IMG/VR virus record: IMGVR_UViG_3300009442_000015
Span: 1-38,061 of that record
Strand: one strand, 5' to 3'
DNA length: 38,061 nucleotides
From: a virus
Taxonomy: Duplodnaviria; Caudoviricetes
Of this stretch, positions 1 to 38,061 are shown one piece after another. Position 1 is the first letter of the stretch. The number at the start of each line of letters is the position of its first letter. The notes under the pieces are model-generated. The model searched no databases, was not told where the DNA came from, and saw nothing but the letters and a program-made list of their open reading frames with translations. Position numbers and translations under genes: made by a program.

Positions 1-1
1 A

Positions 2-1387
2 GGTAGAATATCATCAATACAAGGTTCAGCAACTAATAGTGGACAGATAAATTTTATGACATCTGATGCAGGTACTCTAGCAGAAAGAATGCGCATCACT
101 AGCGCAGGCAACGTAGGAATTGGGACTACTTCTCCTGACACAAAGCTTGAATTATTGTCTACGGCAGCAAGCTCAGATAGAACAATACCTCATAATGTTT
201 TAACTATAACCGCAGAAAATGCAAACCTTCCATACACTGGGTTTGGTGGAAGTATAATTTTCAAGAATAGAAGTTATTCCTATGGTTTACTTAATTCTGC
301 TAGAATACGTAGTGTAATTGATTCTGATTCTTCTTCTAACAGAGGTGCTGGCCTTGCTTTTGATGTTACTAATTCAAGTCAAACGTATAACACATCTTTG
401 TTTTTAAAATATGATGGCAACGTAGGAATTGGGCAAGACACACCATCAAATTCATTAGACGTATATAGAGCTACAGGCGATGCATCTATAAGAATACAAG
501 CAGAAACAGCAGCTAATTCTACTATATTAAAATTTAGAAACAGTAACGCAGACGCAGATATAACTGTTGATTATACAACAAGTAACCAAGCAAGAATGGT
601 TTTTACCACAGATAATTCTGGTGGTTATGTACCTGTTTTAAGTCTTGAGGCAAATAGGGACACTTTAATGTATGGCAACGTAGGAATTGGGACTACTGCT
701 CCTGCTGAATTGCTTAATGTAAATAAAGAAAATGCAGAAAGTGTTGTTTTAATATCAAGAGGGGGAAATAACGTGAGTACTTCAACTGATATAGGTAAAA
801 TTAAATTTTCCGCAGATTATAATGGTAGTATAGTAGAATACGGAAATATAAAAACATATTCAAATAGTCTTTCGGCTGTCAGAGGTTCTATGGATTTTAA
901 TGTAAAATCTACTGCTGGAAATATAATAACTGGAATGACTGTTTATGGAACAAGTTCAGGTGTTAATGTTGGAATTGGGACTGATTCTCCTACAAGACAA
1001 CTTCAAATAAATAATAGTGCTGCAGCAGCAACTTCATTACGATTAACAAATGGAGCAGCAAGTATTTCTACTGGTGGAGACTTTGGTTTATCATCAGGAG
1101 GTGACTTAGCAGTTTGGCATAATGATAATTTAGGTATTCTATTTGGCACAAATAATACAGAAAGAATGCGCATTGACAATGCAGGCAACGTAGGTATTGG
1201 GACTACTAACCCAGGTCATAAACTTGCTGTTAATGGTACTTTTAAATATGGTTCTGCATTAGAACAAGCAGGAGCAGTATCTGGTAGTGAACCAGAAAAT
1301 GCACCAGATTTTACACCAGATGCGTACTTAGATATTAAAGTTGACGGAACAGATTATTTAATACCTTTATTTACAAAACAAACCTAA
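2..1387 (+). CDS. Tail/virion fibre protein with GNVGIG repeats (5'-truncated)
   Basis: Frame is open from base 2 (GRISSIQGSATNSGQINFM...), so the real start lies upstream of the window. Five G/VNVGIG(T) repeats, two ERMRI motifs and beta-rich Ser/Thr/Gly/Asn modules between them. Confidence 0.8.
   Translation, partial: GRISSIQGSATNSGQINFMTSDAGTLAERMRITSAGNVGIGTTSPDTKLELLSTAASSDRTIPHNVLTITAENANLPYTGFGGSIIFKNRSYSYGLLNSARIRSVIDSDSSSNRGAGLAFDVTNSSQTYNTSLFLKYDGNVGIGQDTPSNSLDVYRATGDASIRIQAETAANSTILKFRNSNADADITVDYTTSNQARMVFTTDNSGGYVPVLSLEANRDTLMYGNVGIGTTAPAELLNVNKENAESVVLISRGGNNVSTSTDIGKIKFSADYNGSIVEYGNIKTYSNSLSAVRGSMDFNVKSTAGNIITGMTVYGTSSGVNVGIGTDSPTRQLQINNSAAAATSLRLTNGAASISTGGDFGLSSGGDLAVWHNDNLGILFGTNNTERMRIDNAGNVGIGTTNPGHKLAVNGTFKYGSALEQAGAVSGSEPENAPDFTPDAYLDIKVDGTDYLIPLFTKQT
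107..1207 (+). repeat. Dispersed 24-nt repeat GGCAACGTAGGAATTGGGACTACT in the fibre gene
   Basis: Exact copies at 107-130 and 674-697, an 18-nt copy at 416-433, a 12-nt core at 971-982 and a 1-mismatch copy at 1184-1207. CAGAAAGAATGCGCAT occurs at 81-96 and 1158-1173. Confidence 0.95.
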
Positions 1388-1527
1388 TGATAATGCAAAA
1401 AGCAACACCTGAGCTTATAGCTGAAATAAAAAAGTCAGGTAAAAAAATAATTAAAATGAGTCTTGAAGATTTTCAATTATCTTTAGGCAGAATATCAACA
1501 TCAAAACCAAAAACAATAAATAAATAA
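1387..1527 (+). CDS. Small basic hypothetical protein, 46 aa (MIMQKATPELIAEIKKSGKK...)
   Basis: ATG overlaps the fibre stop (TAATG) and the ORF fills the gap to the next gene. Not in the ORF track. Confidence 0.55.
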   Translation: MIMQKATPELIAEIKKSGKKIIKMSLEDFQLSLGRISTSKPKTINK

Positions 1528-1530
1528 ATT

Positions 1531-1899
1531 ATGGCAACAACATATGATTGGAATTGCAGAACAGTAGACTGTTACCCTACTGACGGAGAATACACAGATG
1601 TTGTGTATAACGTGCATTGGATAGTAACAGGAACATCTGATACTTTAGACCCAGAGGGTAACGCTTATACAGCAACAAGTATTGGCACAGAGACAATAAG
1701 CACTAGTGATCTTTCTGGGTTTACACCTTTTGCTGATCTTACAAACGCTGATGTAGTCGCTTGGACTAAAGCAGCTATGGGAGCAGAGCAAGTAACTCAA
1801 TTGGAAACAAATCTTGATAGTCAAATAGCTTTAGAGATTACACCTGTTTCAGTAACACTTACTATTGGTGAGCCTGTACCACCCGCTGAAGGAGAATAA
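1531..1899 (+). CDS. Phage protein, probably fibre-associated (assembly chaperone or distal adaptor)
   Basis: 122 aa, acidic, motifs VVYNVHW and FTPFADLT..V..W; directly downstream of the fibre gene. Confidence 0.55.
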   Translation: MATTYDWNCRTVDCYPTDGEYTDVVYNVHWIVTGTSDTLDPEGNAYTATSIGTETISTSDLSGFTPFADLTNADVVAWTKAAMGAEQVTQLETNLDSQIALEITPVSVTLTIGEPVPPAEGE

Positions 1900-1950
1900 G
1901 TAAATAGTTTGTATATTTACGCCCTTGTTTAATTAATAAAATAAAATTCA

Positions 1951-2199
1951 ATGTCGCAAGATAGTAAAATCACACAAGAAGAGTTAGCTAAGGTTACAGA
2001 ACTTAACTCTAAGATGGTTCAGATTCAAGGAGAAATTGGAGCTGGAGAACTTCGTAAAGCCGATTTAGTAGCAATGTTTGCTAAAGAATCTGAGCAAATG
2101 GAAGTTATTAAAAAAGAACTAGAAGAAACATACGGGAAAGTCAATATTGACCTAAAAGATGGTTCGTATGAGTTGATTCCCGAAGAAGAGAAAGAGTAA
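1951..2199 (+). CDS. Small acidic coiled-coil phage protein
   Basis: 82 aa, helical heptads followed by YGKVNIDLKDG; A-rich start context. Confidence 0.6.
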   Translation: MSQDSKITQEELAKVTELNSKMVQIQGEIGAGELRKADLVAMFAKESEQMEVIKKELEETYGKVNIDLKDGSYELIPEEEKE

Positions 2200-2218
2200 A
2201 TTATTTATAATTCATAGC

Positions 2219-2653
2219 ATGGCAAAGATTAGCACGTATAACATAACAGTTCCAACAGCCAACGATGTAATCATAGGCACAGACGTTGAGAACACCAACA
2301 TAACTAAGAACTTTACGGCTCTTAGTGTCGCTAATCTTTCTGCCGCTTATACTCTTCAAAATGTTTTAACACAAGGGAGTGTTGCAACGTCCAACATGAC
2401 CTTAACTGGTAATCTTTCGATTACTGGGAACACCACGCTAACAGGGCCCGTTGTTGTTGCAGGTACATTGCGTGTTAACAGCGCGGGCACTCAGCCTGCT
2501 GATGGGACTGCCGTTGATCCCTCGGCTCAACCTACGATACCTATTGTAGGTAGTGGTAAGAGTTCGACTAGATACTTATCAGAGCCCGACGCGTGGCTTA
2601 AGGTAAATATTGGAGGAACTGAATATGTATTTGCTGGTTATATCCCAGGATAA
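2219..2653 (+). CDS. Short fibre-like structural protein
   Basis: 144 aa, Thr/Gly/Val rich; C-terminus PDAWLKVNIGGTEY resembles the fibre C-terminus PDAYLDIKVDGTDY. Confidence 0.55.
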   Translation: MAKISTYNITVPTANDVIIGTDVENTNITKNFTALSVANLSAAYTLQNVLTQGSVATSNMTLTGNLSITGNTTLTGPVVVAGTLRVNSAGTQPADGTAVDPSAQPTIPIVGSGKSSTRYLSEPDAWLKVNIGGTEYVFAGYIPG

Positions 2654-2664
2654 AATATACTTTA

Positions 2665-2889
2665 ATGGACATTAGAAAATTATCCGTTGGCGCGGACTAC
2701 AAGTCGGGCGCAATGCATTACATCGTTTCACAAGACATCCTTGGGGGGTCTCATAAAATCCACCTTATTCAACAAGATAAGTCTAGTGGAGACATAAAAA
2801 TTTGGGTAGAAAGCAATGATGAAGTTATTCTTTGGAAACAATTCAATGCGAATATGCCTTTTTCTATAGAGTATAACATTAATTTTTAA
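2665..2889 (+). CDS. Hypothetical phage protein, 74 aa
   Basis: Clean ORF, tightly packed in the operon. Confidence 0.65.
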   Translation: MDIRKLSVGADYKSGAMHYIVSQDILGGSHKIHLIQQDKSSGDIKIWVESNDEVILWKQFNANMPFSIEYNINF

Positions 2890-2895
2890 GTAGGC

Positions 2896-2997
2896 ATGTC
2901 GCAAGATTTTGATAATTGGGTAGAAGAGTTAGAGGAAAAAGAAGTTTCTGAATCGTGTAGTATTGATGACCCTGAATGTGAAAATTGTGGTTCATGA
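2896..2997 (+). CDS. 33-aa acidic Cys peptide MSQDFDNWVEELEEKEVSESCSIDDPECENCGS (RNR-alpha C-terminal-tail-like)
   Basis: Fills the gap exactly and its stop overlaps the next start (ATGA at 2994-2997). Ends in C-S-I-D-D-P-E-C-x-x-C-G-S. Confidence 0.75.
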   Translation: MSQDFDNWVEELEEKEVSESCSIDDPECENCGS

Positions 2998-3557
2998 AGT
3001 CTCCACATTCTTTTATTATAAAACCAGTAAAAGGAAGGCGCTATGACAATATTAAGAAAATTGGTGATGTGGATTTCATCACGAGCTCTTCAAAAGAAGA
3101 CCATAAAGTATCTAATAGATTTGCTGAAGTAATAGAAGTTCCTATTGGTTATAAAGGGGACATTAAGAGTGGTGATGTTCTTTTGGTTCATCATAATGTT
3201 TTTAAGTATTACAACGATATGCGGGGCCGAGAAAGGAGTAGTCATAACTTCTGGAAGGACGACATATTCTTTGTCGATTTTAATCAGTTTTTTCTATATC
3301 ACAATGGTGTCGGATGGAATACCACGGGCAAGTATTGCTTTATAAAACCCTCAGAGACTAAAGACTACTATTTAAATAAGTTTACTGAGGAGGAGCCTCT
3401 TGTCGGGACGATACGTTATATTACCAGAAAGCTACAAAATATAGGGCTAAAAGAGGGTGACGAGATAGCCTACACGCCTGATAGTGAATATGAATTTACC
3501 GTAGAAGGAGAAAAGCTTTATCGAGTAAATAGTGAAAACATTTGTATATTGCTTTGA
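2994..3557 (+). CDS. GroES-like co-chaperonin-fold protein (apparently two tandem domains)
   Basis: Two GroES-like patterns: FIIKP...AEVIEVP...IKSGDVLLV and CFIKP...GTIRY...LKEGDEIAY...EFTVEGEKLYRV. Start reassigned to the ATG at 2994. Confidence 0.6.
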   Translation: MKSPHSFIIKPVKGRRYDNIKKIGDVDFITSSSKEDHKVSNRFAEVIEVPIGYKGDIKSGDVLLVHHNVFKYYNDMRGRERSSHNFWKDDIFFVDFNQFFLYHNGVGWNTTGKYCFIKPSETKDYYLNKFTEEEPLVGTIRYITRKLQNIGLKEGDEIAYTPDSEYEFTVEGEKLYRVNSENICILL

Positions 3558-3603
3558 TGGACATTAATAAAATTAAATTACAGATAATTAATACAACAGA
3601 GTA

Positions 3604-3678
3604 ATGAAAGAGTTAATAATAATTACTTTGCTTGTAAGTGTGATGTTTATGTACCTCACTAATAAAGAAAAGAAATGA
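3604..3678 (+). CDS. 24-aa hydrophobic micro-protein MKELIIITLLVSVMFMYLTNKEKK
   Basis: Coupled at both ends (TAATG, ATGA); one TM-like stretch and a basic tail. Confidence 0.5.
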   Translation: MKELIIITLLVSVMFMYLTNKEKK

Positions 3679-3791
3679 CACTAAAAGATATTATTGAACT
3701 TGAGACAAAACTAACACAAATGTTTGACTCAGACTATAGAGTTGCTATGGCATTATTAGAATATATTAGAGAGCATAAGCACGAGAAATGA
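3675..3791 (+). CDS. 38-aa micro-protein MTLKDIIELETKLTQMFDSDYRVAMALLEYIREHKHEK
   Basis: ATGA-coupled at both ends; amphipathic helical pattern. Confidence 0.5.
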   Translation: MTLKDIIELETKLTQMFDSDYRVAMALLEYIREHKHEK

Positions 3792-3859
3792 AAATAACAG
3801 TTGAACATTACGATGAAAAGGTTTCTATCGAAAGTGAAAACATTTGTATATTGCTTTGA
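3788..3859 (+). CDS. 23-aa chimeric micro-ORF MKITVEHYDEKVSIE-SENICILL
   Basis: ATGA-coupled start; reads in frame into the duplicated 3' end of the GroES-like gene, and its stop overlaps the TerS ATG (TGATG). Confidence 0.4.
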   Translation: MKITVEHYDEKVSIESENICILL

Positions 3860-4131
3860 TGGACATTAATGAAATTAAATTACAGATAATAAAAGCTGGA
3901 GAAAAAGCCGTTACTCAGCTAGTTAAGGTTGCTCAAGAAGACATCATCAAGTATGACAAAGATGATGAGCTTGCGCCAGACAGGCTAAAGAATGCCGCGG
4001 CAACAAAGAAGCTTGCTATCTTCGATGCCTTTGAGATACTCTCTCGTATTGATGCCGAGCGCCAAGCGTTGGAAGCTCCAGTAAAACAGAATGAATCTAA
4101 AGGCGGTTTTGCAGAGAGAAGGGCAAAATAA
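3859..4131 (+). CDS. Putative terminase small subunit
   Basis: 90-aa helical protein immediately upstream of and overlapping TerL; start reassigned to ATG 3859 (MDINEIK). Confidence 0.6.
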   Translation: MDINEIKLQIIKAGEKAVTQLVKVAQEDIIKYDKDDELAPDRLKNAAATKKLAIFDAFEILSRIDAERQALEAPVKQNESKGGFAERRAK

Positions 4132-6355
4132 TATATACCAGATTGCGCGAGATGTAATCCCAGGCTCTGTTTTTTCTAGAAAGAACAAGGCCAAGTCTTG
4201 GGTCTATGGATATGACGAGAAGTACGATATTGTTGTCATCTCTAGAGACGGTACAATAGGAGAAATCTATAACATAGGAGGTCTATATGTAGCCTTACCA
4301 TCTCAACCTAAAAAAATATATTCTAGGAGTAAAAAAGTAGCCGATCAATACTGGCATCCTTTTGAATATCCAAAAGAGTTATCTAAGATAAAATCTATAT
4401 TTTCTTGGAACGATATGCCTGCTAACTTTAAAGATAAGTGGGTGGACTCTATAGAGGCAGAGTTTGATAACAGAGACAATGGTTTCTGGTTTATGAATAA
4501 TGGTATTCCAACCTATATGACTGGCTCTCATTATATGTATTTGCAGTGGACAAAAATTGATGTAGGCCTTCCGGACTTTAGAGAGGCAAATAGAATATTC
4601 TTTATTTTCTGGGAGGCTTGTAAGGCTGATATTCGGTCTTTTGGAATGTGCTACCTAAAGATTAGACGTTCAGGTTTTTCTTTTATGGGTTCATCAGAGA
4701 CTATAAATATTGCGACAGTGGCAAAAGACGCTAGAGTAGGAATACTCTCTAAGACGGGTGGTGATGCTAAAAAAATGTTTACAGACAAGGTGGTTCCTAT
4801 TAATAGCAATCTTCCTTTTTTCTTCAAGCCGATTATGGATGGTATGGACAAGCCAAAGACTGAGCTCGCCTATCGTGTACCCGCCTCAAAGATTACTAAA
4901 AAGAACATGATCAATGTTGAGAGCGAGGACGTTGAGGGACTAGACACTACCATAGACTGGAGGAATACTTCTGACAACAGCTATGACGGAGAAAAGCTTC
5001 AACTCTTAATTCATGATGAGTCTGGTAAGTGGATGAAGCCCGATAATATTTTAAATAATTGGAGGGTAACCAAGACTTGTTTGAGGCTAGGGTCTAAGGT
5101 TATAGGTAAGTGTATGATGGGCTCTACTTCTAACGCTTTAGACAAGGGGGGTGATAACTTTAAGAAGTTATACTATGACTCTGACCTCACTAAAAGAAAT
5201 CCTAACGGACAGACCAAGAGCGGTCTATACTCTTTGTTTGTGCCTATGGAGTGGAACTTTGAGGGGTATATTGACAGATACGGGATGCCCGTTCTGTATA
5301 GTCCCGATGCCCCCATAAAAGGCATAGACGGAGGAAAGATATCTATGGGTGCTATTGAGTATTGGGAGAATGAGGTTACATCATTAAAGTCTGATGCGGA
5401 TGCATTAAATGAGTTTTATAGGCAGTTTCCAAGAACGGAGTCTCACGCTTTTCGAGATGAGAGCAAGGCCTCAATATTTAATCTTACAAAGATATATCAG
5501 CAGATAGACTATAACGATAGTCTGATTACCGAACATTTTATTACCCGCGGTTCTTTTCATTGGAAGAACGGAGAGAAAGACACAGAGGTTGTTTGGTCTC
5601 CTGAGAAGAACGGCAGGTTTAAAGTCTCTTGGTTGCCCCCTCGGCATCTTCAAAACAAAGTAATAAAATCTAACGGAAAGTTTTTACCAGGGAACGAGCA
5701 TATTGGTTCTTTCGGTTGTGACTCTTATGATATTTCAGGCGTTGTTGGTGGTGGTGGCTCTAATGGCGCGCTACATGGAATGACAAAGTTTAATATGGAC
5801 GACGCCCCTAGCAATGAGTTTTTCTTAGAGTATGTAGCTAGGCCACAAACGGCAGAGATATTCTTTGAAGAAGTTCTAATGGCTTGTGTCTTTTACGGCA
5901 TGCCAGTGCTAGCTGAAAATAATAAACCTAGGCTCTTGTATCATTTTAAAAACAGAGGTTACAGAGGCTTTAGTATGAACAGGCCCGACAAGCGCTTTAA
6001 CAAGCTCTCTAAGACCGAAAAGGAGCTAGGCGGGATACCCAACTCGTCAGAAGATGTAAAGCAGTCTCACGCATCCGCGGTGGAGTCCTACATAGAGAAG
6101 TATGTAGGGATAGACATCGAGGGCACATATAGAGAGAGTGGTGACATGGGCTCTATGCCCTTTGCTCGGACATTAGAGGATTGGGCAAGATTTGATATTA
6201 ATAATAGAACGAAATTTGATGCCACTATTAGCTCTGGTTTAGCGTGTATGGCCAATCAAAAACACATGTATCTACCTGAGCAAAAGCAATCAAAAATAAG
6301 CGTTAACTTTGCTAGATATAATAACCGTGGCTCGTTCAGCGAACTATTACAGTAA
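4091..6355 (+). CDS. terL: Terminase large subunit
   Basis: Walker A-like KIRRSGFS, Walker B LLIHDESGKW, coupling motif GSTSN and RNase H-like nuclease motif FGCDSYD; followed by the portal gene. Confidence 0.92.
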   Translation: MNLKAVLQREGQNNIYQIARDVIPGSVFSRKNKAKSWVYGYDEKYDIVVISRDGTIGEIYNIGGLYVALPSQPKKIYSRSKKVADQYWHPFEYPKELSKIKSIFSWNDMPANFKDKWVDSIEAEFDNRDNGFWFMNNGIPTYMTGSHYMYLQWTKIDVGLPDFREANRIFFIFWEACKADIRSFGMCYLKIRRSGFSFMGSSETINIATVAKDARVGILSKTGGDAKKMFTDKVVPINSNLPFFFKPIMDGMDKPKTELAYRVPASKITKKNMINVESEDVEGLDTTIDWRNTSDNSYDGEKLQLLIHDESGKWMKPDNILNNWRVTKTCLRLGSKVIGKCMMGSTSNALDKGGDNFKKLYYDSDLTKRNPNGQTKSGLYSLFVPMEWNFEGYIDRYGMPVLYSPDAPIKGIDGGKISMGAIEYWENEVTSLKSDADALNEFYRQFPRTESHAFRDESKASIFNLTKIYQQIDYNDSLITEHFITRGSFHWKNGEKDTEVVWSPEKNGRFKVSWLPPRHLQNKVIKSNGKFLPGNEHIGSFGCDSYDISGVVGGGGSNGALHGMTKFNMDDAPSNEFFLEYVARPQTAEIFFEEVLMACVFYGMPVLAENNKPRLLYHFKNRGYRGFSMNRPDKRFNKLSKTEKELGGIPNSSEDVKQSHASAVESYIEKYVGIDIEGTYRESGDMGSMPFARTLEDWARFDINNRTKFDATISSGLACMANQKHMYLPEQKQSKISVNFARYNNRGSFSELLQ

Positions 6356-8791
6356 ATGAAAGAGGTAAGTATTGACATTTTGCCCTCGGGGTTTCCGAGT
6401 CAGTTTGTATCTGACGCAGAGAAGGCGACTCAAGAGTTTGGGCTCAAGATAGGACAATCCATTCAGTATGAATGGTTTAAAAGAGACAGTGGGTCTTGTA
6501 GATACTACGGTCAGTGGCGTGAGTTTAATCGTTTAAGGCTTTATGCTAGAGGCGAACAATCGGTTGCTAAATACAAAAATGAGCTTTCTGTAGATGGTGA
6601 TTTAAGCTATTTAAACCTAGACTGGACACCCGTTCCTATCCTTCCAAAGTTCGTTGACATTGTTGTAAACGGAATGCAAGAGAGACAGTTTGAAATAAAA
6701 GCGTTTGCTCAAGACGCTCTTTCTGCGGAGAACAGAAACGTATTTCAAGAGAATGTAGAAACAGAAATGGTGTCAAAAGATGTTATGTCAGTAATGGCGG
6801 AAACATTTGATATTGATCCGTTTACTGTAGATCCAGCAAAACTTCCAAACGATGACGACGAGTTAGCTCTTTATATGCAGTTAAATTACAAACCAGCAAT
6901 TGAAATAGCAGAAGAGCAAGCAATAAATACTCTCTTAGAAGACAATCACTATATAGACACACGAAAAAGAGTAGACTATGATTTAGCTACAATAGGTGTT
7001 GGTATAGTAAAGCAAGAATTTCTTCCTGGAGCTGGAGTTCAGGTAAGTTATGTTGACCCTGCTAATGTGGTGTATAGCTATACCGAAGACCCTCAGTTTA
7101 AAGATTGTTTTTATTGGGGAGAAATTAAAACATTACCCATAACTGAACTTATTAAAATCGACCCTAGTCTTACAACTGAAGATTTAGAAACAATATCAAA
7201 GTATAGTCAGAGTTGGTATGATTATTTTAATGTAGCCGAGCAGTATCAGAATGATATTTTCAGTAGAGACTCTGCTACTCTAATGTATTTTAATTATAAG
7301 ACAACAAATAAGTTTGTTTATAAAAAGAAGGACTTAGACAATGGAAACTCTAGAGTAATAGAGAAAGACGACAACTTTAATCCGCCTGAAGAGATGATGG
7401 AGGAAGGTAACTTTACTAAAGTTGAAAAAACAATAGACGTATGGTATGAGGGAGTGATGGTTATGGGAACCAACATTATGTTGAAATGGAAAATGATGGA
7501 GAATATGGTTCGGCCTAAGTCAGCTTCTCAGCATGCCATGCCTAACTACGTTGCAAGCGCACCTAGAATGTACAAAGGGAACATAGAGTCCTTGGTTAGA
7601 AGAATGATTCCTTTTGCTGATTTAATTCAAGTTACGCACTTAAAGATGCAGCAAGTTATATCAAGAATAGTTCCAGACGGTGTGTTTATTGATGCCGATG
7701 GTCTTAATGAAGTTGACTTAGGGACTGGCGCAGCATATAATCCTGAAGACGCGTTGCGCTTATATTTCCAAACAGGTAGTGTTATTGGTCGTAGCTATAC
7801 ACAAGACGGTGAATTTAATAATGCTCGCGTTCCTATTCAACAACTAACTTCTAACTCTGGGCAATCTAAAATGGCTGCATTGATTGGCAACTACAATCAC
7901 TATATGGATATGATTCGCTCAGTAACTGGTTTAAACGAAGTTAGGGATGGCTCGACACCAGATCCTAACGCTCTTGTCGGAGTTCAAAAGTTAGCCGCTT
8001 TAAATTCTAACACGGCAACTAGACATATTTTAGAGGGTAGTCTATATATAACTAGGACACTGGCGGAGGCCTTGTCGTGTAGAATCGCAGACATTATGGA
8101 GTATGCTGACTTTAAAGAAGAGTTCGCTATGCAGATAGGCAAGTATAATGTGCGTCTTTTAAAAGACATAAAAAACTTGTATATGTATGACTTTGGAGTC
8201 TTTATAGAAATGTCTCCAGACGAAGAGCAAAGAACTCAGCTAGAAGCAAATATACAAATGGCTTTGTCTAGAGATGCAATTGGCTTAGAAGATGCTATTG
8301 ACATAAGAGAAATAAAAAATATTAAAGTTGCAAATCAATTATTAAAAGTTAAAAGAAATCAAAAGGCTGCTCAACAACAGCAATCAGAGATGATTAAACA
8401 ACAGTCTCAAGCTCAGATAAACGCTCAGTCTCAACAGATGGCAGCACAAACATCTATGCAAAAGATACAAGCTGAAACTCAATCTAAAATACAGTATCGA
8501 CAAGCTGATGTTGCTTTTGAAATAGAAAAGCTTAAGAATGAGGCAATGCTTAAGAAAGAACTGATGGCTACGGAGTTTCAATATCAAATGCAAATACAGG
8601 GCATGTCTCAAATATCAATTAATGATAGGGAAAAAAACAAAGAAGACTCTAAATCCGAACGTATAAGTCAACAGAACTCAGAACAGTCTAAGCTTATAAA
8701 TCAAAGGAAAAACAATTTACCCCCCATTAAGTTTGAGTCTAACGAAGACTCTCTAGATGGCTTTGATTTTGCCGAGTTTAATCCTCGATAA
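6356..8791 (+). CDS. Portal protein
   Basis: 811 aa directly after TerL, with the Gln-rich C-terminal coiled coil typical of podovirus portal barrels. Confidence 0.85.
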   Translation: MKEVSIDILPSGFPSQFVSDAEKATQEFGLKIGQSIQYEWFKRDSGSCRYYGQWREFNRLRLYARGEQSVAKYKNELSVDGDLSYLNLDWTPVPILPKFVDIVVNGMQERQFEIKAFAQDALSAENRNVFQENVETEMVSKDVMSVMAETFDIDPFTVDPAKLPNDDDELALYMQLNYKPAIEIAEEQAINTLLEDNHYIDTRKRVDYDLATIGVGIVKQEFLPGAGVQVSYVDPANVVYSYTEDPQFKDCFYWGEIKTLPITELIKIDPSLTTEDLETISKYSQSWYDYFNVAEQYQNDIFSRDSATLMYFNYKTTNKFVYKKKDLDNGNSRVIEKDDNFNPPEEMMEEGNFTKVEKTIDVWYEGVMVMGTNIMLKWKMMENMVRPKSASQHAMPNYVASAPRMYKGNIESLVRRMIPFADLIQVTHLKMQQVISRIVPDGVFIDADGLNEVDLGTGAAYNPEDALRLYFQTGSVIGRSYTQDGEFNNARVPIQQLTSNSGQSKMAALIGNYNHYMDMIRSVTGLNEVRDGSTPDPNALVGVQKLAALNSNTATRHILEGSLYITRTLAEALSCRIADIMEYADFKEEFAMQIGKYNVRLLKDIKNLYMYDFGVFIEMSPDEEQRTQLEANIQMALSRDAIGLEDAIDIREIKNIKVANQLLKVKRNQKAAQQQQSEMIKQQSQAQINAQSQQMAAQTSMQKIQAETQSKIQYRQADVAFEIEKLKNEAMLKKELMATEFQYQMQIQGMSQISINDREKNKEDSKSERISQQNSEQSKLINQRKNNLPPIKFESNEDSLDGFDFAEFNPR

Positions 8792-8792
8792 T

Positions 8793-9128
8793 ATGACTGA
8801 ACCAATAAAGAGAAGACGCAAAAAACACCTTAGAAATTTAGATAGAAATAAATCGGGCAGAGAAAAAACTGTATTGATGGAGTATGGGGAGGGTCAAAAC
8901 AAAAAAGGAAAGACTGTGTACACGGCTAGTCCCACTATAACTTTTAAAGGAAAAGAGAAGGCTAGACCACAATCCTACGAGCAAGCCTTAGAGGCTGGAG
9001 AGGTTTATGTGTTTAAAAAGGAAAGGAGAGCAGAAAGGTTTGCTGCTGGCTCATGGAAAAAAGGAAAAGACAAACGAGATGCAATGAGGGCATATAGAAA
9101 AAAAAAGCGAGCGGAAAAAAATAAATAA
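8793..9128 (+). CDS. Highly basic 111-aa protein (possible nucleic-acid binding)
   Basis: Start reassigned to ATG 8793 (MTEPIKRRRKKHLR); very Lys/Arg rich. Confidence 0.6.
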   Translation: MTEPIKRRRKKHLRNLDRNKSGREKTVLMEYGEGQNKKGKTVYTASPTITFKGKEKARPQSYEQALEAGEVYVFKKERRAERFAAGSWKKGKDKRDAMRAYRKKKRAEKNK

Positions 9129-9136
9129 ATAAGTAT

Positions 9137-9144
9137 TAACTTTG
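9137..9144 (+). promoter_or_regulatory. Bacteroidetes sigma-A -7 box TAACTTTG
   Basis: Matches TAnnTTTG; intergenic, about 20 nt upstream of the scaffold ATG. Confidence 0.65.
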
Positions 9145-9163
9145 TATCAATTAAATTAAATCT

Positions 9164-10276
9164 ATGAAAATCACAGTAAAAGAAGTCGCTGATGTCGAAG
9201 CAAAGTCAGTTCAAGAAGTTGAAAATGAATTGCTAGCTAAGCACGAAGAGGAATTTTCTCAAGAAGAAAAAGTTCCAGAAACAAATACAGTAGAGGTAGC
9301 TACTGAGGAAACTCAAGTTGCCGAACCTGAAAAAGAGAGTTCCTCACTTAAAGAGGAAGACGTTCTTTCATATATTAAAAATAGATATGATAAGCAGATT
9401 GACTCTGTAGATCAATTGTTTTCAGAAAGAGAGCAAGCTGAAGATTTACCAGAAGATGTTTCTGCTTATTTAAACTATAAAAAAGAAACAGGTCGAGGGA
9501 TTAAAGACTTTATTAAATTAAATGAAGACTTTGATGACCTAGACGACAATACTCTCTTAGCGAGATATTACGCCAACAAAGAAGATGGTCTCGATAGTGA
9601 TGACATTTCTTTTATGATCGAAGAAGAGTTCGGTTATGACAAAGAAATTGATGAAGAGTCAGACATTAGGCGTAAGAAGGTAGCTAAGAAAAAAGAACTT
9701 GCCAAAGCAAAGAACTTCTTTGAGGATCAAAAAGAGAAGTACAAAGCCCCTCTTGAGTCAAGCCCAGGGGTCGCTTCTACAAAAGACCAAGAAGAAATCA
9801 ATGCTTACAAGGAATACCAAGCGAAGGCTTTAAATATCCAAGATGAGGAACGTAAAAAGTACGAATGGTTTCAAAAGAAGACGGACGAATACTTCAATAA
9901 CGAATTCAAAGGTTTTGAGTTCAATGTTAATGATAGGGATATAGTCTACTCTCCTGCTGATGCTGCAGAAATTAAAAGCACTCAATCTGATCTTAATAAC
10001 TTTATTTCAAAGTATGTTAACAAAGATGGTGTTATTGATGATGCCAAGGGATACCATAAAGCTCTAGCGATGGCGATGAACCCAGACCGAGTAGCCAAGT
10101 TCTTCTATGAGCAAGGCATGTCGGACGCTGTAGATAATGTAGCAAGAAAGTCTAAGAACATTAATATGGACATTAGGCAGACGCCACAGAATCTTAGTAA
10201 AGGAGGGTTTAACGTGAAGTCCGTAAGCACTGACTCCGGTCGTGGCTTGAGGATCCGTTCAAATAAAAATAAATGA
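9164..10276 (+). CDS. Putative capsid scaffolding protein
   Basis: 370 aa, acidic and coiled-coil, immediately upstream of the MCP, with a basic C-terminus. Confidence 0.65.
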   Translation: MKITVKEVADVEAKSVQEVENELLAKHEEEFSQEEKVPETNTVEVATEETQVAEPEKESSSLKEEDVLSYIKNRYDKQIDSVDQLFSEREQAEDLPEDVSAYLNYKKETGRGIKDFIKLNEDFDDLDDNTLLARYYANKEDGLDSDDISFMIEEEFGYDKEIDEESDIRRKKVAKKKELAKAKNFFEDQKEKYKAPLESSPGVASTKDQEEINAYKEYQAKALNIQDEERKKYEWFQKKTDEYFNNEFKGFEFNVNDRDIVYSPADAAEIKSTQSDLNNFISKYVNKDGVIDDAKGYHKALAMAMNPDRVAKFFYEQGMSDAVDNVARKSKNINMDIRQTPQNLSKGGFNVKSVSTDSGRGLRIRSNKNK

Positions 10277-10291
10277 TTAAAATAAATTATT

Positions 10292-11701
10292 ATGGCTGTA
10301 GATGCAGTTCCCGGGTTTGACTTACAACCCAGTGCCGAGCGCGTAGCGCTTGCCACGAATTATATTACTAACTTCAATTTCTTGAATCAGTATCTTCCTG
10401 ATACTTATGAAAAGGAATTTGAGAGATACGGTAACCGTACCGTAGCTTCTTTCTTGAGAATGGTTGGCGCTGAAATGCCTTCTAACTCTGACCTTATCAA
10501 ATGGGCTGAGCAAGGAAGACTTCACACTAAGTATGTTGATGTTACTCCTCCTGCAGGGGGTTTAGCTGCTTCTGATACTGGAGTCTTTACTGTTAACGAT
10601 ACGCTTAATCCAAATACGGGTGGTATCGCTATCAGAATTGGACAGACAGTTATGTTTTCGGCTAACTCTCTTTCAATAACTAATAAGGCTATTGTAACTG
10701 CAGTAGACTACGCTGCTGGAACATTTACTGTTGCTTTCTATGAGGCAGCTGGTATGACTGCGGCTGCAGGGACAAAGTTCACTGTATTTATCTATGGTTC
10801 TGAATTTAAGAAAGGAACAAACGGAATGGTTGAGTCTTTAGAGGCTGACGATTCAATTTTTGAGAACTCTCCTATCATTATCAAGGACAAGTATGCTGTT
10901 TCTGGTTCTGACATGGCTCAGATTGGATGGGTAGAGGTAACTACTGAGAATGGTGCTTCTGGATACCTATGGTACATGAAATCAGAGCACGAGACTCGTC
11001 TCCGCTTTGAGGACTACCTAGAGACTGCTATGGTTGAGGCCGTTCCTGCTGAAGCTAATTCAGGAGCTATTGGTGCTGGAGCTGATGTTGGAAACAAAGG
11101 ATCTGAAGGTGTCTTCCACGTTGTGGGAGCTAGAGGTAATGTTTGGTCTGGAGGAAATCCAACTACATTGGCTGACTTTGATGCTATGATCGAAAGATTA
11201 GACAAGCAAGGAGCTATTCAAGAGAATGTTATTTTCTTAAACCGTCAGTTCGGTTTTGACGTTGATGATATGCTAGCTGCACAGAACTCTTATGGAGCAG
11301 GTGGTACTTCTTACGGATTGTTTGATAATGACGAAGAGATGGCTTTAAACTTAGGTTTCAAAGGCTTCACTCGTGGTTATGACTTCTATAAGACTGACTG
11401 GAAATATTTGAACGACCCAACTATGCGTGGTGGTTTAAATGCTGGTAAGATTTCAGGGCTTTTAGTTCCTGCTGGATCTACTACTGTTTATGACCAAATT
11501 CTTGGTAAGAACGCTAAGCGTCCTTTCCTTCACGTTAGATATCGTGCTTCAGAGACTGAAGATCGTCGATATAAGACTTGGATTACAGGTTCTGCTGGAG
11601 GTGCTGCTACAAGCGATCTTGACGCAATGGAGGTTAACTACCTTTCTGAGCGTGCTGTTTGTACTTTAGGTGCTAACAACTTCTTCTTGTTTGAAGGATA
11701 A
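10292..11701 (+). CDS. Major capsid protein
   Basis: 469 aa after portal and scaffold; strongly biased codon usage (GCT/GGT/ACT); followed by a strong terminator. Confidence 0.85.
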   Translation: MAVDAVPGFDLQPSAERVALATNYITNFNFLNQYLPDTYEKEFERYGNRTVASFLRMVGAEMPSNSDLIKWAEQGRLHTKYVDVTPPAGGLAASDTGVFTVNDTLNPNTGGIAIRIGQTVMFSANSLSITNKAIVTAVDYAAGTFTVAFYEAAGMTAAAGTKFTVFIYGSEFKKGTNGMVESLEADDSIFENSPIIIKDKYAVSGSDMAQIGWVEVTTENGASGYLWYMKSEHETRLRFEDYLETAMVEAVPAEANSGAIGAGADVGNKGSEGVFHVVGARGNVWSGGNPTTLADFDAMIERLDKQGAIQENVIFLNRQFGFDVDDMLAAQNSYGAGGTSYGLFDNDEEMALNLGFKGFTRGYDFYKTDWKYLNDPTMRGGLNAGKISGLLVPAGSTTVYDQILGKNAKRPFLHVRYRASETEDRRYKTWITGSAGGAATSDLDAMEVNYLSERAVCTLGANNFFLFEG

Positions 11702-11712
11702 ATAAACTCAAC

Positions 11713-11743
11713 GGGGGGGTGTTTAAACACCCTCCCTTTTTTT
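11713..11743 (+). terminator. Intrinsic terminator, GTTTAAAC-centred hairpin
   Basis: GGGGGGGTGTTTAAACACCCTCCC followed by T7, just after the MCP stop. Confidence 0.85.
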
Positions 11744-11765
11744 AAATCATATTAAATTATATCTA

Positions 11766-12503
11766 ATGAAAAAAAATAAGAATTCCGTGGACATGAACTA
11801 TGTCCTAAAAAGAAAAACCCCACCATTATCATTTATGCTATCATCACGACACACTCGTCGTAAGCCTCTATTGTATTTTGATGGGACTAGCAATCGACCT
11901 CTTCGATATGCTAGAAACCAAAAATCACCTTTTGAAGACGAGCAAGATGGAACTGCTATTGTTGAGCCTATAATCTTTGATGATGGCTTTTTGCATGTTC
12001 CTAAAGACAACCCTGTTCTTCAAGAGTTTTTATCTTACCACCCTGGGTTTGGTGATATATTTGTAGAGGTTAACAAAGAGGCTGAGGCTAAAGAAGAGGT
12101 TCAGAGCCTTGACGCGGAGGTAGATGCTTTGATTGCAGCTCGTAGCTTAACACTAGACATGCTTGAGAATATATCTCGTGTTCTCTTAGGCTCTTCTGTT
12201 GACAAGATGACTACCGCAGAGTTAAAAAGAGATGTGTTGGTCTTTGCCAAGCAGAACCCTTTTGAGTTTTTAGATTTACTTAACGACCCTATGCTTGAGC
12301 TAGAGAGCAAGGTTGCTAAGTTCTTTGAAGATGGACTGCTAGGGATGCGTAATAAAAACAAAGATGTATACTTTAACTTACCCAATAACAAAACAAAAAT
12401 GTTAACGGTTCCTTTCGGGGAGTCTGCCAACTATATTGTGGCATCATATTTGCAGAGCGATGATGGTGTTGAAACACTCAAGCTTCTAGAAAAACAAAAG
12501 TAA
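11766..12503 (+). CDS. Phage protein of the capsid module, function unknown
   Basis: 245-aa ORF directly after the MCP. Confidence 0.7.
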   Translation: MKKNKNSVDMNYVLKRKTPPLSFMLSSRHTRRKPLLYFDGTSNRPLRYARNQKSPFEDEQDGTAIVEPIIFDDGFLHVPKDNPVLQEFLSYHPGFGDIFVEVNKEAEAKEEVQSLDAEVDALIAARSLTLDMLENISRVLLGSSVDKMTTAELKRDVLVFAKQNPFEFLDLLNDPMLELESKVAKFFEDGLLGMRNKNKDVYFNLPNNKTKMLTVPFGESANYIVASYLQSDDGVETLKLLEKQK

Positions 12504-12521
12504 TTCACCTTTACTCTAATT

Positions 12522-12550
12522 AAGACCTCAGAAATGGGGTCTTTTTTTTT
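12522..12550 (+). terminator. Intrinsic terminator
   Basis: AAGACCTCA-GAAA-TGGGGTCTT stem with a GNRA loop, running into a T9 tract. Confidence 0.85.
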
Positions 12551-12553
12551 GAC

Positions 12554-12561
12554 TATCTTTG
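12554..12561 (+). promoter_or_regulatory. Bacteroidetes -7 box TATCTTTG
   Basis: TAnnTTTG directly after the terminator T-run, upstream of the 12592 gene. Confidence 0.65.
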
Positions 12562-12591
12562 TTCTTTATTAACATCTAATATTTTTAACTG

Positions 12592-12882
12592 ATGGCAAAA
12601 TTTTTACAATACGACACCGCCGCGAACGGTAGTCTTGTAATCCCAGCGGAGGAAGTCCTTTGGGTAAATAGTGGAACTAGCACCACTACTATAGTATTCA
12701 TGCTAGGAGCAAGTGCATTTGATCAAGTTACCGTTACTCATGCTGCAGATACCTCTGCTTATGAAATGGTAGGTTATCTTCAAGACAAACTAGTAGAAGC
12801 AGCTCAAGGAAAGTGGTCAGAGGCTGTTCTAAACATTACTGCTGACTCACCACTAGTAATCTCTAACATTCAAGTAGCGTAA
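12592..12882 (+). CDS. Small putative virion protein, paralogue A
   Basis: 96 aa; shares TSTTT, THAAD and LVEA motifs with the next gene. Confidence 0.65.
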   Translation: MAKFLQYDTAANGSLVIPAEEVLWVNSGTSTTTIVFMLGASAFDQVTVTHAADTSAYEMVGYLQDKLVEAAQGKWSEAVLNITADSPLVISNIQVA

Positions 12883-12884
12883 TC

Positions 12885-13169
12885 ATGACAAAGTATCTTA
12901 ACCTTTATTTCGGAAATCAACCGACTGCTCTATTGAACGCTAGTAAGCTTAGATCAATTGAGCAAACATCCACAACAACAACTGTTATTAAATATAACGG
13001 GTCTGCTTCAGCTGACCTAATCACTATAACTCACGCTGCTGACGCAAGTGGACTTGCTGTTCAAAATCAACTTGTAGAAGCTTTAGGCACAGTAATGAGA
13101 GCTCCGTATACTAATGCGGCTCCTTTAGTTACTTTGGACTTTGCAATTAGCCAAGTTGCTAATAGTTAA
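12885..13169 (+). CDS. Small putative virion protein, paralogue B
   Basis: 94 aa; paralogous to the previous gene. Confidence 0.65.
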   Translation: MTKYLNLYFGNQPTALLNASKLRSIEQTSTTTTVIKYNGSASADLITITHAADASGLAVQNQLVEALGTVMRAPYTNAAPLVTLDFAISQVANS

Positions 13170-13196
13170 TCTTTTTATAGTAAAAGACTAGAAAGA

Positions 13197-13224
13197 AGGG
13201 GCCTCAAGAGGGCCTCTTTTTTTT
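13197..13224 (+). terminator. Intrinsic terminator
   Basis: AGGGGCC-TCAAGAG-GGCCTCT stem followed by a T-run. Confidence 0.75.
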
Positions 13225-13227
13225 GTC

Positions 13228-13235
13228 TATCTTTG
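13228..13235 (+). promoter_or_regulatory. Bacteroidetes -7 box TATCTTTG
   Basis: Same terminator-T-run-G(A/T)CTATCTTTGTT context as at 12554. Confidence 0.65.
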
Positions 13236-13250
13236 TTAAAACCTTTAAAA

Positions 13251-13976
13251 ATGATAAACTCAGTAAGGAATACTGTACTATCGGTATTAAATAAAAATAA
13301 CTACGGATATATATCCCCGTCAGACTTTAATCAATTTGCCAAGCAAGCGCAGATGGATTTGTTTGAAGATTATTTTTATAACCTAAACTATCAAGTGGTA
13401 AAAGAAAATGCTCGTCAGTCAGGCACGGGGCTTGTCGATATAAGCAAAGGATATGAAGAGGTTATTTCTAGCTTTTCCAAGACAACAACTTTAACTCAAG
13501 CCACCGCTAATACAAGCAAATACAATTTACCTTCAGACTACTACCTTTTAAATGTCGTTCAATACAACACAATCGGAGCTGGACAACCAGGTGTAGAGAT
13601 AGAGAAGGTAGAAGAAAATAAGATAAGAAGTTTAATATCAACAAACCTATTGGCCCCCACTGCTGCTTTCCCGGTATATGTTCAGAGAGGCAATATTATA
13701 GAGGTATACCCTACAACTATTAATGGAGCTACTAACGTAGACTCTTACTATATTAGAAATCCCTTAGATCCTAAGTGGACATGGGTGCAATTAACTTCTG
13801 GAGGCCCAGTATTTAATGCTTCTGCGGCAGACTATCAAGACTTTGAGCTCCCTTTGTCAGATGAGCCCGACTTAGTCATGAAGATTCTAGAATACGCGGG
13901 AGTTTCAATAAGAGAGGGTGATGTGGTTAAGTTTGCAGATGGTGAATTAACGCAAGAATCTCAATCAGAAAAATAA
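13251..13976 (+). CDS. Putative head-tail connector / tail ring protein
   Basis: Helical N- and C-termini around a beta domain, YNLPSDY motif; start reassigned to ATG 13251; lies before the stabilisation protein. Confidence 0.6.
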   Translation: MINSVRNTVLSVLNKNNYGYISPSDFNQFAKQAQMDLFEDYFYNLNYQVVKENARQSGTGLVDISKGYEEVISSFSKTTTLTQATANTSKYNLPSDYYLLNVVQYNTIGAGQPGVEIEKVEENKIRSLISTNLLAPTAAFPVYVQRGNIIEVYPTTINGATNVDSYYIRNPLDPKWTWVQLTSGGPVFNASAADYQDFELPLSDEPDLVMKILEYAGVSIREGDVVKFADGELTQESQSEK

Positions 13977-13979
13977 GAT

Positions 13980-14906
13980 ATGGCATACTTAAGTCAGTTT
14001 CAATATTACACAAACGGAACCAATCCTGCAGAGGAAACAAATTGGGGGTCGTATCAATACACAAGTCTATCTGATATCGTAAATAACTTTATGGCTATAT
14101 ATGCTGGTAATAATGAGCTAGTAAATAATGTTGAGAGATATCAAGTATTGTTTCATGCCAAGAGAGCGATTCAAGAACTAAACTATGATGCCTTTAAAGA
14201 GATTAAGGCGCTAGAGTTAAGTGTTGACAATGAATTAAGATTTGTGCTTCCTTCTGACTATGTGAACTGGGTAAGGATCTCTCTGTATAGAGATGGGGTT
14301 ATTTTCCCTCTTACTGAAAACATTCAGCTAAACTCAAGTAGCGCCTATCTTCAAGACAATGAGAGTAGGGTTTTATTTGATCAAGACGGAAACATATTAA
14401 AGCCGGAATACTCTAATATAGATATAGAAAGGATAAAAGGAACTAAAAAGAGCATATACCTAAACGAAAACAATCCTAACTTCAACGGAAGAGAGGGATG
14501 GTGTTGTGATGGCTCTTGGTATTTTGAGTACAATGTAGGAGCTAGATATGGTCTAAATACTGAAACGGCAAACGCTAATCCTACTTTTAGAATTGATAAG
14601 TCTGCAGGCGTTATAAACTTCAGCTCTGGGATGTTAGATAAGATAGCAATACTTGAGTATGTATCTGATGGAATGGAAGGTGGAGATATCGCCTCTATAA
14701 GCGTAAATAAACTATTTGAAGACTATGTGTATGCTCACATTAAATACGCCATCTTATCCTCTAAGCTAGGCGTTCAAGAGTATATTGTTGGTAGGTCTAG
14801 AAAAGAAAAGACAGCATTGTTAAGAAATGCCAAGATAAGAATCAGTAACATTCACCCTGGTCGTCTGCTTATGAACTTGCGAGGTCAGAATAAGTGGCTT
14901 AAGTAG
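13980..14906 (+). CDS. Putative tail ring/tubular protein
   Basis: 308 aa; FVLPSDYV motif shared with the previous gene; tail-module position. Confidence 0.6.
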   Translation: MAYLSQFQYYTNGTNPAEETNWGSYQYTSLSDIVNNFMAIYAGNNELVNNVERYQVLFHAKRAIQELNYDAFKEIKALELSVDNELRFVLPSDYVNWVRISLYRDGVIFPLTENIQLNSSSAYLQDNESRVLFDQDGNILKPEYSNIDIERIKGTKKSIYLNENNPNFNGREGWCCDGSWYFEYNVGARYGLNTETANANPTFRIDKSAGVINFSSGMLDKIAILEYVSDGMEGGDIASISVNKLFEDYVYAHIKYAILSSKLGVQEYIVGRSRKEKTALLRNAKIRISNIHPGRLLMNLRGQNKWLK

Positions 14907-14907
14907 C

Positions 14908-17900
14908 ATGGACATACAAACTAATTTCATAAAAGGGCGCATGAATAAAAGCGTCGATGAAAGAATACTCCCTATGGGCGAGTATAGAGATGCTCTGAAT
15001 ATACGATTAGGCTCAACTGAGGGTACTACTATTGGAGCGGTAGAGAACACAAAGGGCAATGAGCAAATAACCACACTAGAACATAACGGAACTGCTTTAA
15101 GCGCAAACACTGTCTGTATTGGGGCTTACGAGGACGGGACAACAGAGACTATGTACTGGTTTGTTCACGACCCCACTAGAGGCGTAGACATGGTGGTTTC
15201 CTACAATACTAACATTCAAGCCCTTAACTATCACTTAATCTCTACATCTGTTTTAAACTTTGATCCTAAGTTCTTAGTCACGGGGGTAGACTTAATAGAT
15301 AACTTCTTGTTTTTTACAGACGATTTAAACCCACCAAGGGTTATTGATGTAAATAGACAATACGCCAACTCTTTTACTGAGGCAGACATTAGTGTGTTAC
15401 GACCAGCCCCTATAACATCTCCAACATTTACATTAAAAAATGTAAGCGGGGATGATGATTTTATGGAGACAAACTTTGTTTCGTTTGCGTATCGCTATAA
15501 GTATGAGAACCTTCAGTATAGCGCACTATCTCAGTTTTCAGAAGCGGCATTTTGCCCAGGGCCATACCTTGTCACGTTAGAGATGTATTCAAACACTGGT
15601 ATGCGAAATTTGTTTAACGCTGCCGCTGTTTCTTTTGACACTGGGGGCGCTAGCGTCATAGGCATAGACTTATGTTTTAAGGTAAGCAACACAAACGTAG
15701 TTAATGTAATTCAGAAGTTTAACAAAGAAGAAGAAGGCTGGGCGGACAACACCACTCAGACGGTTGATTTTTCTAACAACAAAGTCTTTACTACCCTAGC
15801 TTCAGATGAGCTTTTACGATTATTTGACAATGTCCCCTTAAAAGCAAAGGCGCAAACAACCATGAGTAACCGTATTTTTTATGGAAACTATGTTGAGGGG
15901 TATGACGTAACAAACCCTAACGGAGAGCCGTTGCTTATAAACTACACTACTGAGATAGTTAGTGAGTCAGCTATAAGTACGGACGAGATTTTATCGGAAG
16001 TTAAAAATGGTGCCACAGCCTATAATGATGGATTTACTAGTCCCGCTTTTACAGTGGCAGGCTCTGCTGCTCAACTTAATTTTACAAATGCAAACCTAGA
16101 GACCGGAGACATAGTTACAATAGAGCTTGGCTTTAAATTTAAACAACAAACCACTACTATATCAGGGTATTCTACACTTACATTTAACACCTTTAGGACT
16201 TCTATAAGTATAACTGTAGACGCTAACTATGCGAATATACAGGCTTGGATTGCTGCAGGAACCACATTCCAAGCAGCTCTTGGTAGTACAACAATGCAAA
16301 ATACGGCTAATCTTTGTCAAGGATTAACTTTTGGAGACAAGTTTGGTTGTGCAATGCCTAATCCTTTTGACGATGTTCAAGGGGTTACAACCCCTTGGAA
16401 TAAGAACGGAACCTTTATTGGAACTGCTCCCAACGGAAGTGGAACCAACAATCAATCTTTTGGAATCACTGTGGTTAATGCTAACGTAATTCAACTGCAA
16501 GCTCCTGCGATGATGTATACTCTTGAAGGGGACAGTAGTATAAAACTTGCCTTCTATTCTGAGGTTGTAGACCCTGTTGTTGGTTATATAAAATCCGATT
16601 TTAATAGGACACTTCATAGCAATAGAGGCTATCAACTAGGAATAGTGTATATGGACGCGCAGGGGAGAAACTCTACTGTGCTAACCTCTGAGACAAATAA
16701 TCAGTTTGTCCCTGTCCGCTCGTCAGAAACTAGGAACTACCTTAAAGCAACAATAAACAACCTTGCGCCACCATGGGCATCTCGATATAAGTTTGCACTG
16801 CAAGCCTCTCAAGGTGATTTTGAAACTATTTACATACAAAGAACAAAAGCTGAAATTGGCGGAGGGGCAGACACCGCTACCTATCTTCCTTTGGAGGGCG
16901 AAAATCAAACAAAGTTTATTATAGGAGACACACTAATATGTAAGGTAGATGGTTTCGGGCCTTTAAATAACCTTGTAGAAGTTGAAGTTTTAGACATATT
17001 CACAAATAATGATGGTCAATTAGTTGCTAAAATAGAAACAGAGGGAAGCATTAGCATAGCGGGAACTATTAATTTCTTGGTATTTGAAACTAAAGCCCCT
17101 AGCGTTGCAGAGGGTATTTTCTATGAAGGGTCTCAGAGTTTTTCTATCACCAATAGATTTCATCAAGGTAACGCTCAAACGCAAACAGGCTCTCAACCAG
17201 CAATTGTTAATTTAGATTTTTTTAACGCATATACTTTTGGAAACGGAGTAGAAGGCTATAAGATTGAGGACTTAATAGCTGGAGATCCCCTAGCTATAGG
17301 GAGTCGAGTTAATGGCGTAAGCGCAGAGGGATATAATCAAACAAGAAATGACTCTAGCTTGACATATAGCGGAGTGTATCAACCCACGACAAATGTCAAT
17401 AATTTAAATGAGTTTAATTTGGCTCTTGTTAATTTTAAAGACTTAGAGCAAAACTTTGGCGCTATTCAAAAGCTTCACTCTAGGGCAACAGACATTTTAG
17501 TTCTTCAAGAGGATAAAATAAGCTATGTTCTAGCGTCTAAAAACCTCATAAGCTCTCCAGGGACAGGTGGAATTATAAGTTCAATACCAGAGGTTATAGG
17601 CAATCAGATTGCAAGAATTGAAGAGTATGGTATTAGTTTAAATCCGGAGAGCTTTACTGCCTATGGTTTTGATCGTTATTTTACTGATGCCAAAAGAGGA
17701 GCAGTTTTAAAATTAACAGGCTCGGGGCCTAGCGAAAAACTAGAGATAATATCTAACTATGGTATGCGTTCTTGGTTTAGGGATAGGTTTATTGAGTATT
17801 TTGATGGACAAAAGCTAGGGGGCTATGACCCATATATGAACGAATATGTATTGTCTATAAAAGACGATGAAGTTGATATGGGTGAGACAACCATTCCTTG

Positions 17901-18189
17901 TGGAGCGCAGATTAATGCAAACGACGCAGTGACTAGAGAGTTTACTGTAGAACTTGGAAATGTGGGGGCAGCGTTAAATACATTTGTTTTAACATATACC
18001 ATTGGAGTAATTGCCACCACAATAGAGTTTCAAGTTACTTATAACGGGGTGGTGTACACAAGCACGAATGTTAGTGCAAGTGGGTCATTTTCAGTCCCTA
18101 AGACAACAAAGTACCCAACGCAGGCAGTTGTTAAGATTATACCTGCGGGAAAAACACAGTATGAACTAACAATAGGATGTGTGTCATGA
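14908..18189 (+). CDS. Tail stabilisation / nozzle protein (P22 gp10-like role), N-terminal major part
   Basis: 1093 aa, beta-rich; starts with FIKGRMNKSVDERILP.GEYRDALNIR; contains FFTDDLNPPR and YFTDAKRGAVL motifs typical of this class. Confidence 0.7.
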   Translation: MDIQTNFIKGRMNKSVDERILPMGEYRDALNIRLGSTEGTTIGAVENTKGNEQITTLEHNGTALSANTVCIGAYEDGTTETMYWFVHDPTRGVDMVVSYNTNIQALNYHLISTSVLNFDPKFLVTGVDLIDNFLFFTDDLNPPRVIDVNRQYANSFTEADISVLRPAPITSPTFTLKNVSGDDDFMETNFVSFAYRYKYENLQYSALSQFSEAAFCPGPYLVTLEMYSNTGMRNLFNAAAVSFDTGGASVIGIDLCFKVSNTNVVNVIQKFNKEEEGWADNTTQTVDFSNNKVFTTLASDELLRLFDNVPLKAKAQTTMSNRIFYGNYVEGYDVTNPNGEPLLINYTTEIVSESAISTDEILSEVKNGATAYNDGFTSPAFTVAGSAAQLNFTNANLETGDIVTIELGFKFKQQTTTISGYSTLTFNTFRTSISITVDANYANIQAWIAAGTTFQAALGSTTMQNTANLCQGLTFGDKFGCAMPNPFDDVQGVTTPWNKNGTFIGTAPNGSGTNNQSFGITVVNANVIQLQAPAMMYTLEGDSSIKLAFYSEVVDPVVGYIKSDFNRTLHSNRGYQLGIVYMDAQGRNSTVLTSETNNQFVPVRSSETRNYLKATINNLAPPWASRYKFALQASQGDFETIYIQRTKAEIGGGADTATYLPLEGENQTKFIIGDTLICKVDGFGPLNNLVEVEVLDIFTNNDGQLVAKIETEGSISIAGTINFLVFETKAPSVAEGIFYEGSQSFSITNRFHQGNAQTQTGSQPAIVNLDFFNAYTFGNGVEGYKIEDLIAGDPLAIGSRVNGVSAEGYNQTRNDSSLTYSGVYQPTTNVNNLNEFNLALVNFKDLEQNFGAIQKLHSRATDILVLQEDKISYVLASKNLISSPGTGGIISSIPEVIGNQIARIEEYGISLNPESFTAYGFDRYFTDAKRGAVLKLTGSGPSEKLEIISNYGMRSWFRDRFIEYFDGQKLGGYDPYMNEYVLSIKDDEVDMGETTIPCGAQINANDAVTREFTVELGNVGAALNTFVLTYTIGVIATTIEFQVTYNGVVYTSTNVSASGSFSVPKTTKYPTQAVVKIIPAGKTQYELTIGCVS

Positions 18190-18926
18190 GTGATTATACT
18201 ATAACATATAGCGAGTCAGTTAAAGGGTTTCCTTCTTTTTACTCTTATATACCTGAGTATATAATGGGAATGAACAATTACCTATATACTTTTAAAGCGG
18301 GTAATTTATACAGGCATAACACAAATGAAGGTAGAAATAAGTTTTACAATGTAAGCTACCCTTCTACAGTGACAAGTGTTTTTAATATAGAGCCTACAGC
18401 ATCTAAAAAATTTAAGACTTTATCCTTAGAGGCAAACAGTCCTTGGGGAGCCGCCTTCAAGACAAACCTAGAGACTGGCGTTATAAACTCAGCGTGGTAT
18501 GACTTAAAAGAGGGAAGCTACTATGCCTCTATAAGGGCGAATGAGTCTCCCGTTAATTTTCACATGAGGTCTGTTGATGGCATAGGCAATGTGACTACAG
18601 TTAGTAATGTGGGGGCTACATACACGCTAGTATTTGCTTTTGCGATAAACCCCATTGTTAGCATTGGCGATAAGATATACAAGGACTTAAATCCAGAATT
18701 GGAGGTTGGTTCCCTAACGGCTGTATCGGCAGACAGAAAGACTCTTACGGTAACTTTAACAGGAACCGCCCCCGCTAATGGCAACTATATTTTTGCCGTT
18801 AAAAACCCACAAGCGGAATCCCAAGGAGTTATGGGATATTATTGTGAGTTCACTTTAACAAACACAAGCACTACCCATGTAGAGCTATTTACTGTAGAGT
18901 CTAGTATATTTAAATCATATCCATGA
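18186..18926 (+). CDS. Tail protein, probably the separated C-terminal part of the stabilisation protein
   Basis: ATGA-coupled start at 18186; TITYSESVKGFPSFYSYIPE...YTFKAGNLYRH and KKFKTLSLE motifs. Confidence 0.55.
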   Translation: MSDYTITYSESVKGFPSFYSYIPEYIMGMNNYLYTFKAGNLYRHNTNEGRNKFYNVSYPSTVTSVFNIEPTASKKFKTLSLEANSPWGAAFKTNLETGVINSAWYDLKEGSYYASIRANESPVNFHMRSVDGIGNVTTVSNVGATYTLVFAFAINPIVSIGDKIYKDLNPELEVGSLTAVSADRKTLTVTLTGTAPANGNYIFAVKNPQAESQGVMGYYCEFTLTNTSTTHVELFTVESSIFKSYP

Positions 18927-18933
18927 TTTTCGT

Positions 18934-18941
18934 TACCTTTG
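18934..18941 (+). promoter_or_regulatory. Bacteroidetes -7 box TACCTTTG
   Basis: TAnnTTTG in the short intergenic gap before the ejection-protein genes. Confidence 0.6.
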
Positions 18942-18963
18942 TATTAACTCAAATTATAAAGTT

Positions 18964-19635
18964 ATGGTAATACCAGGGTATGTTATAAGCGCGGCACTAA
19001 AAGCCGCACCGCAACTTCTAGGAGCAGGAATGAGCTACGCGCAAGCTGCTAGATCAAAAGGATTGATGAGAGAGGCTGAGACCGCGGCACAAAAAGCCAT
19101 AGCTGAAGCTAAAGGTTTTGCCTCTATAAACGAGATGGAAGCGTTGCGCGTCCCTATGGAGGCCTACGAAAATGCTCAAAGGGAAATAACTAGTCAACAA
19201 CAACAAGGGATAGACGCCCTTCAGCAGACAGGCGCTAGAGGTCTTTTAGGCGGCTTAGGCGGCTTACAGGCATTGGCGGTTAATGCAAACCAACAGCAAA
19301 GAGATAAGATAGCTAAAGACTTATATGCAAGAGATGTGGCTGTCGCTCTAAATGAAGAGAGAAATAACAATGAGCTGCAGCTAATTGCAGATACTGAAGC
19401 AGAAGGGGCTCAAGAGGCAGCCGCAATGTATGCTGAAGCGGCCGGACTTGCGAACACATCTGCCAATGAAGCATTAACAGGGGGCCTCAATGCATTTGTT
19501 GGTAACGAACTCCTTAACCCCTTGTTTAAAAACATGGGAGACTTTGACACAAGTTACCTTTTTGGTAGAGGTAAATCAAAAAAAGGAACACGGTCGGCTA
19601 TTCAACAAATGCAAGATAGTTTTGCAAGGTTCTAG
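18964..19635 (+). CDS. Putative small ejection (DNA-transfer) protein
   Basis: 223 aa, Ala/Gln/Gly-rich helices with hydrophobic segments (GLLGGLGGLQALAV); first of three core-protein genes after the tail genes. Confidence 0.55.
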   Translation: MVIPGYVISAALKAAPQLLGAGMSYAQAARSKGLMREAETAAQKAIAEAKGFASINEMEALRVPMEAYENAQREITSQQQQGIDALQQTGARGLLGGLGGLQALAVNANQQQRDKIAKDLYARDVAVALNEERNNNELQLIADTEAEGAQEAAAMYAEAAGLANTSANEALTGGLNAFVGNELLNPLFKNMGDFDTSYLFGRGKSKKGTRSAIQQMQDSFARF

Positions 19636-19663
19636 AATGTATACAACAACTAAGTAAATTTAT

Positions 19664-21565
19664 ATGGCTAAATCGTTTTACAAGTTTAAAAAAAGAGACC
19701 CATTAAAAGCAAATGTTGATTGGGCTGGTATTGGAACGAAATTAAGCAATGACTTAGAAGCTGAATCCGTTAGGCGGCAGGAGAAAAGGGATTTAATTGA
19801 AAAAAATACTCAAGAAACTTTAGACAGTATAGCTAAGGTTAGCGAAAACGCTCCCCTTACTGCTTCTGAATGGGCGTTTGGTGCTACTGATACCATGGCA
19901 TCAGCAACTAATACTGCTTTTCAGCAGATGAAAAACTTAGAGATAACTCCTAGGGAGTTTGCTAAAAAAAGACAGCTTATCCTTAACCAAGCAAAGGGCA
20001 TAAAGAGGAGTATTGATACTTACGCAACAAGAAGGGCCGCAAACGATAAAGCTCTAGCCGATGGTACAGTTTCTGCGCAAACTGTATGGGAGAATAGTCG
20101 TCGTGAAAGAGCAATGTTTTCAGATAATAGCACATACTATATAGACCCAGAAACATACATAGGGTATATTGCTATGAAAGATGAAAATGGACAGGTAATA
20201 ACGGATCCAGACAAGCTTATAAACGTAAACACCCTGTCTATTGATGAAGACATTCAACGAAAATCAATTAACATATCTTCGGAGGTGAGTTCTGCGGTTA
20301 AGATTCTCGCTACAAATGAGTTCTTTACAAAAGCCGGGGCTAAGACAACAAGCGCGTTTTTAAATGATGACTACGTAGGGGCGGAATCTAACGCAATTGA
20401 GTCTATGATGACTGACGATGTAGATGTGGCTCAGATTGTTGTTGAACTAAACTCTGGAGTGAGCAGTGATAACTTTACTTTGAGTAAGGAGATAGCAGAC
20501 TCAGACCCCACAAAGATTTTATTAATTACCGGAGACGACGGAAGAAGAGTTCCCGATGTAGAAAGAAACCTAACTATTGGTAATAAGACGAAGACAGTGC
20601 AACAGTGGGCATTCGATGGTCTTCAAGACAGCGTTAGGGGGGCTATTGAGACTAAAAGACAAGATATAGACCGAACTCAAGCGAGGGCTGAGGGGCTAAG
20701 ACAAGATAATGTGGCTATAGATATAGATAGGATGGAGGATTTCTTTAGTGGAGATCAGGCCACCCTAACGGCTCGAGTTGAACAACAGACCGGAACCAAT
20801 CCAAACATAAAGAAGGTCGAGAGAAGAGAAAATTCACTAGTGTTTACCTACGCTCCAGAAATTAATGGAACTGTTGTTACTGACCCAAAAGATTATCAGA
20901 CTAAAACCATTAGTCTTGTTGATGCGGAGGGTAACCAGATTGACAGAGAGACTTGGATAACTTCTCATGCTGCGTTTATTACCGGTAAGCCTATAAGTAA
21001 AAAAGATATTGCAGACTATATAAATAGAGAGAAAAAGACAGGAAGAGTCTTTAGTGATACCTCATCCAAGGATACGGCTAGTACTTATCTGTTTGACGAT
21101 ACTAGCTTTAATGCGTCAAAGAATCAACTTAAAGAAGATCTAACAGCTATTGATAATACAGTTAGACTATCTAAAGAATTAATTGAAACACTTAATAGCT
21201 TACACCTTCAAACATCAGCGAATAGAGCTCCAAATCCTTTTGTTATAAAGCAGCTTCCTGGCTCAACTACTAGCGATCCAGGGCCACTTGAAATATTTGA
21301 CGCAGTTACACAGAAAAGATATATTGTCAAGCCCGGTAGTCAAGAGCTCGGTAATGCCTTAGAGGAGATTCTAGAATCAAGAAGAAGTTCATCAAGGCAG
21401 GCACAGGGAGGTGGTTTACAGGGGCCTAACTACGGAACTGGCTCAAGTATTAACACAGGTGACGGATCAGGTTTTGGAACAGGTCAAAACGCTAGGGGTG
21501 AGATTGTAAATGCTCCTCAAACTAAGTTTGGGCCTCCTGCTGAGGGGACAGGCGAATTAGATTAA
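19664..21565 (+). CDS. Putative middle ejection/internal virion protein
   Basis: 633 aa; N-terminal VDWAGIG followed by coiled coil, Gly-rich tail; synteny. Confidence 0.5.
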   Translation: MAKSFYKFKKRDPLKANVDWAGIGTKLSNDLEAESVRRQEKRDLIEKNTQETLDSIAKVSENAPLTASEWAFGATDTMASATNTAFQQMKNLEITPREFAKKRQLILNQAKGIKRSIDTYATRRAANDKALADGTVSAQTVWENSRRERAMFSDNSTYYIDPETYIGYIAMKDENGQVITDPDKLINVNTLSIDEDIQRKSINISSEVSSAVKILATNEFFTKAGAKTTSAFLNDDYVGAESNAIESMMTDDVDVAQIVVELNSGVSSDNFTLSKEIADSDPTKILLITGDDGRRVPDVERNLTIGNKTKTVQQWAFDGLQDSVRGAIETKRQDIDRTQARAEGLRQDNVAIDIDRMEDFFSGDQATLTARVEQQTGTNPNIKKVERRENSLVFTYAPEINGTVVTDPKDYQTKTISLVDAEGNQIDRETWITSHAAFITGKPISKKDIADYINREKKTGRVFSDTSSKDTASTYLFDDTSFNASKNQLKEDLTAIDNTVRLSKELIETLNSLHLQTSANRAPNPFVIKQLPGSTTSDPGPLEIFDAVTQKRYIVKPGSQELGNALEEILESRRSSSRQAQGGGLQGPNYGTGSSINTGDGSGFGTGQNARGEIVNAPQTKFGPPAEGTGELD

Positions 21566-21583
21566 TTACTATAATAAAACAAG

Positions 21584-24500
21584 ATGAACGAGTTAGAGAA
21601 GCTTTGGAATGTTTTAAGTAGAGATGGTTTCTACACTAAGTCTTTTGATGAATTTGCTAATCAGACTCAGGACAAATCCTACCAAGATAAAGTGTATGGC
21701 GTTGCCGAAAGGGAAGGCTACTTTACAAAAGGACAAGAGGCTTTTAATGAAAAGTATTTTCTTGGTCAAGATCCTTTAAAAAAAAAAGAAGACTCCGAGT
21801 TGCCTTCCACGCCTCCGCAGGATGGTATGGAATCCACTGCACAAGAGGTGGAAGTCAGTGGCACATCGGCTGGTTCCGCTCCTCAGTCGGGTGAGAAAGA
21901 TACCCTTATTGAAAGAGTTGTAGGCAAAAACATTCCTATAGTATCGGGGTTTGCTGATTTTGTGGGAGACATATATAGGTCTGCTGAACAGGGATATGTG
22001 CAGGGTAACACCGCTGATGAGTCCTATGACTTAATGTTTAAAGGGGCAAACACCTCAGAGAAAGACATTGAAGAGTTCCTTGCAGCTCAAGAAGAGCTAG
22101 CTTCAATGGGTCAGACGGATGAAATGAAGAGGTTTAATGAAGTGTATGATGAGAGTGGTGGAGGTCTTTTTGGATTTATAAAGGGTCTATCTACAGCTCC
22201 GATTTCATTAATGGCTCAGTTAGCTGCACAGACAACAGCACAGATGGTTAACAAAGCTTCCGCTGGAGCCGTTGGGGCAACAGTGGGGACTGGAGCTACT
22301 GCTGGAGCTGTAGGTGGCTCTGCCTTCGGTGGCATAGGCGCAATCCCAGGTGCTATTGGTGGAGCTATTTCATCATTGCCTTTTGCTTTTGGAGCATCAG
22401 GCGCCGCCCTAGAGACAGGAATATCTTTTTCAGAGTTTTTAAGAGAGGAAGTAGAGGCTAAAGGCTTAGATTTTAATAAAGAAAATATTAGTATTGTGCT
22501 TAATGATGCCGACGCCCTACGTCGGATCAGAACAAAGTCTGCAGGAAGAGGCGCTATTATTGGTATAATAGACAGATATTCTGCTGGGCTTGGAGGAAAG
22601 TATATTGGAAAGCTAGCGGCAAAAGGCGCGGGCAAAGGAAAGAGAGCGGCTGTTGCTCTAGGAGCAGAGAGTGTCGGCGGTGGTGTAGGAGAGACTGCGG
22701 CAAGGCTTTTTGCAGGTCAAGACTTAGACGCCAGAGAAATAGGCTTTGAAACCATAGGGGGAGCTGGTAAGGCTCCTCTTACATATGCTTATGGAAAGCT
22801 AGTTAAGCCTGCTCAGTATTTTATAAACGGAGAACAAGTTGGTTTAGATATTTATACTGAGTCTTTAAATGCAGACGACAAGTCTTTTGCAGGAACGACA
22901 TTTGATGTCAAGAATGATCCTGAGCTTAAAAACCAGACGGAAGAAAGGAAAGAAAGGCTAAGATCTCAAAGTGAAATAAATAAAGCCAAACTAAAAGCAG
23001 AGAGCGATGCCATTCAAGAGTCAAGCACAGAGAGCGTGGATGTACAAGAACAAACCACAGTTAGCGAAACAATGGGAGAAGGAGACACCCAAGAACAAAC
23101 CGTTACAGAAGAAGTTGAGCAAGAGTTCACAGAGCCTAGCGGGGAAGCCCAAGTCGAGACGACGCCTGAGATTGAGGCCGAGATAGAAAGCTTAGAGCAG
23201 GCTCTTCCTGAACAAGCAAATAACAATGTAGACGCTCAGCTTCAATTAGATACTGAAGTTACTCCGAAAAAGAAAAAAACCGCTTTGGTTCAAGAGGCGG
23301 TTGAGATGATGGAGGATCCTACAAATCAAACCAAGCTAGAGGAAGAGGCATTTGACGCAACCAACCCAGCGCCCAACGTAAAAACTTATCAGATAGATGT
23401 CAAAGAAAACTCAAAGCTAGCAGCTAAAGTAAAGAGGATGGGGCTGAGTGAGCTTATTGGTAAAAGAGTTAACCTAGTCATGGCAGATCAGCTAAAAGTG
23501 GGTGAAGTTAAAGTAGGTAATAAAAAATTAAAGAGAATGGGAGGGCCTTTCTTCCCTATGATGGAGGAGATGTTCGGTAAGGTTGCTTGGGCTTCTATTG
23601 ACGAAGTTGCGGCTAAAAAAATAATTAACGGTGCTATAAAATCAGATTTTTCTGTGGTATACAACATGAGCCCTAGCGCTGTAGACTCAAATGTTGCTAT
23701 ACTAGAGACTTTTGTAGAGTCTGTAAACGGACTAGACAGCGATACTCAAGATAAAGTTTTTGAGTTGATGAGTGAGAAGCTTAAAACTCAAGAATTCAAA
23801 AAAAGTTCTGTAGAAAAAGTAAGAGGTATTGCGAATAGCGCAAAGAACATTAATGAAATGATGTCTCTTATAAGTGGTCTTGATGTAGATACCAAGGCCG
23901 ATATAATGAAAAAGCTTGTTCCTTCAAAAAATGTACAAGCTGAAACTCAATTAGGAGGGATACTCCAACAGAATAAAATTACAATTGAGGACATACGAGA
24001 TTTAAATATAGAACAGTTTGCATCAGACCTGCCTGCAGGAGCACTAACAACAGTTCTTCAGGTTACTGACAAACAAGGAAACCCAATAACTAAAGAGACG
24101 GCCAGCGAAGCCATTCTAACAAGAGATCAGCAAGAAGCAGAAGGGCTTCCTAAGCATGAAAACTACCCAGTATATATAAGAGGAAAAGCTGTTGGCTTAC
24201 TGAAAGAGACTGTTCCTTTTTGGAATATGTATAAGTCTTCAATGAGCTCTCTTAATGCTAAAGCGGCTGGTCTAGTAAAGAAAAAAGTTGCTGCCACAAA
24301 AACCAAGCCTGCTTCAAAAAGAAATATTACATCAAAAGAGGCTAGGTCAAATGAAATGAGAAGCGCTTCTATGAGCGCTAGTCAGTCTAGAAAATTATCA
24401 TCTCCTGAAACAACCACGAATAAAAAGTTTGTGAGCCTTCTTCAAAGAGCGTTTCCTAACGTGGAAGTTATGTCTAGTCAAGAAGACTTTGATGCTTTGA

Positions 24501-27500
24501 CTAAAGACCTAAACTCTAAGTCGTTATCGACAAAAAGTCAAAAGGTGTATGGCGCTGTAATGAATGGTAAGCTGTACTTAAACCCAGGTCTAGAAAACTT
24601 CAACACTCCCATACATGAGTTTGGTCACATATGGCTTAACGTAGCCAAAGAGGCCAAGCCTGAGCTTTTTAAAAAGGGAATGAGCCTTATAAAAGGCACT
24701 GCGTATGAGACACAGATTAAAGAAAGCCCAGAGTATAAGAGGGTTGTAAAGCAAATGCTTAAAGACGGTGCTAGTCAAGAAACTATAGACGCATATATAC
24801 TAGAAGAGGCCTTGGCTACTGCGATTGGAGATCAGGGAGAGGCTTTTGTTACTGCAGCTCAAAAAATAAGTTTTAAAACTTGGCTACAGGACTTGTATTC
24901 TTTTGTTAAAAACATGACCGGGTTATCTCAATACTCACCTGACCAGCTAGAGAACATAACTCTTAGTGAATTTCTTAAAGGTGTTAATGTAGACTTGCTA
25001 TCGGGTAACGAAGTATTTGCTGGAGCTGAAGCTAAAGGTCTAAGTGACGCACTTCAGTTAATGACAGACTCATCTGACGAGGAGGTAAGAACATTTGTAG
25101 AGAAAGCAAGAGGTCTTGGTTACTCCGAAATAGCTATAAAGGCAGTGCTAGAAAAAAGAGGATTTGAATCTGATGTTGTGTCTGAAGCAATGTCAGGTAT
25201 CGAGGCTGACACAAAAGCCAAAATAACAGAAGACCTTGTCCCTGGTTCTGATAGTGTAAAAAAACAGATAGACAATCTTATACAAAGAATAAAAGTTAAA
25301 GCAAAAAATAATTATAAAAACAAAATGTCTGCATTCCCTTCTAGGGGGTCTACAAAAACTGTAAATCTTAAAGATGTATTTCCTAGTGCGCTTAAGCTTT
25401 TAAAAAACTCTAAAGTCTATAAAGAATCAACTGATGTTGTAAGAGAACAAGCGGTAAGAGAACTTAGAAAAGAGTTCGGGTTAAAGGAGAAGGCGTCACC
25501 ATCTAAAGCGTCTCTCGACTCTAACTTTGGTAAGGAGATAACAACAACAGATAAAAAATTATATGTTAAGAGACTAAATGACCTACAAGAAGGAGCTAAG
25601 ACCGCACAACAGGCCATGAAAGAAGCCACTAACCTGATAACTGAAAATGTTAAGGCTCTAGTTAAAAAGGGTTCTATAACAAATGCGCAGGCTCAAAGGA
25701 TATTAAATAGACTTGCCAAGGTTGATGTCCTTAATGATTCCTCTATAAATAGCTTTATGGATTATATGGCTAACGTGTATAATAAGTCCGAAAGTAAATA
25801 CAAGAATACTTTAATAAATAATATTCTTAAAAGAGTTTCTAAATCTGCAAAGAAATCAAAGTCTGTAGACGCTGACAGCCAGCAGTTCTTTGAGGTCATG
25901 AAGACTGTGCTGAATAAGGTTCTTGCAAAAGTAAATGGCAAACCCGTGAAGATTGATTCTGAAAGTATAAAAGAATCTTTATTTCCTGATATTGACACAA
26001 TACTTCAGAAAGACTTTTCAGAATTAACAAACAAAGAAAAGTCTCAGCTATATGCTTCAGAGATATTTGAGTCTGTAGATGGCCTTAGAGACATGAGCCT
26101 TGAACAGGTTGAGCAATTACTAGAAGACGTTAAAAGAGGTCAAGAGGGTGGCCGCTTGGAGCTTAAGAAAAAACTTGACGCGTTCAGAGCTGAGGTTAAA
26201 GAAGTTCAGAATCAAGCTGACAAAAATATTGAGGATGGCTACTCGGAGCTTTTTGACGGCGGCAAGCCAAAGGATAAAAATCAACTAGATGCTGATAGAG
26301 ATGCTAGGCGCATTAAATTATTTGGCGAAGGTCTAGGTGATGCTATAAATAAATACGCTAAGGAGTTTTCTTATACTAAGGTGGGAAAGATGATTCAATC
26401 TATAGGTAATAACTTAAAGCACTTGGGCACACTTGCCAACGGCCTTGATAAGGCTGGTTCCTTTTTCAAAAAGAATGTATACGACGCCCTCAATAGAATG
26501 GAGAGTGCGTACACAAAGGGGCTTCAAGGAACTCGATCCAAGATGGACGAAATAGCAAAGACTATTGACGGCATAAACAGCTATAAGGATATTAAAAGAA
26601 AGCTTGCTACAGGTGTCCATAAAATAACAGGTCTTAAGACTTCAAGAGGCGTATCTCTTTCTAGCGTCGAGTTTAACGCAGACCAACTCATGAGGCTGTA
26701 TGCCCTTAGTAAGAATGAGATTCAACGTAAAAAGCTACTCGCTCAAGGGCTTACTGATAAGAAACTAAAGGAAATTGAGGCTATTTTAGGCAAAGAAGTA
26801 GTTGAGTTTGTTAACAAGACTGTAGAATACTTAAGCACAGAATACTTTGAAAAAACTAATGATGTTTACTCTGATGTTAACAATGTAAACCTAGGGTATG
26901 TGGATGACTACTTTCCAACTCAAACCATTCAAACTAAAGTTAATGCTGACTTACTAGAGAATGGAGACTTTAGCGGTGTGTTTAATGCTCAGACCGCTCC
27001 CGCTTTAAAAGAGAGGGTTGACCTAACGGGAGATGTAGACCTTAGAGGCTCAGACTTTACCTCAACTCTTGAAAATCACTTTGAAACTATTGAGAGGTAT
27101 AAGGCATATGCTAAGGGAGTTAAGAAGATGAACTCTATATTTAAGTTTAAGTCTGTTAATACTCTGCTAAACGAGAGCGGCCTTAACAGTGCTGTAAAGA
27201 ACGCAATAAACTACGCTGTTAATCCTAATGGTGGGAAGTCTGCAATTCAAGCAAATTTAATTGACAACTTCATGACTAAGTATACAGGTTTTGCCCTAGC
27301 CTTTAAGGCTGTTCAAATCCTTAAGCAGTCTACGTCTTTTGTAAACGCTTTTGAAGACTATTCCTACAGAGGTAAAGGAAAATCAAAAATTCCAGGGCTT
27401 GACCTTCTGATGTTTATGGTTGACGGAGCTAAAGTTGCAGTCACCATGCCTTCACAGATTAAAAAAGCTTGGAATATGTCTCCAATGTTTCAAGAACGTC

Positions 27501-28681
27501 TACTTAAAGGTCTAGAAGGAGATGTGTATGGTCTTGAGACAGGCTCGGTAACTTATAAGCCCGCATCTCAGTCGCAAAAAAATAGAGCCTTTAAAATGTT
27601 AAAAGCCGCGGCTGGTAGCCCTACTGTATTTGGTGACATACTTGGAGTTATGGGGTATATGATTAACTACAACAGAGACATCGCTAATGGAATGAGTGAG
27701 GCTGATGCTCTTGCAAAGTTTGAAGACTATAATGCCACTCAGCAATCAAGGCGAAGCACTGACAAGATACCTTTGCAGATGAATAGCAACTCCTTAGTTC
27801 GGGGTTTTACCATGTTCGGAAGCACGCTATTCTTGCAGATGAATAAGGTTATGCAGTCAACAACCAATATATTAAGGTCGATAAGCAAGAGAGAGAACCC
27901 ATCGGCTAAAAGCGTTAGAGGCCTTGTCCTTAATCTTGGAGTAGCTAACGTAATGTTTGCATTAGCGGCCAACATATCTAAGTTTATTAAAGGAGAAGAC
28001 GAAGATAGGGAAGAGGCCTTAGCTAAGATGAAGGAAGCAATGATGGGTCTTAATCTTATATATCAGATTCCTTATTTCGGAGCTGCCGCTGAAGAGGCGA
28101 TTAATAAGATGACCGGCAAGGGAGGTAGACCAGTTGACTCTGTGGTAAATCCTTTTAGTTCATTATCAAGAAAGTTTACTAGACTAGCTAAGTTGTCAAA
28201 GAAAGAGAAGGATGATGGTCAGTCTAAGTCTTTAAGTAGCGCTGTAAGGGTTCTAGTTGAGATTCTATTAGGTGTTCAGTTTGATCCATTTATTGGACTT
28301 TCAAACTTTTTCCAAGGAGACTTTAGTGAAGATAATGTATACGATGTCCTTGGAATTAGTTCTTCATATAGACCTAAAGCTAAATCTGATTCTCAAATAA
28401 GAAAAGAGAAGCTGGGTCAGTATGATAATGAGACCGATATGAAAAGGTATGATAGGGGCTTATGGGAAAGAACATTTGGCTCTCAGTCCGAAGGCTATAA
28501 AGAAAGAGAGGCGATTAAAGAGGAAAAGAAACAGGAGGCTAAAAGGAAGAGAGAAATGAAAGACCTTGAGTATAATTACAAAACCCCTCCTAAACGATCA
28601 AGAAAGTCTGGGTCAGGCAGTAGTTTCTTTGGCTCTGGGAAGTCTAAATCTAAAAAGTCTAGAAATAGTTTTTTTAATTAA
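21584..28681 (+). CDS. Giant ejection / polyvalent protein with TM-like Gly-Ala region and zincin metallopeptidase motif
   Basis: 2365 aa. Gly/Ala hydrophobic hairpin at about 22200-22700; TPIHEFGHIW (HEFGH at 24614-24628) with downstream EEALA (about 24803); helical C-terminal domain. Confidence 0.75.
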   Translation: MNELEKLWNVLSRDGFYTKSFDEFANQTQDKSYQDKVYGVAEREGYFTKGQEAFNEKYFLGQDPLKKKEDSELPSTPPQDGMESTAQEVEVSGTSAGSAPQSGEKDTLIERVVGKNIPIVSGFADFVGDIYRSAEQGYVQGNTADESYDLMFKGANTSEKDIEEFLAAQEELASMGQTDEMKRFNEVYDESGGGLFGFIKGLSTAPISLMAQLAAQTTAQMVNKASAGAVGATVGTGATAGAVGGSAFGGIGAIPGAIGGAISSLPFAFGASGAALETGISFSEFLREEVEAKGLDFNKENISIVLNDADALRRIRTKSAGRGAIIGIIDRYSAGLGGKYIGKLAAKGAGKGKRAAVALGAESVGGGVGETAARLFAGQDLDAREIGFETIGGAGKAPLTYAYGKLVKPAQYFINGEQVGLDIYTESLNADDKSFAGTTFDVKNDPELKNQTEERKERLRSQSEINKAKLKAESDAIQESSTESVDVQEQTTVSETMGEGDTQEQTVTEEVEQEFTEPSGEAQVETTPEIEAEIESLEQALPEQANNNVDAQLQLDTEVTPKKKKTALVQEAVEMMEDPTNQTKLEEEAFDATNPAPNVKTYQIDVKENSKLAAKVKRMGLSELIGKRVNLVMADQLKVGEVKVGNKKLKRMGGPFFPMMEEMFGKVAWASIDEVAAKKIINGAIKSDFSVVYNMSPSAVDSNVAILETFVESVNGLDSDTQDKVFELMSEKLKTQEFKKSSVEKVRGIANSAKNINEMMSLISGLDVDTKADIMKKLVPSKNVQAETQLGGILQQNKITIEDIRDLNIEQFASDLPAGALTTVLQVTDKQGNPITKETASEAILTRDQQEAEGLPKHENYPVYIRGKAVGLLKETVPFWNMYKSSMSSLNAKAAGLVKKKVAATKTKPASKRNITSKEARSNEMRSASMSASQSRKLSSPETTTNKKFVSLLQRAFPNVEVMSSQEDFDALTKDLNSKSLSTKSQKVYGAVMNGKLYLNPGLENFNTPIHEFGHIWLNVAKEAKPELFKKGMSLIKGTAYETQIKESPEYKRVVKQMLKDGASQETIDAYILEEALATAIGDQGEAFVTAAQKISFKTWLQDLYSFVKNMTGLSQYSPDQLENITLSEFLKGVNVDLLSGNEVFAGAEAKGLSDALQLMTDSSDEEVRTFVEKARGLGYSEIAIKAVLEKRGFESDVVSEAMSGIEADTKAKITEDLVPGSDSVKKQIDNLIQRIKVKAKNNYKNKMSAFPSRGSTKTVNLKDVFPSALKLLKNSKVYKESTDVVREQAVRELRKEFGLKEKASPSKASLDSNFGKEITTTDKKLYVKRLNDLQEGAKTAQQAMKEATNLITENVKALVKKGSITNAQAQRILNRLAKVDVLNDSSINSFMDYMANVYNKSESKYKNTLINNILKRVSKSAKKSKSVDADSQQFFEVMKTVLNKVLAKVNGKPVKIDSESIKESLFPDIDTILQKDFSELTNKEKSQLYASEIFESVDGLRDMSLEQVEQLLEDVKRGQEGGRLELKKKLDAFRAEVKEVQNQADKNIEDGYSELFDGGKPKDKNQLDADRDARRIKLFGEGLGDAINKYAKEFSYTKVGKMIQSIGNNLKHLGTLANGLDKAGSFFKKNVYDALNRMESAYTKGLQGTRSKMDEIAKTIDGINSYKDIKRKLATGVHKITGLKTSRGVSLSSVEFNADQLMRLYALSKNEIQRKKLLAQGLTDKKLKEIEAILGKEVVEFVNKTVEYLSTEYFEKTNDVYSDVNNVNLGYVDDYFPTQTIQTKVNADLLENGDFSGVFNAQTAPALKERVDLTGDVDLRGSDFTSTLENHFETIERYKAYAKGVKKMNSIFKFKSVNTLLNESGLNSAVKNAINYAVNPNGGKSAIQANLIDNFMTKYTGFALAFKAVQILKQSTSFVNAFEDYSYRGKGKSKIPGLDLLMFMVDGAKVAVTMPSQIKKAWNMSPMFQERLLKGLEGDVYGLETGSVTYKPASQSQKNRAFKMLKAAAGSPTVFGDILGVMGYMINYNRDIANGMSEADALAKFEDYNATQQSRRSTDKIPLQMNSNSLVRGFTMFGSTLFLQMNKVMQSTTNILRSISKRENPSAKSVRGLVLNLGVANVMFALAANISKFIKGEDEDREEALAKMKEAMMGLNLIYQIPYFGAAAEEAINKMTGKGGRPVDSVVNPFSSLSRKFTRLAKLSKKEKDDGQSKSLSSAVRVLVEILLGVQFDPFIGLSNFFQGDFSEDNVYDVLGISSSYRPKAKSDSQIRKEKLGQYDNETDMKRYDRGLWERTFGSQSEGYKEREAIKEEKKQEAKRKREMKDLEYNYKTPPKRSRKSGSGSSFFGSGKSKSKKSRNSFFN
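23007..23186 (+). CDS. Nested +1-frame 59-aa basic protein MPFKSQAQRAWMYKNKPQLAKQWEKETPKNKPLQKKLSKSSQSLAGKPKSRRRLRLRPR
   Basis: ATG 23007 to TAG 23186, wholly inside the giant gene. Resembles, from memory, small stand-alone phage proteins beginning MPFKS.AQR..M. Confidence 0.55.
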   Translation: MPFKSQAQRAWMYKNKPQLAKQWEKETPKNKPLQKKLSKSSQSLAGKPKSRRRLRLRPR

Positions 28682-28716
28682 AAAAGGGAGCGTTTAAACG
28701 CCCCCTCTTTATTTTT
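28680..28716. terminator. Bidirectional terminator where the two arms converge, GTTTAAAC-centred
   Basis: A6-GGGAGCGTTTAAACGCCCCC-TCTTTATTTTT. Confidence 0.8.
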
Positions 28717-28783
28717 ACATCAACATACAGTTCATCGCTGAACTCCTAATATATATCCCGAACTGCGGTACAGCCGATGCAAA
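28714..28783 (-). ncRNA. Candidate structured RNA element
   Basis: On the minus strand UUUGCAUCGGC pairs with GUUGAUGUAAA (11 bp, three G-U pairs) and encloses an AGUUCA-GCGA-UGAACU GNRA hairpin. Confidence 0.35.
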
Positions 28784-28793
28784 GTCAATATTT

Positions 28794-28958
28794 TTAAGGA
28801 ACGGGTTGAATAGAAATATTTTTAACAGCGACATTTTCACTTATATTAGATATGAAGGTACTAGCGTCTTCTTTGTCTTCAAAAGTTTTTTCCTTTAATT
28901 CCCAATAAGCTTTAGGATCTAGCTGTCTGTACAACATATACCTGACTGTGTACTTCAC
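28794..28958 (-). CDS. Hypothetical protein, 54 aa (MKYTVRYMLYRQLDPKAYWELKEKTF...)
   Basis: GTG start overlaps the upstream stop (GTGA). Not in the ORF track. Confidence 0.6.
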   Translation of the reverse strand: MKYTVRYMLYRQLDPKAYWELKEKTFEDKEDASTFISNISENVAVKNISIQPVP

Positions 28959-29101
28959 GTAGTTGTCTGGACGTAGTTGATTGGGTTCTTAGACTCCGGG
29001 TGAAGTTCATTATACTTTTTCTTTAACCGAGCGACATCCTCGTCTGTTACATAACCATAAGTCTTATACCTATTGTATAAAACGTCAATTGCTTCTTCCA
29101 T
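28955..29101 (-). CDS. Hypothetical protein, 48 aa (MEEAIDVLYNRYKTYGYV...)
   Basis: A-rich start context; coupled to the next ORF. Confidence 0.55.
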   Translation of the reverse strand: MEEAIDVLYNRYKTYGYVTDEDVARLKKKYNELHPESKNPINYVQTTT

Positions 29102-29115
29102 TGTATTTAATTTAA

Positions 29116-29208
29116 TTATTCAAAGACTTTTGAGCAAAGCCGTATTAGAGAGAGCCAAAATAATATATTAATTCCAATTAATAACAAAAACCTTAACTTT
29201 TTTTTCAT
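29116..29208 (-). CDS. 30-aa single-TM micro-protein MKKKLRFLLLIGINILFWLSLIRLCSKVFE
   Basis: Starts 1 nt after the phosphoesterase stop; basic N-terminus and a hydrophobic span. Confidence 0.5.
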   Translation of the reverse strand: MKKKLRFLLLIGINILFWLSLIRLCSKVFE

Positions 29209-29209
29209 C

Positions 29210-30247
29210 TTAAAACAAGTGAGTTAGTCGAGCAACTTGCCCGTGTTCTGGGTGGTGAATAAAGCCTTCTACCGCCTTTGGTGAGTGTTGATACCCATTC
29301 CTATGATGCCAAGAGTCAGTTCCGCTAGGGCTTCTTAAACTCTCTACAGTGACTCCTATGTAGTCTTTAGACACCTTGTGGTGAACGTGGTGCGTGTAAA
29401 CGTATCTATGCTTTGTGGTTGCCCAATTCTGTGGCGACTCTTGAGCCATTAGCAACGGGAGATCTTGAGACTTTGCTCCATCACCATGTGTCGTGCCAAT
29501 TAAATTGTTGTGGTATTTTAAATATTTTCTGTGAGATATAGAGCAATCAAACTTTATGTTTGGGCTCTTTCTGAACCAGCTTTGAATGACGTCTGCCAAA
29601 AAGAATCCGTTGGTATAGTCGTGGTTTGAGGGATTAAAAACAAAGTCTACGTCCGCAACGCCAAGTAAGTGCTCTATGACTTCTACATATAGCTTTTTAG
29701 CTATTAAGAAATTATTATACCACATGCCATCAGTGTCTTGAGGAGTTCCAGCCGTTGTAGTCCTCTTGGGTGTGTCTATGTGAAGCACGTCGTTCCCTCC
29801 TATAAAAACTATCTTATCAATATTAAATCCAGAAGCCTTATCTAAAATACCCTGGACTCCCTCAATTACCCTAGCTACAGCTATCTGTGTATTGTAGTCT
29901 TCACCGCTCTCAAAAGATGTACATAGTTTACCGATATGAATATCTGCAGGATCTATAACTAAACAGTGAGGGTCTAATGATTTTTTCCTCTCTATATTTT
30001 TATATGTAGGCGAGTAGTTGTCGAGCTCCTCTAGAAGTTCTTTCCGGACTTCGCTATAAGATATAGTGTCTTTTTTTACATGAAGAGAAAAGCTTTTGCC
30101 TTTATACCAATAGTGATTTACATTCTCTAAGGGGATACCAACATCTTCGCACTCGTCTTGTAAGGCCCTATGCTCTAAAATAAGTTTGTATTCGTCCTCT
30201 TTAAGGCGAATCCTTGGAATAACAACTTCTGGAGTTTCTTTATCCAC
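29210..30247 (-). CDS. Calcineurin-like metallophosphoesterase
   Basis: Motifs ADIHIG, GGND, SNHD, HGD and HHVHH in canonical order. Confidence 0.85.
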   Translation of the reverse strand: MDKETPEVVIPRIRLKEDEYKLILEHRALQDECEDVGIPLENVNHYWYKGKSFSLHVKKDTISYSEVRKELLEELDNYSPTYKNIERKKSLDPHCLVIDPADIHIGKLCTSFESGEDYNTQIAVARVIEGVQGILDKASGFNIDKIVFIGGNDVLHIDTPKRTTTAGTPQDTDGMWYNNFLIAKKLYVEVIEHLLGVADVDFVFNPSNHDYTNGFFLADVIQSWFRKSPNIKFDCSISHRKYLKYHNNLIGTTHGDGAKSQDLPLLMAQESPQNWATTKHRYVYTHHVHHKVSKDYIGVTVESLRSPSGTDSWHHRNGYQHSPKAVEGFIHHPEHGQVARLTHLF

Positions 30248-30425
30248 GCTCTAATGTTTCTATAACGTCTTGTAAGCGACTTACAATGCTTTTAGCCGCA
30301 ACTATAGCGTGATCTGACTCTGAGTCCATTAAAGATTCGTAGAGGTCGTCATTCAATGAGTTTAGCTCCTTCATTAACGTGTTAATGTATATCACTTGAG
30401 GGTTTACTAAACGGCTGAAAGGCAT
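30240..30425 (-). CDS. Hypothetical helical protein
   Basis: Probable start MPFSRL at 30425; overlaps the next start. Confidence 0.55.
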   Translation of the reverse strand: MPFSRLVNPQVIYINTLMKELNSLNDDLYESLMDSESDHAIVAAKSIVSRLQDVIETLERG

Positions 30426-30429
30426 TGTG

Positions 30430-30663
30430 TTACAATTTATCCATTGAAGATAAGAATCTTTCTCCAATTTCCCTATCTATTTTTTTAATATTATTGTAAA
30501 TTTTTCTTGACTTTCGCTTCACTCTATCTCTATCTCTCTGCGTAGAGTCAGCTCCTAAGTTACTATACATGATGGCATCTACGTGAAGCAAGTAATCAAT
30601 CTTGCATTTATTACACCATCTTTTCTCTAGCACTTCTTCGATATTTTCAAACAGATATTCCAT
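30430..30663 (-). CDS. Hypothetical phage protein, 77 aa
   Basis: Packed ORF containing YSNLGADST...SRKIY..IKKID. Confidence 0.6.
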   Translation of the reverse strand: MEYLFENIEEVLEKRWCNKCKIDYLLHVDAIMYSNLGADSTQRDRDRVKRKSRKIYNNIKKIDREIGERFLSSMDKL

Positions 30664-31162
30664 TAAGAAATTTATTAATTAAACCATTGGCAAGCTCCGA
30701 ATCATCACTAAACTGATGCTCTATTCTATTGAATAAATCTTTAAAAGGTTGCCCCTTGCGTTCCATTGTGTCTATGCTTTTTTGAAGAACATTCACTTGC
30801 AAAGTTAATAATTTTATTTTTTGTTTTAATAAAAAGTTTTGTTCAGCTAATTCATCTTCAGGAAGATACGCCTCAAATGTCTTGTTGTAAGAGTCAACCA
30901 AGCTCAACGCTTCGTTATATTTGTTCCTAAAGCAATTGTCTATCTCTATCCAATCTCTAGCATTTTTAACTCCATTTATTACAGAGGCGTGAGTCCTGTT
31001 TGTCTTTTTCCCAATCGTCTGTAAGTGTTTTTTATAAACATCTCTCATGAGTTTATAAAACACGGCCCTTGCCTCGACATAAGGTCGCTGACGAGTTTCC
31101 GTAACTAGCTTTAAACCAAAGACTTTGTTTACAATAGCCTCTGTGTTATCCCATTCTTTCAT
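30647..31162 (-). CDS. DnaA C-terminal-like HTH protein with coiled coil
   Basis: TRQRPYVEARAVFYKLMR...LQTIGKKTNRTHASVINGVK resembles the DnaA domain IV signature (R..AR...IG..F.RDHTTV). Confidence 0.75.
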   Translation of the reverse strand: MKEWDNTEAIVNKVFGLKLVTETRQRPYVEARAVFYKLMRDVYKKHLQTIGKKTNRTHASVINGVKNARDWIEIDNCFRNKYNEALSLVDSYNKTFEAYLPEDELAEQNFLLKQKIKLLTLQVNVLQKSIDTMERKGQPFKDLFNRIEHQFSDDSELANGLINKFLNGISV

Positions 31163-31475
31163 CTAAGTAGCAATTTGAATTAATTAAATCTAAGTAGTTA
31201 TCTAAATATATTTCTTTTAGCTTGTAAAAAGTAACCATCCCCGAATCATCTCTGTATGCCTCTACAGTAAAGTAAAAGGGGTTATCTGGGTTGTCGTCAA
31301 TGACACAACCTAGCGTTTGTATCTCGTAATCATTATGTTTGATTTGAGATATTGTTCTATCTAAGAACTTGGCGATTCTAACTATCAGGTGTACGCTATA
31401 ATACTTTACCTGGAGCAAGAACTCATCGTCTAGTATATATCCCCTATCCTCTGAAGACCTCTGTAGTAATACCAT
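31146..31475 (-). CDS. Hypothetical protein
   Basis: 109-aa ORF overlapping both neighbours; start uncertain. Confidence 0.55.
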   Translation of the reverse strand: MVLLQRSSEDRGYILDDEFLLQVKYYSVHLIVRIAKFLDRTISQIKHNDYEIQTLGCVIDDNPDNPFYFTVEAYRDDSGMVTFYKLKEIYLDNYLDLINSNCYLDERMG

Positions 31476-31683
31476 GGTTTTCTAATTCTTTTAATCTGTA
31501 CTCTTGTAAAACAGAAAGCTTACCCTTTGGAGTTTTGACCTCTGAGAATATCACTCCACAGTCTGCGGGAATTGCAATCAAATCTGGAATACCATTCTTA
31601 TTAGTCTTGATCAGCTTCAGAACATAATAGCCGTCAGCTTCAAGCTGTTTGATTCTTTTGTTCTGTATTGCTTGTTCTGTCAT
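31444..31683 (-). CDS. VRR-NUC family nuclease (Holliday-junction-resolvase-like)
   Basis: E..IQ...GIPDL...FSEVKTPKGKLS.LQ PD-(D/E)XK signature. Confidence 0.85.
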   Translation of the reverse strand: MTEQAIQNKRIKQLEADGYYVLKLIKTNKNGIPDLIAIPADCGVIFSEVKTPKGKLSVLQEYRLKELENHGITTEVFRG

Positions 31684-31709
31684 GCTTGTAAATTTAATGT
31701 TTTAAATAA

Positions 31710-31916
31710 TTAAAAATACAGACCGAAGCTTAATCTTTTTATTTTTGCTCGCTTAACATTTCTTTTAAGCATATCAGACAATGTTCTGTCTTTGATACCT
31801 AAATTAATAGCATATTCCTTTATCTCTTTTCTTTGTAGTGGAAGTTTAGATGAATTAATGAATTTAATAATGCTTTTTTCTTTTGTCAAATTGTAATCGT
31901 AATCTCTATAGTCCAT
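31710..31916 (-). CDS. Small basic winged-helix-like protein
   Basis: 68 aa; helix-helix-helix pattern ending in IKRLSFGLYF, like a wHTH wing. Confidence 0.45.
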   Translation of the reverse strand: MDYRDYDYNLTKEKSIIKFINSSKLPLQRKEIKEYAINLGIKDRTLSDMLKRNVKRAKIKRLSFGLYF

Positions 31917-31927
31917 GGTGTTTAATA

Positions 31928-33157
31928 TTAAGTTAATAAATCTTTTTTGAAGTGACTCAAGGTGTAGTCCTTCTTTTTTGTTACAGCCTTATATATGTCT
32001 GATTCAATACCTCCCTTGGCAAAAATCCAATAGACATTATTTCTTAATCGATCTTTGGTTGTCATTCTATCTCTTGATTGCCAGTAGCTTGTGGCACTAA
32101 AGTCAATGTTATAATACACTAAAGACTCTGCCATCCGCAAAGAAATACCCTCTCGACCAGACACAATCTGTAAGGCAATAGACTTGTCTGTAGTGTCAAA
32201 CTCCTCTACAGACTCAGTCAACTTATCTTTAAATACAGACTTCAAAGCGTTGAGTTCTTCCTTAAACTTGTAGAAGATACCAATCTTTTGATTGGTGAAC
32301 TTATCTTTTATGAACCTAGCCTTTGTATCATCTATCACTTTAGAGTTTCCGCTTTCAAACTTTACTGTCCCGGAAGATAACTGGTGAATCTTCATCATTA
32401 ACTTAACTGCGGTGTCTGCCAAAATAACCTCCTCCTTGCCTTCAACCACTAATTTCGCCTTTAATTGATTCATAATAGCATAAGTGTAGGGCTGAAGTGA
32501 TACTTCAAGTACCTTTTCTGTCGTCTCTACGACAAATCCTGCCTCCTCTTGGCTATATGAGATGGTGTAGGGGGCCATAACGTCTAAAATATGCCTTAAT
32601 CCACCCCCATAATCCTTAATTTCGTATCCGTTTATACGTTTTGAAGTTAATTTTACATAGTCTTGAGCAAAGGCATAGAAGTTTCTGTACTTAGAAAAAG
32701 GGTTATTAGCAATCCCATATACTTGATGATACATTTGACTATAAGACTCTGGGGTTGGGGTTCCAGACAAAAGTATTACCCTCGCTTTTGTTCTATAAAT
32801 TAGTTTATTTAAATCCTTTGCCCTCTTGCTGGGCTTAGGGAACGCCCCCATACCATGAGCCTCGTCAGCAATTATAATATCCCATTTTATATTTGGGAGC
32901 TTATGCATACTCTCGTAGTTGATAACAGAGATATTATAATCAGGATTAAGCAAGCCATAATCATGCTCAATACTAGAGATGGCTTTTTTCTTGGTCAAGA
33001 ACAAAACATTCTTGGCCCCTAGTTTTTGAGCAATGCCTAAACTCGTTAAAGTTTTCCCGGTTCTAACCTCCATTGCTAGATAAACAAAACCCTTGCGTAA
33101 AAGGACAGAAGACCCCTTGTCAATAATGTCTTTTTGATAGGGTCTAAGCTCTAACAC
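31928..33157 (-). CDS. Superfamily 2 (SNF2-like) helicase
   Basis: Q motif LRPYQ, Walker A VRTGKT, DEAH, SGTP, GREGISL and QSRDR. Confidence 0.9.
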   Translation of the reverse strand: MLELRPYQKDIIDKGSSVLLRKGFVYLAMEVRTGKTLTSLGIAQKLGAKNVLFLTKKKAISSIEHDYGLLNPDYNISVINYESMHKLPNIKWDIIIADEAHGMGAFPKPSKRAKDLNKLIYRTKARVILLSGTPTPESYSQMYHQVYGIANNPFSKYRNFYAFAQDYVKLTSKRINGYEIKDYGGGLRHILDVMAPYTISYSQEEAGFVVETTEKVLEVSLQPYTYAIMNQLKAKLVVEGKEEVILADTAVKLMMKIHQLSSGTVKFESGNSKVIDDTKARFIKDKFTNQKIGIFYKFKEELNALKSVFKDKLTESVEEFDTTDKSIALQIVSGREGISLRMAESLVYYNIDFSATSYWQSRDRMTTKDRLRNNVYWIFAKGGIESDIYKAVTKKKDYTLSHFKKDLLT

Positions 33158-33434
33158 GAGCCGACTCTATAAACAACTCTTCTAAAGTTGATTCTACAAT
33201 CTTGGACACACCCTTTTGTAGAGTAACAAAAGAGTCTTCTTTTTCCTCACTATCTAATTGATTTAAAGCTTTCTTTAAAAAATCCTCAAGTAGAGACTCT
33301 AGCTTGTTGACATGAAACTTTATGTCTTGACGATACAAAGGAGTCTCCTTTAGTTCATCCATAATCTCAAGCTGACACTGTTGAAGTATGATTAGCTTTG
33401 ATGCGATTCTGTCGATTTGATTGATTGTTTTCAT
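33144..33434 (-). CDS. Hypothetical helical protein
   Basis: 96-aa packed ORF. Confidence 0.6.
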   Translation of the reverse strand: MKTINQIDRIASKLIILQQCQLEIMDELKETPLYRQDIKFHVNKLESLLEDFLKKALNQLDSEEKEDSFVTLQKGVSKIVESTLEELFIESARVRA

Positions 33435-33445
33435 AATTATATAGA

Positions 33446-35875
33446 TTAAAATTCAAATTTAGTTTCCTTTTCTAGCTCATGTTTATTTCTACATCTTAGC
33501 CATCTTCCCTTGTTGTCTCTCCCGTCTTCTGGCTGAACCTCACTTTTGTATATACAATAAGCGACTAGCCATTTATTAAACTTAGACCTAGAGATTGTCA
33601 TCTTAGCCTTGGGGGCGAAGTCGGGGTTGTCTTGTATAAAGTCATGGTATAGGTCATTCTTGTACACGCGCTCCCTAGTGTCTAACTTTTGTATGTGCTC
33701 AGACTGAGGGCTATTGTGAACCAATCCACACCACTCTATAAACTCATGACAGGTCTCGGCAGACAGTTGGCGGATTTTTAGATTAACAAACGTGCTTCTT
33801 ACTAGACCTGTTCTTAGGTAACTGCTCAAGCAATTAATCATATAGTTGTCAAACTGATTCCACTCTTGATCATCCCAATCTCCAAACATTAATTTCTTGA
33901 ACTCGTCTAGCGGAGTGAATGTCTTGTTATAATATTGATTAAGCTCTAGCTCCCACTTCCTCCTCTCGAAAGAATTACCAGCCCCTTTTATTGCATAGTT
34001 AGTTGTTATGGCAATCTTAGGCGACTTACTGAAAGGAATCTTAATGGCGTCCTTGTTTTTCTTCTCCAGGGTTAGCCCTTCAGTGACTACAGAAAACAAT
34101 CTTTCAAACTCAAAGTGTTTTCTTACATCGTCAAAGCAAAGTATTTGAGTGTCTGCAGACACAAGTTGATAAGCAAATGACCTCTCAAAAGTAAATGCCT
34201 TTCCATCAATAACCACCAGCTTCTTCATCTGAGACAATGCGTTCATTAAAAGACCCTTACCTGTCCCTCCTTCAGGATTATCTGAGATAACCTCGTCATT
34301 AAGTATGACTGCTGGGCAGAAAGACAAGTCCTTGTATCCGTGCATCAGAAACCCGAGTGTGCTTTCCATGCTTTTAATTCTATTCACATCATGAGCTGAT
34401 ATGTTAGCAATAAACTGCTCAAAATCACAACTGTTAACATCGCCAATATCAAAGTTTCTATCAATTACATGATCCTTCCAAACATACCCTCCCAAGTCTA
34501 TATAGTCTATGCTTGTAACCTCTTGGTCGGTAACCTTTAATGCACAATTTTTATAGTATAAATAACAAGCACTCTTGGTATCGGCAATAAAGTATACATC
34601 TATAGAGGAAAGTAGGGTGAGAAAGTCTTCTCTAAAAAATCTAGTGTTATCAGCAAAGTAGTTATAAATCAAAGCATCCTCAAGAGTTAAGAGGTAGTCT
34701 AGAATAAAATCTTTAATCTCCTTCTCGGAAGTGTGGTCAATCAAATTATTGGTTACCCTCACAAACACATAGTTCTTACTCCCTTCAGGATTATATTTGT
34801 AAAAGCCATTATCTTCAAGGAACTGTTTAAACAGTATGTGAACTATCTTAACAATGCCCTTGTCTGATTTTGTCCAAAACTTTTGACTCGACTGCTCCTC
34901 CTCAATGCGAGAAATTACGGAGTCGATTATACCGCCATCTACATTGGACTCCTCTAGTTGATGACGGATCTCTTTTTTTGGCACACCACCCCTGAGCTTT
35001 GTCTTTATCTGAGAGACCTTCTCTTCATCCTCGTAGTACCTACTGCCAAACTTCTGACTCTGAGCATATGCACTATCAATAGTTCTTTTAATTTCAGAGA
35101 GAGGGAAAGACTTTGTCTGGTAGTTGTTGGTGACGTACTCTGCCAATGACTTATTAACACCGAAGTCGTTTAGAGCGGCGGCGAGGACATAAATATTGTG
35201 ATTCCTTTGGCCCTCTACCATAGGGTATTTTTTATCCCACCACTTTAGAAGGATCTCTACAATCTTATTCTCGTCTGTAATCGGTATGGTTGGTCGGTCT
35301 CTATACTTGTCAAGCTCTGGGTATGTTTGCTCCTCTAAGCTTGTCCAAACACTAGATGTGGCGTTAAGATAAATCAGTGGGTCATACGACTCATAACAGA
35401 CTCTAGAGATGTTTTTGCTAGTCTTATCAAAGTTTTCAGAGTTAAAGTGATTCTCTAAGGAGTTGAAGTAATTCCTATGATTATCAATGTCTTGAGGTAT
35501 TTTCACTAAAGCCTTTAATCCCTTTCCAGATGGGCTTATAAAGACAGAATACACATATTTATCCTTAGAAAGCAGTTCCTTTTGCTCTAAAAGTTCCTTT
35601 TGCTTGGTATATCCATCGAAATCTAGGCACACAAACCCACTATGTGAGGCTATAGAGCCGTCAGAACGCTTTGTAAACTTGCCAGAAAAACAAATTGCAG
35701 GTAATTCTTGCTTTAATTGATTAATTTCAGACTTATCTTTTAATGTCCGTATCTTTTTGATCAGATCTTTTGAAGCTCCGTTGCGAATTCTCTCAAGAAT
35801 AGCATCAACACCCCTGTAAAAAGGTTGCTCAGTCTCTTTAATGTTCCTGAATATGGTTATAATTCCTTCACTCAT
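33446..35875 (-). CDS. Primase-helicase (VirE-N/BT4734-like primase domain, PriCT-like region, P-loop helicase)
   Basis: LKQELPAICFSG, CLDFD, FISPSGKGLK, SRVCYESYDP, GQRN, Walker A GGTGKG, CFDD and ITTN. Confidence 0.85.
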   Translation of the reverse strand: MSEGIITIFRNIKETEQPFYRGVDAILERIRNGASKDLIKKIRTLKDKSEINQLKQELPAICFSGKFTKRSDGSIASHSGFVCLDFDGYTKQKELLEQKELLSKDKYVYSVFISPSGKGLKALVKIPQDIDNHRNYFNSLENHFNSENFDKTSKNISRVCYESYDPLIYLNATSSVWTSLEEQTYPELDKYRDRPTIPITDENKIVEILLKWWDKKYPMVEGQRNHNIYVLAAALNDFGVNKSLAEYVTNNYQTKSFPLSEIKRTIDSAYAQSQKFGSRYYEDEEKVSQIKTKLRGGVPKKEIRHQLEESNVDGGIIDSVISRIEEEQSSQKFWTKSDKGIVKIVHILFKQFLEDNGFYKYNPEGSKNYVFVRVTNNLIDHTSEKEIKDFILDYLLTLEDALIYNYFADNTRFFREDFLTLLSSIDVYFIADTKSACYLYYKNCALKVTDQEVTSIDYIDLGGYVWKDHVIDRNFDIGDVNSCDFEQFIANISAHDVNRIKSMESTLGFLMHGYKDLSFCPAVILNDEVISDNPEGGTGKGLLMNALSQMKKLVVIDGKAFTFERSFAYQLVSADTQILCFDDVRKHFEFERLFSVVTEGLTLEKKNKDAIKIPFSKSPKIAITTNYAIKGAGNSFERRKWELELNQYYNKTFTPLDEFKKLMFGDWDDQEWNQFDNYMINCLSSYLRTGLVRSTFVNLKIRQLSAETCHEFIEWCGLVHNSPQSEHIQKLDTRERVYKNDLYHDFIQDNPDFAPKAKMTISRSKFNKWLVAYCIYKSEVQPEDGRDNKGRWLRCRNKHELEKETKFEF

Positions 35876-35888
35876 GTTTTTGTAGTAT

Positions 35889-35916
35889 AAAAAAGGGGGG
35901 CGTTTAAACGCCCCCC
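35889..35916 (-). terminator. Intrinsic terminator; perfect 22-bp palindrome GGGGGGCGTTTAAACGCCCCCC
   Basis: Palindrome at 35895-35916 followed by T6 on the minus strand, between the SSB-like gene and the primase. Confidence 0.85.
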
Positions 35917-35921
35917 AATAA

Positions 35922-36179
35922 TTAGAATGGTAGGTCTACTTCTTTTTGTGGAGCAGATCCGTTTTCTTTTTTCTTAGGCACAAATGTGTCAAGCTCGATG
36001 TAGTATTTACCACCACGAGACTGATTTACATTCAGATTTACCCATCCGTTCTTGGCGTTAGATGTTAAAAAGCCTACAGCTTCATCAACCTTAACACTCA
36101 TAGAGCCAACAACCCATTCGGGAGCAGTCTCTCTCTTCTTAAAAAGAAATCCATCAGCAAATATTTTGTCCTCTGCCAT
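35922..36179 (-). CDS. Putative single-stranded DNA-binding protein
   Basis: Small beta-rich protein with an SSB-type C-terminal tip (EVDLPF), next to recombination genes; probable start MAEDKIF at 36179. Confidence 0.55.
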   Translation of the reverse strand: MAEDKIFADGFLFKKRETAPEWVVGSMSVKVDEAVGFLTSNAKNGWVNLNVNQSRGGKYYIELDTFVPKKKENGSAPQKEVDLPF

Positions 36180-36230
36180 ATATATATAATTAATGCTCAT
36201 TTATAAAATGATTGTAAGGCTGAGCAGTCC

Positions 36231-36968
36231 CTACAATACTTCCGAAATAAAATAATTGTCAACATTTTCAGGTGCATCTTCAGCAAAGAATTTGCCGTAC
36301 ACCTCCAGAGCTCTCTCAAGCTTCTGCTCTCCACCTCTGATAAAATCCACCGATGGTGTATACTTACCAAGTCTGTGTGTACCCTTCTCAATAACGTAAA
36401 ATACCATAGGCTTTCCAAAAATCCTTTCATAGATAAAGCATTGGCTATCATAGTTGTACCGCTTTGCGGAAAAACGAAAATCATCGAGCTTGCTAGTCGT
36501 CTTGAGGTCGATTAGGATTTCTTCCTTATGCATGATAATATCACACTTCCCCTTCCACATATGACCCTTGATTTCTTGAATCCCTGGAACCTCATATTTA
36601 TTACCATCAGCATAAATAGACTCGTAAAAAGAATAGTTGCCTATCATACTTTTGGTCAATGAATCAATCTCCTCAGCTTCTTTGGTGAGCATAAGCATCT
36701 GTTCACCACTATCCTCAAGAGCCTCCTTGTAGACCTTCGTGTTTCGAGAGGCACAATCTACCAATGTAAAATTCTTTATCTTGTCGGGTTCTAGTATTGC
36801 AGTATGAAAATACCTTCCCTCTAACAAAGGTTTTGACTCCGGTCTTGGCTTTCTAAACTCTTTAGGGTTATTCAAAAGAGTTCCTATGTCGGAGTTGGAC
36901 AAAAACTGTTGCCCATACTCCCCATAGTATTTCTCATCATCGCTAAGCAATTCTAATATATTGCTCAT
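36231..36968 (-). CDS. PD-(D/E)XK exonuclease (RecE/exonuclease VIII-like)
   Basis: LSNSDI, GRYFHTAILEP, E, KGKCD, IDLKTT and Y..Q...Y motifs. Confidence 0.85.
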   Translation of the reverse strand: MSNILELLSDDEKYYGEYGQQFLSNSDIGTLLNNPKEFRKPRPESKPLLEGRYFHTAILEPDKIKNFTLVDCASRNTKVYKEALEDSGEQMLMLTKEAEEIDSLTKSMIGNYSFYESIYADGNKYEVPGIQEIKGHMWKGKCDIIMHKEEILIDLKTTSKLDDFRFSAKRYNYDSQCFIYERIFGKPMVFYVIEKGTHRLGKYTPSVDFIRGGEQKLERALEVYGKFFAEDAPENVDNYFISEVL

Positions 36969-36969
36969 A

Positions 36970-37581
36970 CTACTCTCCGTTTAAGAAAGACTGAAGCTGA
37001 GCATCTAAGTTTTTAACAACACTAGAAGTTATTTTATACTTAGTCTTTAAGTTTTTTACAATCTGCTCTAAGCCAATGTCAACATTTGCTTGAATATATG
37101 GAAGGACTTTATTCGTGTAGTTCTCATCGTCTACATGCAGAGTAATAACCTTTACTTTTTCGTTTACAACAGAAGTGCTTGTAGATACCGGAATATCTTC
37201 ACCGCTCCACAAAGACAATCCTAAACCATGCAAAGCAATCGCTTTAGCCGTTGACCTCTGAATAGTCTTGTTTACCTCAAAGCTAGTAACCTTCTCTATA
37301 GATATCGCACTATTACGATAGTCCATTACTGGAAGGTAATCAATATGCTCAATGTCGTTAACAAGAATCCCAACCTTTACATATGCAGTTCTGCCATCAG
37401 TAAAAAAATTAAGTCCAGTGCTAGGGTCTTCGTAGACAATTCTCTGGGCATTGGGATATAGTTTTTTAAGCATTGACCAGGCATTTGCCCAAGACAAATA
37501 ATCAAGGTTGCCCTTGCGTTCAATTTTAGATTTGACACTAACCTCAGATAGTGTCTGAAAAACAGATTTAGTATTACTCAT
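36970..37581 (-). CDS. Sak/Rad52-like single-strand annealing protein (DUF1071-type)
   Basis: YLSWANAW, LPVMDYRN and NKTIQRSTAKAIALHGLGLSLW.GED motifs. Confidence 0.85.
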   Translation of the reverse strand: MSNTKSVFQTLSEVSVKSKIERKGNLDYLSWANAWSMLKKLYPNAQRIVYEDPSTGLNFFTDGRTAYVKVGILVNDIEHIDYLPVMDYRNSAISIEKVTSFEVNKTIQRSTAKAIALHGLGLSLWSGEDIPVSTSTSVVNEKVKVITLHVDDENYTNKVLPYIQANVDIGLEQIVKNLKTKYKITSSVVKNLDAQLQSFLNGE

Positions 37582-37987
37582 AGTTATTGATTTTGAATTG
37601 AATTGATTGTGATTTACTTATTGCGTTTTCTAAAGCTCGAGAAGCGTTGTCTATATACTTCTTGTTATCCGCTTTAGGTGTTCCGTCTACGTTTCTGATT
37701 CTAGCCTCATATGTTCTGATCTTGTCATTACACCTAGCTAAAGCGAGGGACAACACCCCCTTCTTCCATCCATACTCCTTAAGCACATGCTCGTAGAGAT
37801 CGGGTAGCTTTTTATACATATCGCCCTCATAAGCAACAATGAGCTCATAGCAATACTCTTCGTTCCAATCTAAGTAACGCTTGAATTTTACGCCCCATGA
37901 AATTAAGGCCTCTGTTTCGCCCGCATCTAGTCTTGCGGAATTTCCATCCTTGATGGCTTGATCCCAAAGCTGATCAATACTAAACAT
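37574..37987 (-). CDS. Hypothetical protein
   Basis: 137-aa ORF overlapping the SSAP start. Confidence 0.6.
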   Translation of the reverse strand: MFSIDQLWDQAIKDGNSARLDAGETEALISWGVKFKRYLDWNEEYCYELIVAYEGDMYKKLPDLYEHVLKEYGWKKGVLSLALARCNDKIRTYEARIRNVDGTPKADNKKYIDNASRALENAISKSQSIQFKINNYE

Positions 37988-38060
37988 TCTCTTTGGTTAT
38001 TATCTCTCCAAAAAGAGTAAATAGGTCTCGAATGACCTCTATTGGTTTCTCCTCTTCGGA
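37980..38060 (-). CDS. 3' end of a gene entering from beyond the window
   Basis: Open frame ...SEEEKPIEVIRDLFTLFGEIITKENV* whose stop overlaps the next start. Confidence 0.4.
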   Translation of the reverse strand, partial: SEEEKPIEVIRDLFTLFGEIITKENV

Positions 38061-38061
38061 G

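Follow-up and report, generated by a model that had tools for sequence, protein, structure and literature searches.

Can a short reading frame lying wholly inside a giant phage gene be a gene in its own right, and if so, how did it come to be there and what might its product do? The locus that raises this question lies in the window, by which we mean the whole 38,061-nt stretch analysed (positions 1 to 38,061 of IMG/VR record IMGVR_UViG_3300009442_000015, a 63%-complete virus record from a marine phage). On its plus strand, positions 23007–23186 encode the 59 residues MPFKSQAQRAWMYKNKPQLAKQWEKETPKNKPLQKKLSKSSQSLAGKPKSRRRLRLRPR, followed by a stop (TAG 23184–23186), in the +1 frame relative to a 2365-aa ORF at 21584–28681. 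A sequence-only reading of this DNA had described a complete frame with its own ATG and its own stop, an in-frame TAA four codons upstream, and a basic product nested in an acidic host linker. All of this was borne out: the TAA occupies 22992–22994, the nested product contains 19 Lys or Arg residues (computed pI 11.9), and the host frame contains 20 Asp or Glu residues in the 61 aa across the overlap. The nested product has neither cysteine nor a hydrophobic run. Alignments and a structure model divide it into a conserved module, residues 1–34 (23007–23108, plus strand), with an extended N-terminus, short predicted helices at residues 6–15 and 17–26 and an LP-type end, and a variable basic tail with 11 Lys or Arg in 25 aa and no predicted fold (23109–23183, plus strand). 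The helices were modelled with good confidence (pLDDT 88/94/84 over residues 1–30) and the tail as unstructured. Shifted to the +1 frame, 144/192 Glu codons of the giant gene encode Lys or Arg, versus 302/2,172 for other codons, and the basic character of the tail thus arises in part from the acidity of the host frame.

The host gene (21584–28681, plus strand) ends an operon of terminase, portal, scaffold-like, capsid, muzzle-like and giant genes. Its product matches phrog_32588 at aa 101–475 as well as the 'structural protein' of Tenacibaculum phage Gundel_1, and is likely an internal virion or ejection protein. A zincin-like HExxH motif, HEFGH, is found at aa 1011 (24614–24628), within the part common to Gundel_1. 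The acidic linker in the host frame, which begins DAIQESSTESVDVQEQ, spans aa 475–535 (23006–23188, plus strand) and is present only where the small gene is nested; the giant protein of L086, in which the small gene is free-standing, lacks it. Between the portal and major capsid genes lies a 370-aa acidic scaffold-like gene (9164–10276, plus strand), which holds no nested copy here and is the alternative host gene for the small ORF in other phages. The major capsid protein gene (10292–11701, plus strand), so named in the Calle_1 record, served as an independent census marker. By capsid protein, the nearest cultured relatives are Maribacter phage Panino (55%), Elemovirus (48%), Pervagoviridae (42%) and Pachyviridae (25%). 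Gene starts in the window are A-rich and without Shine-Dalgarno sequences, and we infer a Bacteroidota host. Two other features of the operon region are a GroES-like co-chaperonin gene (phrog_13932) at 2985–3557, 5′ of the terminase gene, and a split muzzle-like arrangement at 14908–18926, where adjacent genes match the N part (PF25731) and the C-terminal domain (PF25729) of the crassvirus muzzle protein.

The existence of the nested ORF is by itself weak evidence and could be due to chance (P about 0.3). Among 500 synonymous recodings of the giant gene, 31% contained a +1 ATG ORF of at least 59 codons somewhere, and with the host protein held fixed an ATG followed by 59 open +1 codons arose at the exact nested site in 3.1% of 20,000 recodings. 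The family match of the ORF is not due to chance: against a profile of 13 members, all of them free-standing or N-terminally fused, it scored 69.8 bits, a value that none of 3,000 recodings reached (mean 7.3, maximum 38.7). The island of DNA shared with other phages also starts at the nested ATG, as many contigs of other phages in four public runs join the window's DNA exactly at 23006–23007 and leave it by about 23090. An apparent conservation of 1,700 codons downstream was an artefact of the locus edge.

The sequence-only reading had suggested a resemblance to small stand-alone phage proteins of the MPFKS type, and this family proved to be real. The nested product carries its N-terminal module, M-P-F-K-S-x-x-Q...P...W...L-P, and is thus a member of an MPFKS...W...LP microprotein family. 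Profile searches found 3,421 family representatives (E ≤ 0.001) among 1.84 billion, and a larger collection contained 2,021 short family proteins, the names of which, among the matches listed, are 'hypothetical' or blank. The module is not confined to small proteins: of the best 150 representatives, half (75) exceed 90 aa in length, nearly all of them with the module at the N-terminus and unrelated sequence behind it. A Pfam domain C-terminal of the module was identified in 10 of 72 long members scanned; pyrophosphatase, DUF3293/SAM-lyase-like, NUDIX, cupin, DnaJ, ferritin-like and DUF5661 domains occur in this position in the proteins P0066, P0137, P0153, P0039, P0133, P0151 and P0083. P0016, in which IF3_C was seen, appears to be a chimeric gene call. 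One subgroup (L322–L327, L186–L188 and L191), seen in both giant-nested and scaffold-nested positions, is marked by a pair of cysteines and by extra residues separating the helices (KC...W.C), and reaches 68 aa.

Searches against named families returned little. No Pfam model matched any of 43 members or P0001 beyond chance, and a PDB sequence search gave repeat-protein artefacts and short chance matches only. Foldseek and VIA-align comparisons with the PDB revealed no fold match, and the fold search of BFVD yielded uncharacterised phage proteins only (best E 2e-3). phrog_1375, of unknown function, weakly matches 37/43 members (best E 3.6e-5; P0001 itself, E 0.6). The nearest named cluster by features is labelled DUF3008 (0.81–0.85). 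A link to DUF3008 (PF11450) was not supported, as 0/43 members matched the Pfam model at E up to 10 and only KSQAQ aligned in hhalign (probability 2–5%), a comparison made with a thin six-row profile of DUF3008 proteins that leaves room for a remote relationship.

Substitution patterns show that the inner frame is under purifying selection and that the outer frame is also constrained. Across the cores of 30 non-redundant nested loci, the first, second and third codon positions of the nested frame had entropies of 0.50, 0.43 and 0.76, the host wobble position being the least variable (0.43 vs 0.76). Between 18 nearest-neighbour pairs, changes per site amounted to 0.208 where silent in the nested frame, 0.070 where silent in the host frame only and 0.077 where they altered both proteins, and no nested stop was present at 110 possible sites. 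Host-synonymous differences in 13 close pairs, which are not fully independent and in which one locus was used twice, affected 7/334 codons (2.1%) in the core and 9/282 in the tail, versus 1,336/6,531 (20.5%) outside the overlap; nested-synonymous differences (21/292, 7.2%) ran at one third of the outside rate. Of the wobble choices that could stop the host frame, 0/165 did so in nested copies versus 75/143 in 20 free copies; stops interrupt the host-equivalent frame in 19 of these 20. Indels in nested loci keep both frames. The sequence-only reading had proposed examining whether homologues retain the ATG and the open +1 frame and whether substitutions favour that frame; both are the case, and the outcomes it had set against the gene were absent. 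The nested gene is real and selected, and this evidence makes dual coding highly probable, with both frames kept and translation of the inner one likely beginning at its own ATG within the giant mRNA.

The start region (22992–23006, plus strand) contains the in-frame TAA, which doubles as a TAAAA element, with A at −14 to −11 and −6 and G at −3. In F. johnsoniae, A at −3, −6, −12 and −13 raises initiation, and an A−3G change reduced reporter output by 70%, according to the accessible text of PMC6847099. The concern raised earlier that the start context is not the A-rich optimum is half right: it applies to the G at −3 and fails for −6 and −11 to −14. Across 30 nested loci the start signal is conserved, A being present at −13 in 29/30, at −12 in 25/30, at each of −11, −6 and −5 in 27/30 and at −3 in 17/30, against a background of 34–44% A in the flanking linker. 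Nested ATGs carry on average 3.27 A's at the four key places versus 1.35 for other internal ATGs, and the nested ATG falls within the top tenth of internal ATGs at 20/30 loci. The window's own nested ATG, with three of the four key A's and rank 25 of 145 internal ATGs, is only a moderate start, and given the G at −3 its product may be made at a lower level.

We found no enrichment of an internal promoter. TAnnTTTG, a Bacteroidota promoter element, occurred within 300 nt upstream of the nested ATG at 1/30 loci versus 4.6 expected. In the window the motif is found at 9137, 12554, 13928, 18934, 19617 and 21523, that is, 27–61 nt before several structural gene starts including that of the giant gene. 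A slippery site of the form X XXY YYZ was absent from 30/30 nested ORFs, and an in-frame stop lies at most five codons upstream of the nested ATG at 19/30 loci. Folding of the overlap RNA was no better than that of shuffles (z −0.96), and Rfam gave no match for it. As neither a promoter motif nor a slippery site was detected and stops precede the ATG, internal initiation on the giant mRNA appears to be the simplest reading.

The census of homologous loci showed that the small gene is mobile in position. In the search with the small protein, 69 of the best 80 of 482 confirmed stretches carried it nested, always in the +1 frame, 61 of them in giant ORFs and 8 in genes homologous to the 370-aa scaffold-like one of the window; the other loci were free or fused (9), partly overlapping (1) or cut by a contig end (1). 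From the other side, the best 80 of 179 stretches found with the N-terminal domain of the giant protein included 54 with the +1 ORF, 15 without it and 11 that ended or were broken before a verdict. When the whole records of these 15 long non-carrier giants were searched, the small gene was free in 6, 2–8 nt 3′ of the giant ORF, +1-nested in the scaffold-like gene in 5, and found nowhere in 4 (24, 39, 66 and 100% complete). In G011, a complete 78-kb relative, the small gene was unmatched in the whole record. Since the giant-side alignment had been built mostly from carriers (20 of 22 rows at the time, plus carrier L091), the census was repeated with the capsid gene, which gave 80 loci and 30 contigs of at least 30 kb, 27 of which were searched after three known carriers were left out. 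Matches were found in 21/27: 16 nested and intact, 4 free behind a long ORF and 1 broken. All six contigs without the small gene are less than 90% complete, and among records at least 90% complete 7/7 have it. The gene thus has three alternative positions in the lineage, as a rule with one intact copy per genome; G026 (71% complete) has a 5′-broken copy only.

A quick unrooted tree of 67 N-terminal domains of the giant, a mosaic gene, required three changes for the free state, among nested branches, and two for the scaffold state. L094, a free-state giant without the linker text, groups with the nearest relatives of the window in a branch with a support of 100. Because the tree is unrooted and the gene mosaic, it shows repeated moves and not their direction. 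In G027 (L327:826, 1501) one giant gene contains a nested copy of 67 aa that is intact and, 675 nt 5′ of it, a decayed duplicate in which the +1 frame stops after 13 codons and the host frame is open, likely a snapshot of duplication and decay. In G022 (L177:1209–1662) the overlap is partial and involves a third host gene: the 3′ end of a 127-aa ORF shares its DNA with the small gene, which is read in the +1 frame and extends beyond the stop of that ORF. L017:2159–8905 and L007:2204–10126 have the small gene +1-nested in giants of contigs with 60% and 46% GC; these giants match each other, show no blastp match to other hosts outside the overlap and are G-rich upstream, and the small gene possibly entered them independently, in phages that infect a different group of hosts. 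The L017 giant also has a weak, below-cut-off match to a metalloprotease fold. Prokaryote genome assemblies yielded 32 loci, nested or free and all on MAG contigs, the organism labels of which are no evidence of host.

How these observations are best explained depends on whether the inner frame acts as a separate protein and which of the two frames came first. Ribosomal frameshifting that makes the nested frame an N-terminal tag of the giant protein (from the nested start by −1, or from the host start by +1) would agree with a module that is genuinely N-terminal in longer proteins, where DUF3293 follows it in one case and a pyrophosphatase domain in another, but the missing slippery sites, the upstream stops, the ordinary RNA folding and the close relatives that keep the gene free behind the giant's stop make this very unlikely. 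Conservation for reasons other than protein, as a silent relic or a DNA or RNA cis-element, appears less probable still; core DNA conservation is very high and decayed copies do exist (in G026 and the 13-codon duplicate of G027), but variation is concentrated at nested third positions without stops, indels respect both frames, no Rfam match or unusual fold was seen in the overlap, and free copies share the protein even though their third positions are only 30–63% identical. Classical overprinting, in which the protein was born in the acidic linker and later escaped to free and fused forms, has more to recommend it, as free states at three places among nested branches mean that exits happened, and among de novo overlaps the internal +1 type is the most frequent according to the accessible text of PMC8227390. 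We nonetheless regard it as improbable: a small protein with thousands of representatives, including high-GC and unrelated contexts, occurs nested in two or more unrelated host genes, and the host-frame text exists only in nested copies, being interrupted by stops in nearly all free ones. According to the same accessible text, the more widely spread frame is the ancestral one (PMC8227390), and by its wide distribution the small protein would be that frame. It is therefore likely that the small gene was captured into the acidic linker, not born there. The term 'overprinted' used in the sequence-only reading, if taken in its classical sense of a new protein arising within an existing gene, is probably wrong as to direction; and the dual-coding and captured gene that it had offered as alternatives are two halves of one history, the gene being likely both absorbed and still selected. 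In the capture model, the small gene would be the older partner, a copy of which landed in a glutamate-rich linker; the other frame of this copy would have been cleared of stops to become linker, and later duplications and losses would have moved the small gene again. The reading of Glu codons as Lys or Arg in the +1 frame would explain why nested copies are without exception in that frame and why the sites in both host genes are acidic.

For the function of the captured gene, the neighbourhood of free copies offers the main clue. Annotated free copies are found in virion modules, after the portal gene in Indlulamithi and 023Pt_psg01 and after the capsid gene in C75C1 and S-CBS2, and at 24 free or partly overlapping loci the nearest large neighbour was a portal, terminase, scaffold or protease gene in 8, a gene of another function in 3 and uninformative in 13 (46 of 79 extracted neighbours were scanned). 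Head-gene neighbours, virion-module matches and the way in which the module leads unrelated proteins, as the T4 targeting sequence does, suggest a role in the head. In such a role residues 1–34 would dock on a prohead component (the inner face of the capsid, the scaffold or the portal), much as a packaging tag would, and the basic tail would bind packaged DNA or acidic linkers. We put about even chances on a protein of the head interior in which the module docks and the tail binds DNA or linkers. Its main rival is a translated but non-virion late regulator or host binder, acting for example on nucleic acid, ribosome or polymerase and nested for late expression at no cost in length. The evidence for selection and for the start site fits this equally well, several cultured relatives do without the gene, the fusion partners include enzymes and regulators (NUDIX, cupin, DnaJ and pyrophosphatase), and some free copies adjoin replication (DNA polymerase) or methyltransferase genes. 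Named neighbours are nonetheless mostly head genes (8/11 informative loci), and each of the three positions in the lineage lies within or next to a head or virion gene; we consider the regulator unlikely. Taken as a whole, the account that we prefer, combining dual selection, internal initiation and a small basic protein predicted to reside inside the phage head, is moderately probable. A broader version is tentative and somewhat less probable than its opposite: a widespread head-targeting module may occur in three forms, a free gene, an N-terminal tag of hundreds of unrelated cargo proteins and a stowaway hopping into and out of the +1 frame of acidic linkers in virion genes, which the Glu-to-Lys/Arg pairing would turn into ready landing sites; the embedded gene would then change its host gene and yet remain functional. 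Were the packaging tag true, it would explain why the module leads many unrelated phage proteins and would provide a tool to load cargo into heads.

Known systems resemble this one in part. In spanins such as lambda Rz/Rz1, a larger phage gene likewise wholly encloses a small one in its +1 frame, the two genes are separated in relatives, and duplication followed by deletion has been proposed as a route (PMC6139136). In the accessible text of that study, Kongari et al. describe no spanin family combining embedded with overlapped or separated members (PMC6139136), whereas among close relatives the small-gene family studied here shows all three architectures, embedded, partly overlapped (G022) and separated, and changes between two unrelated host genes. 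Unlike spanins, the nested gene has no lipobox, transmembrane segment or lysis context and lies in a structural operon, and its host gene is 40 times longer, with no partnership between host and nested products implied. Viral overprinting of the phiX174 type and in eukaryotic viruses shares the same-strand +1 internal overlap and low-complexity host frame in the accessible text of PMC8227390, but there the inner protein is new and without outside homologues; here the inner family is wide and has such homologues, and the host segment is the newcomer. The T4 internal proteins also have a short conserved N-terminal sequence before diverse cargo entering the prohead, as described in the accessible part of PMC3012670; unlike the T4 capsid targeting sequence, our module is ~35 aa with predicted helices, and the comparison is one of working principle, with no sequence relation seen. 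The capsid stabilisation protein of the Patience gp4 type is another small accessory capsid protein of variable length (PMC11965321, accessible part). We rejected identity with it, as the annotated capsid accessory protein of Barnyard is gp3 and the weak match is gp9, and no PDB match was found.

The family is a natural experiment on the origin and dissolution of overlaps, as close relatives contain one protein with and without a second frame, and the decayed duplicate caught within one giant gene adds to its value for overlap history. Gene callers drop embedded genes, with the consequence that a conserved gene has been missed in the annotations of an abundant group of aquatic Bacteroidota phages, cultured Elemovirus included; about 5,300 IMG/VR stretches share capsid-protein words with the window. 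Among the open-access papers listed by our literature searches we found no description of the family or the overlap; subscription papers, including the Elemovirus description, and supplements could mention it.

Elemovirus (Flavobacterium phage vB_FspP_elemoA) is the nearest cultured carrier, with the same gene order and capsid and portal proteins 48% and 46% identical to those of the window. Its nested member, a complete 42-aa +1 ORF within a 3,694-aa structural gene (MT497017.1, 54224–54352), is unannotated in the record, and its giant protein gave no blastp match to that of the window. This cultured phage-host pair, which is non-pathogenic, makes the readings above directly testable. Among Flavobacterium phages, 68 records match by portal and there are 68 matches to a divergent family member; among the matches listed, all 28 rows stand under a 'structural protein'. 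No family match was found in Panino, phi38:1, phi13:2 or Gundel_1; as these phages and G011 show no match and G026 has the gene broken, the small protein may be dispensable. Weak family matches (E 2e-4 to 4) extend to cultured actino- and cyanophages. Those in unannotated gaps of C75C1 (OQ984151.1, 34579), S-CBS2 (GU936714.1, 34225) and P-RSP2 (HQ332139.1, 7034) are probably missed small genes, C75C1 being the one of the three that was translated. DUF3293, which is fused to the module in one long family member, also occurs in the Elemovirus giant protein.
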